Part shown: in pieces, positions 1 to 64,000 of the stretch
Layout of the letters: each line of letters starts with the position of its first letter
Numbering within the stretch: the first letter of the stretch is position 1
Made by a program: the position numbers and the translations under genes
The notes under the pieces: generated by a model
The model's input: the letters and a program-made list of their open reading frames with translations, nothing else
What the model was told of the DNA's origin: nothing
Database searches by the model: none
Source: Bryobacterales bacterium
GTDB lineage: Bacteria > Acidobacteriota > Terriglobia > Bryobacterales > UBA6623
NCBI GenBank assembly: GCA_963422375.2
Contig: OY729428.2
Location: 2,432,001 to 2,496,000 of the forward strand
DNA length: 64,000 nt
Reading direction: 5' to 3'

Positions 1-1571
1 CACTCGCCTACCTTGGCCGGCAGCTGCCCCGCGGCCAGGATCCGGTTCTCCGCGACGTCCGCCTCGGCGTCCGCGACGATCTCCTTGCCCCTCCGGACCT
101 TGTCCGTGTCCACCGGGGAGCGCTCGTCCTCGGGCGTGACGCTCGCCGCGGCCTCGCTCGCCTTCTTCTCGCGCTCGGTGGCCCGCCGCCCGTTCCGGCG
201 GTTGTCCCAGGCCGTCGAAACCGCCGAGAAGCCGCCGCCGGCGACGCCTCCCGCCACGCCTTCGACGGCGACGTTCAGCGCCCGCCGGTCCAGGTTCGGG
301 TCCCCGGTCGCCATGGCGACGGTGGTCTCGTGCAGGATCGCTTGGATCGCCTCGGTGGATCCCTCCTTGCCGAATCCGATCCCCGCTTCCGCCAGCAAGC
401 CCTTCCTGTCCCTGGCCGCCAGGGTCGAGGCCAGGTGCTTGAAGAACTCCTTGCGCTTGCGCCCGGCGAGCCCCTTGATCCAGCCGAATCCCAGCGAGTC
501 GACGCTGCCGATCAGCGGCGCGACCCAAATGGCGATGTCCGCGGCGCGCTTGTCGTCTCTTTCCGCCTCCCCGGGGGCGTTCCTCAACCCCTCCGACCCC
601 GACCAAACCGCGTTCCGCTTGGCGGCGAACTCTTCCTGCAGCGCGGCGAAGAGCTCGCCCTTCGCCATGATGCCGCCGACCGTGAGGGCCGCGCCGAGGC
701 CTCCGAAGGTTCCGCCCGCGACCGCTCCCGCCGCCGCTCCTTTCGGGCCTCCCGCGGCGCCCAGCTTGGCTCCGGCCGCCGCTCCGGCCGCGGTTCCGGC
801 CGCTCCGGCCAGCAGCGACGGGATCGTGGTCCCGACGCCCTGGGCGAGCGTCGACACGAGCTTCCCGGCATCGAGGAAATCGGACCAGCTCTCGATGGAC
901 CGGACCTCGCCCACGGGGATCCCCCGGGCCATCTTCCGGATCGCGATGCCGTTGGCGCGCCTGTCCTCGTCTCCGGACCGGATGCCCTCCGCTTCCCACG
1001 CCGCGCCCAGCATCTCGAGATTGGATTGCGTCAGGCCTGCGAACAGCCCCCGCAAGCCGGCCTCCCACCAGCTCGGCCCCTCCTCTTCCTCTTCCGGCCG
1101 GGGGGGCGCGGCGGGGAGCGACTCCGGGAACCCCCGCAGGAACCCGCGCTCGTTGAAATCCGTCGCCGGGGGGTACCGTTCCCCCTCCAGGTCGATCCGC
1201 GACCGGATCTCCGAGGCCTGCCGCCGCCACGCGGCCGCCCTGCTCGGCAGGCTGTCCAGCCACTCGCTGAAGTTCCTCTCCTCTTCCTTCAGCTGCTCCT
1301 TGAAAGCGTCCGAGCGCCCCTCGATCTCTGCGATCTCCCTATCGGCGCTTTCTCCAATTTCTTTCCGCTGGCCTGCGTGACGCTCCCCGATCCGTTCCGT
1401 CTCGTCATCGAGCTGCTTCTTCTGGTCCTCCAGCCATGTATCGTGCCGCGCCCGCCGCTGCTGCACGAACTCGTCCGCCTCCCGCCTCTTCCTCTCCCGG
1501 CGTTCCCTGGACTCGAAGAACAGGTCGTCGAGAACCTTCCGCAGGTTCGGACCGGGAACGTGTCTGGCCAT
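1..1571 (-). CDS. Large internal virion / DNA-ejection-type protein, N-terminal part (runs off window)
   Basis: Translated by hand from ATG at 1571: MARHVPGPNLRKVLDDLFFESRERR..., charged helical start then Gly/Ala-rich AGAAGTAAGAAAG and EGSTEAIQ segments; open to position 1; absent from the ORF track because there is no stop in the window. Confidence 0.65.
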   Translation of the reverse strand, partial: MARHVPGPNLRKVLDDLFFESRERRERKRREADEFVQQRRARHDTWLEDQKKQLDDETERIGERHAGQRKEIGESADREIAEIEGRSDAFKEQLKEEERNFSEWLDSLPSRAAAWRRQASEIRSRIDLEGERYPPATDFNERGFLRGFPESLPAAPPRPEEEEEGPSWWEAGLRGLFAGLTQSNLEMLGAAWEAEGIRSGDEDRRANGIAIRKMARGIPVGEVRSIESWSDFLDAGKLVSTLAQGVGTTIPSLLAGAAGTAAGAAAGAKLGAAGGPKGAAAGAVAGGTFGGLGAALTVGGIMAKGELFAALQEEFAAKRNAVWSGSEGLRNAPGEAERDDKRAADIAIWVAPLIGSVDSLGFGWIKGLAGRKRKEFFKHLASTLAARDRKGLLAEAGIGFGKEGSTEAIQAILHETTVAMATGDPNLDRRALNVAVEGVAGGVAGGGFSAVSTAWDNRRNGRRATEREKKASEAAASVTPEDERSPVDTDKVRRGKEIVADAEADVAENRILAAGQLPAKVGE

Positions 1572-1596
1572 GGCGGAATCCCGCGGAATTCCGCGG

Positions 1597-2412
1597 CTAG
1601 TTTTCCCTGTCGATCGGGTGGCCCATTTTGGAGTAGTACTCCGCGAGCTCTTCCCAAGTCACCGGATCCCCGCCCCGATCCGCGATAAGAGCGTTCTTTT
1701 CTTGCGCCTCGGCCTCGAGCTCCGACCTCGAGTAGGGGTGCTGCGTCGGCAGCCTCCAGTCTTCCGCGCCGTGCAGGTCGATGGAGTTAGCCGCGAAGCT
1801 CTGCCAGTACTTGATGACGCCCAGGTCCTGGACTTCCGCCCACGTTTCCTCGTCGACGGTCGTGGCCCACGCCTGCACCGCGTCCGTGGCGAGCTTGGTG
1901 ACCTGGTTGCGGAAGGCGGCGTAGCCCGGCGCGCCCTTGCGCATCGGATCCTGGAGGGCAGCGTTCTTCAATTTCAGATGCGCGATCTGGATTTCCCGGT
2001 ACGCCTGCGTGTCTTCCAACTGGTTCGCTCTGAATTCCAAGTCCCTCTTCTGGCGAGAGTTCTGGCCTTCCTGGTTCATCTCGGCCAGCTTCATGCTATG
2101 CGCGCGGTTGGCCCGGCCTTCGCTTTCCCTGACCTTGTTCGACGTCGCGGATCTCTCGTCGTCGGCCTCGCGTTCCGCGACCGAGATTTTCCAACGGCTG
2201 TTCAGGTTTTCGAGGTGCCGGATTTCGGCATCGTTCCGCTCGATCCTTAAGCGCCTTTCCGCCGCGTCCTCCGCCTCCCGGGCGCGGTTGGTCAGGTAGG
2301 CCTGGCGCAGCGTCTCGCCGCGCATCTGGCGCACGTGCTCGGCATGGGACGCGATGCCCGTGCCCGCTCCCCTGGCGGCCCCGGCCAGGGCGTAGGAGAG
2401 CAGGCTAGGCAC
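1597..2412 (-). CDS. Phage protein, probable internal virion/ejection protein
   Basis: 271 aa; Gly/Ala N-terminus then coiled-coil; position in operon upstream of the large ejection-type gene. Confidence 0.55.
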   Translation of the reverse strand: MPSLLSYALAGAARGAGTGIASHAEHVRQMRGETLRQAYLTNRAREAEDAAERRLRIERNDAEIRHLENLNSRWKISVAEREADDERSATSNKVRESEGRANRAHSMKLAEMNQEGQNSRQKRDLEFRANQLEDTQAYREIQIAHLKLKNAALQDPMRKGAPGYAAFRNQVTKLATDAVQAWATTVDEETWAEVQDLGVIKYWQSFAANSIDLHGAEDWRLPTQHPYSRSELEAEAQEKNALIADRGGDPVTWEELAEYYSKMGHPIDREN

Positions 2413-3106
2413 CGGGAGCGGCCCCCGTCTGGGGCGCGGCCTGCGTCCCGGGCGGCGCCATGCCCTGCTCCGCGGCCAGGTCCCGCGCCATGCCGTCCAG
2501 CGTGCCGTCGGCGTCCATGCCGACCAGGCCCTCGAGCTCCCGCTCGGCCTCGCCCCGCTCCCACAGGCCCGAATCCCGCGTCAGGCCGTACAGCTGCTCC
2601 GCCGCGCGCAACCCCGCGCTGTTGACCTCTTCCTGCGAGTAGTCGTAGATGCCCTCGCGGGCCGACACCTCGGCCAGCTCCCCGACCGCTTCCATCGTGC
2701 CCGCGTAGGCCGTCGCGCCCTCCAGGGGCGCCCCCGCCCGGCCCGCGTCGCTCGCCACCTTCGCCCCCAGCGCCGCCGCCGCCGCCGCCAGCGCGTTCAC
2801 CGCCGCGTCCGGGTCCGACTGGTCGAACCGCAGCATGTTCACCGGCTCCGGGGCGGCCTGCCCGTCCGGCGTGCCGCCGCCGTAGATCAGCCCGTAGATC
2901 TTGTCCAGGAACTCCCGGACCTCCGCCTCGTCCGCCCGCTCCCGCTCCCCGGCCCGCAGCGCCTCGGCGTGCTCGGCCGCTCCCGCGGCGAGCGCCGCCT
3001 GCGTGGCGGTCTCGGCTCCCTCCGCCGCGGCGGGAGCGGCGGGAGCGGCTCGCGGGGCGGCCGCCGGGGCGGTCCGGGGCGCCTGCGCCGCGTCGATCAG
3101 GGCCAT
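2405..3106 (-). CDS. Hypothetical phage protein
   Basis: 233 aa acidic Ala-rich ORF overlapping the next gene. Confidence 0.6.
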   Translation of the reverse strand: MALIDAAQAPRTAPAAAPRAAPAAPAAAEGAETATQAALAAGAAEHAEALRAGERERADEAEVREFLDKIYGLIYGGGTPDGQAAPEPVNMLRFDQSDPDAAVNALAAAAAALGAKVASDAGRAGAPLEGATAYAGTMEAVGELAEVSAREGIYDYSQEEVNSAGLRAAEQLYGLTRDSGLWERGEAERELEGLVGMDADGTLDGMARDLAAEQGMAPPGTQAAPQTGAAPGA

Positions 3107-3138
3107 GCCGCAGCGGCCGGGAAAGAGCCGCTTACGGT

Positions 3139-3927
3139 CTATGGTAACGGATGAATGCCGTCAGTCGGCGATGCGAACTCGATGCTCGACTCCGCGTCGA
3201 ACTTGCGGCAGTCGCTGTACTCGATCAAAAAGCTATAAGGGATATACCCCTTGAAGTGAATCTCGCTATACGATCGGGCGGGCAGCAGGTGCGTTCCCTC
3301 GCCGATGCGGACGCGCTGGTAGTCGAGCCTGAAGCTCCAGCTCCTCAGGCGGGAGCGCCTGGGAATGAAGAATTCCCGCGACTCGACGGAGAGCACCGAG
3401 CCGGCGGCGGGCTCGGTCGTCAGGTGCGCCCTGAAGCCGAACTGGCGGCTGCGGGTGTCGTTGAGCCACGTGGAGTACCCCCAAGGCTTGGCAGGCACCA
3501 CGGCTTCCAGAACGCGACGGCCGCCCCGCGTATTTCCGACCCACCGGAACCTGGTCTTCGCCGCAGGCTGGAAGATCCCCTGGAGCATCTGGTTGAAGTA
3601 CCCTCTGGATGCGACGCCCCGATCGGACTCGGACGTAATGGCTTCCGAGCACGGCAGGCTCCGCAACGGCCCGCCTCTTTCGGAATACCGGCAGTCCGCG
3701 TACTGGTCCGTGCCCTCCACGTACCGCACGGTCGAACGGAAGACGCTGTACGGTCGCATCACCCCGCGGACCCGGTGCCATTGCCGCTCCTCCTTCCCGC
3801 ACAGGAAGTCGGGCAGGGAATCGTCGTATCCCCGCACCCACAACTTGACGCGCTCCAGGTCGGCGTCGCCGCGGGCGGGCGTCGCGCAGGCCGCCAGCAG
3901 GACCGGCAGGATCAGCTTCCAGCGCAC
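3139..3927 (-). CDS. Exported protein / possible lipoprotein of unknown function
   Basis: 262 aa; signal peptide MRWKLILPVLLAAC (lipobox-like LAAC); beta-rich body. Confidence 0.65.
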   Translation of the reverse strand: MRWKLILPVLLAACATPARGDADLERVKLWVRGYDDSLPDFLCGKEERQWHRVRGVMRPYSVFRSTVRYVEGTDQYADCRYSERGGPLRSLPCSEAITSESDRGVASRGYFNQMLQGIFQPAAKTRFRWVGNTRGGRRVLEAVVPAKPWGYSTWLNDTRSRQFGFRAHLTTEPAAGSVLSVESREFFIPRRSRLRSWSFRLDYQRVRIGEGTHLLPARSYSEIHFKGYIPYSFLIEYSDCRKFDAESSIEFASPTDGIHPLP

Positions 3928-3945
3928 GGCAGATTCCCGTGCCCC

Positions 3946-4947
3946 CTACCCGAGGGCGTAGGCCGCGAGGCTCCCCTCCTGCGGCTTGATACGGGGGTAC
4001 TTCCCTTCCAGCACGTCGTCCGCCACTCGCAGCAGCTTCGGGCGCTTGTCCTCCGCGGAAGCGACGGCCGCCAGCGGCGATACCGCGACGGGCGTCGCGG
4101 CCTCGGCCCGCACGGGCAGCTCCTGCACGGGCTGCGGTTCCGGCAGGTACTTGGCGAACAGGCCCCTGCCCGGCGGGGTGATGTAGAACTGGCGGTCGAA
4201 CACCGTGTCCCAGTCGATTTCGTAGCTCTCCCGGCGATCCTCGATCGTCTCCCGTTCCATCTCGGCGCGAGCCCTGTCCCCGAGACCTTGCAGCGCCCCC
4301 GTGCCGACTCCGGCCAGGGTCGGGCCTATCCACGGGCCGTGCCTGTCCCAGAACCCTCCCTGCGGAGTAGATCTGGGCGGCGGGATCGGGTCCGGTTGCG
4401 GGGCGCCGCCGCCGGGGCCGGTCCCGGGCGGCGGCGTCTGGTTAGCAGGCGGCGGCGACGGGGGAGCAACGCCCTGCCTGCCGAAGCCCCTGACCTGGCT
4501 GGGATCCTTGACGCCGACGCCGAAGGCTCCGAGAGCGGCCCCGCTGACCGCTCCGACACCGGCCCCGGCGGCGGCGCCCCGGCGCCAGTCCTGACCGCTG
4601 GCGGCGGCCGTGCCGGCCCCGACCAGGGCCCCGTAGCCGGCCTGCTTGATCGCGCCGGTCAGCATGCCGTGCAGCACGCCGGCCTTGGTCCCGAACTTGA
4701 TGCCGATCAAGTTCACGAACTTCGACACGGCGCCGCCCCAGAAGGGCGTCACGCCGAGCGCGGCCCCGACGGTGAAGAACGCCGCTCCGGCCAGCAGCAC
4801 GATGGGCGCGACCTTCTTGACCGCCTTGCCGACCTTCTTGATGCCGCTCCAGACTTTCTTGCCGACCTTCTTGATGCCGCGCCAGACTTTTTTGAAGAAA
4901 CCGAGGAAGACGCACCTCCCGTCGGTCAGATCTCCCACACGCGGCAC
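3946..4947 (-). CDS. Probable DNA pilot/ejection protein (start uncertain)
   Basis: GFFKKVWRGIKKVGKKVWSGIKKVGKAVKK amphipathic cationic start, hydrophobic Gly/Ala-rich stretch, Pro-rich linker; follows GNAT-like gene as in podoviruses. Confidence 0.55.
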   Translation of the reverse strand: MPRVGDLTDGRCVFLGFFKKVWRGIKKVGKKVWSGIKKVGKAVKKVAPIVLLAGAAFFTVGAALGVTPFWGGAVSKFVNLIGIKFGTKAGVLHGMLTGAIKQAGYGALVGAGTAAASGQDWRRGAAAGAGVGAVSGAALGAFGVGVKDPSQVRGFGRQGVAPPSPPPANQTPPPGTGPGGGAPQPDPIPPPRSTPQGGFWDRHGPWIGPTLAGVGTGALQGLGDRARAEMERETIEDRRESYEIDWDTVFDRQFYITPPGRGLFAKYLPEPQPVQELPVRAEAATPVAVSPLAAVASAEDKRPKLLRVADDVLEGKYPRIKPQEGSLAAYALG

Positions 4948-5345
4948 ACCGGCCTGGGATGCAGCGGGCGCAGGAGCCTGCCGAACGCTTCCATGTTACC
5001 AAGCGCGGCCCAGGACGGCACCAGAACCCGCTTGCGCGTGCGCTGCCGCAGCGCCGCGAGCAGGGGCAGGCCGCAGCCGGGCCCGAGCAGGAAGACCACC
5101 TGCAGCCAGGCCATGCGGTCGCACACGTCCCACGCCTGGCACAGGCCCGCGAAGACCCATCCGCGCACGCTCCCGTCCTCGGCGACGGCCACCAGGCACT
5201 CCCCCTTGCGCGCCTTGCGCGCCCAGGCGACGCAGTTGCCCGCCCGGCGGCGGCAGGATCGCGGGCTCGCCTTGCCCCGCGCCGCGGCGTGCAGGATCGC
5301 GGCCATCCGCTGCACGTCGGCGAAAGCCGCCTCGCGGACGGTCAC
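4926..5345 (-). CDS. GNAT-fold phage protein
   Basis: MTVREAAFADVQRM... CLVAVAEDGSVRGWV GNAT-like pattern; typical position before ejection proteins. Confidence 0.6.
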   Translation of the reverse strand: MTVREAAFADVQRMAAILHAAARGKASPRSCRRRAGNCVAWARKARKGECLVAVAEDGSVRGWVFAGLCQAWDVCDRMAWLQVVFLLGPGCGLPLLAALRQRTRKRVLVPSWAALGNMEAFGRLLRPLHPRPVCRVWEI

Positions 5346-5348
5346 GCG

Positions 5349-6659
5349 CTAGGGCCGCGGCTCGTCCGCTGCCGGCTCGTCCGCTGCCGGCTCGTCCGCT
5401 GCCGGCTCGTCGTAGGTGCTGGGACCGTCGAGGATGGCGTCGAAGGCCTGCTGGCTCCGCTCGTCTTGCTCCTTGAGCGCTTTCAGCGCCCTCTCCCTGG
5501 CTGCGGGCGTCATGTCCCTGCTCATGACGACCTGGAACTGCGCGTTGTAGTTCGCGTCGAGGGCCAGCTTGCCGTCGATCTTCATCTTCTCGCGCTTGAG
5601 CGCTTCGTCCAGCGCCGCGAGCTCCTTGCGGTTGGCCTCGGAAGCTTCGAACTGGTCCTTCCTCTGGTTCAGCTCGGCCTCCTTGAGGTTCTTATCGTTT
5701 TCGTCCCGCAGCTTCTGGATCCCGTTGCGGGCTTCCTCCAGCTCGACCGACTTCAGGCGGTGCGCCTGCAGGCTGTCGATCTCGTCCTTGCGCAGCGCCC
5801 TGTCGAGCGCGGCGATCCGCTCTCGGACTCCCGACTCGTATTCCTGCATCTCCTTCTGCTGGATCCGGAACGCCTTCTTCTCCGCCAGCTCGGCCGACCA
5901 GTGACTCACCTGCGCGTTCAGCTTGTCCCTCTCGTGCGCCAGCCCCTCGCGGCGGACCGTGACGTCCACCCCGTGCTGCCGCTTCTGCTCGGCGAGAGAC
6001 TCCCGCCTCACGCTGATCTCCTCGCCGTGCTGGCGCCTCTGCTCGCCGAGCGTCTCGCGGCGGACGGCGATCTCCTCGCCGTGCTGCCGCGCCTGCTGCG
6101 CCAGGGAATCCTTCCTGACGCCGATCTCGGCCCCGTGGTGGCGGTCTTGCTGCGCCAGCGAGTCCCGGCGGTATCCCATCTCGGCCCCGTGGTGGCGGTC
6201 CTGCTGCGCCAGGGAATCCTTCCTGACGCCGATCTCGGCTCCGTGGTGGCGGTCCTGCTGCTGCAGCGAGTCCCGGCGGAACCCCATCTCGGCCCCGTGG
6301 TGGCGGTCCCGCTGCGCCAGGTCGGACTCGCGCAGCCGCACGTCGTCGCCGTGCTTGCTCTCGTCCAGCGCCAGGCGGAGCAGGCTGCCCTCGCGGGAGT
6401 CCTTCAGGCGGCGCGCCTCGATCGCGGCCGCCGAGTCCGCCTGCGCCAGAGGCACGGCGTGCCGCACCACCGCGTCCTGCGCCGACTGGGCGGCCAGGGA
6501 CGAATTCAGCAGCCCGCGCGAGTGCGCCCGCTGCAAGCCCTGCGTCCGCGCCTGCCGCATCAGCGGCCCGTCGGTCTCCACGATGGAGCGCACGCGCTCC
6601 GTCGGCAGCGGCAGCTTCGTCCGCTCCCTTTTCAGCGCCAGCTGCGCCAGGCTAGCCAT
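5349..6659 (-). CDS. Coiled-coil phage protein with 18-aa tandem repeats
   Basis: 436 aa; repeats of xQQDRHHGAE(I/M)GxRxDSL; C-terminal DEPAA repeats. Confidence 0.7.
   Translation of the reverse strand: MASLAQLALKRERTKLPLPTERVRSIVETDGPLMRQARTQGLQRAHSRGLLNSSLAAQSAQDAVVRHAVPLAQADSAAAIEARRLKDSREGSLLRLALDESKHGDDVRLRESDLAQRDRHHGAEMGFRRDSLQQQDRHHGAEIGVRKDSLAQQDRHHGAEMGYRRDSLAQQDRHHGAEIGVRKDSLAQQARQHGEEIAVRRETLGEQRRQHGEEISVRRESLAEQKRQHGVDVTVRREGLAHERDKLNAQVSHWSAELAEKKAFRIQQKEMQEYESGVRERIAALDRALRKDEIDSLQAHRLKSVELEEARNGIQKLRDENDKNLKEAELNQRKDQFEASEANRKELAALDEALKREKMKIDGKLALDANYNAQFQVVMSRDMTPAARERALKALKEQDERSQQAFDAILDGPSTYDEPAADEPAADEPAADEPRP
5960..6330. repeat. 54-bp coding tandem repeat (about 7 degenerate units)
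   Basis: ccgtggtggcggtc recurs at 54-bp spacing; ctgctgcgccagggaatccttcctgacgccgatctcggc occurs twice 108 bp apart. Confidence 0.85.
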
Positions 6660-6981
6660 TGCGGCGGAGTTTCGCTCCGGCGGCCCTCGTCGCCCTCGTC
6701 GCCCTCGTCGCGCTCGTCGCGGCCAGCTCGATCTCGCGGATCGCCTTGATGATCTCGGCGTGCTCCCGGCGGTGCATGTCGGTCATCGAGACCAGCTGGT
6801 CGCAGGCCTTGGCGATCTTGCCGTACATCTCCGCCAGATCCCCGCAGGACCGGGACACCATCCTGTGCATCTCCGCGATCTGGCTCATCGAGCGCGTGGC
6901 GCGCTGCACGAAGAAGGCCGCGGCCACGATCAATATGACCAGGCTGACGCCGCTGTCCACGACCTGCACCCACTCGCCCAT
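6652..6981 (-). CDS. Small membrane-anchored phage protein
   Basis: 109 aa, one N-terminal TM segment then helical; 9-bp repeat encodes ATRATRATR. Confidence 0.6.
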   Translation of the reverse strand: MGEWVQVVDSGVSLVILIVAAAFFVQRATRSMSQIAEMHRMVSRSCGDLAEMYGKIAKACDQLVSMTDMHRREHAEIIKAIREIELAATSATRATRATRAAGAKLRRNG

Positions 6982-6984
6982 TCC

Positions 6985-7635
6985 TTACCTCCCGAACAGG
7001 ACCGTCAGGCCCATCGACGCCCCCGGCGACCAGCCGGGACCGAATCCCTTGACCGCGCCGGCCGTCGCGCCGACGCCCCAGCGCAGCTTCCAGCGCTGCC
7101 TCCCCTCGAGCGTCCCGGCGCGGGCCTCGGCCAGCTCCCGGGCCGCCCGCTCGCGCTGCGCCAGCTCCTCGAAGCGGTCGGCCAGCTCCCGCACGGAAAC
7201 GGTCTCCCGGCGCGCCGCCGCCAGGGCGTCCCGCAAGGCGGCCACCTGCCGGAACAGCGCCTCGATCTCCTCGCCGCTGACCCGCAGGGCCTCCGGCAGA
7301 TCCGCGCGGAGCAGCTCCAAGCGCTTCCGGTCGAGCGCGGCTACGGGCAGTGTCTCCCGCTCGGCCGCGGCGACCGCGGCGACCGTTTCCGAGCCCCTCC
7401 GCTCGGCCTCGGCGCGGGCGGCCTCGGCCGCCTCGCGAGCCTCCCTCACGGCCGCGGCCCGCAAGCCCATCTCCGCCGCGTAGGCTCGCGCCTCGGCCTC
7501 GATCCGCGCCCGGCCGGCCCGCTCCCAGACGGCGAGCGCCTGCGCGGGCAGGCCCGGGGCCGGCAGCAGGGCCGCCAGGCCGAAGCCCAGCCCGACGCCG
7601 GCGGCCAGCGCCCCCGCCAGGGCCCAGGCGCTCAC
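6985..7635 (-). CDS. Spanin (Rz)-like membrane-anchored coiled-coil protein
   Basis: N-terminal hydrophobic anchor plus Ala/Glu/Arg coiled coil, downstream of the endolysin. Confidence 0.45.
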   Translation of the reverse strand: MSAWALAGALAAGVGLGFGLAALLPAPGLPAQALAVWERAGRARIEAEARAYAAEMGLRAAAVREAREAAEAARAEAERRGSETVAAVAAAERETLPVAALDRKRLELLRADLPEALRVSGEEIEALFRQVAALRDALAAARRETVSVRELADRFEELAQRERAARELAEARAGTLEGRQRWKLRWGVGATAGAVKGFGPGWSPGASMGLTVLFGR

Positions 7636-7844
7636 GCGCCCCCCTGCCGGCGGTGCCAGGCTTTCGCCAGCCGCTCGAGCGGCCCGCAGAGCGCCGCCCA
7701 GGCCCCGGACTGCAGCATGGCCGCCAGTCCGCCGACCGCCAGCAGCAGGCCGCAGGCGATCTCCAGCCAGCGCGCGTTCGCCAGCAGGACGAGCCCCGCG
7801 AACAGCGCCGCGACAGGCACGGGGCGCGGCCGGAACGCCGTCAC
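7632..7844 (-). CDS. Small hydrophobic phage protein
   Basis: GTG start overlapping the upstream stop; two hydrophobic segments. Confidence 0.45.
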   Translation of the reverse strand: MTAFRPRPVPVAALFAGLVLLANARWLEIACGLLLAVGGLAAMLQSGAWAALCGPLERLAKAWHRRQGGA

Positions 7845-8170
7845 GACCGCTCCTCGGGCGGCGCGAACACGGGGTGCAAGCGCTCGAACTCCCGCCCGGT
7901 GAACGTCATCACCGCGCCCCGGGCGTCCCGCACGGCCATGCGCCCGACCCCGAACTCGACGATCCGGCAGTCCCGCATGGCGGTGTGCGGCAGGCCCTCT
8001 ATCTCCAGCCGCTCGATGGTCGCGCCGACGCGCACCAGGGGGTCGGACGCCAGCCGGCGGTAAGCCCGCCGCCGCCGCCCGCCCTCGACGAAGGCCGACG
8101 CCCCGAACGCCGCCAGCGGCGACAGGAACGCCAGCGCCAGGGCCGTGCACAACGCTTCGATCATGGTCAC
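7841..8170 (-). CDS. Hypothetical phage protein with N-terminal TM segment
   Basis: GTGA-coupled start; MIEALCTALALAFLSPLAAFG. Confidence 0.5.
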   Translation of the reverse strand: MTMIEALCTALALAFLSPLAAFGASAFVEGGRRRRAYRRLASDPLVRVGATIERLEIEGLPHTAMRDCRIVEFGVGRMAVRDARGAVMTFTGREFERLHPVFAPPEERS

Positions 8171-8382
8171 TCGCAGTCCCCCCGGGCGCACTGCCAGGCC
8201 AAATGCAGCGCCAGCGCGCCGCACGACACGAACACCACCGCCGGCCCGATTTGGAACGCCAGCAAGGCCATCCGCTCTATCCGCTGCCCCAGATCGTGCA
8301 CGTTCATCGCCCACAGGAACGCGAGCGCGATCGAGGCGCAGCCCAGGGCCGCGAGCCCCAGCGTCTTCGCGAGCGTCTTCAT
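8167..8382 (-). CDS. Small two-TM phage protein
   Basis: MKTLAKTLGLAALGCASIALAFLWAM... 71 aa, directly after the endolysin. Confidence 0.5.
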   Translation of the reverse strand: MKTLAKTLGLAALGCASIALAFLWAMNVHDLGQRIERMALLAFQIGPAVVFVSCGALALHLAWQCARGDCE

Positions 8383-8390
8383 CGGATTCG

Positions 8391-8930
8391 CTAGCGGCAG
8401 CCGCCCTCCCGGTACAGGGGCACGAGGCCCCCGACCTTCGCCGGGTAGGCGCGGTTCTCCGCGCAGGCCCAGGCGGCCCGGATGCAGTGCCGCTCGACGT
8501 GGCCCGTCCAGCGCCGCGGGTCGCAGCCCGGCTCGCGCCGGCAGCGCGACTTCTCTCTCGCGATCCAGCCCGGTCCGCCGTTGTAGGCCGCCCACGAGAA
8601 CTCCCACGGCTCGCGATCGAAGCGGTAGCGCGCCAGCAGCCGCCGCATGTAGACGATCTGGGCCCGGATCGCGCAGCCCGGGTCGGTCGGGTCCGTCCCG
8701 TCGCAGCGCGGCGCGGTCAGCGGGGCGATGTCGCTCCACGTCGGCGGGGTGAACTGGGCCAGCCCGCTGGCGTAGCGCGAGCGCGCCCGCGGGCGCCACG
8801 ACGACTCGCGGTGGATCTGCGCCGCCAGCTCGGCCCGCATGCCGGCCGCCCCGGCGCGCGCGACCTCGGCCTCGAAGACCGGGGCCAGCTCGCACGGCAC
8901 CGCCAGCAGGGCCGCGGCCAGCAGGAGCAT
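8391..8930 (-). CDS. Endolysin, SLT lytic transglycosylase
   Basis: QIHRESSW (catalytic Glu), GLAQF and AAYNGG motifs; N-terminal hydrophobic segment. Confidence 0.9.
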   Translation of the reverse strand: MLLLAAALLAVPCELAPVFEAEVARAGAAGMRAELAAQIHRESSWRPRARSRYASGLAQFTPPTWSDIAPLTAPRCDGTDPTDPGCAIRAQIVYMRRLLARYRFDREPWEFSWAAYNGGPGWIAREKSRCRREPGCDPRRWTGHVERHCIRAAWACAENRAYPAKVGGLVPLYREGGCR

Positions 8931-9256
8931 CAGTAGGCCCCGCCCCAGGCGAAGGCCGTCAGGGTGGCCCCGTACAGCAGGCACCAGCCCACGATGTAGG
9001 CCGCCCGGGGCACGTCCTCCCCGTGCTGGCTGAACGGCGGCTGGCCCCGGATCACCTTGAGGATGTCGAAATCGCGGAACAGCGCCCGCTTCATGCCGAG
9101 GAAGAACAGCGTCGCCCCGGCGCAGGTCATGGTCTTGCCCAGGAGGGCGCCCAGGGCCCGCTCCAGCTCGCCGGGCCGCGCCCCCGCGCCGCCGTCGAGG
9201 AGAGCCAGCAGGAGCCCGCTCAGAGGAATCACCAGAAAAAACAGCAGGGCGCCCAC
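8930..9256 (-). CDS. Putative holin
   Basis: 108 aa, three hydrophobic segments, immediately upstream of the endolysin. Confidence 0.6.
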   Translation of the reverse strand: MGALLFFLVIPLSGLLLALLDGGAGARPGELERALGALLGKTMTCAGATLFFLGMKRALFRDFDILKVIRGQPPFSQHGEDVPRAAYIVGWCLLYGATLTAFAWGGAY

Positions 9257-9295
9257 GGCGGCTCTCCTCCGCCCTATGGTAACCCACGCCGCCCG

Positions 9296-9502
9296 CTAGG
9301 GGAAACCGGAACCTTCCTCCCGTTCCGACTCCTCGATCGCCGGCAGCCGCAGCAGCCAGCGCAGGCAGGCCAGCTCCCCGCGCACGAACTGCGTGCGCGA
9401 CTCGGGCAGGTCGGGCCGCTCCAGCTCCTCCCGCAGGGCCTGCATCCGGCGCCCCGCGCGGGCCGCCACGGCATCCCAGGTGCCCGACGACGGGTCGATC
9501 AT
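9296..9502 (-). CDS. Small phage protein following the portal
   Basis: MIDPSSGTWDAV...TQFVRGELACLRWLL, ATGA-coupled to the portal stop. Confidence 0.65.
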   Translation of the reverse strand: MIDPSSGTWDAVAARAGRRMQALREELERPDLPESRTQFVRGELACLRWLLRLPAIEESEREEGSGFP

Positions 9503-11532
9503 ATGCCGCTCCCCTGGCGCTCCTTGACGGCGAACTCCGCCGCCGTCAGGCGCTCCTTGCTGCCGGTGGTCAGCCGCGCTTTCTCCAGATCCGCCTGGAT
9601 GCGCGCCACGGTGGTCTCCTGCTGCGCGGCCAGCCGCAGGATTTCGGTCTGCTTGTGCATCTCGGCCAGCTGCAGCTGCCCCTGGACGCGCGCCCGCTCC
9701 AGCTGCAGCTTGGCCTCCAGCTCGGGGTCGGACCCGCCTTGCTCGGCGCGCGCCCGCGCCAGCTCGCCCAGCTCCTCGTCGCTCAGCACGGCCTCCCCGC
9801 CCGGCACCTGCAGGGCCGCGAACAGGCGCCGGGCCAGCTGCGGCACCCGCACCATGTCCGACAGCAGCGGGTTGCTCGCGGCCAGGTTCAGGATCATCAG
9901 CAGGTTCTGGGCCTGCAGCTCCCGCAGCATGAGCACGCTCGACCCCCTCGCCTTGACGCGCATGTCGCCCTTCACGACGTCCGGCCCGAACTGCATGTTC
10001 CACTCGTAGAGCCGGCGGATGTTGGGCAGGGTGAATTCGGCGTCGAAGGCCCTGGCCGCGTTGCGGAAGACTATGTTCACGGCGTTGACCAGCAGGCTCA
10101 TGCCGTGCGCCGTCTGGGCTACCTGCGCGCCCTGGTCCCCCTGCGCGATCAGCGGCAGGTTGGTCTCGTCGTCGCAGAAGCGGCTGGCGTATTCGATGAT
10201 GCGCACCAGGTTGTCGGTGTTGCCGTCGATGCGCACCGCCTCGATGCCCGCCCGGTCGCCCGAGCCCTCGCGGTACCACACCTTGCGCGGGGCGATCTCC
10301 CAGCCGCCCTCGGCCGGCTGGATGCTGGCGCGGTCCACCACGAACATGGGCACGCCGCTCAGCCCGCCGTTCTCCATGCACATGCGCCAGGCGGCGTTCA
10401 GCGCCGACTGCGGGTCGCGCATCTGGGCCGGGATGCCGTGTCCGAACAGCCCCCCGTCGGCGGGGTCCAGGCGATAGACCGAGTACAGCGGGGCCTCCGA
10501 GTCCAGGTGATGCACGCCGTAGCGCAGCACGCGCCCCTGGCAGCACCAGATCACCGCCTCGGTCATGTCCAGCGGGTCGTCCGCTTCCAGGCTCGCCGCC
10601 ACCTCGGCGTCGCCGTGCCGCCGCGCCAGCGCCCGCAGCCGCCCCGCCGGCACCGGCCCGTGGTATTCCAGCACCCAGTAGCGCCGCGTCTCGCCGTCCT
10701 CCAGCGCGTGCTCGCCGATCAGCCGCAGGTCGCGCATGCCCTCCGCCAGCTCCCCGCCTTGCGGCTGCTCCAGCAGCAGCGAGCGGATCTCCTCGCCCAG
10801 GAAGCCCGGCACCCGCGCCAGCCGCCGCAGCTTGCGCTTGGTCATGCGATGGATCTCGAAGACGAACTCGCAGTCCTCCACGCTCTCCGCGTCCATGTCG
10901 GGCAGGAAGTTCCACACGTCCACGAACTCGAAGGCCGGGGCCGTCGCGGGCGTTCGCCGCATGAACCAGCCGCTCTCGCTCTCGACCCATTCCGACTTCT
11001 CGGCGGAGCGCGCGAACGGCCCCTTGCACACGCCCGTGCCCAGCTTGCAGGCCTGCTCCACCACCCGCCGCCCGACCTCGGCGTAGCCGCATTCCTCGAG
11101 CTGGTCGGCCACCAGCTCGGACATGGCCTTGGCGCGCTCCTCCGCGGCCGCCCGGGCCGCCTCCATGCCGCCCCGCTCGATCTCCTCTTCCGCCACGCCC
11201 TCGATGTCCGGCACCGGCGTCGCCTCGACGCTCCAGTTGGCCTCGTCGGAAGGGAACAGGATGTCCGCCAGCCGCGAGCGCATCACGCGCGTCTTGGGCC
11301 GCGTCAGGTTGACGAACAGGCGGCTCGCGCCCTTCGTCTCCGCAAGCCGCTTCTCGGTGCCTTCGTCGTAGTGGCCGTAGTACTGCCGCGTGTCGCGGTA
11401 CCAGCGCTCCTCGATAGAGCGCCGCCGCCGCGCCTGCTCGGCCGCCAGCTCCTGCAGCTCCTGCGCCAGCTGCGACCCGGCCGACGGCTCGGGCGGGTCC
11501 GGCCGCGCCGCGGGCAGCTCGTCCGGCCGCAT
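9499..11532 (-). CDS. Portal protein (P22-like)
   Basis: 677 aa after terminase; LFVNLTRPK, KLGTGVCKGP, DVWNFLPD and coiled-coil C-terminus. Confidence 0.85.
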   Translation of the reverse strand: MRPDELPAARPDPPEPSAGSQLAQELQELAAEQARRRRSIEERWYRDTRQYYGHYDEGTEKRLAETKGASRLFVNLTRPKTRVMRSRLADILFPSDEANWSVEATPVPDIEGVAEEEIERGGMEAARAAAEERAKAMSELVADQLEECGYAEVGRRVVEQACKLGTGVCKGPFARSAEKSEWVESESGWFMRRTPATAPAFEFVDVWNFLPDMDAESVEDCEFVFEIHRMTKRKLRRLARVPGFLGEEIRSLLLEQPQGGELAEGMRDLRLIGEHALEDGETRRYWVLEYHGPVPAGRLRALARRHGDAEVAASLEADDPLDMTEAVIWCCQGRVLRYGVHHLDSEAPLYSVYRLDPADGGLFGHGIPAQMRDPQSALNAAWRMCMENGGLSGVPMFVVDRASIQPAEGGWEIAPRKVWYREGSGDRAGIEAVRIDGNTDNLVRIIEYASRFCDDETNLPLIAQGDQGAQVAQTAHGMSLLVNAVNIVFRNAARAFDAEFTLPNIRRLYEWNMQFGPDVVKGDMRVKARGSSVLMLRELQAQNLLMILNLAASNPLLSDMVRVPQLARRLFAALQVPGGEAVLSDEELGELARARAEQGGSDPELEAKLQLERARVQGQLQLAEMHKQTEILRLAAQQETTVARIQADLEKARLTTGSKERLTAAEFAVKERQGSGI

Positions 11533-11536
11533 CGGA

Positions 11537-12289
11537 TCAGAAGCCCGCCACGCGGTCCGCCACCGCCGGGGCGCCCCAGCCCGCCGCCGCCCGCTCCTGC
11601 GAGCGGCGCGTGCGGGCCACCCTCAGGCCGCTGCGCAGGCCGTAGCGCATGCAGTCCATCAGGTGGTCGTGCTTCTTCACCACGCGCCCCCTCTCGTCGC
11701 GGCGGTAGATGCCGAACTCGAAGCGGAAGTACTGGAGCGTGCGGAACACCCGCAGCCGCCCCGTCTGCATGCGATCGTAGCACTCCTCGATGCCCGCGCT
11801 CACCGCGTTGTCCGCCGGGTGCATCGCCAGCCCGCAGCGGGCGTAGCTCTCCATCACCGACTCGCCGTCCTTCACCGTCGCGCCCGCCGAGGACGGGTCG
11901 ATCACCCCCGGCACCCACGCCCCGCGGGCCTTGATCGCCAGCGCGTGCAGCTGCACCGGCTTGCGCCCCTGGTAGTACTCCGACACCAGGTACGCGCAGT
12001 CGGCGTCCCGGTCGTGCGCCAGCCACAGGCACGCCGTGCGGTTCCAACCCGTGTCCAGCGCGAAGCAGCGCGTCCACGCGTCCGGCACCCGGAACGGATC
12101 GACCGTGATCGAATCCACGTCCAGGTCGTAGATGCGCCCGACCCCCAGCACCGGCTCCCCGCGCACCCGCGCGCCCCGCAGGTGCGGCGGCGTCGCCGAC
12201 AGCATCTCCCGCTTGGTCTTCTCCGCCAGGTGCGGGACGTCCCCCCAGCCCACCTGCGTCGTGTAGCGGCTCCCCCCGACCCGCGGCAT
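11537..12289 (-). CDS. Terminase large subunit, C-terminal (nuclease) part
   Basis: ALDTGW and HDHLMDCMRY RNase H-like motifs; own RBS GGAGGT 8 nt upstream of ATG. Confidence 0.85.
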   Translation of the reverse strand: MPRVGGSRYTTQVGWGDVPHLAEKTKREMLSATPPHLRGARVRGEPVLGVGRIYDLDVDSITVDPFRVPDAWTRCFALDTGWNRTACLWLAHDRDADCAYLVSEYYQGRKPVQLHALAIKARGAWVPGVIDPSSAGATVKDGESVMESYARCGLAMHPADNAVSAGIEECYDRMQTGRLRVFRTLQYFRFEFGIYRRDERGRVVKKHDHLMDCMRYGLRSGLRVARTRRSQERAAAGWGAPAVADRVAGF

Positions 12290-12323
12290 CTCGCCCTACC
12301 TCCCGGCCCCGCTCCCGGCCCCG

Positions 12324-13154
12324 CTACCAGCCCGGACGCGCGTCCGGGTCCGGCGGCCGCAACTCGTCCGGCAGGAAGTTCAGCACCACGTCCGTCAGCC
12401 CCTCCAGGGGCGTGAAGGTCAGGTACACGATCCCGTCCACCGTGCCCGTGCGGATCACGCACTCCCCGTACACGTCGTCCGGAGGCTCCTCGTCCAGCCA
12501 GATCACGTGCTTGGCCGTGCCCTCGAACGAGCCCCGCCCCTGCTCGTAGCTCTTCAGGGTCAGCAGGCTGCGCTCCGTGCGCGAGTCCCGCCACAGCACG
12601 TCCACCTCGTTCAAAAGCGCGTTGAAGCCCGAGCGGAACTTCGCCGACTGGTGCGCGATCCGCTCCGCCGGCACCATCCCCTCGCCCGACAGCCGGTTCT
12701 GCCCCCGCGAGTCCTTGCGCACCGGCCCGAACAGCTTCTCCTGCACGATGTCCCGCGTGGTCTCGTTGGTCTTGCCCACCGCCCACGCCTGCACCGGGCG
12801 GTCGAACCTCCGGCCTTCCCACCAGTCCGGGTACAGCCCCGTCAGATGCGCCGTCATCTCGTAGGCCGCCATCTCCGTCTTGCCCGTCCGGTTGCCCCCC
12901 ATCACCGCCCGCTCGCGCGCCCACGCCCCCGCCCGGAAATGCTCCAGGTGCTTCGCGTAGGCGTGCCGCGACAGCTTGCCCGTCCCGGGGTACATGCGGA
13001 AGTACCGCCCCCCCTTGCTCAGCTTGCCCAGCTCCGACAGCACCTCTCCCAGACGCTCGCGCGCGGGCGCGTCCAGCCGCCCCACCGCTTCCGCGTCCCG
13101 CGCCGCCCGCGCCAAACGCTCCGCCGTCTCCGCGATGGCCGCTCCCTGCATCAA
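12324..13154 (-). CDS. Terminase large subunit, N-terminal (ATPase) part
   Basis: Walker A GGNRTGKT, Walker B VIWLDEE, coupling motif TFTP. Confidence 0.9.
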   Translation of the reverse strand: MMQGAAIAETAERLARAARDAEAVGRLDAPARERLGEVLSELGKLSKGGRYFRMYPGTGKLSRHAYAKHLEHFRAGAWARERAVMGGNRTGKTEMAAYEMTAHLTGLYPDWWEGRRFDRPVQAWAVGKTNETTRDIVQEKLFGPVRKDSRGQNRLSGEGMVPAERIAHQSAKFRSGFNALLNEVDVLWRDSRTERSLLTLKSYEQGRGSFEGTAKHVIWLDEEPPDDVYGECVIRTGTVDGIVYLTFTPLEGLTDVVLNFLPDELRPPDPDARPGW

Positions 13155-13226
13155 TGGCCATTATCGCCCGCCCCGGAGACGGCTGGAGGACGGCGGCGAG
13201 CCGCCGAGTGCGCCGGGTTGGCCGAG

Positions 13227-13521
13227 GTGTGACAAGTGTGACAAAAAGTGTGACACTTTTCGTTTCGATGAAGCCATTGGAAACAAAGAACTTAATCTCT
13301 GGAAACGCGAACTCTAGGTCCCGTCACACTTGTCACGCCAAAATATGCCCTTCACGACATGCGCGCATGCGCGTCTGCGCGCCCGCGCGGGCGCGCGCGT
13401 ACAGGGGGGGCATATTTTGTGTGACAACCGTGACATACTACTACTACTACTACTAAATACTTTGTTTCCAAGGGATTAAGTGTCACGGACGGTGTCACAC
13501 TTTTTGTCACACTTGTCACAC
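13227..13521. repeat. Nested ~295-bp inverted repeat with GTGTGAC iterons; probable phage replication origin
   Basis: Perfect 30-bp arms 13227-13256/13492-13521; inner arms ttggaaacaaag/ctttgtttccaa and caaaatatgccc/gggcatattttg; (TAC)n run; AT-rich flank. Confidence 0.7.
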
Positions 13522-13983
13522 TTGTCACGCTTTTGGCTAGAAGTCGTTTATTTCCAGCGATTTAGGTGACATATATTCGTCTAATTTTTTATCTTCATTA
13601 GTATTGATTTCCGTATTTCCTCCATAGGCTGTCGGCATTTACGAAGTTCATGCGAACAAAAAACCGAAGTGTTTTTGTTTACACTCTGTGACAGCGTGTC
13701 GATAGAGCTGATACATAGCGCCGCAAGGGAAAGTGTCACTTGCCTTTGCCGGCGTAAGGCCAAGTGCGAGAGATCAGGCCGGCACGCCCTTAACTACTAA
13801 GTCCTTTGTTTCCAACGTCTCAGGTGGCACAAAAAGTGTCACGCTTTCAGAGGCAGTCGGTCTTCACAAAGATTCAGGCACACTCATACGAACAGAAAAC
13901 AGAAGTTTTACGAATCGTGGCTCCGCTAGTGCCCGTGTCAGGGTGTCAAGCGGTTTCCGGGCACTATGTGATAAAATCTCGAC

Positions 13984-14397
13984 ATGAGTCTGAAGGCCCC
14001 CGATTTCGACTGGGTCTCTGCCCGCTTCGCCTGCACCGCCGGCAGTGTCTTCAACGATCTGCGAGGACTCGCAGAGGTCAACGTCGAGACGCGGTCGGAG
14101 CAACCGAACGCCGGGACGCTGGATTTCCGGGCGTCTGCACCGGGCAGCACGCCAGCGGCCTTCACCGTGCGGCGCATCTGCATCGGAGAGACCTACTCGG
14201 TGCGATTCCGGCTGGTCAACGGGGTCATCAGGATCGACAGCGAGCGGTTGAACCCACCCATTGAGCCGTTCGAGGTCCAGGTCAAGATGGACGACGATGG
14301 CCGGTGCGTCTGCGTGGTGGACGGCCAGATCCGCCTGCTCTGGCAGATCCTGCACCGCGCGCTCGACAGTCTGCTGTTTGGGCACTATCCGATATAA
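13984..14397 (+). CDS. Hypothetical protein
   Basis: 137 aa with protein-like composition, opposite to the phage operon. Confidence 0.65.
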   Translation: MSLKAPDFDWVSARFACTAGSVFNDLRGLAEVNVETRSEQPNAGTLDFRASAPGSTPAAFTVRRICIGETYSVRFRLVNGVIRIDSERLNPPIEPFEVQVKMDDDGRCVCVVDGQIRLLWQILHRALDSLLFGHYPI

Positions 14398-14411
14398 TTC
14401 CCTAACAGCCA

Positions 14412-14756
14412 GTGCGTTTCATCAAGCGTCACTCCGGCTCCACCCCGCCGCCCGACGAAGAGCGCAGGGGCCGCATCTCCCGCCCCACCTCCGCGGACGT
14501 CACGCCCGTCCTCTCGCCCGGCCAGATCCGCTCGCTGCGCGCGGATCTCGGCCTCTCCCGCATCCAGCTCGGACGCGCCCTCGGCTTCCACTCCATCGAG
14601 CCCGACAGGGCCGTCGCCTCCTGGGAGCACGGACGCTCTACCATCCCGGGCCCCTGCCAGCTGATCCTCCTCGCCCGCTGGCGCAACTTCCGCGAGGAAG
14701 GCTCCGACGCCCTCCTCGCCCTCAGAATCCCGGACGGCCCTCCCCCTCCTCGATGA
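14412..14756 (+). CDS. XRE-type helix-turn-helix protein
   Basis: QIRSLRADLGLSRIQLGRALG...VASWEHGRSTIPGP. Confidence 0.75.
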   Translation: MRFIKRHSGSTPPPDEERRGRISRPTSADVTPVLSPGQIRSLRADLGLSRIQLGRALGFHSIEPDRAVASWEHGRSTIPGPCQLILLARWRNFREEGSDALLALRIPDGPPPPR

Positions 14757-15240
14757 GGGCCGGGCCCCCCGCCTTGCGGCCGGGCCCCCCCGTCCGCGCC
14801 TCGATCTGGTCCAGAATCTCCTGCGCCAGAGCCCCCACGTCGCCCGCGCTCATCTCCGCTACCGGCCGCTTCGACGCCAGCCGCTGGTCGTCCTGCCAGC
14901 CCTGCCGCGCCTTCAGCCAGAAGATCGCCGCCACCACCGAGGCGCCCTTGCGCCGCCCGGTCTTCTCGTCCACGTACCCCACCGCCTGGTCGTGCAGCGA
15001 CTGCACCACCTCCGCGTCAGCCGCCAGCGCCTGCGCCCGCGCTTCCCGCAGTTCCGGGAATTCATCCATCCAGCGGTTCAGCGTCGACAGCTCGATGCCC
15101 AGCATCGCCGCGATCTGGTCCGCCTTGTACCCCGCCAGCAGGCCCCGGAACACCATGCCCGGATCGCGCTTCTCGTCGAACAGCCGGACTCGCTTCTCCC
15201 CCGGCAGCCTCACGCGCCCGATCTCGCGCATGTTTCGCAT
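14722..15240 (-). CDS. Terminase small subunit (HTH type)
   Basis: QIAAMLGIELSTLNRWMDEFPELREA ... AAIFWLKARQGW pattern; upstream of terL on the same strand. Confidence 0.75.
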   Translation of the reverse strand: MRNMREIGRVRLPGEKRVRLFDEKRDPGMVFRGLLAGYKADQIAAMLGIELSTLNRWMDEFPELREARAQALAADAEVVQSLHDQAVGYVDEKTGRRKGASVVAAIFWLKARQGWQDDQRLASKRPVAEMSAGDVGALAQEILDQIEARTGGPGRKAGGPALIEEGEGRPGF

Positions 15241-15433
15241 CTTTTTTTTCTCTCCTCCTCAAAAACGCCGACCTTTTGGCCCGCGTCCGCTCCTACGGAT
15301 AAGGTATACCAGCAACGGGCCGATGGGACCATCGGTCGTTGGGGGTCCCCGGGCCCTCTGATTTGCTGCCCCCCCCCTCGGTCGGCTTTCGCTTTCCGCT
15401 CTCGGCCGGCCGGCAGAAAACTACCGACCTAAA

Positions 15434-15459
15434 TGACCGATAACGCACACTATCGGTCA
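15434..15459. promoter_or_regulatory. Palindromic site with 9-bp arms and 8-bp asymmetric spacer (lox-like geometry)
   Basis: tgaccgata-acgcacac-tatcggtca. Confidence 0.5.
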
Positions 15460-15731
15460 CTTGAGTCGCCCCAGCCCCAGCGACAGCGCCAACGCGGCTC
15501 CAATCCGTCGCCGCGCCCGCCGATCTCGCAGCTGCCCCTCACGCCCCACCGCCGCGCCAGCGCCCCGCCATCCGGTTCGGCCGGCGCCGGCCCAGACTGC
15601 GATGGCCTGCCGAATCCGCCGAATCCGCCCGTGAGCCGGCCGTGTATATACACGGTGCCGGCCGAACTCCGGGAAAACCGATGACACTAGGAAATATTTA
15701 TGAAAAAACCAGAAATATACCTAAATACCTA

Positions 15732-15759
15732 TTGACATGAGACCACGATGTGGTATGCT
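15732..15759 (+). promoter_or_regulatory. Sigma70-type promoter P1
   Basis: TTGACA-N16-TATGCT, extended -10 TG, A/T-rich upstream tract. Confidence 0.75.
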
Positions 15760-16124
15760 GTAGGTATGACAGCCTGGTGGGACAGCCTACGCCACGCCCG
15801 ACGCGCTCGCAGCCGCGGACGCGATCTGGGGGGTTTACATGCTGCCCGCCCTCGCGGCCGGCAGCGCGGCGGTCGCCGCCGGAATCCTGGCCGGGCCCGC
15901 CGTCGGGCTCGGCCTCGCCGGCATCGCCGGGCCGCGACCCGCGGCTCGCCCCGAGACGGCCAGGGCGCGGCTCGGCCGGACCCGCTCCACGCCGGACGGG
16001 CTGCGGGCCGAAGCCCGCGAGGCCCGCGAGGCGGCCGAGAGGATCTCGCGCAGCGAGTGGATACCCGCTGCGACAATCCGCAGCCTGGTCCACGTGCTGC
16101 TGGACCAGGCGGACTGGCTGGACA

Positions 16125-16152
16125 TTGACAGTACCACACGATGTGGTACTGT
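16125..16152 (+). promoter_or_regulatory. Sigma70-type promoter P2 with palindrome gtaccaca-cga-tgtggtac
   Basis: TTGACA-N16-TACTGT followed by RBS ggaggaaagg and ATG 16172. Confidence 0.6.
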
Positions 16153-16171
16153 ACGGGAGGAAAGGAACACC

Positions 16172-16906
16172 ATGACCACCTATACATGCGTTGGTCCGGT
16201 GCGCGGGTGCTGCGGCATCCGGCACCGGACCCACGAGGAGGCCGACCGCTGCGTGCGCTACGACTCGGACGGCGAAGTTTCGCTGGGCCGGCACAGCGAT
16301 CGCCAGGTGGTGGTGGCGGAGGAGCACGAGGAGCTCCTTCCGCCGATCACATATACCTGCGTCGGACCGGTGCTCGGATGCTGCGGCATCCGGCACCGGA
16401 CCCACGAGGAGGCCGACCGCTGCATCGAGAGCAGCGAGGTCGTTGCTCCCGGCGATTGGTACGATCGCCGGATCGTGATCGCCGAGCGACACGGCGACGC
16501 GATCGCGGCCGTTCGGCAGCGGATCGATCTGCCGGCCGACATCGACCTGAGCCCGGTGGGTCTCGTGCTCACCGGGCACGAAATCCCGGCGATGGTGCAC
16601 CAGCAGCTGCACGCGGCTGGCCTGCACCCGGCCACCATGTGGTGCGACCACCACATGGGCGTACTGCTCGAGGACGTGCGCGGCACGCACGTCCTCGAGA
16701 TCCTACGAGAGGACGATCGCGAGGGCCTGCCGGCCCGCCTGGCGGTGCGTGCGGCCGGGTATCACCTGCTGGTGCTACCACGACCGCACGAGCAGGCGGG
16801 CCGGGCGCGGTACTACTCGTGCACGCGCAACGGCCCGCTGTGGGCGCCGCCCGGGCCGACTATGCGGGAGGCGGGTCGCGCCGCCTCCCAGGAGGAGACA
16901 CCATGA
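16172..16906 (+). CDS. Protein with two copies of the YTCxGxVxGCCGIRHR domain plus a C-terminal domain
   Basis: RBS plus ATG; two TYTCVGPVxGCCGIRHRTHEEADRC units; C-terminal part paralogous to 18552-19082. Confidence 0.8.
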   Translation: MTTYTCVGPVRGCCGIRHRTHEEADRCVRYDSDGEVSLGRHSDRQVVVAEEHEELLPPITYTCVGPVLGCCGIRHRTHEEADRCIESSEVVAPGDWYDRRIVIAERHGDAIAAVRQRIDLPADIDLSPVGLVLTGHEIPAMVHQQLHAAGLHPATMWCDHHMGVLLEDVRGTHVLEILREDDREGLPARLAVRAAGYHLLVLPRPHEQAGRARYYSCTRNGPLWAPPGPTMREAGRAASQEETP

Positions 16907-17319
16907 CCGAGGGGCAATGCGTACTGCTAATTGACCCGGACCGCGAGGATTGCGCCGGCGGCACGATCCTCGCATCCCTCTCAGACGGCCTAGTAGAGGT
17001 CGACTGGGACTACGAGATTAGCGGGCCGGTCGACCTTTCCGCGCTCGAGCCGACCGAGGCGCGCAGCGCGGCGGCGCGCGATCGCGAGATCTCGCGCCTA
17101 TGGAGCGAGCGTCACGCCTACACGTGCGTCGGGAGCGTGCGGGGATGCTGCGGCATCCGGCACCGCTCCCGTGCCGCCGCCGAGCGCTGCATCGAGCGAG
17201 ACGAGCGCCGTCTCGCCTCGCATGGGTGCTTCGGCGACCGCCAGGTGGTGCTCGCGAGGGAGCACGAGGACGAGCTGCGGTACCTCGCGGAGCTCCGGCG
17301 GCGCGGCCATCCATCATGA
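16903..17319 (+). CDS. Protein with C-terminal YTCxGxVxGCCGIRHR domain
   Basis: RBS aggaggag; YTCVGSVRGCCGIRHRSRAAAERC. Confidence 0.75.
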   Translation: MTEGQCVLLIDPDREDCAGGTILASLSDGLVEVDWDYEISGPVDLSALEPTEARSAAARDREISRLWSERHAYTCVGSVRGCCGIRHRSRAAAERCIERDERRLASHGCFGDRQVVLAREHEDELRYLAELRRRGHPS

Positions 17320-17588
17320 CCTATCCCGAGCCCACCTACACCTGCCTTGGGCCGGTGAGCGGATGCTGCGGCATCCGCCACCGGACCAAGTCCGCGGCCG
17401 AGCGCTGCGTCAATCGCCACTGGCGCAGCTGCGCCGACCAGGGCGGGTACGGCGAGCGCGTCGTCGTACCCGCGGACGAGCTCGAGCCGCCGCGGCGGCT
17501 CTCCGACGAGCCCGAGGCCGCTGCCGATCTCGAGCGGCGGTACGCCGACTCGCTGCAAACGCTGCGGCGGCTCGGACATTTTCCGTGA
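17316..17588 (+). CDS. Single-domain YTCxGxVxGCCGIRHR protein
   Basis: ATGA-coupled; MTYPEPTYTCLGPVSGCCGIRHRTKSAAERC. Confidence 0.75.
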   Translation: MTYPEPTYTCLGPVSGCCGIRHRTKSAAERCVNRHWRSCADQGGYGERVVVPADELEPPRRLSDEPEAAADLERRYADSLQTLRRLGHFP

Positions 17589-18517
17589 CGCCGCCGCGCC
17601 CCGGCCACGGGGCGGAGGCGCGGTTCGCCGAGCGCTTCGCCCCGGCCACGGCCCGCCTGTACGCGGGCCAGTGGCGGGCCTGGGAAACGTGGGCCTGGCT
17701 GTCGGGGCGGACGCCCCTGCCGGCCGATTCGGCTTCCCTGGCCGAGCACGTGCTGGCGCGCTCGGCCTCGGCCTCGATGCCCACGCTGCGGGCGGCGGTG
17801 GCGGCGGTCGGGGCCGCCCACCGCTTGGCTGGATCGCCCGACCCGTCGGACAGCGAGACCGTGCGGGCGGCGCTCGCGATGGCCGCGCGCAAGATCGGCA
17901 GCGACAGCGCGCAGGCGCGGCCGCTGGACGCGGCGGCGCTCGAGCTCGTTGTCGCGACCGCGACCAAGCCCCGGCGGGGGCGGGGGGGCAGTCGGGAGAC
18001 GCCGCGGAGGGCCGAGCGGCGCGGGCGGGTGGACATCGCGCTCTGCCGCGTGATGCGAGACGCCATGCTGCGGCGGTCCGAGGCCGCGGCGCTAGGATGG
18101 GGCGACGTGGAGACCTACACGGACGGGTCGGCGCGTCTGACGGTGAGGCGATCGAAGACGGACCAGGCGGGGCGGGGGGCGGTCCTGTACCTCGGTCCCG
18201 AGGCCGCCGCGGCGCTGGCCGCGATCCGTCCGGAGACGCCGCGCGGGACGGTATTCGGCCTGGGGGCGCGGCAGATCTGCCGCCGCATCGCCGCGGCCTG
18301 CCAGGCGGCCGGCCTGGGGGCGGGCTACTCGGGCCACTCTCCGCGGGTGGGCATGGCGCAGGACTTGGTGGCCTACGGGGCGGACCTGCCCGCCGTCATG
18401 CAGGCCGGGCGGTGGTCCTCGCCCGACATGCCCGCCCGCTACTCGCGGCACCTGCTGGCCGGGCGGGGGGCCGTCGCGCAGTACTACGCGTGCGGGCAGG
18501 TCCCGCGCGGACGATGA
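17585..18517 (+). CDS. Cre-like tyrosine recombinase
   Basis: GTG coupled to upstream stop; LRRSE (R), RSKTDQ (K), GHSPR (HxxR), GRW (W), ARY (Y); N-terminal core-binding domain. Confidence 0.9.
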   Translation: MTPPRPGHGAEARFAERFAPATARLYAGQWRAWETWAWLSGRTPLPADSASLAEHVLARSASASMPTLRAAVAAVGAAHRLAGSPDPSDSETVRAALAMAARKIGSDSAQARPLDAAALELVVATATKPRRGRGGSRETPRRAERRGRVDIALCRVMRDAMLRRSEAAALGWGDVETYTDGSARLTVRRSKTDQAGRGAVLYLGPEAAAALAAIRPETPRGTVFGLGARQICRRIAAACQAAGLGAGYSGHSPRVGMAQDLVAYGADLPAVMQAGRWSSPDMPARYSRHLLAGRGAVAQYYACGQVPRGR

Positions 18518-18551
18518 GAGAGGCCGGTCGCGCCGGCCAGGAGGAGACACC

Positions 18552-19082
18552 ATGACCTATCCCAAGCCCACATACACCTGCCTCGGCAGGGTGAGCGGAT
18601 GCTGCGGCATCCGCCACCGGAGCAGGGCCGAGGCCGAGCGCTGCATTGAGCGCGCGGCCGCTGCCTCGGAGGAGCAAGACGCTTATTTCGACCGCCGCAT
18701 CGTGCTCGCGTCAGAGCACGAATACGCGTTGGCGGCGGCGCGGCAGGTCATCGAGCTGCCGGCCGACATCGCGCTGAGCCCGGTAGGCCTGGTGGCCACG
18801 AGGCTCAAGCCCGAAATCCCGGACTCCTTTGAGCAGCTGCTCCTGGCGTCTGGGCTAAGCCCAGACGCCGAGTGGCGCGACGACCGCGGTCTGGGCGAGC
18901 AGGACACCAGGGATCGCATCGTCCTGGAGATCGTCCGGGAGGACGCTCGACTCAGCGAGGGGCTGTCGGCGCGGCTGGCGGTGCTGGCCAGAGCGTACCA
19001 TCTGCTGGTCCTGCCAGCTGTCCTGCCCGCCCCCATGCACGACGAGCGGGGAGGGGGCGTCGCGCGGTACGCTCGCTCCTAA
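18552..19082 (+). CDS. YTCxGxVxGCCGIRHR domain protein, paralogue of 16172-16906
   Basis: Shares LPADIxLSPVGLV, VLEIxRED, EGLxARLAV and YHLLVLP. Confidence 0.8.
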   Translation: MTYPKPTYTCLGRVSGCCGIRHRSRAEAERCIERAAAASEEQDAYFDRRIVLASEHEYALAAARQVIELPADIALSPVGLVATRLKPEIPDSFEQLLLASGLSPDAEWRDDRGLGEQDTRDRIVLEIVREDARLSEGLSARLAVLARAYHLLVLPAVLPAPMHDERGGGVARYARS

Positions 19083-19110
19083 CTGACAGCCGCCCTCGGC
19101 GTGGTAGGCT
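19083..19110 (+). promoter_or_regulatory. Degenerate promoter P3, likely leaderless transcript
   Basis: CTGACA-N16-TAGGCT-gtaggc-ATG, same layout as P1. Confidence 0.5.
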
Positions 19111-19116
19111 GTAGGC

Positions 19117-19422
19117 ATGACGACGGAGAGCTCCCGCACCGCCGAGCCGGCCCCGAAGAAGCGCTACGGCGCCAAGCAGGTGCGTGTCACGCAGCCGTGC
19201 ATGGACCTGCTAGCGGACTTGACGGCGCGCCTGGGGCCGCACTGGGCGCACCGGCCGGCGAGCGACGTGATCGCGTGGGCGGTCACGCGAGCGATCGCGA
19301 CGCTGGACCCCGAGACGGCGAAGACGGCGACCGGGCTGGCCGCGGCCCTGGACGCGCACGAGGCGGCGCTGCGCAGGTTCCGCGCGGGCTGGCCGGGCGA
19401 GCCGGCCGAGATGCCGCGATAG
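19117..19422 (+). CDS. Small protein, possible ribbon-helix-helix DNA-binding regulator
   Basis: KQVRVT strand followed by helices (MDLLADLTARL; ASDVIAWAV). Confidence 0.5.
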   Translation: MTTESSRTAEPAPKKRYGAKQVRVTQPCMDLLADLTARLGPHWAHRPASDVIAWAVTRAIATLDPETAKTATGLAAALDAHEAALRRFRAGWPGEPAEMPR

Positions 19423-19532
19423 TTGCCCCGCTCCCGATACGCATAGGGCGGGCCCTGGCGGGCCGGGGCGCCTAGCGCCAGGCAGGCCCGGAGAAATATT
19501 TGAAAAAAATCGGCATACGGGCTAAATACCTA

Positions 19533-19560
19533 TTGACAGACCTCCACGATGTGGTATACT
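19533..19560 (+). promoter_or_regulatory. Sigma70-type promoter P4
   Basis: TTGACA-N16-TATACT, extended -10, upstream tract similar to P1 (ctaaatacctattgaca). Confidence 0.8.
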
Positions 19561-19584
19561 GTATACAGGAAAGGAGGTCAGCAC

Positions 19585-19875
19585 ATGCAGTTTGACCTTA
19601 TCATCACGCGCCACCCGGCGCTGCTTACAGTCCTCGTCGAGGACTTCGGCGTGTCCCCGGACACGCCCGTGGTCGCCCACGCTACGGCGGGCGACCTGAA
19701 GGACAAGCACACCCTAGGCGTGCTTCCCGTGGGACTCGCGGCGCTTACCGCGAGTCACACGGAACTGGTGCTCCGGGTTCCCCCGGAGCTCCGGGGCACC
19801 GAACTCAACGCCCAGCAGGTCCGCCAGTACATGGCGGGCCTCAAGGCCTACCAAATTCAAGAGGTGACGCTGTAG
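19585..19875 (+). CDS. Csx16-like (Cas_VVA1548-like) protein, candidate ring nuclease
   Basis: 96 aa; IITRHP, LGVLPVGLAA and PPELRGTELN resemble the remembered Csx16 pattern (SRH.., IGTLP..LAA, RGxEL); RBS aaggaggt. Confidence 0.65.
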   Translation: MQFDLIITRHPALLTVLVEDFGVSPDTPVVAHATAGDLKDKHTLGVLPVGLAALTASHTELVLRVPPELRGTELNAQQVRQYMAGLKAYQIQEVTL

Positions 19876-19882
19876 GTCACCT

Positions 19883-19911
19883 GAGGCGCCCGGGCTTAGT
19901 CCGGGCGCCTC
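19883..19911 (+). terminator. GC-rich hairpin after the Csx16-like gene (no clear U-tract)
   Basis: gaggcgcccgg-gcttagt-ccgggcgcctc. Confidence 0.5.
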
Positions 19912-19929
19912 TAACCTTAGGGATTTCAG

Positions 19930-20535
19930 ATGACGACGATGCTATCGGCGACCGCCGGCCCGACCTTGAGTGACCTCGAAAACAAGAGGCAGCCCAAGGA
20001 AGCTGCCGAGAAGTACGGTATCACGACAGCCATGTATCGGCTGATGAGGTACGACGTGCTGAATCTCTGGGCTTACGTAGAGAAGTACCGGATTAGGCGG
20101 GACACCTATTACGACATTTACAATATAGAGGTCCTTCTTCTCGGCAAGGTGGCAGTCTACGCCCCGATAGGGCGCAGGCCCGAAATTCCTAGCCGATACG
20201 TGGAAAAGGAACTGCATATCGGCGAGGTAAGGCCTTGCGGTCATCAGATTCGCGTGGAGCGCAACTACGCGAGCGAGAAGGCACCCATCGAGTATCTGCC
20301 CGAGAGGGCATTCAATAAATGCTTCGAGGGCGATATGAACGTCCTGGTCAGGGACGTCATACGTCACTTCGATATAACGTGTCGGAGGATAGCAGGCATG
20401 ATTCTCTACTCCTACGACGACGAGATATATGCTAGCAAGCTGTATCAACGTCTGAGTATGGGCAGGGAAGTTGCGGACTTGCCTGTAGCCAGGGACGCGC
20501 TCCTGAGTGAGTATCGTACCCTAAAAGGAGAATAA
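19930..20535 (+). CDS. Unknown-function paralogue 1 of 4
   Basis: IGEVRPCGHQIRVERNYASE...RDVIRHFDITCRRIAG; lower GC. Confidence 0.75.
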   Translation: MTTMLSATAGPTLSDLENKRQPKEAAEKYGITTAMYRLMRYDVLNLWAYVEKYRIRRDTYYDIYNIEVLLLGKVAVYAPIGRRPEIPSRYVEKELHIGEVRPCGHQIRVERNYASEKAPIEYLPERAFNKCFEGDMNVLVRDVIRHFDITCRRIAGMILYSYDDEIYASKLYQRLSMGREVADLPVARDALLSEYRTLKGE

Positions 20536-21042
20536 ATGAAATACAAATACAAGTATCTTAGTAAGTACGAGATCGACAAGCTGGGGAGGGACTTCTTCCT
20601 CATAGTAGCTCCGATTACTACGATACCTATGTATCGGATGGGCCTCGAGGGGGATCCTACGGTCCCTAAGGGCCACATGAAATACTCGTTCTGTCTAGCG
20701 GATGTTAGGTCGTGTAGTAACAGGCTCCGTATAGAGTATCATTACGCGGGCGAGTGGGATCCGCTGGAGTACATGTCCAAGGAGCGCTACGAGAGCGATT
20801 ACGGGGGCGATTTGGATACTCTATGTAGAGACATCGCACGTCGTTTCGATATGTCGTGCAGTAAGATCAAGGGCATGGTGTCTTATCAAAAGTTTCCCGA
20901 GCCCAGCGCTTGGGATGAGATAAGGGCTATTAAGCTCTACGAGTGGCTACTAACAGGCAACGAGCCGTCGGACCTGTTAGTAGGCATAGGCAAGGGTAAC
21001 GTCTTGAGGGAGTTTACCTTACTAATGAAAGGAGAAGCATGA
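20536..21042 (+). CDS. Unknown-function paralogue 2 of 4
   Basis: LADVRSCSNRLRIEYHYAGE...RDIARRFDMSCSKIKG; RBS aaggag. Confidence 0.8.
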   Translation: MKYKYKYLSKYEIDKLGRDFFLIVAPITTIPMYRMGLEGDPTVPKGHMKYSFCLADVRSCSNRLRIEYHYAGEWDPLEYMSKERYESDYGGDLDTLCRDIARRFDMSCSKIKGMVSYQKFPEPSAWDEIRAIKLYEWLLTGNEPSDLLVGIGKGNVLREFTLLMKGEA

Positions 21043-21539
21043 AGTTCGAAATGGAAAGACGAGTCGGGCCGACATACGTTGTGTATGTCGTTCCGGACGA
21101 TGAAGACCCATTACGGGTGTTCACTATGGAGAGGGGCGCAGAGACGCCCCTGAAGGTCGACCTAAAGAAGTCGATAGCCTGCTTCCGGGCGGCGGGCCGA
21201 CAACTGCTCGTAGAGAGGTACTACGCCTCCTGCGAGCTGCCCATTGAGTACCACTCTCAGTGGGCAGTCAAGCGTCTCTGGAGGCACGAGCCTCTAGAGA
21301 TCGCACGGTCTCTCGTGCGCCAGTTTAGGCTGGCGTATAACGAGGCCGGAGGAATGGTGATACGCTACCGGAGCTGTGACGACGGCTATTTCACGGCCGC
21401 TTCACAGGCTCTCTACGAAGATCTGACGGGCTTCGAGGGCCCCCAGATTAAGTTCCATAACGAGCCAGAGAAGATCACAGTACCCGTGACCTTCTACATC
21501 GTGGGAAGGGAGGAATCACATGAAGAAGAAGAAGTATGA
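21039..21539 (+). CDS. Unknown-function paralogue 3 of 4 (most diverged)
   Basis: IACFRAAGRQLLVERYYASCELPIEY; RBS aaggag, ATGA overlap. Confidence 0.75.
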   Translation: MKFEMERRVGPTYVVYVVPDDEDPLRVFTMERGAETPLKVDLKKSIACFRAAGRQLLVERYYASCELPIEYHSQWAVKRLWRHEPLEIARSLVRQFRLAYNEAGGMVIRYRSCDDGYFTAASQALYEDLTGFEGPQIKFHNEPEKITVPVTFYIVGREESHEEEEV

Positions 21540-22077
21540 CGAGTCCGGAGCATACTACAGGGTGTATCGGTACACCCAGATGGGCTTCTGGAGTCATATC
21601 CAGAGCTACGAGGTCTCGGAAGCGGCAGGGGACTTCTTTGTTTCAGTGCGGCCTATGAACGAGATATGTCTGTACAAGCCGCCCATACATGGGGATAACC
21701 TAATTTCCAGCGTTCGGATCAATCATCCTATTCCTATCGCGGACGTAAGGCCCTGCGGTAGGGAACTGCGCGTAGAGAGATACTACGCGAGCGAGATGGC
21801 TCGCGTAGATCATATCCCTGAGGGGGTATTCGATCGCGAGTACGGGCAAGATCTAGATCTATTAGCTCGTGACATTGCACGTCATTTCGATTTGACGTGC
21901 CGTAGGATAGACGGAGCGGTGTTCTACCCGCACGCTTCAGATGGCGGCCCCCGGGAAGAGGTTAGGGCCGACAAGCTGTTTCGCCGCCTTCGGACGGGCG
22001 AGGATGTGGAGGACTTGATCCCGAACAGGAAGTATGTCCCAAAGGGGTATGCTTCCCTGCTTAAGTGGTACTCCTAA
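21520..22077 (+). CDS. Unknown-function paralogue 4 of 4
   Basis: IADVRPCGRELRVERYYASE...RDIARHFDLTCRRIDG; RBS ggagg. Confidence 0.8.
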   Translation: MKKKKYDESGAYYRVYRYTQMGFWSHIQSYEVSEAAGDFFVSVRPMNEICLYKPPIHGDNLISSVRINHPIPIADVRPCGRELRVERYYASEMARVDHIPEGVFDREYGQDLDLLARDIARHFDLTCRRIDGAVFYPHASDGGPREEVRADKLFRRLRTGEDVEDLIPNRKYVPKGYASLLKWYS

Positions 22078-22189
22078 GCATCCGATTCGATAGTGGATGT
22101 AACTCAGGTTTGCGGGCATGGCGGATCGTTCCGCTAGAAAGGAGGTCACCTCATGAAGGTTGACCTGGTCGTCCTCGGCGCCTCGCCCA

Positions 22190-23251
22190 TCAGGAGAGCC
22201 TTCCCACATCCTTCAGATGCTCGATGAACCGGTGGCCGATCAGCTCCGCCAAGCGGACAGGGACCGCGTTGCCGATCTGTCTCGACATCGACGCCATGCT
22301 CCCCTCGAAAACGAAGTCCTCCGGGAACGTCTGCAGGCAAGCCGCTTCTCGAACGCTGATGGCCCTGTGCTGCTCCGGGTGGCCGAAGCGGCCGTTCGAG
22401 TAGCTTGTGCATCGTGTGGTGAGCCCCGATGCGGGCGTGTCCCACGACATCCGGCCGTAGACGTCGCTATAGCCTGAGAAACCCTTGTGGCATTGGAGTC
22501 GCAGATGTTCCGGCCAGTCCCGATTGCCGCCGCCTTCCGGCGTCGCCTTGATGCGCTCCAGGTTGCGCGGGGAGAGATTTGCCGCTCTGTGGTTCGCAAC
22601 CTTCCTGTGCGCAGCGCCAGCCCGTAGCGGCGGAAGATGGGATATCCGGTCCCGGACCGTGGTGTATCGCTCGCACGACGTTCCCGGCCCGTGCGTCTCA
22701 TCGGGCAGATGGATCGCACCGTGGCGGCTCCCGACCAGGACGAGCCGGCGGCGGCTCTGCGGTACGCCGTACTTGGCGAGCGTGATGGGACGGTAGTCCA
22801 TTTTGTAACCCGCTCCGTCCAGTCGGCTCAGGAAACCGCCGAAAGGCTGACTGTTCGCGTCGAGCTTCTGCAAACCCGGAACGTTTTCCACGAAAACGAG
22901 ATCCGGGCGGCAAACTTCCACCAAGCGCGCAAAGCAGGCAAGCAGTGGCACGCGCTCGTCTCGATCCGGCAACGGTCGTGTCGTATTCTGTTGCGTGAAG
23001 GGCTGACACGGTGCGCATCCGCTGAACAGCACCGGTTTGGACCCTTCTGCCTCTACCCGGCTCCGGATCGCCTGGAGACTTGCCTTGCGGATATCCGCAA
23101 GTTCGAAATGCGCATCGGGAAAGTTGGCTTCGAAGCTCCCCTTCGCATCCGCATCGTGATCCAGGGCAAACGCGATCTCCATGCCCGCGGCTTGAAAACC
23201 GCAGCTTGCACCGCCACAGCCAGCGAAGAAGTCGTATACCCGAACCGTCAG
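22190..23251 (-). CDS. DNA (cytosine-5) methyltransferase, orphan; probable CTG start
   Basis: Motif I DFFAGCGG (upstream of first ATG), IV GCAPCQPF, VI ENVPG, VIII QSRRR, IX REAACLQTFP, X IGNAVP. Confidence 0.9.
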   Translation of the reverse strand: MTVRVYDFFAGCGGASCGFQAAGMEIAFALDHDADAKGSFEANFPDAHFELADIRKASLQAIRSRVEAEGSKPVLFSGCAPCQPFTQQNTTRPLPDRDERVPLLACFARLVEVCRPDLVFVENVPGLQKLDANSQPFGGFLSRLDGAGYKMDYRPITLAKYGVPQSRRRLVLVGSRHGAIHLPDETHGPGTSCERYTTVRDRISHLPPLRAGAAHRKVANHRAANLSPRNLERIKATPEGGGNRDWPEHLRLQCHKGFSGYSDVYGRMSWDTPASGLTTRCTSYSNGRFGHPEQHRAISVREAACLQTFPEDFVFEGSMASMSRQIGNAVPVRLAELIGHRFIEHLKDVGRLS

Positions 23252-23440
23252 TGGAACTCCGCGCAGCTCTGGAAGTAAGGGCAGAGCGGGCAGAGCAGCA
23301 TGCAGCCCCTCGGTCGCAGCGCCGTCCCGCAGGCGGGGCAGAGCGTCGCGAGGAGCGCGGGGTCGGGCCGCGGCGGGGGGTCCGCCGCGGCCTCCGGGCC
23401 GTCCGCGGGGCCGTCCGCGGGGGCGGCCGTCGCGCTCAGT
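23248..23440 (-). CDS. Small zinc-ribbon protein (start uncertain)
   Basis: CPACG...CPLCPYFQSC. Confidence 0.4.
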
Positions 23441-23672
23441 TCCTGCACAGCAGGCTGCTCATCTGGCAGGAAATCACCCGCTGCACGATCGCGACGGCCC
23501 TTGTCCGGTCGGAGGGTCTGTCCGGGTCGATGCCGACCTGGGACGCGACGGCCGCCAGGGCTGCCGCGCCGAGGCACTCGGACACCATGCCCGCGATCCA
23601 CTCGCTCTTGCTATTGTCGTCGGCGCCGCCCAGGGGAGCGGAATCGCCGAAGGTCACGAGCGGTCGCGGCAT
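23436..23672 (-). CDS. Hypothetical protein
   Basis: MPRPLVTFGDS... 78 aa in operon context. Confidence 0.4.
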   Translation of the reverse strand: MPRPLVTFGDSAPLGGADDNSKSEWIAGMVSECLGAAALAAVASQVGIDPDRPSDRTRAVAIVQRVISCQMSSLLCRN

Positions 23673-24649
23673 CTGCGGTTGATCTCCTGCAGGCAGGCGA
23701 GGGCCGCGGCGCGACACTCCACGAGCGTGTCCTTGGAGAGGCCGGCCGCGTCGCGATGGCCGCCGCCGCCGTGCCGGCTGGCGACGGCCGACAGGTCGAT
23801 GCCGGGGGCCTTGCCGCGGGCCCAGGGGTTGGCGCCGAGCGAGACGCCGAACTTCTCGGGGCCGCTCCAGGTCTGCACGCTGAAGAGCGCCTCGGGGAAG
23901 CGCCGGTAGGGCGCGTAGCGCGAGAAGCCGTGCCGGCCCCCGGCTCCGTCGGCGAAGGCGACGGAGCCCCGCAGCTCGCAAGCCTTCTCCGCGTCGCTGT
24001 CGGCCTGCAGCTGCCGGCGGCGCATGGCGGCGAAGCGCTCGGTGGCGGCGATCTCGCGGGCGCAGCCGCCGAGCCCCTCGGCGCGCAGGGCCGCGATCAC
24101 CGAGCTCTGCTCGCCGGGCCGGGCATGCTTCAGGTAGAGGCGGACCTGCAGCGCGGGCAGGTCCGTGTCGAGCGCCTGGTCCGCCGACTCGTAGCTCGCC
24201 GTGTCGCACAGGTCGGCCCAATGCACCAGCTCTTCCCACTGGGGGCCGGCGACGCCCAGGGCGCGGGCGATCAGGCCCGCGCAGCTCGGGGCCGAGGGAT
24301 CGCAGGCGAAGCGGCCGGGCCGCTCCCCCTTGCGTATCTCGTATTCCGCCCGCTGCGCGTAGCCGTCCGGCCCGTCGGAGAAGCTGGTCTCGTGGTGGTC
24401 GAACCACCAGGCGAGCGCGGGGTCGGGCGTCCAGCGGAAGTCGACCACGGCGCTCGCGGAGAAGCCGTGCGCGGGCAGCGGCCGCGGGTCGACGTAGGCG
24501 CGCGGCAGGTAGGCGCAGGTCGCGTCCTGGCCGAGCTCGCGATGGACGGCCTCGGTGAGGACGGCGGCGCTGATCGCGCCGTCGAAGCAGTGCCCGTGGT
24601 AGGCGACCAGCACGCTCTTGCGGCTCGGTCCGGTGACGTTCGGTTGCAT
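23654..24649 (-). CDS. DHH/DHHA1 phosphoesterase
   Basis: YHGHCFDG, VVDF, WFDHH and GGGGHRDAAG motifs. Confidence 0.9.
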   Translation of the reverse strand: MQPNVTGPSRKSVLVAYHGHCFDGAISAAVLTEAVHRELGQDATCAYLPRAYVDPRPLPAHGFSASAVVDFRWTPDPALAWWFDHHETSFSDGPDGYAQRAEYEIRKGERPGRFACDPSAPSCAGLIARALGVAGPQWEELVHWADLCDTASYESADQALDTDLPALQVRLYLKHARPGEQSSVIAALRAEGLGGCAREIAATERFAAMRRRQLQADSDAEKACELRGSVAFADGAGGRHGFSRYAPYRRFPEALFSVQTWSGPEKFGVSLGANPWARGKAPGIDLSAVASRHGGGGHRDAAGLSKDTLVECRAAALACLQEINRRCRDRS

Positions 24650-24676
24650 TTTCTCGGTTCCTCTCTCTCGGCGGCG

Positions 24677-24997
24677 TCAGGCCGCCGCTTCCCGGCATGC
24701 CGGTTCTCCCGCCAGCGCGGGGACGATGCTCCCGTCCCAGTCGGAGGGCCGCCACAGGTAGGTTTCGGCTCCGGCGGCCTCGAGCCGGTCGAGCCAGACG
24801 CGCTGCGCGGGGCGCACGCGCCCCCTGGCGGACTTGAGCTCGGCGAACACGACGCGCTGGCCCCGCACGAGCACCAGATCGGGAAAGCCCGCCTGGCTGC
24901 GGCGCGAGTCGTGAGTGTGGTAGGCGAGCCAGCCGTGCAGCCGGGCCAGCTGCAGCACGGCCTCCTGGAAGGCCCGCTCTCCGAGGAAATCAGGCAA
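24677..24997 (-). CDS. VRR-NUC domain nuclease
   Basis: GFPDLVLV, FAELKS, GRVRPAQRVW. Confidence 0.85.
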   Translation of the reverse strand: MPDFLGERAFQEAVLQLARLHGWLAYHTHDSRRSQAGFPDLVLVRGQRVVFAELKSARGRVRPAQRVWLDRLEAAGAETYLWRPSDWDGSIVPALAGEPACREAAA

Positions 24998-25697
24998 GCA
25001 GGACGCTCCCCGCGGCGTGCAGGGCCCAGTCGGGCTCGCCGCCCTCGCTGTCGGCGCGGCCCTCGAGCAGGAAGCACAGGTCCTCGTCGATGCCCCTGAC
25101 CGCGGGCGCGTAGCCCCAGCGCAGGCGCTCGGGCCAGACCGCGGCCGCGCCGATCTCGGGGGCCAGGCAGGTCTCCAGGTCCGGCACGTAGAGCGTCCCG
25201 AGGGGCGGCAGCGCCGGCTCGGGCGCCGGGCGCTGGGTGAGGAAGACGCACCAGCGGCGGCCTTCCCCGTCGGGCTCCGGGCGCGAGTCCGCGGCGGGAA
25301 CGCCGCCGATCAGGCCCCGCAAGCGCGTGCCGGCCGGCTTGAGACGGGCGCCCGCCAGGTCCCGGCGCAGCAGGTCGACGAACGCGCCGACGCGGGCGAA
25401 GTCCGGTCGCCCCAGGCACAGCCGGCGGAAGTCCGACCCGTCGTAGCCGCGATCGATCGGCCCGGGCAGGTCCGCCGCCATCGCCCGGCAGGCGTTGGTC
25501 AGCTCCAGCGCCTCGAGCTCGGCGACCATCCCGCGGACGATCTCGAAGCGCCGGTGACGCTCCGGCACGGCGTCCCGGCCGGGCTCGCCGGCGCGGTAGG
25601 CGCCCCGCAGCCACTTCCGCAGTTCGCCCCAGCGCCGCTCTCGCTCGCGCCGCTCGCGGGCCGTCTCGCGCTTGCCCGCGTCTCTCTCGCGGCTCAT
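24990..25697 (-). CDS. Hypothetical phage protein
   Basis: ATGA-coupled to primase stop with RBS gaggagg; MSRERDAGKRE... Confidence 0.6.
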   Translation of the reverse strand: MSRERDAGKRETARERRERERRWGELRKWLRGAYRAGEPGRDAVPERHRRFEIVRGMVAELEALELTNACRAMAADLPGPIDRGYDGSDFRRLCLGRPDFARVGAFVDLLRRDLAGARLKPAGTRLRGLIGGVPAADSRPEPDGEGRRWCVFLTQRPAPEPALPPLGTLYVPDLETCLAPEIGAAAVWPERLRWGYAPAVRGIDEDLCFLLEGRADSEGGEPDWALHAAGSVLLA

Positions 25698-28192
25698 ATG
25701 TCCTCCTCGTCCGGGCGCCCCTCCGGGCGCAGCTCGATGCCGTGCTTGCGGCAGGATTCCTCGGGGACGGACACGGCTCGCAGGCGCAGCTGGCCGAACC
25801 GAACGGGCGGGCCTTTGTAGGAAGCCCCGTCGAGCTGCAGCAGCAGGCGCCTGACCTGGACGCCGCGCAGGTCGCCGCGCCGCAGCAGGCGGGCCAGGCC
25901 GGGGTGGCCGGGGGCGACCTGCAGGGCGTCCCCTTCCGCGGACATGCGCACGCCGTGGTCGGCGGCCTCGCGGATCTTGTCCCGGTGCTCCGACAGGGCG
26001 AGGCTCAGCACGGGCAGCTCGGCGCCGCCGGAGCTGCGCACGGTGGAGGTGACGATCTCGCGCAGGGCCTCGCCGGCGTCGGCGGAGGCCCGCGGCTGCA
26101 TGACGGTCTCGAGATCGGGCGCGACCCACTCGTCGGTGCCGGACCACCACTGCCAGCCGGCGGTGAGAGCGCCGGCGATCGCGGACGGCCGCGAGCCGAA
26201 CGCGGTCGTGGCCATCTCGTCGGCGATCGCGCCGGCCTTCTCGGCGATCTCGCGCCCGTCGCGGACGACGGCCGCCAGCGCCGCCCGGCCCTTGCCGCCC
26301 GCGAGGGAACCCTCGATGCCCTGCCGCACGGCGGGCCAGTCGCTCACCCCCTGCTCGGCCAGGTAGGCGAACTCGAAGCGGCTCTGGTCGGCGGCCCGCA
26401 GCCGGGGGACGCGCGTCGAGCTCATCAGCAGGGAGAAGCGCGGTTGCATGACCTGCACCGAATCGGCCTGGTCGGCGCGGATGCGCTCGCCGTCGGCTCC
26501 CGCGGAGATGCGGGCGATGTCGAGAATCCCGGGCATCCACGAGCGGTCGGGCTCGGCCTCGTCCACGAGCACGGGCAGGGAGTCGGAGCGCATCCGCCGG
26601 GCCATCGCCGCGGGCGTGGGGTCGGCCACGCGCACGCACATGCCCCCGAGCACGCGCTGGGCGACTTCCTTGAGCAGCCAGCTCTTGCCGCTGTCCGCCG
26701 CGGCCGGGAGCCACAGGTGGGCGCGCCAGCGCAGGGCCCCGCCGACCGCCGAGGCCGCCAGCCAGCCGAGGAAGCGCTTGGCGTCCACTTCCTTGCGCCA
26801 GCGGTAGCGCAGGACCGCGTCGGCCACGCGCTTGCGGTCGTCGGGCGAGGCGGCGGCCCGCAGGTCGCAGTCGATGCGGGGCCCTGCCAGGTAGATCTCG
26901 GGCCCGCCCAGCTCGCCCAGGCCGCGCTCGCGGCCGTCGCAGAGCAGGCGATCGCCCAGGTGCCACACGTAGCGGCCTTCCTCGGTGCGCCCGAAGCCGC
27001 GCCCGAAGACCTTGCCGAAGTCCACCTGGCCCTTGCGGTCGGCGGCGCGGATCAGGGCCGAGCCGACGGGCTGGCACGCGCCGGGCGTGAGCGTGTTCGC
27101 GTGCAGCATGGCGGCCCACCACTGGTAGTCCGCCAGCGAGATGAGGCAGGCCGGGGAGAGCAGCTGCGAGCGCGCCACGTGCAGGACGCGATGGCTGGAC
27201 AGGCGCACCGCGATCGCGTCCCCGGCGTTGCCCAGGATCTCGAAATGCTCGTTGCGGTCGATGCCCGCGGGCGGCTCGGGCGGCGGCTCCTCGGCCGCCT
27301 TCCCGGCCGCCTTCCCGCGCGCGGGGGGCTGCCAGGGCGCGGCCAGCGACTTGAGCCAGGCGGCGGCCCGCGGCGGCCCGCCCGCCTCGATCTCGTCGGC
27401 GATGTCGCGCCCGTCCGAGCCCTCGGGCAGGACGGCGCGGATGTCGGGGCAGCCGAGCGAGCGCAGGCGCTCGGCGAGCTCGCCCATGCACTTGCGGCCG
27501 GGCTCGTCGGCGTCGGCCACGAGCGTGACCGGGCGGCCGCGCAGCGGCTCCCAGTCGGTCCTCTTCCAGGCCTTGGTGCCTCCGGCCCAGGCGACGACCG
27601 CCACGCGGGGGAAGGCGCCCGCCACCGCGTCGGCGCATTTCTCGCCCTCGACGACCATCACGCGGCGCTGGGGCGGGGCCGCGGCCAGCTCGCGCAAGCG
27701 GTACAGGGGCCGCTTCTCGCTGACCGCGAGCTGCCGCAGCCAGCCGTCGCGCCCGTCGGAATCGCGCTTGCCGGGCGAGAACGGCAGGCACTTGGGGCGC
27801 TTGCCGCCCGGGGCGAAGCGGCAGATCACGAAGGCCGGGCGGGCGGCGCCCGGAACCCAGTACTCGTGCCGGGCCGCGGCGTCCCGCGGCAGCTCCGAGA
27901 CCCAGCCCGGCCGTGACGGCTCGGGGCCGGCCGCGGGTCCCGGCGGGGCCTCCCGGTCGGGCTTGAGCCGTTGCAGGGCCTCGCGCTTCGAAAGGCCGCG
28001 GCGCCGCTCGAGCCACGTCACGGCGTCGCCCTTCGCGCCGCAGCCGTGGCACTGGTAGAGCCCCTTGTCGACATTCACCGACAGGCTCGGCGTCTTGTCC
28101 TCGTGGAAGGGGCAGAGGGCGGACCGCTGCGACCCGCCGCCGCGCAGGCGCACTCCGTCCTCCGCCATCAGGGCGGACAGGGTCGCCGTCAC
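25694..28192 (-). CDS. DNA primase-helicase (CHC2 zinc finger + Toprim + P-loop)
   Basis: CPFHEDKTPS...CHGC, VVEGEKCAD, ADADEPG, ADSGKS, LVDEAE; GTG start overlapping the upstream stop. Confidence 0.9.
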   Translation of the reverse strand: MTATLSALMAEDGVRLRGGGSQRSALCPFHEDKTPSLSVNVDKGLYQCHGCGAKGDAVTWLERRRGLSKREALQRLKPDREAPPGPAAGPEPSRPGWVSELPRDAAARHEYWVPGAARPAFVICRFAPGGKRPKCLPFSPGKRDSDGRDGWLRQLAVSEKRPLYRLRELAAAPPQRRVMVVEGEKCADAVAGAFPRVAVVAWAGGTKAWKRTDWEPLRGRPVTLVADADEPGRKCMGELAERLRSLGCPDIRAVLPEGSDGRDIADEIEAGGPPRAAAWLKSLAAPWQPPARGKAAGKAAEEPPPEPPAGIDRNEHFEILGNAGDAIAVRLSSHRVLHVARSQLLSPACLISLADYQWWAAMLHANTLTPGACQPVGSALIRAADRKGQVDFGKVFGRGFGRTEEGRYVWHLGDRLLCDGRERGLGELGGPEIYLAGPRIDCDLRAAASPDDRKRVADAVLRYRWRKEVDAKRFLGWLAASAVGGALRWRAHLWLPAAADSGKSWLLKEVAQRVLGGMCVRVADPTPAAMARRMRSDSLPVLVDEAEPDRSWMPGILDIARISAGADGERIRADQADSVQVMQPRFSLLMSSTRVPRLRAADQSRFEFAYLAEQGVSDWPAVRQGIEGSLAGGKGRAALAAVVRDGREIAEKAGAIADEMATTAFGSRPSAIAGALTAGWQWWSGTDEWVAPDLETVMQPRASADAGEALREIVTSTVRSSGGAELPVLSLALSEHRDKIREAADHGVRMSAEGDALQVAPGHPGLARLLRRGDLRGVQVRRLLLQLDGASYKGPPVRFGQLRLRAVSVPEESCRKHGIELRPEGRPDEEDI

Positions 28193-29622
28193 CGGACGCC
28201 GATCGCCTCCGCCATGCGATAGGCCCAGGCGTCCTTGTAGCCCCGCTCCGCGGCGATCCCCAGCAGCCCTTCCAGCGGGTCGGCCAAGGGATGCTCGGGG
28301 TTGCGCGCGTCGGCCATGACCCGGGCGATCTCCTCGCGCAGGCGGGCGCGGCTGGCGCGCCGGCGGCGGGACGGCGCCTGCCCGGGCCGCGCCTCGCGCA
28401 GTTCGGTTTCGACCTCGATGGGCCGGGCGGGCACGCACGCCTCGCCGCAGGACGGGCAGGCGTCCAGCCGGGACGCGAAGACGCAGGCGCAGGACGGGCA
28501 GCATTTCTGCCTGCGGCCCGCGCTCGCGCGCCCGCCGTCGGTCTCGCCCTGGGCCTTGCCGGCCAGGTCCCACGAGCGCTTCTCGTCGGGCAGGCCGAGC
28601 CGCTGCACGTTGCCCGCGAGGTCCAGCAGCAGGGCGGTCTTGCCCTCGCGGTAGCGCATGGCCCGGCCGGCCTGCTGCAGGTACAGCGTGACGGACTGGG
28701 TGGGGCGTCCCATCAGCACCGCGTCGCAGGCCGGGCAGTCGAAGCCCTCGGAGATCAGGTCGACGTTGCAGACGACCCGCACCGAGCCCTCGGCCAGCTC
28801 GGCCATCGCGCGGTCCCGCCGGCGGGGATCGGTGCGGGCGTCGACGTGCTCGGCGCGCACCCCCGCGGCCGCGAGCGCGGCGGCGACCGAGCGCGAGTGC
28901 GGCACGTTGACGCCGAAGAACACGGCGCGCAGCCCCGCGGCGTAGGCGCGGTAGGCCGCGGCGGCGTCGGCCACCACCTTGGCCGTCACCTTCTCTCCCA
29001 GCTGCTTGCGGCTGTAGTCGCCGGCGGTCTTGCGCACGCCCTCGGCGGACATGCCGGCGTGCGGGTTGTAGTACACGCGCATGGGCGCCAGGCGCTTGAG
29101 CGCGACGAGCTCGGCGATGCTGGGCCCCTGCACCAGGCGGTCGAAGTGATCCCCGAGGGGCTTGCCGTCGAGCCGTCCGGGCGTGGCGGTGAGCCCCAGC
29201 ACGCGCGAGTCCGGATAGCGCGCCATGACCTTCTCCCAGGTGCGGGCCTTGGCGTGGTGGGCCTCGTCCACGATCACGAAGTCGGGCTTGTGCGCGGGGC
29301 GCGCGGCGCGGCGGGCGAGGGACTGGACCGAGGCGACCTGGAAGCGCGCCCACGGCGTCTCGGCCCGGCCGGCGGCGATCACGCCGAACTCGCCCGCCAG
29401 GCCGGCCTTGCCGAGCGTGTCGCAGAACTGGCGGACCAGCTCGCGCCGGTGGACCAGCACCAGCGCCCGCCTGCCGTTGCGCGCCAGGCCGCTGGCGATA
29501 TGCCCCGCGACCACGGTCTTGCCGCCGCCCGTGGGCAGCTGGTAGACCACCGAGCGCGTGCCGGAGGCGAAGGCCTGGCGCAGGCGGTGCACGTCCCGCC
29601 GCTGGTAGTCGTAGAGTTCCAC
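28189..29622 (-). CDS. SF2 DEAH-box helicase
   Basis: PTGGGKT, DEAHH, TATP, QQAGRAMR, C-terminal CxxC pairs. Confidence 0.92.
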   Translation of the reverse strand: MELYDYQRRDVHRLRQAFASGTRSVVYQLPTGGGKTVVAGHIASGLARNGRRALVLVHRRELVRQFCDTLGKAGLAGEFGVIAAGRAETPWARFQVASVQSLARRAARPAHKPDFVIVDEAHHAKARTWEKVMARYPDSRVLGLTATPGRLDGKPLGDHFDRLVQGPSIAELVALKRLAPMRVYYNPHAGMSAEGVRKTAGDYSRKQLGEKVTAKVVADAAAAYRAYAAGLRAVFFGVNVPHSRSVAAALAAAGVRAEHVDARTDPRRRDRAMAELAEGSVRVVCNVDLISEGFDCPACDAVLMGRPTQSVTLYLQQAGRAMRYREGKTALLLDLAGNVQRLGLPDEKRSWDLAGKAQGETDGGRASAGRRQKCCPSCACVFASRLDACPSCGEACVPARPIEVETELREARPGQAPSRRRRASRARLREEIARVMADARNPEHPLADPLEGLLGIAAERGYKDAWAYRMAEAIGVR

Positions 29623-29640
29623 CCTCCGGACCCCCTCCCT

Positions 29641-31383
29641 CTAGCCCCCCGCCGTGACGGCGGCCCAGTGCTCGGGGAAGAGGCCCTGCTCGCCCGTGGC
29701 GCAGACGACAGTGCCGAGGCCGCGGGTCTCGGAGAGGAAGTCGCACAGCCCGAACAGCTGCAGCCGTCCTGTCTCGTCGAGCACGTCGGCGCCGTCGAGG
29801 ATCGCGATGCCGTCGCCCAGGGTCAGGGCGACGGCGAGGATCAGGGACGCCTGGGCGCGCCACTGCTCCGACGTGGAGCACAGCTGCGTCGCGCGGCCGT
29901 CGAAGGAGGCCGCGTAGGTCGCGTCCAGCCGGGTTGGCGGCCAGCCGGCGCGGTCGCGCACCGCCTTCAGGTTGGCGGCCAGCTTGCCGAGCCCCTCTTT
30001 CATGGCCCGGGCGCGGATGCCGCGGGGCCCGAGGGTGTCGGCGACGTGAGCGTAGGCGTCCACCGAGCGGCGGGCGTCGGCGGCGTCGGCGGCCTGCGCC
30101 ACGAGCTCCTTGTCGCGGATGCGGTCCTGCACCCGCTGCTCGGCCGCGGCGGCCCGCTCGTCGTCGCCCTCGCCCCGCACGGGCGAGCGGGCCTCGCGGG
30201 CGGTGAGTTCGACGGAGCGGATCTCGGCCGCCAGCTCGGCCCGCTCGACCTTGATGCCCTCCGCCGTGCCCGCCACGGGGCGCAAGCGCCCCTGCACGGT
30301 CACGGCCTTGGCCCGCAGCGCGTGCAGCTGGTCGTCCATGCCCTTGAGGCGGGCCTCCCAGCGCGACTCGCGCCGGGCGAAGTCCCTGTCCGTCTCGGCC
30401 TTGAGCAGGGTGCGCCGGGCGCTGTCCCAGACGACCCGCTGCCCGCAGTGGGGGCAGCTGCGGCCGTCGTCGCGGCGGGGCCTGTCGGCGTCGTGCAGGT
30501 CGCGCCGGGAGCGCAGCTGCTTGCCCTCCGACCGCACGCCTTCGAGCTCCTTGCGGATCGCCCGCTCGGCTCGCTCGGCCTTGCGCAGGCGCTCGTCGAC
30601 CGGCCCGAGCCGCTCCTGCAGGGCGGGCAGCCGCTCGGCCGCGGCGCGGGCGGCCGCGGCCTGGGAGGCGCTGACGGCCCGGGCGACGTGGATGGCCTGC
30701 TGCGCCTCGCGGGCGTCCTGCAGGGCCTGCTCGGCCTCCAGGCGGGTCACGCCGTCCAGCTCCGCGCGCCAGCCGACGGGCTTCCAGGCGGGCGCCTTGC
30801 GCTTGCCGTAGGGCTCGCCCGCGATGGCGGCCCACACGCGCTTGGCCTCGACGGCCTTGCGCTTGTAGACGCCCTCGACGGCTTCCCAGCCCTGCTCGCG
30901 CAGGGTCTCCATGACGTCGTCGACCATGCGCGGGTTGGGCAGGGTCTCGCGCAGGGACTCGGCCATGAGATCCTGCAGCGTTTCCGGGGCGGGCAGGAAG
31001 ATCGCCTCCCAGTTCTCCGTGCGGGTCCGGGGCGTCTGCCGGCCGACGAAGTCGACCAGCCCCACGCTCGCGGCCGCGGCCTGGGCGGGGGCCTGCGCGG
31101 TGACGCGCAGGCCCTTCTCGGCCAGGATCCACTGGATGACCGGCTCGGGCCCCTCGTGCAGGGCCGCCTCGCCGTAGTCGGCTCCCTCGCGCATGTAGGA
31201 CTTGGTGACTCCCAGGCGCAAGGGGTTGGGGTCGCGGGCCAGCAGGGCCGCGAGGGCGGCCGCGATGGACGACTTGCCCGCCGCGTTGGGCCCGATGATC
31301 CCGATGGGCTTCGAGCCCGGCAGCGCGATGTCCGCGGAGGACACGCCGAGCACGTTGTTGACGGTCAGTCGCATCAGTCGCAT
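29641..31383 (-). CDS. Rad50/SbcC-like coiled-coil ATPase
   Basis: GPNAAGKSS Walker A, central CPHCG hook, C-terminal CSTSE and ILDGAD. Confidence 0.8.
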   Translation of the reverse strand: MRLMRLTVNNVLGVSSADIALPGSKPIGIIGPNAAGKSSIAAALAALLARDPNPLRLGVTKSYMREGADYGEAALHEGPEPVIQWILAEKGLRVTAQAPAQAAAASVGLVDFVGRQTPRTRTENWEAIFLPAPETLQDLMAESLRETLPNPRMVDDVMETLREQGWEAVEGVYKRKAVEAKRVWAAIAGEPYGKRKAPAWKPVGWRAELDGVTRLEAEQALQDAREAQQAIHVARAVSASQAAAARAAAERLPALQERLGPVDERLRKAERAERAIRKELEGVRSEGKQLRSRRDLHDADRPRRDDGRSCPHCGQRVVWDSARRTLLKAETDRDFARRESRWEARLKGMDDQLHALRAKAVTVQGRLRPVAGTAEGIKVERAELAAEIRSVELTAREARSPVRGEGDDERAAAAEQRVQDRIRDKELVAQAADAADARRSVDAYAHVADTLGPRGIRARAMKEGLGKLAANLKAVRDRAGWPPTRLDATYAASFDGRATQLCSTSEQWRAQASLILAVALTLGDGIAILDGADVLDETGRLQLFGLCDFLSETRGLGTVVCATGEQGLFPEHWAAVTAGG

Positions 31384-32375
31384 CAGAACCCGGCCTCCTC
31401 CATGAGCTGCTGGGCGTCCTCGGGGGCCGGGGGCTCCTCGCCCTGCCACGGCTGGCCGTCGCCGTAGGCGCGGGGCTCGGCCCGGGCGGCTTGCTGCGGC
31501 TGGGGGTCCGCGGCCTGCGGCGCGGGCGCGGCCGGAGGCTGGGTCTGGACCTGCCCGGCCTGCGGCGCGGGCTGCTGCTGCACCGTCGGCTGCTGCTGGA
31601 CGGGAGCCGGCTGAGTCTGGACGGGAGCGCCGCCTTCCGCCGCGGCGGGATCGTCTTCGGCGCCGAGCTCCTCGGGGGGCTCGAAGTCCTCCATGAAGCT
31701 GCGACGCATGCCGCGGACGGGCAGGCGCTTGAGTAGCAGCCGGAGGACGGCTTTCTCGGCCATTTCGCCGAAGTGGTGGGCCCAGGGCCCGTGCGCTCCG
31801 GACGGCGACATGGCCCGCCGCCGCTCGATTTCGGGGCGGAACAGGACTTCGACCTCGGGCGGAGGTCCGGGCATCCCCGCGGCAGGCGGCACGTGCGCCA
31901 CGGCGTAGACGGCGATGATCTTCTCGGGCGAGCGATCGGCGGAGGGGCTCGGCACGTGCCGCAGCTCCAAATCTATGCCGTCGACGTATTCGAATACGTC
32001 GCCGTCGTAGACGCACTTGGCGTTGATCGACAGCCCGGGTAGGGCTGCCCGGGCGATGTCGAGCAGGCCGCCGATCATGATGTCGAGGCGGGCCTTCAGA
32101 ACCCCCCCCCTCTGCCGGTAGGGCACGATCACGGCGGAAGCGCCGTCGGGCATCACGCCGCGCTCGGCGCAGGCGAGCAGCGACTGGCGCAGCGACGTCG
32201 GGTCGCACGAGGCGATGCCCGGGTTGGAGAGCAGGGCGTTCAGCGCGATCCGCGCGAACGCCTTCTCGGAGATGCCGACGCGCTCGAGCAAGGGCTCGGC
32301 GTCCTTGGCGGCTGTGTCGACGACCCTCTTGGCGAGGGCCATCGACTGCCTGGTCTGGCTCTTGTGTTGTGTCAT
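31383..32375 (-). CDS. RecT-family ssDNA annealing protein
   Basis: CDPTSLRQSLLACAERG, VYDGDVFEY, PWAHHFGEMAEKAVLR. Confidence 0.85.
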   Translation of the reverse strand: MTQHKSQTRQSMALAKRVVDTAAKDAEPLLERVGISEKAFARIALNALLSNPGIASCDPTSLRQSLLACAERGVMPDGASAVIVPYRQRGGVLKARLDIMIGGLLDIARAALPGLSINAKCVYDGDVFEYVDGIDLELRHVPSPSADRSPEKIIAVYAVAHVPPAAGMPGPPPEVEVLFRPEIERRRAMSPSGAHGPWAHHFGEMAEKAVLRLLLKRLPVRGMRRSFMEDFEPPEELGAEDDPAAAEGGAPVQTQPAPVQQQPTVQQQPAPQAGQVQTQPPAAPAPQAADPQPQQAARAEPRAYGDGQPWQGEEPPAPEDAQQLMEEAGF

Positions 32376-32393
32376 TCCTCTCGGACGCCGCTT

Positions 32394-33143
32394 CTACGGC
32401 CCGGCGTCTCCTGGCCGATCGGATCGCGACGGGGAGGCGCACCCGCAGGCCGGCACCGGGCAGCTCTGGCAGTGAGGCCCGGGGCTCGGCAGGGGTTCCG
32501 CCCGCCGCGAGAGAACGTCCGCGACCCGCGAGACGCGGGCGGCGGCATCGGCGACCGCGGGCGGGGCCGGGCGGATCTCCACCGCGGCCGGGCCGCCCTT
32601 CGGCCCGCGCGGGCGGCGGGCCACGATCAGGCTCTCGACGGGATCGCCGTCGAACAGGCCCGCCCGCTCGATCGCGAGAGCGTAGGCCCCGAGCTGCACC
32701 AGGGCGTGGTCCGCCCGGCGGCCGGTCTTGTAGTCGAGCAGGGCCAGGGGCCCCCGGCCGGGCCGCTCGGGCGTCTCCGGCAGGCGCAGGGCCAGGTCCG
32801 CCCGCCCGTCGAGCACGGCTCCGTCCAGCGGCGACCGCACGGCCACCTCGCACGCCAGGGGTGTCATGCACAGCGGCGCGACGGCCTCGCGCAGGTCGAA
32901 GGCGATGGCCCGGGCCTGCGCCCGCGCCATCCGCGGGCTGGTCGTCAGGTGGTCGTAGGTGGCCGGCTCGGGCAGCGGGGGCGGCTCCTGGCCGGCCATC
33001 AGGGCGTGGACGGCGGTGCCGACCCAGCCGGCGATGTGCTCGGGCCCGCGGGGCCGGGGGCGGGAGAACTCGAAGTCCGCCCGGCGCTCGCAGCGGCACC
33101 ATGCGCCGAGCGAGGAGGGGTGGACCCGGAGCTCCCCGGTCAC
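32394..33143 (-). CDS. PD-(D/E)XK exonuclease (RecB/Cas4-like)
   Basis: GTAVHA, GRADL, LDYKTG, QLGAY, C-terminal CxxC. Confidence 0.85.
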   Translation of the reverse strand: MTGELRVHPSSLGAWCRCERRADFEFSRPRPRGPEHIAGWVGTAVHALMAGQEPPPLPEPATYDHLTTSPRMARAQARAIAFDLREAVAPLCMTPLACEVAVRSPLDGAVLDGRADLALRLPETPERPGRGPLALLDYKTGRRADHALVQLGAYALAIERAGLFDGDPVESLIVARRPRGPKGGPAAVEIRPAPPAVADAAARVSRVADVLSRRAEPLPSPGPHCQSCPVPACGCASPSRSDRPGDAGP

Positions 33144-33292
33144 GGGCGCTCCTCGCGGGCGGAGGGCCCGTGGACAGATCCTGGACAGATCCGGGCGCTG
33201 CGGGGCCGGATGAATCCGGCAAGGGTCCGGCCCGCCGCCAAGGCGGCCGTGGCGGATCTATTGCCTTCTAGGCAGTTGGGTCGAGCCGGGAG

Positions 33293-33369
33293 TGGTCGGG
33301 GCGCCGAGATTTGAACTCGGGACCTCTTGCTCCCGAAGCAAGCGCGCTACCAGGCTGCGCCACGCCCCG
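33293..33369 (-). tRNA. tRNA-Pro (anticodon CGG)
   Basis: CGGGGCGTGGCGCAGCCTGGTAGCGCGCTTGCTTCGGGAGCAAGAGGTCCCGAGTTCAAATCTCGGCGCCCCGACCA; cloverleaf, TTC loop, CCA end. Confidence 0.97.
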
Positions 33370-33442
33370 CCCCGACTCTCGGTCTAGACCATTTGACCCG
33401 CTCCGGAGACCATCGCCCCCGCCCTTGGCGCGCGCACAGCGG

Positions 33443-33760
33443 CTAGGCCTCGGTCGCCGAACCGTCGCCGCGTTTCGGAGCAAGATCCGCAATGATCTTC
33501 TTGCCCAGATCCACCGCCTCTTTGCCGGCGTCACGGGCTTCCGTCGCGAAGCTCTTGCCTTGGTCGAGTACCTCGCGACCGAATTCCGCCACGTCCCGTC
33601 CCTTGCGTCCAGCGAAGTCCTTGCCCCGGGATGCCGCATCGGCGAGGGAATCTCGGGCTTCCCTGCCCGACTTCGGCGCGAAGAGGATCGCCGTCACGGC
33701 ACCGACCGTTATGCCCGCGAGGAACCATGCGATGTTTCCGGAATCCTTGCCTTTTGCCAT
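33443..33760 (-). CDS. YtxH-domain protein
   Basis: FLAGITVGAVTAILFAPKSGREAR. Confidence 0.85.
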   Translation of the reverse strand: MAKGKDSGNIAWFLAGITVGAVTAILFAPKSGREARDSLADAASRGKDFAGRKGRDVAEFGREVLDQGKSFATEARDAGKEAVDLGKKIIADLAPKRGDGSATEA

Positions 33761-33828
33761 GCCTGCCTCCCACTTACATTATACGACTGCGAATCGGAGA
33801 GCTATCCGCGCGCCCTTGGTCACGTCGC

Positions 33829-34734
33829 TTACCACAGCCGCTGCCGCGCGTTCTCGGCCGCTCCGGTCAGCCCGGCCGCGTCGCCCAGCTCCGACACCTC
33901 GACTCGGAACGCATCGCGCGACGTCGGAGGAAGCATGGCTCGCGCGGACTTCAGCAGAGCGTCCTCGAACAACGCCAGCCTCCGGCTGACCGAACCGCCG
34001 AGCACGACGACCGACGGGTCGAGGACGCAGCAAATGGTCGCGACCGCGGTGCCCACGAGCCGCCCGTAGGCCTGCCAAGCGCGAGTGGCGTCGACATCTC
34101 CCGCCTCGGCGAGGTCGCCGATGTCCCTAGCCGTCAGGTTCCTGTCCGAGCCGGTGCCCTTGGCGCGCCGATACTGGCGCTCGACGCCCGGCCCCGAGCA
34201 GGCGTGATCGAAGTCGGACTCGCCTACCCGGCAATAGGCCACCTCGCCGGCGTTGCTGGTCGCGCCCGAGAAGATTCTCTTGCCTATCGAGATGCCGCAG
34301 CCGAAGCCGGTCCCGAGAGTGATGCCGAGCACGATCTCCTTGGACCGCCCAGCCCCGTGGATCGCCTCTCCGAGCGCGAAGCACGCTGCATCGTTCTCAA
34401 GGTGCAGTGGGGCCCCGAGCTCGTGGAGGCTGAACTTGCCGATGTTGAACCCCACCAGGTTCGGCAGCGAGTCCCGGTCGTGCAGGACGTTGTTCTCCGT
34501 GTCGAGCGGGCCCGAACTGCCCATGCCGACCACCAGCGGGTTTCCCTGCACGCCCGCCTCGAGCTTGGCCTGCTTCACGACCCGCTTCATGTTGGTCAGC
34601 GTTACCGCCGGCTGCATGCGCGCCATCGTCGGCAGGCGGGCAACCTTTCCCAGGCGATTGCCGCTCAGGTCAAAGGCGGCGGCCGCGATCTTCGTTCCCC
34701 CTAAGTCAATCCCTATCAGGAAGTTATCAGCCAT
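33829..34734 (-). CDS. ROK family sugar kinase
   Basis: IGIDLGGTKI, LENDAACFALGE, TLGTGFGCG, AGEV. Confidence 0.9.
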   Translation of the reverse strand: MADNFLIGIDLGGTKIAAAAFDLSGNRLGKVARLPTMARMQPAVTLTNMKRVVKQAKLEAGVQGNPLVVGMGSSGPLDTENNVLHDRDSLPNLVGFNIGKFSLHELGAPLHLENDAACFALGEAIHGAGRSKEIVLGITLGTGFGCGISIGKRIFSGATSNAGEVAYCRVGESDFDHACSGPGVERQYRRAKGTGSDRNLTARDIGDLAEAGDVDATRAWQAYGRLVGTAVATICCVLDPSVVVLGGSVSRRLALFEDALLKSARAMLPPTSRDAFRVEVSELGDAAGLTGAAENARQRLW

Positions 34735-36789
34735 AAACTGCTCTTTCGCCTGAAACGCCTCCCGGGACCGGAAGCGCGCTTGAGGCTGCGGTCCCGACGT
34801 CGCCGTGGACGGGCGCGGCCATGCTCTCTGCACGCCCGCGGCCGAGCCCTGGCGGCCCGGCGGGCACCTCGAGCGGCCGCTGCCGCGATCTCGGCACTGC
34901 GCCCAGCTGCCTTGGCGTCGGCGAACCCAAGGATCCACGACGACCAACTCGAGCCGCCTCGCGAGGGCGGCAACCGCCCGGATTCCCGGACTCCAACCAG
35001 GATCCGAGGGCCGCGCGGCATCGTCGGCCAACTGCCCGCCGACCCGCACCGGTTGCAGGCTGGGCAACCCCATAAGGCCGCGCCACGGCCGAGAGGACCT
35101 TGCCTGCAAACGCTCTCATTACCGAGACGCCGCCAATGCGCGAGATTAGCACGGGACGGCCTGTCCGGCACGCCAAGCGCAATCCCGTTGGCCGGGACAG
35201 TCCGTCGGCAGGCCGAAGGACAGCGCCGCGGGTAGCCAGCGCTATCGCTGCATGGACTGCGCGCGACGCGCCGACGCCGCATCCCGGACCCGCACCCGCG
35301 GACTTGCCAGGTCCGGCGAATCGCCCGGGTGGGGCCACCTCGTCTAACTGGCGCACTAGCTTGACGTGTCGGTTGAAATTGGCTGCCTTCCGCTCCCACG
35401 ACTTGAGCGCCTTGGTGCAAACGAGGGTGTGCTGCCGGCTCGATTGGTCGGTCGTCCGGCTGATGTCGAAACTGTCGTTGATGATCACGTCGCTGATGTG
35501 CCGACGCAAGTCGAACGACAGGCTGAAGCGAACCTCGGTCGCAACCGGGCGTCTGCAAGCTTGCGCGAGCTTGCGACAGTGTTCGCACCCGCAGGAGGTC
35601 GGCGGACTGATCCGCCGGTCCTTCGGGCGCGGAGGCAGTTTGGGCAGGGTCTTCAGCAAGCTCTCCGCGGAATGAAGCCACAGCGATTCGCACGCCTCCC
35701 GACCGGCACGGGCCACATCCTCCCGGCGCACTTCGACTAGCGCCGAGGCAGGGTTCACCTGCCACGGGTGCCGCACGACCGGCACAGCCGCGTCGCGAAG
35801 CTCTCGCTCCATACCGAGACTGCACCCCTCGTAGAGCGTGTCCCGGACTGCGTCGGCATCCAGATTCCGCGGCTTCGGCTGATTCCAGTCGGGCTCTGCC
35901 TTGATGCGCTTCGGCTCGAGCGCTTGCACGAGCGCCGCGAGGGCGCCCCGGGCCGCGTCGGAGTTGGGCTGGACGACGACGCTATCCGGGCCCTCTGGCC
36001 GCACACGGCTCAGGCGCGCCAAGAGCCCGAACGCCCCGCCGATGTGCTCAGGAACAATACGGCTCGCGAACTCCGAGAGAGATCGCCCATGACTGCCGTC
36101 GGGACGCCGGCGACCCGTCCAACAATCGCCTCGGGCATCCGCTCGGCGTGATTCGGGAGCACAACAGCTATCAGGAAGCGCTCGGTCAGGGAGTCGTCCG
36201 CGACGTTCGCCGGCAGGCGGAGGGTCTTCGCGACAGTCTCTGCAGCGCGCAGATCAGCGCTCCTGAACATCCAGGACTGCCCCCCAGCGGCCAGGCGCTG
36301 ATAAGCTGAGCAGCCGGGGCCTGCCCGAAGGACTTGCTCTGCTCGTCCCGTGCCTCGCGGCCCAGTGCCACCGACGCATGACCCGCAGCCTCGATTAGGG
36401 AACTGTCCGCATTGACCGACACGAGCTTCGAGCGCGGGCAGACTACGAGCGCCCCCAAGCGGTATCGGCGTGCCAGCGTCGACCCTTCGTTTCCGGAAGC
36501 TTCAAGCAGCACCTGGTTGTCGGGAGCCACCCCTTCCTCGGCCCCCTGCGGCAGCGCCTCGCCGGGGAGCCAGCGGACCTCGGGAAGATCCGAGACATCT
36601 GCGTCGGTTCCCGTCCAGCCGCCTCGGGGCAGCGACCGGTCAAGAAGCTCGATGAAGGAGCAGTCCACTCCGGTGATGTTGACCCTGCGCCCGTGAACGT
36701 TCCAGAGTTCGGAGTCGTCGGTCAGGCCGGACCCTTCTGCATTCGGAACGGCGAGGCGCAGATCGCACCCGGCACCCTGGGAAGCTTCG

Positions 36790-38058
36790 CTAAGGGCTTT
36801 GATCGATATTAAGTTTCCAACTTCGTCGTGGATGTAGTTCGTAGTTCCAATCACCGTGGAACTCGTTCCGATGGAGCGACAGGGCGTCCATCTTCGCCTT
36901 CGTTACTGCCTCACCGGTCGGGTACTTTCTATTGTCAAGTTCGGCTTTGACCCGAAGGCCGGCGGCTGTGCGCGTACCGCCGATCAAGTCGACAACGGTC
37001 TCAAATGTACGCAGTGGCTTGCCTCGCCAATTCTGCGTGACGTGGCAGAACAGGCGGCGCTCAATCTTATGCCATGGACTGGTCCCCGGCGGGAAGCGGC
37101 TGACGTGGATGCGAAGACATGTCCGGTCAGCGAACTTCTGCAGCCGATGCTTCCAGGCGCGAGAGCGATACCCGTTGCTACCGCCCGCATCGGCAGCGAT
37201 GAACAGCTCGCCAGCCTCGGGGTAGCGGCGCTTCCCCGTCTCGTTCCACCACCGTCGCAGCGAGGCCGCGGCAAACGCGGGCGTGCCGTGATCACGTCCG
37301 ACATGCACCCAGGCTTCGTTGCGCCCCATGTCATGGATGCCATACGGCATCGCTTTGCCGGACGAGTCCTTGGGAAAATCATGCACCAGTGATTTCCCGG
37401 GGCTCCCCTGCGGTTGCCATGCCCGCCCGCCGTTCTTGAATTCACCCGCCAGTTCCTTCTTCTCGGTGTCGACCGAGACCACCGGCTGACAACGTTGCGG
37501 GAAATCATCCGCCTTCGTATGGATGTGCTCGAACTGCGCGTCCCGGTCGGGGCGGGTTGTCCCTTCGAGACTCTTGCGCACCGATTGCAGGCTGCAGCCA
37601 AGCTCGTGCAGTGAACCGCTCGCCGTCGTCGAACTCACCTGCCAACCCGCCTGCGACAACGCCGCCTGCGACAACGCCGCGGTGAGCTTCGCCCGACTCT
37701 TGCATGTCCAGCGCAACGGCGACTCCGGGTCACCGCGCGTCAACGGGTCGACCAGCTTCTCCAGCGCTTGCTCGATGCCCGGCCGCGACTGCTCGATGCC
37801 GGGCCGGGCGGCGCCCGGGCGGCGTATCCGACCGCGTTCAACACTGCCGGATTCCAGCTCTCGACGCCCCGCGCGGATGGCGCGGATGGTCGGGCGCGAC
37901 AACCCAGTCGCGTCCGATACCAGCGCATCTCCCCCATACCCGATGGCACGCGACTCCGTCGCCGCCCATAGCCGACGCCCGCGCTCGTCGAGAAACGCTT
38001 CCACCGCCGCGTACTGCTCAACAATTGTCGCTTCGAGTTCAAGATTGCGTCTCATCGG
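36790..38058 (-). CDS. ISAzo13-family transposase
   Basis: LDERGRRLWAA, TRGDPESPLRWTCKS, VSVDTEKKEL, ADAGGSNG, FPPGTS, HGDWNY; several atypical substitutions, may be inactive. Confidence 0.88.
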   Translation of the reverse strand, partial: PMRRNLELEATIVEQYAAVEAFLDERGRRLWAATESRAIGYGGDALVSDATGLSRPTIRAIRAGRRELESGSVERGRIRRPGAARPGIEQSRPGIEQALEKLVDPLTRGDPESPLRWTCKSRAKLTAALSQAALSQAGWQVSSTTASGSLHELGCSLQSVRKSLEGTTRPDRDAQFEHIHTKADDFPQRCQPVVSVDTEKKELAGEFKNGGRAWQPQGSPGKSLVHDFPKDSSGKAMPYGIHDMGRNEAWVHVGRDHGTPAFAAASLRRWWNETGKRRYPEAGELFIAADAGGSNGYRSRAWKHRLQKFADRTCLRIHVSRFPPGTSPWHKIERRLFCHVTQNWRGKPLRTFETVVDLIGGTRTAAGLRVKAELDNRKYPTGEAVTKAKMDALSLHRNEFHGDWNYELHPRRSWKLNIDQSP

Positions 38059-38086
38059 ATGACGAGAACACAAAACTCAGAACATG

Positions 38087-39528
38087 GAGCCTTTTGCAAA
38101 ATTCAGAAAAGAGGGCTGACCGCCCCATGAACGACTAGTTTCCGGGCTGTTATGCTCGCCGAAAAAGACCCCCTGCAGCTGGGCTTGCTCGGCTGCGGGG
38201 CGCTCCTGCGGGGATCGGCCCCGTGCAGGCGCAGCTCTCCCGGCCCGGCCCTGCGGGCGGGCGCTCTGCCCGGCCGTCCCGGCGGCCCGGGCTCTCGGAG
38301 CGCCAGGCGCAGGAGCTGCGCGACCGTCAGCGCGAGCACGCCGAACAGGAGGTGGCACAGCACCTTGCCGCGGACGCGCACGCGGCGCCCGCCGCAATCG
38401 TCCTTCAGGCGGCCGTTGACACGCTCCACCGTCGAGCGCTCGCGGTAGCGCAGCTTGGCGGGCTCCGCCCGCCCGGCGCTGCGCAGCGCCGGGGCCTCCC
38501 GTGCCAGATCCGCCTGCAGCTCGTCCGGCCGCGCGGGTTGACAGCGATGAGCGGCACGTGCCCGAGCCGCTCGCTGAAGGCCCCGATCCCGGCCGCGTCG
38601 CGCGCGCTGTCCATCCGGTCGTACAGGTTGTCGACGCGGCCCGCGGTCCGTGTCGCCAGCGGGATCGCGGCCTGATCGCGGCCTGGCTGTCGTGCAGCGA
38701 AGCCGCGGTGAGCAGGCAGCTGACCGGGATCCCGCCGTCGATCGCGTCGATAGGCAGCTTGTGGCCGCGCCAGTCGGCGCGGAGCGGGCGGCCGCTGCTC
38801 GCCCTTGCGAGGGCGCTTGCGTTTCGGCTCCGGTTCCGGCGCGGGCTTCCCGGCGGGCCGCTCGCGGCCCTCGACGGCGGTCGAGTCGCGGGAGACGCGC
38901 CCTGCCAAGCGGCCGTCGAGCGTCCGCGCGAGCAGCGCCTGGTGCAAGCGTCCGGACAGTTCGCCGGCGGCGAACTCGGCGCAGGCGCGCGAGAAGGTTG
39001 CCTCGCCGGGCACGGCCCCGGCCAGGTCCCAGCCGCACAGTCGGCGCAGGGTGCGATCGGTCTGCAGGCGCTCGACCGGCGAGCGCGTAGCGGGCTGGTC
39101 GAAGACGGCCTTGGCGATGCAGGCGCGCGCCATGGCGGCGCGGCTTGCGCGGGGGCGGCCGCGGCCGCCCTGCCCGACGGGCAGGCAGTCCTCGACCTGC
39201 GCCCGTTCCACCGCTTGGACGAAGCTGCGGCAGCGCTCGCCGAGGGGGCCGAGTTCCTGCTCGAGCCAGGGGAACAGCCCCTGCTGGAACGTGAACCAGT
39301 ACGCGGATACGGTTTCTATCAAGGACATATTCGTTGAATCCTGCCAGCTGCTTACTAGGCTTGCATTACAATAATAGCACGGAGGGCAAGGGATCTCCAG
39401 AAAACTCAAAACGCATGACAAGCCATTAAAACTACATTTACTACAGTCCTATTCCATTGATTATATCGAATACTTAATAGACTAACTAAATGATAATGCT
39501 ATTAGCTCGGGATTCTTGCAAAAGGCTC
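38087..39528 (-). mobile_element. IS5/IS1182-like DDE element, copy 1 (frameshifted, internally deleted transposase)
   Basis: IRs GAGCCTTTTGCAAAATTC / GATTCTTGCAAAAGGCTC; RRLCGW, EATFSR, RDSTA, RSTVERVNGRLKD spread over frames. Confidence 0.85.
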
Positions 39529-40327
39529 ATGCTGAACGACCTGCCGAAGGACTGCGATACCGGCACCAAGCGCAACGCCAAGGGCCATACCGTCAGCTGG
39601 CGCGGCTACAAGCTGCATGGCTACAAGCTGCCTATCGACGCGATCGACGGCGGGATCCCGGTCAGCTGCCTGCTCGCCGCGGCTGCGCTGCACGACAGCC
39701 AGGCCGCGATCAGGCCGCGACCAGGCCGCGATCCCGCTGGCGACACGGACCGCGGGCCGCGTCGGCAACCTGTACGACCTGATGGACAGCGCGCGCGACG
39801 CGGCCGGGATCGGGGCCTTCAGCGAGCGGCTCGGGCACGTGCCGCTCATCGATGTCAACCCGCGCGGCCGGACGGAGCTGGCGGCCGGACGGAGCTGAAG
39901 GCGGATCTGGAACGGGAGGCCAAGGCGCTGCGCTGCGCCGGGCGGGCGGATCCGGCGAAGCTGCGCTACCGGCAGCGCTCGACGGTGGAGCGTGTCAACG
40001 GCCGCCTGAAGGACGATTGCGGCGGGCGCCGCGTGCGCGTCCGCGGCAAGGTGCTGTGCCACCTCATGTCCGGCGTGCTCGCGCTGACGGTGGAGCGGCT
40101 CCTGCGCCTGGCGCTCCGAGAGCCCGGGCCGCCGGGACAGCCGGGAAGACCGCCCGCCCGCAGGGCCGGGCCGGGAGAGCTGCGCCTGCACCGGGCCGCT
40201 CCTCGCAGGAGCGCCCCGAAGCCGAGCAAGCCCAGCTGCAGGGGGTCTTTTTCGGCGAGAATAACAGCCCGGAAACTAGTCGTTCATGGGGCGGTCAGCC
40301 CTCTTTTCTGAATTTTGCAAAAGGCTC
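39529..40327 (+). mobile_element. Same IS, copy 2 (3' half only), inverted
   Basis: Near-identical inverted copy of 38087-38770 ending GAATTTTGCAAAAGGCTC; GTKRNAKG..WRGYKLH. Confidence 0.85.
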
Positions 40328-41539
40328 CATGGAAATCTAATTTCCGACAACGCCCTAAGGGTCATCGCGACCCACCTGTCGCTGTCCGTCAGCAAACTGA
40401 AGCGCAGGCCGGCATTGAGGTGCATGTGGTCCATCGCCCACACGATCTTCGCCGGCACCGGGTCGCTAGCGGCCCAGCAGGAAAGGATGCGGGCAGCCTC
40501 GTCCGCCTGTTCCGCGTAGTCGGGGGCGGCAGCGGGAACCGGCGCCGAATCGGGCTTGACGACGAGGTTGCCGACGGGCGAGACCCGATGGCCTTCCAGG
40601 ACTGGATTCGCGAGGTGCTCTCAATCCGCATGGAAGGCGGCGAACCGGAGCTCGTTCGGATGCGCCGTCCGAAGGTCGACGCTTCCGTGCCGGATCGCGA
40701 GGTCCCCGCCTTGTCCGGTCGCCGGCAGGGACACCACCAAGGCAGCCACCATGCCGCCCGTTTTCTCGATGTTGCGGCGGGCCGAAAAGCCCCCGGTCTC
40801 GTATTGCGAGGAGCTCGTAGAGCTGCACCGTGATGCAGGCAACGTCGATTCCCAAGTCCCCGCGACGGCCGTCAGGATCGCCTCAAGCGCCGCATTCCAC
40901 CGGACTCAGCTGGCTTCACACCGCCGGGGCCGACTTGCCAGCAGTCCCGCACGGAGGCATCCACAAGCGTTTCTGTGCCCAGTCCCTAGGGGCCCGCTCA
41001 TCCACCTTGACGAGGGCCTGATCCTGGTGCGGGAGAACCGGGAACCCTATCGTTTCGACTTTGGTGACGCTCACGCACGGTGACGCGGCGAGCAGCTTGC
41101 CGTAGGAGAAGTAGTCGCCACTTCGGTCGATCAATCTGAGAATGCGCTCGAGTCGCGCGTGCTGCGCCCGGTACTCGAGTTCGAGGCCCTCCATTGACAT
41201 CCCCCTTGGGCCGCCGTCTCAGTCCAGGCCGGGCGTGGCCGCGACCCGTCTCGAGGGGCTGCGACAACACTCAAGTGTCGCTACCAGACGGCGTGCGCGC
41301 GCGTTGCCGGGCAGCTTGGAATTCTCCTCGTCGAACGGCGGGGATGCCGCTGGCAAGCCATGCCGAGCGCGCCGACGGGCGCGGGGCGGATCGCAACGGA
41401 CTCGGTGTCAGTCGACGCTTGAGAGCTGGCTCGGCCCCTAGGCGATTCCCCGACGCAAGGCATCCGACGCTACAGGCGCCCGCGCAGCGGCCCGAGCCTC
41501 GGGCTCCGGCAAAGTGCGGACGCGGGACGGAAAACGCCG

Positions 41540-41566
41540 GGAACCGAATCGAATCCGCGGTGTCAA
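41540..41566 (+). promoter_or_regulatory. Possible ECF-type autoregulatory promoter
   Basis: GGAACC-N16-GTCAA upstream of the ECF sigma gene. Confidence 0.45.
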
Positions 41567-41629
41567 TGACACCGCGGCAGGATCGCCCAGCCGGTCGAGT
41601 GCGGGGGATCAACGCACGGTGCTACGCTG

Positions 41630-42292
41630 TTGCCGAACAACCGAATCATGAGCCGAGATCTGCTTGCTCAGCACGGCCCGTCGGCCCGGGACCCCGATGC
41701 CAGCCTCGTGCGAGACCTCAAGTGCGGTACGCCGGAAGGCTTCCGCGAACTCCTGTCCCGCTATCAGAACTCCATCTTCGCCTATGTCGCCCACCTGATC
41801 AACGACCCCGTCGAGGCGGAGGACGTCACCCAAGACGTCTTCGTCAAGGTGTTCCGCAAGATCGGCGGCTTCCGCGAGGATTGCAGTTTCAAGACTTGGC
41901 TGTACCGCATCGCGGCCAACGAGTCATCCAACCGGCGACGCTGGTTTTCGCGGCATCGCTCGCGCAATTTGCCCGACGCCGCGGGCCCGAATGACCCAGG
42001 CTTCGCCGCGAGGCTTGCCGACCCGCGAGGAAGCCCATTCGAGCAGGTCCAGCACCGCGAGCACCGCCAGATCCTCAACGAGGCGCTGCAGGCCTTGGAC
42101 CCGCGCTTCAGGGAAGCGGTCGTGCTTCGCGACATTGCCGGCTTCAGCTACAACGAAGTCGCCGAAACCCTCGGGATTTCGATGGGAACGGTCAAGTCGC
42201 GGATTCTCCGGGGACGGGAAGCGCTCAAGCGGCACCTGCTGCGCAGCGCCCCCTCGGTCGTGGCGCATGGCGTGAGATGGCAGACGGAGTAG
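41630..42292 (+). CDS. ECF RNA polymerase sigma-70 factor
   Basis: AEDVTQDVFVKV, FKTWLYRIA, SYNEVAETLGISMGTVKSRILRGR. Confidence 0.93.
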   Translation: MPNNRIMSRDLLAQHGPSARDPDASLVRDLKCGTPEGFRELLSRYQNSIFAYVAHLINDPVEAEDVTQDVFVKVFRKIGGFREDCSFKTWLYRIAANESSNRRRWFSRHRSRNLPDAAGPNDPGFAARLADPRGSPFEQVQHREHRQILNEALQALDPRFREAVVLRDIAGFSYNEVAETLGISMGTVKSRILRGREALKRHLLRSAPSVVAHGVRWQTE

Positions 42293-42296
42293 GACG

Positions 42297-42968
42297 ATGC
42301 ACTGCGCTTGGGTCGGAAGAAGAATCGACCGGTACGTCGAGGCCGGCCTCGGCTCGCTGGAGGGAGCGCTGCTGCGGTTTCACCTCGCTCGCTGCGCCCG
42401 CTGCATGAAGCGCTACGAGGGCCGAGAAGTGATCGGCGGCCTGCTGGCCAACATCGCCAGGCCGCGGCCGTCCCGGAATCTAGAGGTGAGAATCCTCAGC
42501 GCGATTTCGACCGAGGAGCTGCGAAAGTCCCAGCCAGGCCTCCGCTGGATCAGGGCGCGAGTGCGGCTGGGCAACCTAGTCCGGCCCGTCGCGGTTCCGG
42601 CGGTCGGCGGACTGCTTCTGGCGCTGGCGATGGTGCCGACGCTGCTTTCCGTGTTCTGGATGGAGCCGACGGCCTACGCCAACGACGTTCCCGTGAGGTT
42701 CCTCGCCCAGCCGGTCTTCACCGCGCCCGTGATGACGCTGCCCTCGCCGTTTCCGGTGTCAAGGGATCTGATCGTGCTGGCGTACATCGACCACCGCGGC
42801 GGGGTCTACGACTACTGGGTGGCGAGCGACGAGCCGCTCGACAGCCGGGTTCGCGGCCAGATCGCCAACGCCCTCCTCACGAGCAAGTTCGCGCCCGCCC
42901 AGCGCCTCGGCCAGCCGATCCTCGGACAGAGGGTCATTCTCTTCCAGCGCGTCGACAGCCAGGCCTAG
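42297..42968 (+). CDS. Zinc-finger anti-sigma factor (ZAS) with TM and TonB-C-like periplasmic domain
   Basis: HLARCARC (HxxxCxxC), TM helix, adjacent to ECF sigma. Confidence 0.8.
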   Translation: MHCAWVGRRIDRYVEAGLGSLEGALLRFHLARCARCMKRYEGREVIGGLLANIARPRPSRNLEVRILSAISTEELRKSQPGLRWIRARVRLGNLVRPVAVPAVGGLLLALAMVPTLLSVFWMEPTAYANDVPVRFLAQPVFTAPVMTLPSPFPVSRDLIVLAYIDHRGGVYDYWVASDEPLDSRVRGQIANALLTSKFAPAQRLGQPILGQRVILFQRVDSQA

Positions 42969-43041
42969 GGCGCGGGCAGGCCGAGGGCTGCGCACGGTCG
43001 GCCGCGACGCGCCATTGCAATCCCGGCGCGGCTGTCTCAAT

Positions 43042-43881
43042 ATGGAGAGTTCACCGATGTCGAAGCCGCGCATGTGCCCGCATTGCCGGGCCTTCATCGA
43101 CAGCAAGCAGAGGACCTGCGAGTACTGCGGCAATCCCCTGCCGATGACGGCGAGCCGCCGGCTGAGGCGCGAGGAGAGGGTGCGGCGGGCCGGAAGCCAG
43201 GTGGGCTTCACGACGATGATCCTGCTACTGATCAACGCCGGGCTCTTCGCCGCTTCGTGGATCCTGACGATGCGCCTCGTGGGCAGCAGCGGCTTTCTCG
43301 GGAGCATCGACGGCAACGTCCTGCACATGCTGGGCGGAAAGTTCAGCTTCTCGATCCAAGTGCGCGGCGAGTGGTGGCGGCTGATCACCGCGAACTTCCT
43401 GCACGGCGGGCTGCTGCATCTCGGATTCAATTCGATGTCGCTGTTCAACCTCGGACCTCTCGCGGAAGAAATCTTCGGCACGTCGAGATACCTGGTGCTC
43501 TATCTCGCGACGGGCTTCTGCGGGTTCGTAGCCAGCACCTTCTGGTCGGACTCGCTCTCGATCGGGGCGTCGGCGTCGATCTGCGGCCTGATCGGGGCCA
43601 TGTACGCATTCGGGCGCATCAACTCGATGTCCCAGCTCCGGAGCGTCGCCCTGCGCTGGATCGTCGCCATCGCCATCTTCGGCGTTCTCTTCAGCGGCAT
43701 CGACAACGCCGCGCACCTCGGCGGCCTAGCGGCCGGATTCGGCTTCGCCTACCTGTGCGGCTCTCCCGGCCGCGACTCGGACAGGGAAGCCATCTGGCGC
43801 GGTATCTCGATCGGCGCGGGCGCCGTGACGGTCGCGGCCTTCTTCTTCGCCTATCAGAATTTCGCTAGCGCAACTTCGTAG
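43042..43881 (+). CDS. Rhomboid intramembrane serine protease with N-terminal zinc ribbon
   Basis: WWRLITANFLH, HLGFN, GAS, AHLGG; CPHC...CEYC. Confidence 0.92.
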   Translation: MESSPMSKPRMCPHCRAFIDSKQRTCEYCGNPLPMTASRRLRREERVRRAGSQVGFTTMILLLINAGLFAASWILTMRLVGSSGFLGSIDGNVLHMLGGKFSFSIQVRGEWWRLITANFLHGGLLHLGFNSMSLFNLGPLAEEIFGTSRYLVLYLATGFCGFVASTFWSDSLSIGASASICGLIGAMYAFGRINSMSQLRSVALRWIVAIAIFGVLFSGIDNAAHLGGLAAGFGFAYLCGSPGRDSDREAIWRGISIGAGAVTVAAFFFAYQNFASATS

Positions 43882-44666
43882 GGCCTTCTCGCAGCCCCGA
43901 AGCGGGCTTCACGGATGCAAGTCCGTGCCGCTCGACGCCCCGGCCAGGACATGGGGCTGGTGGCCGTCAACGATCGAGACGCCGCTGATCCGTCGCGAAG
44001 GGCCTCGACCGCCGCCCTGAGCTTCGCCTCCATGCCGCCCACGGCCACCCCGCGCTCGATCAAGGCCTCCGCCTCGACCGCTGCCAGCGCCGGGATCCTC
44101 CTGCCGTCGGCGTCGAGCACGCCTCCGACGTCGGTCAGGAACACCAGCCGGTCCACGCGGAGCGCCGTGGCGCAAGCGGCCGCCATCTGGTCAGCGTTGA
44201 CGTTGTAGATCGCACCGTTCGCGCCGCCGGCGATGCAGGCAACCGCCGGCAGGTACCCCCGGTCGGCCAGCTGGTCCAGCAGCGTCGGGTCCACCCGCTC
44301 GACCTTGCCGACCAAGCCGAGCTCGGGATCGAGCTGCGAGGCCTGCACCGTGCCGGCGTCGATGCCGGTCAGGCCTACGGCCTTCAGGCCCGCTCGCTGG
44401 AGGTCCGCGACCAGCTGCCGGTTGACGGATCCGGCCAGCACTCGCAGGACGGCGTCCAGAATCTCCGGGGGAGTGACCCGGAGGCCCCGCCGGAACTCGC
44501 TCTTGTGATCGAGGCCCGACAGGTACCGGCTGAGCCGCTTGCCGCCCCCGTGGACCACGACCACCCGGTGGCCTCGATCCGCGAGCCCCTTGAGCTGGCC
44601 GGCTAGGGACGCCCTCCTCCCGGCGGTCTCCAGCAGCGTGCCGCCGAGCTTGACCAGCAGTCTCAT
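43854..44666 (-). CDS. argB: Acetylglutamate kinase (apparent frameshift near C-terminus)
   Basis: VKLGG, VVHGGG, GLRVT, NVNAD, LTDVGG, GGMEAK; follows argC. Confidence 0.9.
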   Translation of the reverse strand: MRLLVKLGGTLLETAGRRASLAGQLKGLADRGHRVVVVHGGGKRLSRYLSGLDHKSEFRRGLRVTPPEILDAVLRVLAGSVNRQLVADLQRAGLKAVGLTGIDAGTVQASQLDPELGLVGKVERVDPTLLDQLADRGYLPAVACIAGGANGAIYNVNADQMAAACATALRVDRLVFLTDVGGVLDADGRRIPALAAVEAEALIERGVAVGGMEAKLRAAVEALRDGSAASRSLTATSPMSWPGRRAARTCIREARFGAARRPYEVALAKF

Positions 44667-44682
44667 CGGGAGCGACCCGCCC

Positions 44683-45705
44683 CTAGGCGGGAGAGCCGTC
44701 GAGCAGGCCGCCGGTCTCGGGATACCCCAGCAGCAGGTTCATGTTCTGCACGGCCTGGCCGGCGGCCCCCTTGACGAGGTTGTCGATCGCCGCGACGATC
44801 ACGACTCGCCGGCTAGCGGCATCGACACGGAAGCCGATGTCGCAGAAATTCGTGCCCCGGATGCCGCGCAGGTCCGGCAGGCGGCCTTCGGGATACAGGC
44901 GCACGAACGGCTCGTCGCGGTAGTACTTTTGGTAGACGGCCCGCAGGTCGCTCCATTTGACGGGCTCGGCCGACCGCACGTAGATGGTTTCCAGGATGCC
45001 TCGATGCATTGGCAGCAGCTGCGCGGTGAAGCTCAGCTCGTGCTCGTCCAGATCGGTCGTGTGCAGAATCTCGGGCACATGCCGGTGCTCCAAAGCCGCG
45101 TAGGCGGAGAAGTTCTCGGTGACCTCGCAAAAGTGCGTCTTGAGCGAAGGCTTGCGCCCCGCCCCGCTCACGCCCGACTTGGCGTCGCAGACAACGCCCG
45201 CGGCATGGTCCACCACCGCCTCGACGATGAGCGGGCGCAGGCTCAGGCTGGCCGCCGTGGGATAGCAGCCGGGATTGGCCACCAGCGTCGAGATCTTCAC
45301 GAGTTCCCGGAAGAATTCCGGGAGGCCGTAGGCCGCGTCGGCGAGCAGTTCCGGGCAGGTATGCGTGACCCCGTACCAGCGCTGGCAGTTCAGCGACGTC
45401 CGCAGGCGGAAGGCCCCGCTGAGGTCCACGCAGCGGACCCCGGCGTCCAGGACCCACGGCGCGGCCTCCATCGAGACCTCGAGCGAGGTCGCGAGGAAAG
45501 CCACCTCGATGCCCTCGTCGCGCAGCGCCTGCGGCTCGAACGGAATCCGGGGGGAGTTCTCGCCTAACGGCAGCTCGGCCTCGCGCACGGCTCGATGCTC
45601 GAGCAGGACCGGGTCGGCATGCGGATGCGCCTTCAGCAGGCGCAGAAGTTCCGCCCCGCTGTACCCGGTGAAACCCGCGATTCCGACCCTTGCGCGCCTA
45701 GCCAC
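44683..45705 (-). CDS. argC: N-acetyl-gamma-glutamyl-phosphate reductase
   Basis: GFTGYSG, ANPGCYPT, SGVSGAG, HRHVPEI, DNLVKGAAGQAVQNMN. Confidence 0.96.
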   Translation of the reverse strand: MARRARVGIAGFTGYSGAELLRLLKAHPHADPVLLEHRAVREAELPLGENSPRIPFEPQALRDEGIEVAFLATSLEVSMEAAPWVLDAGVRCVDLSGAFRLRTSLNCQRWYGVTHTCPELLADAAYGLPEFFRELVKISTLVANPGCYPTAASLSLRPLIVEAVVDHAAGVVCDAKSGVSGAGRKPSLKTHFCEVTENFSAYAALEHRHVPEILHTTDLDEHELSFTAQLLPMHRGILETIYVRSAEPVKWSDLRAVYQKYYRDEPFVRLYPEGRLPDLRGIRGTNFCDIGFRVDAASRRVVIVAAIDNLVKGAAGQAVQNMNLLLGYPETGGLLDGSPA

Positions 45706-45774
45706 CGGCCAGCACCCCCGCTAGCTTGATGGTAGCGAGGACCGCCGGGGCAGCGAGCTCCCGGCGGGTTCCCG

Positions 45775-46734
45775 CTAGACGTCGCAAAGCCGGACCGCCT
45801 GCTTCAGCGAGTCGAGCGGGTCCTGGGTCGGGATGAACTCGTGACCCACGCACCCCTGGTAGCCGGTCTCGGCAAGGGCCTCCATCACCGACGGGTAGTG
45901 AATCTCCTGCCGCAGGTGGAGCTCGTTGCGACCGGGATTACCCGCCGTATGCACGTGCCCGATCAGGTCCTTCATCTCCCCGATGCGTCGGATCACGTCG
46001 CCGTTCATGATCTGCACGTGATAGACGTCGAACAGCAGCTTCGCCCGGGGCGACGCGACCTCCCGGATGATGTCGGCGCAGTAGTCTATGTCGTCTCCCT
46101 GGTAGCCGGGATGCCCCTTCATGGGGTGCGAGGCGTCGCGTGTGTTGAGCATCTCCAAGCAGACGGTCACGCCCTTCTCCTCGCCGTAGGCGGCGAGTTC
46201 CCGCAGGCCCTCGATCGTATTCCTAGCACCCTCCTCGCGGGAGATCTCCCCGCTTGCCGGGTCCTCTGGATCCTGCCACTTATAGCCGTTGAACGCGATC
46301 ACGCTGGGGACGCCCTCCGCGGAGCAGGCGTCCATGACCGTCTTGGTCACCTCGATCACCTGCTGCTGGTGCCGGGGATTGTTCAGCCCCTTCACGAATG
46401 GCGGTCCGGGCATCCCGTTGCTGGCGATCGCGCAGGTCAGCCCGTGCTCTCGCACCGTCGCCCACTGCTCGGGCGCGAGCAGCTCGACGCTCTTGAGGCC
46501 GAGGCCTGCCGCATGGCCCGCCAGCGTGTCGAGGTCCCAGGCCCATTCGGAGGTCTCGAAGCACCAGAAGCAAACGGAGTGCCGGATTCGTTCGCTCGAG
46601 GCGCGGGTCCACTGTTCCTCCGAGCCGGCCGGCGCGTCGCCGCCGCATGCTCCCAGCGTCGCGACGCCGGCCGCGCCGCCGCATCCGAGGAGAGTCCGGC
46701 GGGTCATGTCGCCGTCGTGTCGACCGGTAGCCAT
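45775..46734 (-). CDS. Hydroxypyruvate isomerase-like TIM-barrel protein with Tat-like signal
   Basis: TRRTLL signal; CLEMLN, LFDVYHVQI, HVHTAGNPGR, GHEFIP. Confidence 0.85.
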   Translation of the reverse strand: MATGRHDGDMTRRTLLGCGGAAGVATLGACGGDAPAGSEEQWTRASSERIRHSVCFWCFETSEWAWDLDTLAGHAAGLGLKSVELLAPEQWATVREHGLTCAIASNGMPGPPFVKGLNNPRHQQQVIEVTKTVMDACSAEGVPSVIAFNGYKWQDPEDPASGEISREEGARNTIEGLRELAAYGEEKGVTVCLEMLNTRDASHPMKGHPGYQGDDIDYCADIIREVASPRAKLLFDVYHVQIMNGDVIRRIGEMKDLIGHVHTAGNPGRNELHLRQEIHYPSVMEALAETGYQGCVGHEFIPTQDPLDSLKQAVRLCDV

Positions 46735-47171
46735 GGAGCGTGCCTCCTGTGTCGCGCAGCAGCCCCGTGAGGGGGGCGCATTGACTCAGTCTGATGCCTG
46801 CGGCCATGCAATTGCAACCGGGCGCGCCCGCGCGGGGCCGCCGGACGCCCCGAGACACGGGCGGCCAGCCGGTCGACCGTGTGCTCTAGCGGCATGACGG
46901 TCGAGCCGTATTGCCGCGGGCCCCTGTATCTGACCGGCGTGTCGAATCGCAGATCGAGTCCTGCGGGCACATCAGCTAGCGACCGTCGGAGCCTAGCCGA
47001 GTGGCGGAGGGTCAGAAGGTCGTGAGGCACGTCCAAGGAAGCGGGGAGAACGGGATGTCGCCGCAGCGGCGCGACAGGAACAGGCGCGGCGAAGCGATCT
47101 GAATGGCGCGCGGGCGCCCAGCCCGACAATCACCCCGCGAAGTCCAAGCGGCGCTGCGCGCCGCGGCGACG

Positions 47172-48812
47172 CTAGCGGGCCTCGGTGACAACGGTGATCT
47201 CGTTCACCGGGACTCCCTCCACCGTCTGGGTGTGTCCGCTCGGCCAGTCGACTTGGATGGTCACCGGCTCGGTCTCGCCGCCCAGCCCGAAGTGAAGCGG
47301 CCGCAGGCTCGAGGACGCATAGCCCACGGCGCTCTTCATCCAGCGGGTCTGCCTCCCGACGCGCGCCACCGCACCGAGCGCATTCGCGTTGCACCGGGTC
47401 CCAGCCAGCCGTAGAGCCACCCAGTTCCCCGCCCCAGGGGTCGAGTTGCGCAGGATCCGCGCCGGCTCGCCGAGGGCGCTCGCCACTGCATCGAGCAGGC
47501 CGTCGCCGTCGAAGTCCGCGACGGCGAGCCCCCTGTGCGCGCCGGGGGCGCTGATCTCGGTGGACTCGGCGAACTTCCCCGACGCGCTGCGGAAGACCGT
47601 GACGGGCTGCCGGTATGCGAAGGGCTCGAAGTGCGCAACCTGGTCGTTGACGTGCGAATTGGCCGTGAGGAGGTCCAGCCAACCGTCGTTGTCGAAATCG
47701 GCGAATGCGTTGCCCCAGCCCGCGAAGCGGCGCGACGCCTTGGCGAGGCCGCTCGCCACCGTGGCGTCGCGGAAGGCCCCGCCGGCCCCGCCCCGGAACA
47801 GCGGGAAGGTCTCGTTGCTCAGGGCCGTCACGGAGAGGTCCGCGAGTCCGTCCCGGTCGAAGTCCCCGACATCGACCCCCATCGAGGCCACCGGCCTCCC
47901 GTGATCCAGCAGGGCCGCCCCGGACAGCAGCGCATCCTCCGAGAACGCGCCGTCCCCGAGGTTCGCGAACAGGAAGTTGGGCAGGTTGTCGTTCGTAACG
48001 AAGGCGTCCTGGCGGCCGTCCCCGTCAAAGTCGGCGAACGCGACGCTCATGCCCCGTCCCTCGTGAGCGGCGATGCCGGACCCGACGGTGACATCCTCGA
48101 ACCTCCCGCCACCGCGATTCCTGTACAGGCGGTTGGCGACCGGCGTCAGGTACTTCGGATGGCAGTAGACCCGGATGCCGCGCTCGCGGTCGCCGCAGTA
48201 CCGGTCGAAGTCCGGGGTCCAGTCGGCGTAATTGACCACGAAGAGGTCAAGCAGCCGGTCGCCGTCGTAATCGAACCAGCCGGCGGCCACCGCCCATTCC
48301 GCGCTCGTGATGCCCGAATCCGCCGTGACGTCCTCGAAGCTGCCGTCGCCCCGGTTGCGGTAGAGGATGCTGCGGAAAACGCCGGCGACGAACAGGTCGG
48401 CGTCCCCGTCATTGTCGTAGTCGGCGGCGGCGGCTCCCATCGAATACCCTTGCCCGGCCAGACCGGTTTCGTCTGTCATGTCGGCGAAGCGCATGCCCCC
48501 TAGATTGCGGTACAGGCGGTTGTAGTAGGAGGGTGACGACTTTTCCAAGGCGCCCCGATCCGCGCCGTTGGCGAAGAAGACATCCAGCCGCCCGTCGCCG
48601 TCGGAATCGAAGACCGCGACTCCCCCCGCCATCGTCTCGATCATGCGCTTCTCGGGAGTGGGCTCGTGACGCAACGTGAACCGGACGCCGGAATCCGGAC
48701 CAGCTTCCTCGAACCGAACCTGCGCCGCGGCTCGCTCGACAGCGGGCGGGCCGTGCAGCGAGAGGGCCGCGCCGAGGAGCAACCACCGGAGACGCTCGCG
48801 CAAGCAGGGCAC
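47172..48812 (-). CDS. CRTAC1-family (FG-GAP/VCBS repeats + ASPIC/UnbV) protein
   Basis: Repeated DxDxDGxxD motifs; LHFGLG..VDWPSG. Confidence 0.92.
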   Translation of the reverse strand: MPCLRERLRWLLLGAALSLHGPPAVERAAAQVRFEEAGPDSGVRFTLRHEPTPEKRMIETMAGGVAVFDSDGDGRLDVFFANGADRGALEKSSPSYYNRLYRNLGGMRFADMTDETGLAGQGYSMGAAAADYDNDGDADLFVAGVFRSILYRNRGDGSFEDVTADSGITSAEWAVAAGWFDYDGDRLLDLFVVNYADWTPDFDRYCGDRERGIRVYCHPKYLTPVANRLYRNRGGGRFEDVTVGSGIAAHEGRGMSVAFADFDGDGRQDAFVTNDNLPNFLFANLGDGAFSEDALLSGAALLDHGRPVASMGVDVGDFDRDGLADLSVTALSNETFPLFRGGAGGAFRDATVASGLAKASRRFAGWGNAFADFDNDGWLDLLTANSHVNDQVAHFEPFAYRQPVTVFRSASGKFAESTEISAPGAHRGLAVADFDGDGLLDAVASALGEPARILRNSTPGAGNWVALRLAGTRCNANALGAVARVGRQTRWMKSAVGYASSSLRPLHFGLGGETEPVTIQVDWPSGHTQTVEGVPVNEITVVTEAR

Positions 48813-49111
48813 GTCTCAGAGTAATCCGGCCGCGGCCCGTTAGGCCCGCGCCCGCCGCGCGCGAGGCCGTCGCCGCCGCGAGCAGACATCGCGTCGACAC
48901 GGGCCTTCCTGATCGGGGTTCGCACCGCAAGGCCCAATCTTTCAATGGTTTAGAGTCTCCGTTTGACATCCGGAGCGGGGCGTGCGACTGTAGGAAGTCA
49001 TCAGCTCTCGTGACCGTCCGGGGCGGGTCTGAAACGCCAAACGACGGGCTGGGTTGGGGCGATAAGGTTTCACGAGGCCCGTCGCACGTGTCATCGTTGG
49101 AGGGAAATTTC

Positions 49112-52100
49112 ATGACCAAATCCACTTCCGGTTTCCGGAGGTCGGTAGTACTCCTCGCCGTCGCGGTGCTCGCTTGCGCCGCGCCGTCTTCAGGCCAAGT
49201 GCTCTACGGCTCGCTCGTGGGCATCGTCACGGACGGAACAGGGGCCGTCGTGCCCGGCGCGGAGATCTCGGCAGTGAGCAACGCGACCGGACTAGAGCTC
49301 AGCACGAGCTCCGGCGCGGATGGGCTCTTCCGCATCGTCAACGTGCAGGTGGGCGGCTACGACGTCTCCTTGACGTCCGAGGGCTTCCGGACCCACACGG
49401 CGGCGAACGTGAGCGTCACCGCGAACGAAGTGACCCGCGTAGACGTGGAGCTTGTCCTCGGGCAGGTGACCGAGCAGGTCACGGTGGAAGCGTCCGCCGC
49501 GCAGCTGCAGACCGAGAAGGCCGATACCCGCGCCGAGATCAGCCAAGAGGCCATCACGAACTTCCCGCTGCCGGCGTTCCGAAACTACCAGAGCCTCGTC
49601 AACCTAGTGCCGGGCGCGACCCCGGCCCGCTTCCAGAACTCGATTCTCGACACGCCGGCCCGCGCGCTGAGCACGAACGTGAACGGCACGAACCGGAACA
49701 ACAACGTGACTCGCATCGACGGCGCAGCCAGCATCAACGTGTGGCTGCCCCACCACGCCGGCTACATCGCTCCCGCCGAGACCATCGAGGAAGTGTCGAT
49801 CACCACGGGCTCGGGCGACGCCGAGCAGGGGCTCTCCGGCGGGGCCTCGACGACCGTCATCACCAAGTCCGGGACAAACGACCTGCACGGCTCGGCGTTC
49901 TGGTTCCACGACAACTCGAGCATGCGCGCGCGCAACTACTTCGCCAAGTCGATTCCCGAGAGCAATTTCAACAACGCCGGCGCCACTATCGGCGGGCCGA
50001 TCCAGAGCAACAAGCTGTTCTACTTCTTCAGCTTCGACAACACGTCGCAGAACGTCGCCGGCGTGCGAACCGGCGACGAAGTCCCGACCGCCGACCAAAG
50101 AAACGGAGACTTCAGCGCCTACTTCCCGGCGACGGTGATCTACGACCCGTACTCGGGCACGCCGGACGGTACCGGTCGCGAGCCCTTCCAGAACAACCAG
50201 ATTCCGCGCGCCCTGCAGGACGAGATCGCCCGGACGGTACAGGGCTACTACCCGGAGCCGAACCAGCCCGGCACGAACAACAATTTCCACTCAGAGGCAT
50301 CGCCGCCGTTCGACAGGGCCTACTACGACACCAAGATCAACGTCAACGTCACCCAGGACTACAGGATGTGGTTCAAGCACGGGCTGATGGACGCGCCGGT
50401 GTCGGGCTCCCCGATCTTCGGCGAGGCGGGCGGCCCGGCAGCGGGCGGCAGCCCCGGCAACGCCGAGACGCTCGTCAACCTAGCGACCTTCGGGCACAAC
50501 TACATCTTCACGCCGACGCTCCTCTACGACGGCGTCTTCGGATTCTGGCGCCAGGACCAGTCGGTCTATCCGTCGGACTTCGGGAAGGACTTCAACCTCG
50601 GCATCCCAGGCGTCGGCGGGCCGGACCCCCGCCAGAAGGGCTTCCCGAACATCCATCCCGGCTACACCTGGCTCGGCTCGCCCGGGTGGCAGCCGCTCGA
50701 GCGCGTCGAGGAGAACTGGACAACCAGCCAGAACTTCACATTCATCCGGGGAGCGCATCAGGTTCGATTCGGCTTCGACGGGATCCTGCTCAAGCTCAGT
50801 CACTGGCAGCCCGAGTTGGGCGGCGGCCCGCGGGGTAATATCCACTTCAACGGCGACGTCACCGCGCTCAAGGGAGGCGATATCGCGCCCGATCAGTACA
50901 ACACCTACGCGGCCTTCCTGCTGGGCCAGTCCTCGCGCATGCGCAAGGCGATCCAGCACGTGCTGGCCACCGGGGCCGAATGGCAGTTCGCGAGCTACGT
51001 CACGGACCGCTGGCAGGTCTCGAGGAACGTGACGGTCAATCTCGGCCTGCGCTACGAGTACTACCCCCTGATGTCCCGCGCCGGCGGCAAGGGCATCGAG
51101 CGCTACGACCCGTTCACCAACAAGATGTACATGGGCGGTCGCGGCGGCACTCCCAAGAATGCCGGCATCGAGGTCAGCAAGGCCCTGTTCTCGCCGCGCG
51201 GCGGCATCGCTTACCGCGTCGACGACAAGACGGTGGTCCGGACGGGATTCGGCCTCAACTACAGCCCGATGCCGTTCTCGCGCCCCATGCGGGGCCAGTA
51301 CCCGCTCACGGTCGCCTTCGACTTCCAGCGAGACAACACCTTCACCCTCTTCCGCACGTTCTCCGACGGCATCCCGCCCGTGGTCGGGCCGGACGTGGAC
51401 CAAGGCGTGATTGACGTGCCGCTAACCGCCGGATTCCGCAGCCCTTACGAGGGCACGCTGAACCGGGGCTACATCGCGTCGTGGAACTTTACCGTCGAGC
51501 GCGAGCTGCCCGGTCAGATCTTCACCTCGGTCGGTTACGTGGCCACGCGGTCCGTCGACATGCTGGCCGACCGGGACATCAACGCGTCCCGCCCCGGCGA
51601 AGGCAACGCCGGCCGCCCGTGGGCGCACGTGGCCGGACGCAAGCAGAACATCAACATGTGGGATAGCTATCTCAACTCGGACTATCAATCGCTGCAGCTC
51701 GCGATCAACCGGGCGGTCGGCGACGGGCTGATGCTCAAGGGGGCGTACACCTGGTCAAAGGCGATTAACATGGCCGACGACGAGGGCTGGGCCGGCGTCT
51801 GGTGGGACCATGAGGACGTGTTCATGCGGAACCGCGCACGTGCCGGCTACGACCGGACGCAGATGTTCCAGATGGGATTCGTCTACGAGCTTCCGTTCCT
51901 GAAGAACAACAACTCGGCAGCAGGCCGAATCCTAGGAAACTGGCAGGTTAGCGGTGTCACCGCCCTATTCACCGGAACGCCTAGGTCGATCAGGGCGTCT
52001 AGCAGCTCGCTCAACGCGGCGAGCGCAGTGCAGACAGCGGATCAAGTCGGCGCGATCAGGAAGATCGGGGCTACCGGCCCCGGCCAGCACTACTACGATC

Positions 52101-52375
52101 CGTCATCCTTCAAGCCAGTCACCGAGCAGCGGTTCGGAACGTCAGGCCGCAACATCCTCGACACGCCAGGAGTGACCAACCTCGACCTGAGCATCTTCAA
52201 GAAATTCCCGATCGGCGAGAAGGCGGAGGCGGAATTCCGAGCGGAATTCTACAACTTCACCAACACGCCGCAGTTTGGTCGGTTCAACGACGACGCAAGC
52301 AGCGGAGGATTCATGACGATCAGCTCCGCTTCCAACGAGCGCTACGCACGGATCGGCTTGCGATTCGAGTTCTAG
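49112..52375 (+). CDS. TonB-dependent receptor with carboxypeptidase-regulatory-like N-terminal domain
   Basis: Signal peptide, GIVTDGTGAVVPGA, TKSGTN, NLGLRYE, C-terminal LRFEF. Confidence 0.93.
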   Translation: MTKSTSGFRRSVVLLAVAVLACAAPSSGQVLYGSLVGIVTDGTGAVVPGAEISAVSNATGLELSTSSGADGLFRIVNVQVGGYDVSLTSEGFRTHTAANVSVTANEVTRVDVELVLGQVTEQVTVEASAAQLQTEKADTRAEISQEAITNFPLPAFRNYQSLVNLVPGATPARFQNSILDTPARALSTNVNGTNRNNNVTRIDGAASINVWLPHHAGYIAPAETIEEVSITTGSGDAEQGLSGGASTTVITKSGTNDLHGSAFWFHDNSSMRARNYFAKSIPESNFNNAGATIGGPIQSNKLFYFFSFDNTSQNVAGVRTGDEVPTADQRNGDFSAYFPATVIYDPYSGTPDGTGREPFQNNQIPRALQDEIARTVQGYYPEPNQPGTNNNFHSEASPPFDRAYYDTKINVNVTQDYRMWFKHGLMDAPVSGSPIFGEAGGPAAGGSPGNAETLVNLATFGHNYIFTPTLLYDGVFGFWRQDQSVYPSDFGKDFNLGIPGVGGPDPRQKGFPNIHPGYTWLGSPGWQPLERVEENWTTSQNFTFIRGAHQVRFGFDGILLKLSHWQPELGGGPRGNIHFNGDVTALKGGDIAPDQYNTYAAFLLGQSSRMRKAIQHVLATGAEWQFASYVTDRWQVSRNVTVNLGLRYEYYPLMSRAGGKGIERYDPFTNKMYMGGRGGTPKNAGIEVSKALFSPRGGIAYRVDDKTVVRTGFGLNYSPMPFSRPMRGQYPLTVAFDFQRDNTFTLFRTFSDGIPPVVGPDVDQGVIDVPLTAGFRSPYEGTLNRGYIASWNFTVERELPGQIFTSVGYVATRSVDMLADRDINASRPGEGNAGRPWAHVAGRKQNINMWDSYLNSDYQSLQLAINRAVGDGLMLKGAYTWSKAINMADDEGWAGVWWDHEDVFMRNRARAGYDRTQMFQMGFVYELPFLKNNNSAAGRILGNWQVSGVTALFTGTPRSIRASSSSLNAASAVQTADQVGAIRKIGATGPGQHYYDPSSFKPVTEQRFGTSGRNILDTPGVTNLDLSIFKKFPIGEKAEAEFRAEFYNFTNTPQFGRFNDDASSGGFMTISSASNERYARIGLRFEF

Positions 52376-52399
52376 CCGACCGAGTCAAGCTGAACCATG

Positions 52400-52428
52400 A
52401 AGGGCCTGCCCGCGGGCAGGCCCTTTTC
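52400..52428 (+). terminator. Rho-independent terminator
   Basis: aagggcctgcc-cgcg-ggcaggccctttt. Confidence 0.8.
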
Positions 52429-52469
52429 CGTCACTGCGAGGCACGGCCTATGTCCCAAGCTGTGGGAAT

Positions 52470-54005
52470 ATGAAATCTACCGGCGTGCAGGCGTCCAGTG
52501 CATTCCCGATCCCCGGTGCCCGCTTCCTCGTTGCAGCCGCCTCCCTAATTGCCTTCCCTGCGAGCCCGTCCGCGCAGTCCGATCCAGCCACCCTCGCCGA
52601 GCGCGCGAATCGAGCCATGGCCTCGCGGCAGTTCCCGGAGGCGGCCGCGCTTTACGACGAGCTCGCTAGGAGCTTCCCCAACGAGCCCTCGCTACAGGCC
52701 AACCTCGGCATGGCGCTCCACCTCGCGCGCCGCGACAGGGAGGCGATCCCCCACCTCAGGCAGGCCGCGTCGGCCATGCCTTCCTCCTTCCAAGCCCACC
52801 TGTTTCTCGGGGCCGGCCTGACTCGCCTAGAGGATTTCGCCGAGGCGGTCGAGCCCCTGCGCCACGCCGTCCGGCTCAATTCCAAGGATCCGTTCGCCCA
52901 AGCGCTACTCGCCGATTCGCTGGAGAGCACGGGCGGGTACGCCGAGGCCAGGGCCGTCTGGATGACCCTGCGCGAACTGGACCGCCGCAACGCATTCGCT
53001 CATGCCGGCCTCGTGCGCTGCTACGAGCAGCTGGCTGCACTAGCCTTCACCGACCTGAAGAATCGCGATCCGGAATCCCCGTGGGTCCTGCGACTCCTCG
53101 CGCGCGCGCGCCTCGCCGGCGAGCAGTACCCCAGCGCGCTCTACTTGTTCCGCCAGGCCTTGGCGCGGGCGCCGGGCGAGCGCTCTCTCCACGAAGCGGT
53201 CGCTCAGATCTACGAGCGGACGGGGCGCGCAGAATGGGCCCGGACCGAGCGCGAGAGGCTGGCTGCGCTCCCCGAGACGGAGTGTTCGACGGTCCGCACG
53301 GCGGCTTGCGACTTCGCCGCGGGCCGCCTCGAGTCGATTACCGAGCCGACGCCACACGCGTCGGCGGAGGACGTCTTCTGGGCGGCACGGGCGTACGCCG
53401 AGCTGGCCGAGAGTTCCTTCGCAGATCTCGCGGCGCTTCCCGAGTCGCCCGAGAAACTGGAGCTCGTCTCGGTCATCCTCGCGTCCCAAGGCGAGTTCTC
53501 CAAGGCTGCCGACGCCGTCCGGAGAGCGTTGGAGGTGACCCCCGGCGACGCTTCCCAGGAACGCCAGCTGGCGGAATTGCTCTACCTGGCCCGCCAGTTC
53601 GACGACGCCCGCCCGCTGCTCGAGCGCTTCGCGCGGGAGGACAGCCGCGACCCGCGGTGGCCCGCGATGCTGGGCAGCATCCTAGCCGACGAGCAGGACT
53701 TCAACAAGGCCGTCGCGCATCTCGAAGCAGCCATGGCGCTGCCCAATCCGCCTGCGACCGCGAGGCTCGACCTCGGGCGCTCGTACCTCTCCGCGGGAAA
53801 GCCGCAGGAAGCGATCGAGCACCTGCGCGGATCCCTAGGCATGGACACGGACGGCAGCGTCCACTACCAGCTCGCACAGGCATATCAGCAAGCCGGCCAG
53901 ACGGAGGCGGCGCGCGACGCGCTGGCCAAGTACCGGACACTCGCCGAGGCCAGCCGGCAGGCGACAGCGGCCTCCGCATCCTTGGAAATCACGCCTCCGA
54001 ACTGA
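52470..54005 (+). CDS. Tetratricopeptide repeat protein
   Basis: Signal-like N-terminus and repeated TPR-like helices (ANLGMAL, LDLGRSY, YQLAQAY). Confidence 0.88.
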   Translation: MKSTGVQASSAFPIPGARFLVAAASLIAFPASPSAQSDPATLAERANRAMASRQFPEAAALYDELARSFPNEPSLQANLGMALHLARRDREAIPHLRQAASAMPSSFQAHLFLGAGLTRLEDFAEAVEPLRHAVRLNSKDPFAQALLADSLESTGGYAEARAVWMTLRELDRRNAFAHAGLVRCYEQLAALAFTDLKNRDPESPWVLRLLARARLAGEQYPSALYLFRQALARAPGERSLHEAVAQIYERTGRAEWARTERERLAALPETECSTVRTAACDFAAGRLESITEPTPHASAEDVFWAARAYAELAESSFADLAALPESPEKLELVSVILASQGEFSKAADAVRRALEVTPGDASQERQLAELLYLARQFDDARPLLERFAREDSRDPRWPAMLGSILADEQDFNKAVAHLEAAMALPNPPATARLDLGRSYLSAGKPQEAIEHLRGSLGMDTDGSVHYQLAQAYQQAGQTEAARDALAKYRTLAEASRQATAASASLEITPPN

Positions 54006-54167
54006 CGGACGCTCCTGCGCCGGACACGCCGGAGAACGCAGCGAGGGTCACTCGATTCGGCGGAATCGCGCCCGGACCCGACTGCGCGCCGAGGCTCGGC
54101 GCTCGCGGGCTAGGCAACTCGCGAGCGCTCCCTGGCATTGCGATATGATGATTCCGCCTGCTACGCA

Positions 54168-55214
54168 ATGAGCCACCAGAACAACTTCCCGAAACTGCAC
54201 AATGCCGCGTGGCCCGGTGTCGTCGGCAAGGGCCCGGACTCCGAGCCGCCGATCGACCTCGACACCATGCTCGACCTCACGGCGGCCACCGATGTCGGCG
54301 GCCGCAAGTTCGACGGCGTCGACCTGTTTCTGTTCGACCCGCACATCAGCATCGACATCTCGGACGACGACCTCAAGGCCTGGGCCGACAAGTTCTCCGA
54401 CCGCGGACTGGTGATCGGCTCGGTCGTCGCCCCCGTCTGGGGCCCGACCGGAGGCGGCGCGGCCATTGACCCCGGCGAAGGCCGGGCGGCGTTCCTCACA
54501 GCCGTGCGCAAGGGCTGCCGCATCGCACGAAATCTTTCCCAGTGGGGAATCCGCCCGTACGGCGTCGTCCGCATCGACTCCGCGAGCGGCGTCGGGGACT
54601 GGGCCCAGGATCCCGCTGGCAACACGGCGAACGTGGTCGAGACCTTCCGCCAGGCCGCCTCCATCGCCCGGGACCACGGCGAGCGCCTGGCAGCGGAAGG
54701 CGAGATCTGCTGGGGGGGGATACACAGCTGGAAGTACATGCTGGAGGTGCTCGAGGGCGTGAACGACCCGTCCCTCGGATTCCAGGCCGACATGGCGCAC
54801 ACCCTGCTCTACACGCTCGGCTACAACGCCCCGGAGCATGCCCTGCTCCCGCAGGGTTACGACTGGACGGACGCCGGCTTGCTCGACGACGCCCTCCGCA
54901 CGGTCACCGACGCGCTGCGCCCGTGGACGAACGACTTCCACGTCGCCCAGAACGACGGCACCGTGTTCGGCAGCGGCAGCCACGACCGCACCGGCCGACA
55001 CTGCCAAGCGACGGATCCCAGCGGCCGACTCGACATCACGCGCCATGCCGGGTTCTGGCTGCGCGACAGCAGCGGCGACGTCACCCGGAACTGCCGGCAT
55101 ATCTGCTGGGACGGCTGCATGTTCCCCAACGAGGTCATGATGCGACCCGAGACGTGGAACGACATCCTCGGCGTCATGGCGGCCGTGCAGGACGCCCACG
55201 GCTGGACTGAATAG
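54168..55214 (+). CDS. Xylose isomerase-like TIM-barrel protein
   Basis: [41 protein letters not shown]. Confidence 0.85.
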
Positions 55215-55215
55215 C

Positions 55216-55845
55216 CTAGGCACGCATCGATACGGATACCCTCGCGCCGCGATACAGCATCCAGGTTCCGGCCATCTGCACCACGTGGTAGAGGTCATTA
55301 TGGTTGAACTGCCTGTGCGGCGCGACACCCCCGGCTTGGATGGCGGCCGCAAGGAACGACACGAGCACGCCCAGGACGATCCATCGCGCGGAAGCCTCGC
55401 CGGTCCGGCGCCAACTCCTCGCATGCAAGGCGAGGACGAAACCGAACGCCAGCGAGTAGTCGATGATCGCGAGCAGGAATGCGGTGGTCTTGAGCGTCAA
55501 GAGGAGGTAGGCCGCGAGCTTCAGGCTCCCCGCGATCTCCGCCCGGCGACGCCATCGCGCCGAGAGATGCGCCCGGGCGGAAGCGACCGTTGCGAAGAAG
55601 GCGGCGCAACCGATGGAGGCAAGCGTCACCCACCACAGCGCCGCAGCGGGCCGTTGGCCCAGGAAGGGCAGAAAGCCGTGGTGGGAGCCCCCGGCGAAGG
55701 CCGCCACGGAGCAGGCGGCCAGCGCCGCCGCCCAGCTGCTCCGGCTCGGGTCGGGACGCTCGCGCCGCAGCCGCCAGGCCAGCGCAACGCACAGCAAGCC
55801 CAGCGCGTAGTCCGTCACTAGGGTCATCGGCTCGCGCAAGGCCAC
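55216..55845 (-). CDS. Multi-pass membrane protein of unknown function
   Basis: EPMTLVTDY, GGSHHGF, FNHNDLYH; several TM segments. Confidence 0.75.
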   Translation of the reverse strand: MALREPMTLVTDYALGLLCVALAWRLRRERPDPSRSSWAAALAACSVAAFAGGSHHGFLPFLGQRPAAALWWVTLASIGCAAFFATVASARAHLSARWRRRAEIAGSLKLAAYLLLTLKTTAFLLAIIDYSLAFGFVLALHARSWRRTGEASARWIVLGVLVSFLAAAIQAGGVAPHRQFNHNDLYHVVQMAGTWMLYRGARVSVSMRA

Positions 55846-55862
55846 GGTCGCTAGAATACGAT

Positions 55863-56549
55863 ATGAACACGCCCGAGCCAGCCCGCGGAAGGACTCGCGA
55901 CCGCAGCGCCTTCTGGGCCGCGGTCGCGGTAGTGGCCCTCGGAGCGACGGTGGCCGTCGCTTGGCAGCGCGGCTGGCTCGGCGGCCTGCTCAGCCAAGAC
56001 CAGCTGGTCGCTTGGATGCGGGACGAAGGGTGGGCGGGCCCCCTGATCTGCATCGGCATCCAGTTCCTGCAGGTGGTGATCTTCGCGATCCCGGGTGAGA
56101 TTACGCAGATCGCGGCGGGCTACGTCTTCGGCGCATGGTGGGGCTTCGCTTATTCCGTCGTCGGGATATTTCTCGGATCCGCTTTCGACTTCGGGTTCGC
56201 GAGGGCGGTCGGGCGTCCGGCCACGCAGCGATTGCTGGGCGCGGCCCGGCTCGAGGACATCGACCGTGGGTTGCAGTCACGCAAGGGCCTCGCGGCGGTA
56301 TTCCTGCTGTTCCTGCTTCCCGGGATGCCCAAGGACGCAATGTCGTACGGAGCCGGGCTGACCATGCTGCGCCTGCCAGTGTTCCTTGCGATCAGCGTGC
56401 CCGCCCGGATGCCCGCGCTGCTTCTGAGCACCCGCTTCGGCGAGGAAGCGTACGATCGCGACTACGCTTCGATGGCATGGGTGGCGGCAGGGGCCGGCCT
56501 GCTGCTGGCCGCCGCAGCGCTCTATCGTTGGACGCACCGGGCGAAATGA
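55863..56549 (+). CDS. TVP38/TMEM64 (DedA/VTT) family membrane protein
   Basis: LQVVIFAIPGE, AGYVFG, FLLPGMPKD. Confidence 0.88.
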   Translation: MNTPEPARGRTRDRSAFWAAVAVVALGATVAVAWQRGWLGGLLSQDQLVAWMRDEGWAGPLICIGIQFLQVVIFAIPGEITQIAAGYVFGAWWGFAYSVVGIFLGSAFDFGFARAVGRPATQRLLGAARLEDIDRGLQSRKGLAAVFLLFLLPGMPKDAMSYGAGLTMLRLPVFLAISVPARMPALLLSTRFGEEAYDRDYASMAWVAAGAGLLLAAAALYRWTHRAK

Positions 56550-57379
56550 TCCGAGCGATGCGAGCAGCGGACATCGACGGCGCCATGCGCCTGAAAGAGG
56601 CGGCCCGGTGGAACCAGACGGCGCTGGACTGGGAACGCCTGCTGCGGCTCGAGCCGCACGGCTGCTTCGTGGACGCGCGCGCCGGCATGATCGCCGGCAC
56701 GGCCACGGCGCTGCGTCACGGGTCCGGCCTCGCTTGGATCGGCATGGTCCTCGTGCTTCCGAAATGCCGCCGCCGGGGCATCGCGCGGGCCCTGATGGCG
56801 CATTCGCTGGATTGGCTCCGCGAGCGCGGGCACCGCGCCGTCGGGCTGGACGCGACCGATATGGGCCGCCCGCTGTACCTCGACCTCGGCTTCAGGGATC
56901 GCGAGCCGATCGAGCGCTGGGAGAGGTCGGCGACCGCGCGGCAGTCCGCCAAGCGGCCCGCTCGATCCCCGGGGCCGTGGTCGCAGGCCCATGCCGCACT
57001 CGACCGCGCCGCGTGTGGGTTCGACCGGCGCGAGCTGCTGCTCGACCTCTCCCGGGACCAATGCGTCGAAGGCGTTCGATCCGAGACGGGCTTCGGCTTC
57101 GGCCGACCCGGTTCGCAGGCCTGGTTCCTAGGGCCGTGCGTCGCCGCGACCCAGCGCGAGGCCGCGGCCCTGCTGGCGGAGCTGCTGCGCGGGCACGAAG
57201 GTGAGCGGGTGTTCTGGGACCTCCCACCGTCCAATCCCTCCGCCGCTCGGCTGGCCGCGGGCATGGGATTCCGCCGGGCCCGCCGGCTGGCCCGCATGAT
57301 GCGCGCCGAAACGGGCGGGTACGTCCCGACCGGCCGCGCCGACCAAGTCTACGCAGCCGCGGGCTTCGAGTTCGGATAG
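56546..57379 (+). CDS. GNAT family N-acetyltransferase
   Basis: WIGMVLV..RRRGIA, LDATDMGRPLY..LGF. Confidence 0.88.
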   Translation: MIRAMRAADIDGAMRLKEAARWNQTALDWERLLRLEPHGCFVDARAGMIAGTATALRHGSGLAWIGMVLVLPKCRRRGIARALMAHSLDWLRERGHRAVGLDATDMGRPLYLDLGFRDREPIERWERSATARQSAKRPARSPGPWSQAHAALDRAACGFDRRELLLDLSRDQCVEGVRSETGFGFGRPGSQAWFLGPCVAATQREAAALLAELLRGHEGERVFWDLPPSNPSAARLAAGMGFRRARRLARMMRAETGGYVPTGRADQVYAAAGFEFG

Positions 57380-57382
57380 ACC

Positions 57383-58237
57383 GTGGCTTTCCGGCGTACC
57401 AAGGCGCTCTGGCGTGTGATGGGTGAGGAGATCACCCTCGGCGTGAACACCCTCATCGCCGGGCGCATCGACCTGCTGCGCGGCGGCACCACGCAGGTCG
57501 ATCCCGCGGCGGTGCTCGACATCGCCACCGGCATGGAGGAGAGAGAGGCGGACATCGTAGAGATCAACCCCGGCCCGAGGGTGCTGACCACGGCCCTGCC
57601 GACTCCCGACGAGGAGCTGCCGCGGCTCGTGCCGGTGCTGCGACGACTCGGGCCGCGCATCTCCGTTCCGATCAGCGTCGTGACCGTCAATGCCGAGACG
57701 GCCAAGCGCGCCATCGGACTAGGAGCGTCCATCGTGCATGACACTACCGGCCTGGCATTCGACGTCAAGCTGGCGCCGACCGTCAACGAGACCGACGCGG
57801 CCCTCGTGCTGGGTCACATGCGCGGGGCGCCGAGCCAGTGGTCGCGCATGGAGCCGCTGAACCGGCTGGCCGAACAGGTTCGCACCGACCTGCGGGCTTC
57901 CCTGCTCCGCGCCCACAAGGCGGGTATCGAACGGCGGCGCATCGTCCTGGAGCCCGGTCTCGACCACGGCAAGCGCGGTCACGAGAACTTCAGGCTGCTG
58001 CGGCTGCTCGGAACACTCGGGCCTCCCGGCCAAGCGATCCAAGCCGGCCTCGCCGGGAAGCGGTTCCTCGTCGAATCCGTGCGCGCGAGCGCGGCCGAAA
58101 GGTCGGCCGCGCTGGCCGTGGCGGCCACGCTGGCGCTCGAGTCCGGCGCCCACATCCTGACAGTCGAGCATCCAGAGGCGATCCGCGACGCAGTCAAGGT
58201 CGTGGACAGGATCTACCAAGGCGACGAGGAGGGGTGA
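57383..58237 (+). CDS. Dihydropteroate synthase-like protein with degenerate active site
   Basis: DEELPRLVPV, GASIVHD, LVLGHMRG, IVLEPG; canonical catalytic motifs altered. Confidence 0.75.
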   Translation: MAFRRTKALWRVMGEEITLGVNTLIAGRIDLLRGGTTQVDPAAVLDIATGMEEREADIVEINPGPRVLTTALPTPDEELPRLVPVLRRLGPRISVPISVVTVNAETAKRAIGLGASIVHDTTGLAFDVKLAPTVNETDAALVLGHMRGAPSQWSRMEPLNRLAEQVRTDLRASLLRAHKAGIERRRIVLEPGLDHGKRGHENFRLLRLLGTLGPPGQAIQAGLAGKRFLVESVRASAAERSAALAVAATLALESGAHILTVEHPEAIRDAVKVVDRIYQGDEEG

Positions 58238-58256
58238 GACGTCCGCCCCCCGCCGC

Positions 58257-60833
58257 CTAGCCCGCGAAGCTCGGGGCGCAAGCCCGGACCAAGGCCGGCT
58301 CCAGCGCGTTGCAAGTCCCTTGAGGCACCTTCGCCGAGCCATGCCGGATATAGAATACGTCCTCGACGTGATGACCCTGGGTTTCGCACAGGACTAGGTC
58401 TATGTCGCAGTCGTGCTCCGAGATGACCTTTGCGAGGTCATACAGCAGGCGCTTCCGGTTCATCGCCCGGACGTAGACGATCGTGGCCCGTGCCGACGTC
58501 TTGTTGTCGATCGATACGCGGACGTCCACGGCCTGTCGGCGGCGATTGCTCAGGAGCCTTCGCCTCCCGAGAACCGCGCTGATGTCGAGCGTGCCCTCCG
58601 CGACTCGCCGCAAGCGCTGCTCGAAGCCGCCTAGGTCGCCGACTTCGGCGCTGGATGCCGACCCGTCGGAGCCGAGCGAGACGCGAAACGAGTCCAAGAC
58701 CAGCCCGGCCTCGTTCGCGAACGCCTCGGCCTGCTTGATGTCGAAACCGGTGCCGCTGAAGGCCCCGCACAGGGACGCGAACAGGAAGGGCCGGTCGGGC
58801 GCCAGGACCACGACCTCCCAGTCGGCCCCGGCGCGCTTCGCGACTGCCGTGGCGCGTCCCGGTTCCAGATCGCGGGACATTCGGAAGTGCTCGAAGACCT
58901 GCTCCGCCGCGCGCGTCCTGAGGTAGCGCTCGGGAAAGCCCCGCAGGAAGGCCTGCATGTGCCGCCTCTCGGCGGCCGACCGCGTCAGTTCCAGGCAGTC
59001 TTCCTGGGAGCCTCCGTCAATCCGCTTGTCCTCGTGGTCCCTCTGGAACACGCCATGCACGCCGAGATACAGCCTCCAGAGAAGCTCCTTGCGCCAGTTC
59101 GAGCGCGCCGACGGGTCGACCGCGACGCTGTCCGCGTAGGTCATCAGCGCCAGCAGCTTCAGGCGGTCCACGGTTCTGACGCGCGCCTTGAAGCTCTCCA
59201 GCACTTCCGGCTCGCTGAGGTCGCGCTTCGTCATCACCGCCGACATCGCCGCGTGGTCGCGAACGAGCTGCAGGACCGTGTCGCGATCGAGCGGATCGTC
59301 GACGCCGAGGCGCCGCATGGCCTTCTCGGCGAGATCCGCGCTCGCCTCGTCGTGCTTCTGCCTGGAAACGCCCTTGCCGACATCGTGGAACAGCAGCGCC
59401 AGGTACAGGAGGTCGGGCTTGCCGGCCTCGCCGAGCAGGTCTGCGAAGCGCCTGTCGATCGGATCCGTCGCCGCGGGGAGATCCTTCAGGATGCGGATCG
59501 TGACGAGCGTGTGCTCGTCGACGGTGTAGCGGTGGTAGAAATTGCGGATGACGAGGCAGTCGATCAGTTCGAATTCGGGCAGCAGCGCAGAGAGCACCCC
59601 CGACTCGCGCATTGACTCCAAGGCCCTGTAGGCATGCGGCAGGGACAGGATTTCCCTCAGGTGCGGCCACTGCTGCTCGCCCGCAGCGAAGTGGGCTCGC
59701 ACGGCCGGAATGTACTCCTGGATGCGGGCCTCGGTCTGCCACGCGAGGGGAAGGCCGTGGCGCGCCTGGAAGGCAAAGGTCTCGAGCGCGAGCTGCGGCC
59801 TCGCCTCGAGCGCGTGCGGATCCCGGAAGAAGACGCGGCCCTGCGTCACGCTGAAGTCGCGGTTCGACAGGCGCGAGATGCGCCTGCGCAGGATCTTGAG
59901 CATCGCGTTCGAGGGCGTCGCCGCCTCGTCCATCAGGCGGAGCGCCAGTCGGAACATCAGGCGCGTGTTGCGGAAATAGGTCCGCATCAGGTCCGACGCG
60001 CCGCGCTCGCCCGCGTAGGCCTTGCCCGCTCCGTCGTTCGCGATCGAGTCCTGCATGTCGTAGGTGAGCAGGTTGCGATCCCGCCCGTAGTAGTAGTGCA
60101 GATAGCAGCGCACCGCGAACAGGAAGCGCTTGGCATCGTCGATATGCCACCCGCGCTGGTTCGGGAGAAACTCCTCGCTCCAAGGAATGCGGTCCGTCTC
60201 GATGTGCTCGAGCTGCGCCATCCAGCAGGCCAGGTGGTAGTCGCGCAGCCCTCCCGGCCCCTCTTTGACGTTCGGCTCCAAGTGGTAAAGCGTGCGGCCG
60301 AAGGCCCGATGCCGCTTCCTGGCCGTCTCGGAGAGCATGCGCGAGATCGCTTTCTGCTCGCGCAGGTAGAACTTCGGCAGCGCCGTCCCGCAGAACTCCT
60401 TGAAGAAGCCCATGTCGCCGGCAACGAAGCGGGTGTCGAGCAGGCTGATGTGGAGCTCGGCGTTGTCCGGCGCCAGCTTGGTGCAGTCGCGCGGATCCCG
60501 CACCGAGTGGGACACGCGGAGCTTGGAGTCCCACAGGTTGGCGAGAAGCGTCGCGATCTTGTCCTTGCGGATCTCCGCCTCGCGCGCCTTGCTGAACAGC
60601 AGGAGCAGGTCGACGTCGGAATGCGGGAACATCTCCGTCCGGCCGTACCCGCCCACGGCGATGGCCGTGATGCCGCCGCCCTCGCCGGCGAACTCCTCCT
60701 CGAACAGCCGGCCGACGATGTCGTCGACCGTGTCGGTGCGCCGGGCCACCGCGCGCAAGCCGTCCCCGTCCTCGAAGAAGTCCGAACTCATCCTCTCCAT
60801 CTGCTGGACGTGGTAAGCGGCAAGGCTGGACAT
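58257..60833 (-). CDS. glnD: [Protein-PII] uridylyltransferase
   Basis: AVGGYGR..PHSDVDL, EPNVKEGPGGLRD, HRYTVDEH, FHDVGK, ACT domains; next to PII. Confidence 0.93.
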   Translation of the reverse strand: MSSLAAYHVQQMERMSSDFFEDGDGLRAVARRTDTVDDIVGRLFEEEFAGEGGGITAIAVGGYGRTEMFPHSDVDLLLLFSKAREAEIRKDKIATLLANLWDSKLRVSHSVRDPRDCTKLAPDNAELHISLLDTRFVAGDMGFFKEFCGTALPKFYLREQKAISRMLSETARKRHRAFGRTLYHLEPNVKEGPGGLRDYHLACWMAQLEHIETDRIPWSEEFLPNQRGWHIDDAKRFLFAVRCYLHYYYGRDRNLLTYDMQDSIANDGAGKAYAGERGASDLMRTYFRNTRLMFRLALRLMDEAATPSNAMLKILRRRISRLSNRDFSVTQGRVFFRDPHALEARPQLALETFAFQARHGLPLAWQTEARIQEYIPAVRAHFAAGEQQWPHLREILSLPHAYRALESMRESGVLSALLPEFELIDCLVIRNFYHRYTVDEHTLVTIRILKDLPAATDPIDRRFADLLGEAGKPDLLYLALLFHDVGKGVSRQKHDEASADLAEKAMRRLGVDDPLDRDTVLQLVRDHAAMSAVMTKRDLSEPEVLESFKARVRTVDRLKLLALMTYADSVAVDPSARSNWRKELLWRLYLGVHGVFQRDHEDKRIDGGSQEDCLELTRSAAERRHMQAFLRGFPERYLRTRAAEQVFEHFRMSRDLEPGRATAVAKRAGADWEVVVLAPDRPFLFASLCGAFSGTGFDIKQAEAFANEAGLVLDSFRVSLGSDGSASSAEVGDLGGFEQRLRRVAEGTLDISAVLGRRRLLSNRRRQAVDVRVSIDNKTSARATIVYVRAMNRKRLLYDLAKVISEHDCDIDLVLCETQGHHVEDVFYIRHGSAKVPQGTCNALEPALVRACAPSFAG

Positions 60834-60935
60834 CGGGGTCTTTCGCTCCTGCGCGGCATCGCGTTGGAAACGGGCCCGCGGCCGACGGGCCCGTCAAGTC
60901 AAGGGAGTCGGGGGCGGCCGCCCCCGCGCTACGAG

Positions 60936-61274
60936 CTAGAGGGCGTCGTCGTCCCGCTCGTCATTGCGAATCCTGATGGCCTGGCCGACGTCCGAGATGA
61001 AGACCTTGCCGTCGCCGATCTTGCCGGTCCGCGCGGACTCGATGATCGCTGACACCGTCTCCTCCACGCGGTCGCTCGGCACGATCGCCTCGAGCTTGAC
61101 CTTCGGCAGCAGGTCCACCTCGTACTCCTGGCCGCGGTAGACCTCCTTGTGGCCCTTCTGGCGGCCGTGACCTCGCACGTCGTAGATCGTCATCCCGTCG
61201 ACGCCGATCCCCTTGAGTGCCTCGCGGACGTCGTCCAGCTTGAACGGCTGGATGACAGCTTCGATTTTCTTCAT
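60936..61274 (-). CDS. Nitrogen regulatory protein P-II (GlnB/GlnK)
   Basis: GHGRQKGHKEVYRG, TGKIGDGKVF; 112 aa. Confidence 0.96.
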   Translation of the reverse strand: MKKIEAVIQPFKLDDVREALKGIGVDGMTIYDVRGHGRQKGHKEVYRGQEYEVDLLPKVKLEAIVPSDRVEETVSAIIESARTGKIGDGKVFISDVGQAIRIRNDERDDDAL

Positions 61275-61298
61275 GACAAGCTCCTCCTCAAATAGCTG

Positions 61299-62588
61299 TT
61301 ATAGCTGATACGCTTCCTCGCCGTGCTGCGTGACGTCCAAGCCGACATGCTCCTCTTGCTCGGTCACGCGAACGCCGTGCAGCAGGTCGATTAGATAGAT
61401 GATCACGAGAGTCGCAATCCCCGCCAGCACCCAGGTGAGCAGCGCTCCGAGGGCGTTGTTGACGAGCTGGCCGGAGTTCCCTTCCAGCAGGCCCGGGGCT
61501 CCCCCGATGCTCTCGCGGGCGAATAGACCGGTCAGGACCGCGCCGACGGTTCCGCCGACGCCATGGACGCCGAAGGCGTCGAGCGAGTCGTCGTAGCCCA
61601 GCTTCGCCTTCAGCACGGCGACGCAGAAGTAGCACACGACGCCGGCCGCGAAGCCGATCAAGATCGCGTCCATCGGGCTCACGAAGCCCGAAGCCGGGGT
61701 GATGCCGACCAAGCCCGCGACGGCCCCGGTAATCCCGCCGAGAACGCTGGGCTTGCCGTCCCGGATCCACTCCACGATCAGCCAGCCGAGCACGGCGGCC
61801 GCGGCGGCGAAATGGGTGTTCACGAACGCGAAGGCGGCCAGGCCGTCCGCCGCGAGGGCGCTGCCGGCGTTGAATCCGAACCAGCCGACCCAGAGCAGGC
61901 AGGCGCCGATGAACGCGAGCGCGAGGTTGTGCGGGCGCATGCGCTCCGACGGGTAGCCGATGCGCTTGCCGAGGAAGAGCGAGATCACCAGCGCGGACAC
62001 GCCGGAGGAGATGTGCACCACCGTGCCGCCCGCGAAGTCGAGGCACGGGAGCGCGCCGTCACCGCTCATGAAGCCCCCGCCCCACACCATGTGGACCATG
62101 GGCACGTACACGACCGTCGCCCAGACGGTCATGAAGATCAGCATGGCCGAGAACTTCATCCGCTCGGCGAAGGCTCCCGTGATCAGGGCCGGGGTGATTA
62201 TGGCGAACATCAGCTGGAACACCATGAAGGTCAGGTGGGGGATCGAGCCCTCGGGCTCGGCGCCGACGCCGTTCAGGAACAAGTAGTCGGCCCCGCCTAT
62301 GAAGGCGTTGCCCGGGCTGAAGGCGAAGCTGTAGCCGTAGACGGCCCAGATCAGCGTCATGAGCGCCATCATGGCGAACGACTGCATCATCGTGGCGAGG
62401 ATGTTCTTCTTGCGGACCAGTCCGCCGTAGAACAGGGCCAGTCCGGGCCCCGTCATCATCAGGACGAGCGCGGAACTCGTTAGGATCCAGGCGTTGTCGC
62501 CCTTGTCGATCTCGTCCTGTGCCGCAGCGACCGCTGGCAGCAGCAGCAGGGCGAGCAGCATTAGGCTGCACTTGGTTGTCTTTTTCAT
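61299..62588 (-). CDS. amtB: Ammonium transporter
   Basis: GLALFYGG, DFAGGTVVH, GWFGFNAGS, DDSLDAFGVHG. Confidence 0.96.
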   Translation of the reverse strand: MKKTTKCSLMLLALLLLPAVAAAQDEIDKGDNAWILTSSALVLMMTGPGLALFYGGLVRKKNILATMMQSFAMMALMTLIWAVYGYSFAFSPGNAFIGGADYLFLNGVGAEPEGSIPHLTFMVFQLMFAIITPALITGAFAERMKFSAMLIFMTVWATVVYVPMVHMVWGGGFMSGDGALPCLDFAGGTVVHISSGVSALVISLFLGKRIGYPSERMRPHNLALAFIGACLLWVGWFGFNAGSALAADGLAAFAFVNTHFAAAAAVLGWLIVEWIRDGKPSVLGGITGAVAGLVGITPASGFVSPMDAILIGFAAGVVCYFCVAVLKAKLGYDDSLDAFGVHGVGGTVGAVLTGLFARESIGGAPGLLEGNSGQLVNNALGALLTWVLAGIATLVIIYLIDLLHGVRVTEQEEHVGLDVTQHGEEAYQL

Positions 62589-63223
62589 TTGCACACTCCC
62601 TTCCGAGTCTCATCGCCGGAAGTCGCGCATTGCGCCGAACCGGGTGCGCGGGCACCGGTCGCAGGCCGACCCGCAGGGCTCCTCAGTCGGTCGCGACACT
62701 GCGTCCGAGCGATTCCGATGATCATTCTCGGCGCCGAGCACTGGCGCCCGGGGCGAGAATTGCACCTATCAGACATTTCTATCGCGTGGCGCCTCTTCCG
62801 CAGGGACCGGGCGCCCTCCCTAGCCAGATCGCATTGCCGACTCCGGCGGCGCAGGGTCCGTCTGCGGGGTTCGGACCACGCCATCGCACCAGACGGCCAG
62901 CCGCGCATAGATTCCGCACGACCCTTCGCCACCGATGGCTCGCGGCACGGCGCGGGGGAACCGGGCACTAGGAAGGCTGCCTCCGGATGCGTCACGGAGG
63001 CGACCCGGCCCGCCGGAATCGGGATCGCGGCACTCCCCGCACTGCCGGTCCGTTGCCGGTCGCCAGCCGTTCCCGGGACAGTTCGAGGGACGCGACGCCG
63101 TCGCGAGAGGCGCTCGACCCGCGCGCACCGAGCCCCTACCCGCTCGAGCGCGGCACCGCCGGGTCGCCTCCGCTCCGCGGCGTCTCGAAGCGCGCCGGGA
63201 GGCCTGGCCAAGGCGCGTCGCGG

Positions 63224-64000
63224 CTAGGCCGACACGTCGACCATGCCGATCGGCGGGATGTGGAGGTGCGCCACGCTCGGCTTGCGGCCGAGGAACGACT
63301 GCGCCATCTCCAGCGCCTGCTCGACGGAATCCGCACATTCCCAGCCCATGACGCCCGCCGCAGTGCGGTCCTCGGCCCCCACCACGATGACCTGGCCGCA
63401 GTGATTCGCGCCGTTCTCCGCCCAGTACCACATGTAGAACGGATGCACGCCGTGATAGGCGTAGCCGTCGCGGTACATGGCGCGGTACTCCGGATTTCTG
63501 GCGAATTCGCCTTCGTACCTCCGCTGCAGCACCTCGGAGTCGCGGGTTTCGGGCAGGCAGCGGTGGAAGAACTCGTGGTACGCGGCGTGATGGGACGGGC
63601 TGAACTCGTTGTAGAGCGGATGGGTCAGGATCAAGACCCCGCCCCGCTTCACGATCGGCTCCCCGCGATACATGTTGAAGAAATAGCCCAGCACGAGGCA
63701 GCGCACCAGCAGGGGGTTCATCGGCGCATGCACGTTGTACGGGCAGACGAATGGCACGCCGAACACGGCCACGTCGGACTGCCCCTCGACCGGAACGCAG
63801 TACTGCTGGTAGGTGTAGGCGAGCGTCTTGTCGTGGACCGGATCCGTGGCGCCGGCATGAACGGCGATCATCTCGTAGGGCGCGGGAACGGAGAACAGCA
63901 GCCTGCGCTTGGCGGCGCGCGGCAGAGCCTGCAAGCCGATCTGGGCCAAGCGGCAGGACGTCCTGTCCAGCACGGTCCACTCGTCCTCGGGCTTGGTGAA
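63224..64000 (-). CDS. Lactate racemase (LarA/DUF2088)-like protein, C-terminal part; start outside window
   Basis: GQSDVAVFGVP, GGVLILTH, GYAYHGVHPF, VEQALEMA; frame open to the window edge. Confidence 0.55.
   Translation of the reverse strand, partial: FTKPEDEWTVLDRTSCRLAQIGLQALPRAAKRRLLFSVPAPYEMIAVHAGATDPVHDKTLAYTYQQYCVPVEGQSDVAVFGVPFVCPYNVHAPMNPLLVRCLVLGYFFNMYRGEPIVKRGGVLILTHPLYNEFSPSHHAAYHEFFHRCLPETRDSEVLQRRYEGEFARNPEYRAMYRDGYAYHGVHPFYMWYWAENGANHCGQVIVVGAEDRTAAGVMGWECADSVEQALEMAQSFLGRKPSVAHLHIPPIGMVDVSA

Follow-up and report, generated by a model that had tools for sequence, protein, structure and literature searches.

A Cys/His domain and the question of its role

Why does a temperate phage of a Bryobacterales bacterium carry a small, nameless Cys/His domain five times over, and does the Cre-like recombinase encoded among the copies distribute it? 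The array lies in a 64,000-nucleotide stretch of genomic DNA (hereafter the window), inside a prophage whose features are collected in Table 1. A six-frame motif scan of the window bears out the description in an earlier note: five copies in four genes (A to D), all on the plus strand, with none further. Similarly, a profile of the five copies finds no sixth in the 6.0-Mb genome (next match E = 0.14). Nineteen of the 51 columns in their alignment are invariant, far above chance expectation.

Table 1. Features of the cassette and of the prophage that carries it (window coordinates unless stated).
Feature	Position	Strand	Details
Spacer 13 protospacer	15668–15704	−	5 mismatches, TTT flank
Promoter P1 (predicted)	15721–15762	+	TTGACA-16-TATGCT; shared inverted repeat, CCAC-n3-GTGG core
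Promoter P2 (predicted)	16124–16152	+	TTGACA with weak −10; perfect inverted repeat with 11-bp arms, 16128–16152
Gene A	16172–16906	+	244 aa; copies A1 and A2, then partner region common to gene D
Copy A1	~16175–16327	+	from alignment
Copy A2	~16346–16492	+	from alignment
45-nt segments, gene A	16208–16252; 16379–16423	+	sequence identity
Gene A protospacers	16425–16664		spacers 6, 20 and 12
Spacer 6	16425–16462		gene A; 3 mismatches; complementary to mRNA
Spacer 20	16555		gene A; 9 mismatches; diverged, protein-conserving
Spacer 12	16626		gene A; 12 mismatches; diverged, protein-conserving
Hairpin and ribosome-binding module	16850–16908	+	upstream of gene B; repeated at 18502–18557 ahead of gene D
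Spacer 11	16897		hairpin module before gene B; diverged match, 9 mismatches
Gene B	16903–17319	+	138 aa; unassigned 70-aa N-terminal region, then one copy (~17113–17265)
Gene C	17316–17588	+	90 aa; one copy plus C-terminal helix; model pLDDT 91
Recombinase	17585–18517	+	310 aa; Cre-like tyrosine recombinase; PF00589 above cut-off; phrog_1
Spacer 15	18529–18563		gene D; 0 mismatches; complementary to mRNA
Gene D	18552–19082	+	176 aa; one copy (~18567–18719), then partner region common to gene A
Spacer 8	18690–18729		gene D; 3 mismatches
Promoter P3 (predicted)	19082–19113	+	degenerate inverted-repeat copy
Gene E	19117–19422	+	101 aa, pI 9.5; ribbon-helix-helix-like; candidate repressor of P1–P4
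Promoter P4 (predicted)	19522–19563	+	TTGACA-16-TATACT, 11/12; inverted repeat
csx16	19585–19875	+	96 aa; Csx16 (Cas_VVA1548) ring-nuclease homolog; Pfam, PADLOC
Spacer 1	19648		csx16; diverged match, 11 mismatches, TTC flank
Second amplified family	19930–22077	+	four paralogous genes; no homolog found outside prophage
Right attachment site	33293–33342		in tRNA-Pro; prophage boundary
Left attachment site	G000:C2:2405602		outside window; prophage length 59.7 kb

Architecture of the array

The two 45-nt segments of gene A are identical, as had been observed, and suggest a recent duplication or gene conversion. Distinct partner regions do accompany the copies, but these are of three types rather than four, since copy A2 of gene A and gene D carry a common partner region, with 56% identity between them. 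An ATGA overlap links gene A to gene B and gene B to gene C, and a GTGA overlap links gene C to the recombinase, so that the recombinase is indeed coupled to the array on its upstream side, as claimed; in contrast, 34 nt and a ribosome-binding site separate it from gene D and leave that junction uncoupled. All frames of the array are open. The hairpin modules before genes B and D are 83% alike over 59 nt, and a structure common to both was unsupported when they were compared.

Genes A–D have no significant match in the general libraries Pfam, PHROGs, NCBIfam or PADLOC, gene E likewise has none in PADLOC, and a search against Rfam returned nothing. When gene C and the gene D partner region served as single-sequence queries, only the window's own proteins came back; that partner region has no PDB match and a model pLDDT mostly below 55. 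An SH3-like reading of the gene B N-terminus, made by eye, found no support in a pairwise test (E = 0.16).

A widespread phage family without a name

A profile search of the kind proposed in the earlier note recovers an unnamed phage family of 569 clusters, all of which single-sequence searches had missed. Its consensus is YTCxGxVRGxCGHxHRTxxAAxRCxxRDxxGCxxQGGYSDRxV, and across 146 family domains the ligand positions are conserved as C (98%), H (100%), C (93%) and C (95%), a set compatible with metal binding. The domain, of about 48 aa, probably holds one zinc through C-x3-H-x8-C plus the fourth Cys, and is predicted to fold as a β-hairpin, a helix and a strand, the same for copies C and D (pLDDT 83–98). 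Conservation is very strong across phages of 33–74% GC.

The motif first described is present in all five copies, yet it is a local version that differs from the family consensus, the C-terminal half of which is largely lost in four of the five. The first three family ligands are kept in five of five copies and the fourth Cys in one, that of gene C, which is nearest to the consensus; two other Cys are present in all five, and the GGYSDR loop is mostly gone in four. In a tree with family members the local copies form a single clade (support 76), and the domain is present once per locus in 57 of 57 other loci, in keeping with the amplification proposed earlier; the five copies thus appear to be paralogs amplified locally. 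Tandem copies occur in 2 of 145 other proteins.

This widespread phage family is without a name in any library searched, and the inability to assign it, already acknowledged in the earlier note, holds for Pfam, PHROGs, NCBIfam, PADLOC and PDB sequences. A Pfam scan of 112 members hit five families with one member each (E ≥ 0.0037), a PHROGs scan of 112 members hit two unnamed PHROGs (phrog_33449 was matched by 2 of 112), and the best PDB sequence had E = 0.86. A fold search of 48,161 chains gave a best Z of 4.8 (rmsd 2.1, 53 aligned) and none at or above 5; Foldseek gave no match with E up to 0.001. The rows for ClpS (Z 4.8) and PDB 8g9s chain A (Z 3.9), which we take to be an AcrIC protein, are weak and were taken as chance. 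The motif string does not occur in the literature searched.

Searches with the window's own motif yielded no relatives among 105 candidates in viral contigs or 300 in metagenomes, and neither 50,697 phage records nor 72,556 plasmid records gave a match to a canonical family member; three further candidate loci were false on inspection. The viral-contig, metagenome, phage and plasmid searches gave no related phage in which the cassette is laid out differently, and no similar cassette is found at the csx16 or domain loci of genomes G016, G069, G012 and G034. Around 52 non-redundant family loci there are 231 ORFs, of which 150 were compared with PHROGs and 150 with Pfam (149 common to both); the scanned neighbours include neither a known anti-CRISPR nor a ring nuclease, and no gene recurs close to the domain.

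A predicted common operator, a ribbon-helix-helix-like gene and Csx16

The four predicted sigma-70-type promoters P1–P4 are overlapped by one common inverted repeat, the overlap of strong promoter and repeat by which Aca loci are recognized. The perfect repeat at P2 is the predicted operator, and the pattern occurs five times in the whole genome, four of them within the cassette. Gene E scores 0.92–0.93 against MetJ and ParB-C clusters by language model, and its best 10 named matches belong to one family or clan; these matches share 151–156 features, where same-family matches typically share 170. The gene has no Pfam, NCBIfam, PDB or related-genome match.

The gene downstream of P4 encodes a Csx16 homolog by Pfam (E = 5e-13, 49.5 bits where the cut-off is 25, residues 6–91) and PADLOC (E = 2.5e-12), with a score under the NCBIfam cut-off, and is a putative cA4 ring nuclease. 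The genome holds three csx16 copies, all within prophages. Excerpts of PMC12409355 confirm Csx16 as a cA4 ring nuclease and report it from 2 of 28,114 phage genomes. The four-gene family that follows is unrelated to the Cys/His domain (match probability 0.4%). A DNA methyltransferase gene neighbours the cassette.

Host spacers converge on the cassette

The host encodes an intact type III-B system (Cmr1-6 with GGDD, plus a CARF effector) and an uninterrupted type I-G set, csb2-cas7g-cas8g-cas3. Six of its 30 spacers match the prophage at five or fewer mismatches, and eight of ten prophage-matching spacers fall in the 4.0-kb cassette, out of 59.7 kb of prophage (scan P ~5e-6); with matches of five or fewer mismatches only, four of six lie in the cassette (P = 0.007). 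Like an Aca-regulated anti-CRISPR locus, the cassette thus sits on a mobile element whose host has CRISPR-Cas and self-targeting spacers. Spacers 16 and 17 are perfect prophage matches with a TTC flank, and excerpts of PMC9638904 describe a TTN PAM for type I-G. The eight cassette spacers are divided between strands (five minus, three plus), without a clear type III strand bias. No CRISPR repeat stands alone outside the array, and the literature searched names no type I-G inhibitor.

The earlier note had expected the architecture to vary among related phages, and the spacers, which are the record on this point, register diverged versions of the genes. In the diverged spacers 12 and 20 the protein encoded by the gene A partner region is conserved, with scores reached by none of 40 shuffles. 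According to excerpts of PMC13575424 and PMC7515739, spacer hotspots can follow from early transcription alone. The second prophage of this genome has its own spacer hotspot, in head genes.

Interpretation as an early regulon

The cassette is very probably an early accessory regulon of a temperate phage. A counter-defence role for it is suggested by the concentration of operator-like patterns, the RHH-like gene E and csx16, and by the intact host systems, the spacer hotspot and the perfect TTC-flanked spacers 16 and 17; the partner-region protein kept in diverged spacers and the fold common to copies C and D point the same way. That the domain copies themselves counter host defence has a little under an even chance. 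That they are specifically anti-CRISPR proteins is rather unlikely. The most specific version, a new anti-CRISPR scaffold that was amplified and retargeted, its zinc core kept and its loop rewritten, with at least one copy inhibiting type I-G Cascade-Cas3, we rate as unlikely. If true, such inhibition would account for the survival of the prophage in the face of perfectly matching spacers with a TTC flank, and Csx16 would deal with type III-B.

On this model, gene E would act as an RHH repressor that holds P1–P4 low in the lysogen, as Aca14 does, and the cassette would fire early upon infection or induction. Spacers 6 and 15 would pair with the gene A and gene D mRNAs and set off cA4 synthesis by type III-B, and the co-regulated Csx16 would degrade that cA4. 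The domain proteins would be small binders of host defence, with the I-G or III-B machinery as obvious targets, retaining the zinc core while the helix end and loop diversify. The copies would have arisen through tandem duplication plus homologous exchange, with the recombinase as an inserted passenger.

Several observations weigh against parts of this model. No anti-defence neighbour appears among the 150 scanned elsewhere, and loss of the loop in four of five copies fits decay as well as it fits retargeting. The hotspot is explicable by early transcription alone, the second prophage also has one, in head genes, and the cassette spacers show no clear type III strand bias. Gene E lacks a profile, PDB or related-genome match, and its shared features fall below the typical number. 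A type I-G inhibitor may be encoded elsewhere, for example in the second, three-copy prophage, or the I-G genes may not be expressed. Array and prophage may even belong to different cells, should the assembly represent a mixed population.

The recombinase and other explanations

Programmed shuffling of the domain onto partners by the recombinase, as the earlier note implies, is most improbable. The enzyme appears intact by its motifs, with R, K, H-x-x-R, W and Y at residues 162, 188, 250, 275 and 284, which we take to be catalytic; its gene is coupled to gene C, and a 39-nt piece of the recombinase start fused to csx16 in the second prophage suggests that cassette pieces move. Yet no repeated lox-like site flanks the copies (perfect inverted repeats with 6–8-nt spacers are all single-copy), the mosaic joins follow ordinary homology, and the homologs, strong in 12 related genomes, are solitary genes at 12 of 12 loci inspected. 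In two other samples, X1 and X3, the pieces are identical (0 differences) and none of the joints listed falls within the array, in a comparison of contigs that break at repeats, so that an exchange exactly at repeats could escape it. A separate integrase-like ORF, spotted by eye, adjoins the left attachment site.

It is possible, though on the unlikely side, that the domain is a generic early accessory with a takeover or phage-internal job, its extra copies partly decaying by-products of a recombination-prone region, and that Csx16, perhaps with others, does the counter-defence. Elsewhere the domain is single-copy, standalone and without anti-defence neighbours, its hallmark loop is lost in most local copies, and fourfold amplification of a second, unrelated family makes amplification look like a property of the region; such a by-product sits less easily with open, coupled frames, retained core ligands and fold, a partner region conserved in spacer-recorded variants, and an operator common to domain copies and csx16. 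Binding of a nucleotide signal, in which the invariant G, R, H, D and R and the GGYSDR loop would hold an immune messenger, tandem copies would be fused dimers and the domain would back up Csx16, is improbable: conservation over such a range of GC suggests a host-independent ligand, copies stand in tandem in gene A, and a ring nuclease is encoded in the same cassette, but the local copies lose precisely that loop, and no solved structure matches. A lysogen-expressed moron that aids the host, for example by superinfection exclusion or anti-phage defence, is distinctly improbable. Its own sigma-70-type promoters, accessory position and neighbouring methyltransferase would suit it, whereas genes A–E lack a PADLOC match, Csx16 weakens host defence, and steady expression would expose the targets of spacers 6 and 15 to type III-B.

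The early counter-defence regulon, our preferred reading, makes genes A–D and the four downstream paralogs a short candidate list for type I-G inhibitors. The domain family defined here is conserved in phages, comprises hundreds of clusters and has no name in the searched libraries; so far this heavily CRISPR-targeted cassette, with its ring nuclease and a host of two CRISPR types, is the sole setting that hints at what the family does. If the five copies differ in target, gene amplification would have let the phage diversify a single scaffold against host immunity.

Comparison with known systems

The recombinase has the same catalytic motifs as Cre-like tyrosine recombinases (PF00589, phrog_1) and relatives in congeneric genomes; it is not the integrase of this prophage, a separate integrase-like ORF being present, and no paired sites were found. 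The nearest counterparts of the domain, phrog_33449 and unnamed ESM Atlas phage clusters of 68–77 aa, carry no assigned function; the nearest Atlas clusters score 0.85–0.88 and are leads only, and the window's copies match no PHROG. As with the phage ring nucleases AcrIII-1/Crn2, Csx20 and Csx16 covered in excerpts of PMC12409355, a prophage Csx16 homolog here faces a cyclase-type III-B host, a likeness that covers the neighbour gene only, the Cys/His domain itself being without similarity. Closest in layout are the Aca14 operons, where, as excerpts of 10.64898/2026.07.27.740549 describe, an RHH Aca acts through similar repeats to repress a csx20 operon together with its neighbour. Common to both are one inverted repeat laid over several neighbouring promoters, a regulator gene (here the RHH-like candidate, gene E) and, as a predicted target, a ring nuclease derived from Cas proteins. 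The repeat of the present cassette is GC-rich, however, Csx16 stands in place of Csx20, and the general libraries show no known acr gene. Our best reading is that the cassette may be an Aca14-like counter-defence regulon, a likeness of layout.

A Cys/His domain family with a probably local amplification

The Cys/His domain shared by genes A to D (Table) constitutes a new, unnamed family, and the feature is real. A six-frame scan of the window recovered the five copies claimed in the earlier note, including the 45-nt identity between the first two (A1 and A2, both in gene A), and a profile search of the whole genome found no further copy. The proposed search with a five-copy profile matches 569 clusters (50% identity clusters, E up to 0.001); of these, 150 were listed, comprising 4 of the window's own, 1 spurious repeat protein and 145 with the domain. 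Among these listed matches most domain proteins are standalone and shorter than 150 aa, with tandem copies in 2/145. The family consensus is YTCxGxVRGxCGHxHRTxxAAxRCxxRDxxGCxxQGGYSDRxV. The earlier note could not assign the domain to a family, and no named family accounts for it: Pfam, PHROG, NCBIfam, PADLOC and PDB sequences explain nothing. AlphaFold2 models of the copies in C and D give a confident beta-hairpin, helix and strand unit, for which structure searches returned no significant neighbour. Because four ligand-like positions are conserved (C 98%, H 100%, C 93%, C 95%), the domain is predicted to bind zinc.

The local copies keep the first three ligands and carry two extra cysteines (5/5), while the fourth Cys and most of the GGYSDR loop are gone from 4/5, a loss of the conserved loop that may represent decay. 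Two short members elsewhere (L111 and L112) also lack the fourth-Cys loop and have an adjacent Cys pair, echoing a possible ligand swap in the window copies. Members at four other loci (L043, L057, L058, L061) lack the C-x3-H ligands yet retain GxVRG and the GGYSD loop, so metal site and loop are separately losable.

The partner domains do vary between genes as the earlier note held, but in three types only, since A2 plus its partner region and gene D represent a duplication of the same unit (56% identical as protein, 68% as DNA over 459 nt). DNA identity is likewise patchy between A1 and A2 (91% over 79 nt), the starts of C and D (89% over 97 nt) and the modules preceding B and D (83% over 59 nt), a pattern of duplication and homologous exchange. 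In a quick tree, which neither shows nor rejects the grouping, the five copies fall into one group (support 76) when set against 146 other domains, and this grouping suggests that the amplification was probably a local event. The domain gene is single-copy in 57/57 other loci (54 viral, 3 bacterial; within at most 6 kb each side), a set biased by retrieval with canonical motifs and including five near-duplicates. One copy apiece occurs in 2/76 other genomes of the host family.

Coordinates of the features (unprefixed, window; G000, host genome; C1–C3, its contigs)
Feature	Coordinates	Strand
Gene A	16172-16906	+
Gene B	16903-17319	+
Gene C	17316-17588	+
Recombinase	17585-18517	+
Gene D	18552-19082	+
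Gene E (basic, RHH-like)	19117-19422	+
38-nt hairpin-containing element	19427-19464	
Csx16	19585-19875	+
Four paralogs, second orphan family	19930-22077	
DNA cytosine methyltransferase	22190-23182	-
Protein with a DHH-phosphoesterase-like start	23654-24649	-
4,030-aa ORF	G000:C2:2418017-2430106	
CRISPR array	G000:C1:378282-380516	
Second-prophage csx16 + recombinase piece	G000:C1:1832315-1832657	
Second-prophage csx16 + recombinase piece	C3:19533-19800	
Second-prophage csx16 + recombinase piece	C2:1341340-1341437	
Short family member (G012)	L111:9340-9534	
Short family member (G034)	L112:9379-9615	

Recombinase and cassette stability

The recombinase is intact, Cre-like and of the tyrosine type. 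Its start overlaps the stop of C, as in A/B and B/C, in keeping with the coupling reported earlier, but gene D lies 34 nt downstream. No repeated lox-like site borders the domain copies, strong homologs in 12 congeneric genomes are solitary at 12/12 loci inspected, and no joint inside the cassette is listed in contigs of two other samples (X1, X3), which match it with 0 differences in pieces broken at repeats; programmed shuffling by this enzyme is therefore unsupported and seems unlikely.

Contig depth, which is no copy number, is 193-201 mid-cassette (16426-18619) against 310-329 in the flanks for X1, and 25-30 against 37-38 for X3; the dip might stem from GC bias or from molecules in which the sequence between repeats is deleted. 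Perfect hairpins (arms of at least 9 bp) are enriched at 16000-20000, with 8 of the prophage's 22 in this 4-kb bin (simulated mean 0.5, maximum 4), several inside genes.

Host spacers

Beside the genome's single CRISPR array (30 spacers) lie Cas4g/Cas1g, an adaptation module of type I-G, and a III-B effector locus carrying GGDD and a CARF effector. One of three I-G loci is uninterrupted, and the intact I-G interference operon lies ~46 kb from the array, which may therefore serve both effector types. Twelve of the 30 spacers closely match the host's own prophages, six the cassette prophage and six the second prophage; 9/12 matches are flanked by TTN, the type I-G PAM (PMC9638904). Four of the six close cassette-prophage protospacers fall within 15668-18729. 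Four further spacers (1, 11, 12, 20) match cassette genes with 9-12 mismatches: at the DNA level 11 and 20 top all 150 shuffles across the prophage, while 1 and 12 are weaker (5 and 3 of 150 shuffles); at the protein level 12 and 20 beat 40/40 and 1 beats 39/40. These four are a record of related phages with diverged A, B and csx16 versions.

Together, 8/10 spacers matching the cassette prophage lie within 4.0 kb (P about 5e-6), or 4/6 on close matches alone (P=0.007). Such hotspots can come from early transcription alone (PMC13575424, PMC7515739), and the second prophage has its own, in head genes. Spacers 6 and 15 can base-pair with the mRNAs of A and D (2/8 tag pairs), and expression of these genes should therefore activate type III-B. 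The matches of spacers 16 and 17 are perfect and flanked by TTC, and they require either that I-G be inhibited or that it be silent; that the amplified domain copies act against I-G seems unlikely. The close cassette protospacers (15668-18729) mostly have PAM or PAM-proximal changes (spacers 6, 13, 15), whereas those of 16 and 17, located elsewhere, are perfect, spacer 17 targeting the 4,030-aa ORF of the prophage's virion gene block.

A proposed counter-defence regulon

The 59.7-kb prophage is inserted at tRNA-Pro, with the cassette upstream of the small terminase gene on the opposite strand. One inverted repeat is common to four promoter-like sites (P1–P4), and the pattern matches only once more in the genome. 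P3 precedes gene E and P4 precedes Csx16 and the four paralogs, which share 25-37% identity with the first within a 53% GC block; a search of 5.8 billion proteins, at near lengths, gave no homolog of them. Two minus-strand genes converge on the cassette: the methyltransferase gene and the one whose DHH-phosphoesterase-like start was identified by eye.

Our analysis indicates that the cassette is most likely a repressed early counter-defence regulon, in which Csx16 would deal with cA4 and the amplified domain proteins would be candidate binders of host defence components. Extending this role to the domain itself relies on guilt by association, and family-wide neighbourhoods give it no backing: the domain gene is usually surrounded by small genes that lack annotation, and no known anti-defence gene was present among 150 neighbours scanned, of 231. 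At 4 loci the domain gene has small HTH or RHH genes next to it, and a sigma-70-like promoter lies at most 250 nt upstream of 9/50 domain genes versus 44/562 other ORFs (P=0.03). The four paralogs are equally good counter-defence candidates.

The second prophage, present three times in the genome, has csx16 joined to 39 nt from the start of the cassette recombinase gene; one copy retains the whole of csx16, one is missing the 5' end and one keeps just 8 codons. The hairpin-containing element downstream of gene E has a 95% match in all three, bordering restriction-modification-like cargo.

Csx16 is a ring nuclease for cA4 and occurs in 2 of 28,114 phage genomes (PMC12409355). Repression of a csx20 operon and its neighbour by the RHH protein Aca14 has been shown (bioRxiv 10.64898/2026.07.27.740549), a layout paralleled here by the RHH-like gene, the repeat-bearing promoters and Csx16. 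The locus is a variant of a known locus kind that carries a family without a name.

Follow-up and report, generated by a model that had tools for sequence, protein, structure and literature searches.

We found that a prophage of a Bryobacterales bacterium carries a csx16-family gene in a host whose type III CRISPR system, presumably signaling through cA4, has spacers against the element. Based on its sequence and on a structural model, we suggest that the product of this gene, P0001, is a cA4-degrading anti-type III protein (probability roughly 0.7). That viruses can defeat type III CRISPR with ring nucleases is well established. What is new here is the host context of a csx16 prophage: a type III-B system, targeting spacers and a second carrier prophage. 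The DNA analyzed (the window) is a stretch of 64,000 nucleotides on contig C2 and contains the right part of a 59.7-kb prophage at a tRNA-Pro gene. Features are listed in Table 1, in window coordinates unless a contig is named.

csx16 has its own expression signals. A previous reading of the window from its letters (the sequence-only reading) had described a 96-amino acid ORF with a near-consensus promoter, a strong ribosome binding site and a downstream hairpin. The ORF does run from an ATG at 19585 to a TAG at 19875. A second in-frame ATG, at 19549, lies within the promoter spacer and is therefore unlikely to be the start. The promoter was recovered by a scan as the sole promoter-like site between 17000 and 23000 (shuffled sequences gave 1.2 sites of any quality), and the ribosome binding site was as described. 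The stem of the hairpin is also real: a 66-nt stretch containing it had a folding energy of -36.5 kcal/mol (z = -5.1), equaled by 0/200 shuffles. However, it is not a canonical intrinsic terminator, because it lacks a U-run and went uncalled in a terminator scan. It could be a processing stem, a stabilizing stem or an atypical terminator. The csx16 stretch was near-identical in contigs from three studies, with 0-1 differences over the gene in the pieces listed, and is thus not an assembly artefact. Positions 22137-22173 resemble the ribosome binding site and start of csx16 but do not mark another copy of it: the frame that begins there has 24 codons and lies opposite the end of a methyltransferase gene.

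Table 1. Features of the csx16 region and of the prophage, with host loci mentioned in the text
Feature	Position	Strand	Basis or remark
Sister promoter with the same palindrome	15732..15759	+	36/42 nt identical to csx16 promoter block
Protospacer of spacer 13	15668..15704	-	32/37; 5' of first shared promoter
Protospacer of spacer 6	16425..16462	-	35/38; antisense to + strand early-type ORF
Protospacer of spacer 15	18529..18563	-	35/35; antisense to RBS/start of 18552 ORF, 1 kb 5' of csx16
Protospacer of spacer 8	18690..18729	+	37/40; sense strand, TTC flank
101-aa ORF, ribbon-helix-helix-like, candidate Aca-like repressor	19117..19422	+	Language-model features only
Sigma-70 promoter TTGACA-16-TATACT, extended -10 TG	19533..19560	+	Promoter scan, 11/12 matches
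Candidate operator palindrome CCAC-GAT-GTGG	19544..19554		In promoter spacer adjoining -10; also in 15732 and 16125 promoters; putative function
Shine-Dalgarno AGGAGGT	19572..19578	+	6 nt 5' of P0001 ATG
csx16-family gene (P0001, 96 aa), predicted cA4 ring nuclease	19585..19875	+	ORF list, Pfam, PADLOC, model, alignment
GC-rich hairpin, 13-bp stem, 3-nt loop, no U-tract	19883..19911	+	Folding compared with shuffles
Four paralogous low-GC ORFs, no known family	19930..22077	+	Directly 3' of csx16, possibly co-transcribed
Right attachment site, 50-bp perfect repeat (3' part of tRNA-Pro CGG)	33293..33342		
Self-targeting and type I-G side observation	G000:C1:378282-380515; C1:426486-434084; C2:114715-122335		

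P0001 belongs to the Csx16 (Cas_VVA1548) family, as the sequence-only reading had suggested from sequence motifs; TRHP, GVLP..LAA and PPELRG.EL are all present. Residues 6-91 matched positions 2-90 of the Pfam profile PF09652 with 49.5 bits (gathering cut-off 25; E = 5e-13). In PADLOC, Csx16 matched at E = 2.5e-12; four Csx16 models matched, as did one model of a CARF-HEPN-Csx16 fusion. The NCBIfam model TIGR02620 gave 19.7 bits (E = 8e-4), below its curated cut-off of 46.35, and PHROGs gave just a weak match to an unknown family. An exhaustive homolog search with P0001 yielded 815 representatives at E <= 0.001, and 46/46 of those rescanned passed PF09652; a word-indexed search returned the query itself only. 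Profile matches of P0001 to DARPins in the PDB were rejected as chance likeness to the ankyrin consensus.

We found that P0001 keeps residues of a CRISPR-linked Csx16. R9, H10, H32, R70 and E73 are identical in the Allochromatium protein, the only CRISPR-linked copy in the residue alignment; these are conserved positions, not thereby catalytic ones. Among 55 viral Csx16 cores (58 distinct loci, described below, minus two with split alignments and one with a short core), R9 and H10 were present in 54 and H32 in 52. These three residues lie outside the patterns used to find the viral loci. R70 and E73 belonged to a search pattern, so they are not independent evidence of conservation.

An AlphaFold2 model of P0001 (pLDDT 96.5) was compared with 48,161 chains of known structure. 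The top match was AFV3-109, of the AcrIII-1 family (2j6c; Z = 5.0, rmsd 2.6, 74 residues aligned), followed by the Crn2 part of Csx1-Crn2 (8y7g; Z = 4.3). The Z scores are modest, and identity in these alignments is 11-12% (12% for 2j6c). A Foldseek search of the PDB and BFVD with the model gave no match at E <= 0.001. P0001 had no match to DUF1874 (PF09652 was the only Pfam match at E <= 0.1), and a PDB sequence search with P0001 and its alignment gave no match to AcrIII-1. The protein had been described as distinct from AcrIII-1, which is right for the sequence family but probably not for the fold. For a cellular Csx16, the structural match given in the available text of PMC12409355 is 2J6B (Z = 4.8), and the accessible part of a review calls Csx16 partially similar to DUF1874 (PMC8284326). 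As for cellular Csx16, the small alpha/beta fold modeled for P0001 is nearest to the viral Crn2/AcrIII-1 homologue.

The link between Csx16 and ring nuclease activity, also made in the sequence-only reading, has been published. According to the portion of PMC12409355 available, cellular Csx16 binds cA4 as a homodimer, in a pocket with conserved His and Arg residues, cleaves it to linear products, does not degrade cA3 or cA6, is specific for cA4 even at 10 μM, and occurs in 68 type III loci. P0001 is like the cellular protein in its near-full-length profile match, its size, predicted fold and nearest PDB family, and the five residues named above. It is unlike it in being prophage-borne with no adjoining cas genes, in falling below the TIGR02620 cut-off, and in having its own palindrome-bearing promoter (a candidate operator).

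P0001 might instead bind cyclic nucleotides as a sponge, or act on cA3, cA6 or CBASS-type messengers. Its divergence from the TIGR02620 model would fit this, as would a tree of the family (94 columns, mostly unresolved, and with no claim as to the direction of transfer) that groups it solely with the other prophage copy in its host. Viral copies of Csx16 are often fused or tandem, and some Csx15 proteins sponge cA4, as described in the accessible part of PMC13148439. Nevertheless, the polar residues common to CRISPR-linked Csx16 are all kept in P0001, the Csx16 tested was specific for cA4, and the host has a type III-B system. We consider a sponge or another messenger unlikely.

csx16 sits in a + strand island of small genes that is divergent from the terminase genes. 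Elsewhere the prophage encodes an integrase, an N4-gp56-type capsid protein, a portal/connector protein, RecT and a helicase, and the left partner of the attachment repeat lies beside the integrase gene, ~26.4 kb left of the window start. The palindrome of the csx16 promoter is shared by the sister promoter and by a third promoter copy starting at 16125. A weak fourth copy of the promoter block (19072-19113) lies 5' of the 19117 ORF, whose product had no Pfam match and whose language-model features matched clusters of ParB-C and MetJ (0.92-0.93). The palindrome in three promoters and this ribbon-helix-helix-like upstream ORF, recognized by language-model features only, are what the locus has to compare with an acr-aca operon. 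The four paralogs downstream are 26-35% identical among themselves. They had no match in Pfam, NCBIfam, PADLOC or PHROGs, and the one paralog tried in Atlas came back blank. We infer that the island is laid out as one would expect for an early anti-defence cassette, and the four paralogs are candidates for further anti-defence genes.

The gene had been called stand-alone, with no cas genes or CRISPR array in the window. The only real array recovered by scanning the whole genome is on a different contig, and among 25 window ORFs scanned with Pfam there was no Cas protein except P0001. With respect to cas genes csx16 does stand alone; however, it is part of a multi-promoter, early-type cassette and is perhaps co-transcribed with the genes downstream.

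Several other genes of the prophage may be recorded. A short Cys/His-rich domain (motif YTC-G-V-GCCGIRHR) recurs five times in small ORFs between 16141 and 19082, a region with clustered matches to host spacers 6, 8 and 15 and weaker ones to spacers 11, 12 and 20. A second tyrosine-recombinase-like gene (17171-18517) lies in the early island, away from the integrase linked to the att site. On the - strand, the ATPase and nuclease parts of the large terminase (11537-13154) are encoded by separate ORFs in different frames, the second of which may have a ribosome site in front of it; this could reflect a natural split, a frameshift or a sequence error. A C5 cytosine methyltransferase gene (22190-23182, - strand) converges on the island and is followed by a very short start of what we take to be a Vsr-like gene. 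A DHH/DHHA1 phosphoesterase is encoded at 23654-24649 (- strand), also within the prophage. Enzymes of the DHH/DHHA1 type can degrade nucleotide signals.

We found that the host encodes a complete type III-B system. Its single CRISPR array (31 repeats and 30 spacers in the genome-wide scan) adjoins cas2, cas4g/cas1g and cmr1-6 on contig C1; csx16 is in the prophage on C2, outside the type III locus. The sequence-only reading had proposed looking for cas10 in the host. It is there, with its GGDD motif intact, along with all of cmr1-6 (cmr3 matching below its cut-off), CARF-HEPN effectors and spacers against the prophage. One ancillary protein, encoded at C1 380807-382132, is a CARF-6H-HEPN protein (TIGR02710) of the CARF1 clade, with a Csm6-type 6H domain and an R-x6-H HEPN-type motif. 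The others are an NE0113 CARF protein, labeled a ring nuclease by NCBIfam and 51% identical to a neighbor of csx16 in Allochromatium, and a CARF2-HEPN Csx1 whose gene is broken beside an insertion sequence. A search for solved relatives of the NE0113 and CARF-HEPN proteins found none. In the available text of PMC11229360, Csx1 is treated as cA4-activated, and cA6-activated Csm6 was not found beside cA4 effectors. For these reasons we think cA4 likelier than cA6 as the host signal. A cA4-specific enzyme would not help if the intact CARF1-clade CARF-HEPN effector uses cA6.

Twelve of the 30 host spacers match two resident prophages. Six match the csx16 prophage (35/35, 35/35, 37/37, 37/40, 35/38 and 32/37 positions) and the other six are directed against a second prophage family (38/38, 36/36, 40/41, 36/38, 36/39 and 32/35); the remaining 18 have <=27 matches anywhere in the genome. 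Within the csx16 prophage, 4/6 protospacers fall between 15668 and 18729, just upstream of csx16 and 5% of the prophage length (binomial P about 1e-4, with the interval picked post hoc). Three spacers (6, 15 and 16, the latter two perfect matches) run antisense to ORFs of the prophage and could therefore be used by an RNA-targeting system. Spacer 17 matches a 4,647-amino acid ORF of the same prophage, left of the window (L009:6014-19957, - strand).

The array is probably shared with a DNA-targeting type I-G system. The 5' flank is TTN for 9/12 protospacers (TTC for seven), and 7/12 protospacers are on the sense strand. TTN is the PAM of type I-G. The host has two type I-G-like loci, a label that we gave from gene order and motifs, the cas3 matches being below the TIGR01587 cut-off; one locus has four open frames and intact cas3 motifs. 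These loci, the flanks and strands of the protospacers, and Cas4g/Cas1g together are the reason for proposing a shared array. Since a ring nuclease could not block type I-G, survival of the prophage needs a further explanation, and the self-targeting is only circumstantial evidence for Csx16. The argument from self-targeting is weaker still because silent prophages can be tolerated by type III systems without any Acr. As a separate observation, spacers 16, 17 and 27 have perfect protospacers with TTC flanks in the resident prophages, despite an apparently intact type I-G locus, which hints that the locus is silenced or that an anti-I-G protein is present. There is a cas4 remnant immediately 5' of the type I-G cas3.

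A second prophage family in the same genome also carries csx16. The genome has three PF09652 matches, the window gene and two in this family. The copy of the second prophage on C1 has an intact csx16 adjoining a repressor gene; it is ~54% identical to the window gene in protein and 69% in DNA, keeps all key residues, and had no NCBIfam match at E 0.01. The C3 copy has a 5'-truncated csx16, and the C2 copy has none. Contigs break inside these repeated elements, and the number of copies of the second prophage is therefore uncertain. A 39-bp stretch just upstream of the C1 csx16 is 95% identical to window positions 17613-17651, and this sequence likeness suggests that a csx16 module moved between the two prophages. 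The two prophages, otherwise unrelated, also share a 2.4-kb block containing a tRNA-Arg(CCT) gene, 95% identical (window 6739-9187).

The main role of csx16 might lie in the lysogen and not in infection: it might protect the host cell by damping autoimmunity caused by self-targeting spacers and leaky prophage transcripts. The perfect antisense spacers 15 and 16 are directed against a resident prophage, both targeted prophages carry csx16, and there is no other Csx16 copy in the host type III locus. Set against this, the operator-like palindrome shared by the promoters suggests that csx16 is repressed in the lysogen, the host NE0113 protein already bears the NCBIfam label of ring nuclease, and relatives of P0001 occur in the lytic-looking archaeal virus PhiF3 and in small-gene arrays of plasmids. 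We rate a damping role as unlikely, slightly less probable than a sponge or a different messenger.

The truncated and missing copies raise another possibility, that csx16 is a neutral or decaying passenger of the cassette and the prophages survive through silent genes, an unrelated anti-I-G protein or an inactive CRISPR system. The large terminase takes two ORFs, which are out of frame with each other, and one host effector is broken near an insertion sequence. But the frame, promoter and ribosome binding site of the window gene are intact, and the two intact copies have kept all key residues at the identities given above. The gene is also near-identical in contigs from the three studies, and the family recurs across dozens of unrelated viruses. 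Of the three alternatives we find this the least probable, and we prefer an anti-type III function for P0001.

Spacer 1 seems to have been taken from yet another csx16 gene. It lies at the end of the array opposite two degenerate repeats and is therefore probably the newest spacer. In frame it encodes a Csx16-like 11-mer, a likeness first spotted by eye and then scored: 41.5 against 158 homolog domains, compared with 44.3 for the same place in P0001. Random 36-mers of the genome scored 20.0 +/- 2.6 (maximum 30.8; 0/600 reached spacer 1), and the best of the 30 spacers against 40 column-permuted families scored <=30.4. In DNA, spacer 1 matches the window csx16 at 25/36 positions, the genome background level, and the other two copies at 19/36, and an exact protospacer was found neither in IMG/VR nor in the metagenome contigs searched; the peptide test is the sole support for this origin. 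Because it is a sense-strand spacer, spacer 1 would not trigger type III.

We found that Csx16 is mobile-element cargo in our sample rather than a native cas accessory. PF09652 was found in 0/400 other genomes sampled from the phylum and in 1/60 relatives (G016); the Cas10 palm domain was present in 5/30 same-genus genomes. The G016 domain (L095:9723-11105) is fused to pentapeptide-like repeats and lacks R9 and R70, and G016 had no cas10 match. At one viral locus (L085), a pentapeptide-repeat gene lies directly 3' of csx16. Scanning with one protein at a time recovered little. The shares of CRISPR loci and mobile elements among cellular homologs were compared for this phylum and four plasmid regions. 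Those regions come from the 5/72,556 plasmids with Csx16: three had no annotated cas neighbors, and one was a CRISPR locus. Among named phage records, 1/50,697 had Csx16 (Methanobacterium virus PhiF3).

A search of IMG/VR with two exact peptide patterns gave 147 pattern matches and 74 Csx16 loci, 58 of them distinct at 90% identity. None of the loci had a blastp match to any of ten host Cas proteins. Two sets of ORFs were scanned with Pfam, 115 long ones (for each distinct locus its two longest, with one tandem Csx16 left out) and 74 further ones (67/90 immediate csx16 neighbors plus seven), and apart from a TnpB transposase no Cas family turned up in either set. Two loci (L054 and L085) have 3-4 spaced repeats each. 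The arrangement seen in our prophage, with an oppositely oriented terminase, portal, capsid or connector gene upstream of csx16, recurs at 8/58 loci, seven of which belong to a single cluster. Fusions and tandem forms are many among the viral copies. Tandem two-domain proteins are encoded at L026:4962-6308 and by P0002, P0024, P0057, P0079 and P0088, and one virus has a tandem Csx16 beside a single-domain copy. On the Deinococcus plasmid pDEIPR02, csx16 (L096:5992-6276) is part of a long same-strand array of small ORFs that includes two SSB genes and resembles a plasmid leading region.

The idea of a phage Csx16 is not new, since the available portion of PMC12409355 already counts Csx16 in 2, and AcrIII-1 in 36, of 28,114 phage genomes. 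A literature search for a viral Csx16 tested as an anti-CRISPR or for activity found no such paper. The nearest recorded counterpart, PhiF3 ORF30 (QGZ14607.1), is likewise a viral copy free of cas genes, 33% identical to P0001 over 97% of the query. Unlike the phage Csx16 on record, P0001 comes with a host type III-B system, spacers matching its carrier and a second carrier prophage in one genome. AcrIII-1/Crn2 (DUF1874), a viral cA4 ring nuclease, shares with P0001 the proposed function and logic and is its nearest solved fold; however, it is a proven Acr, and the two have no sequence-level match. AcrIII-2/Crn5, Crn4b and viral Csx15 (proposed AcrIII-3) are also phage or plasmid ring nucleases, shown or proposed to be anti-CRISPRs in the accessible parts of PMC13148439, PMC12830947 and 10.64898/2026.10.26.761840. 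They differ from P0001 in family and in fold (SAVED, the Crn4 fold, CARF filament), and we saw no match to it.

We propose that P0001 acts as follows. The small ring nuclease would be made from its strong promoter in the accessory cassette, presumably early in infection. When the host Cmr complex binds a phage transcript, Cas10 would make cyclic oligoadenylate, most likely cA4, which would activate the CARF-HEPN RNase of the host. As predicted from the cellular protein, P0001 would form a homodimer, bind cA4 in the conserved His/Arg pocket and cut it to linear products. With the effector kept off, matching spacers would not prevent the phage from infecting, remaining as a lysogen or being induced. 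P0001 would thus be a functional analogue, and a distant fold relative, of AcrIII-1. Conceivably, the upstream ribbon-helix-helix protein represses the palindrome-bearing promoters in the fashion of an Aca.

More broadly, we judge the chances about even that Csx16 is a widespread viral and plasmid family of anti-type III ring nucleases and that its frequency in uncultivated viruses is much higher than one would expect from the 2 cultured phages on record. On this view the host genome would record an arms race, in which two unrelated prophages targeted by 12/30 spacers each gained csx16, the module apparently moved between them, and a leader-end spacer came from a third csx16 variant. The prophage may also need another inhibitor, against type I-G, and the four paralogs that follow csx16 are candidates for this role. 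Because one genome holds a matched natural set of Csx16 enzyme, Cas10, effectors and targeting spacers, the question of Csx16 as an anti-CRISPR is directly testable. Movement from virus to cell has been proposed for Crn2. The IMG/VR sample suggests that Csx16 is common viral cargo, which bears on whether it moved in the same direction.
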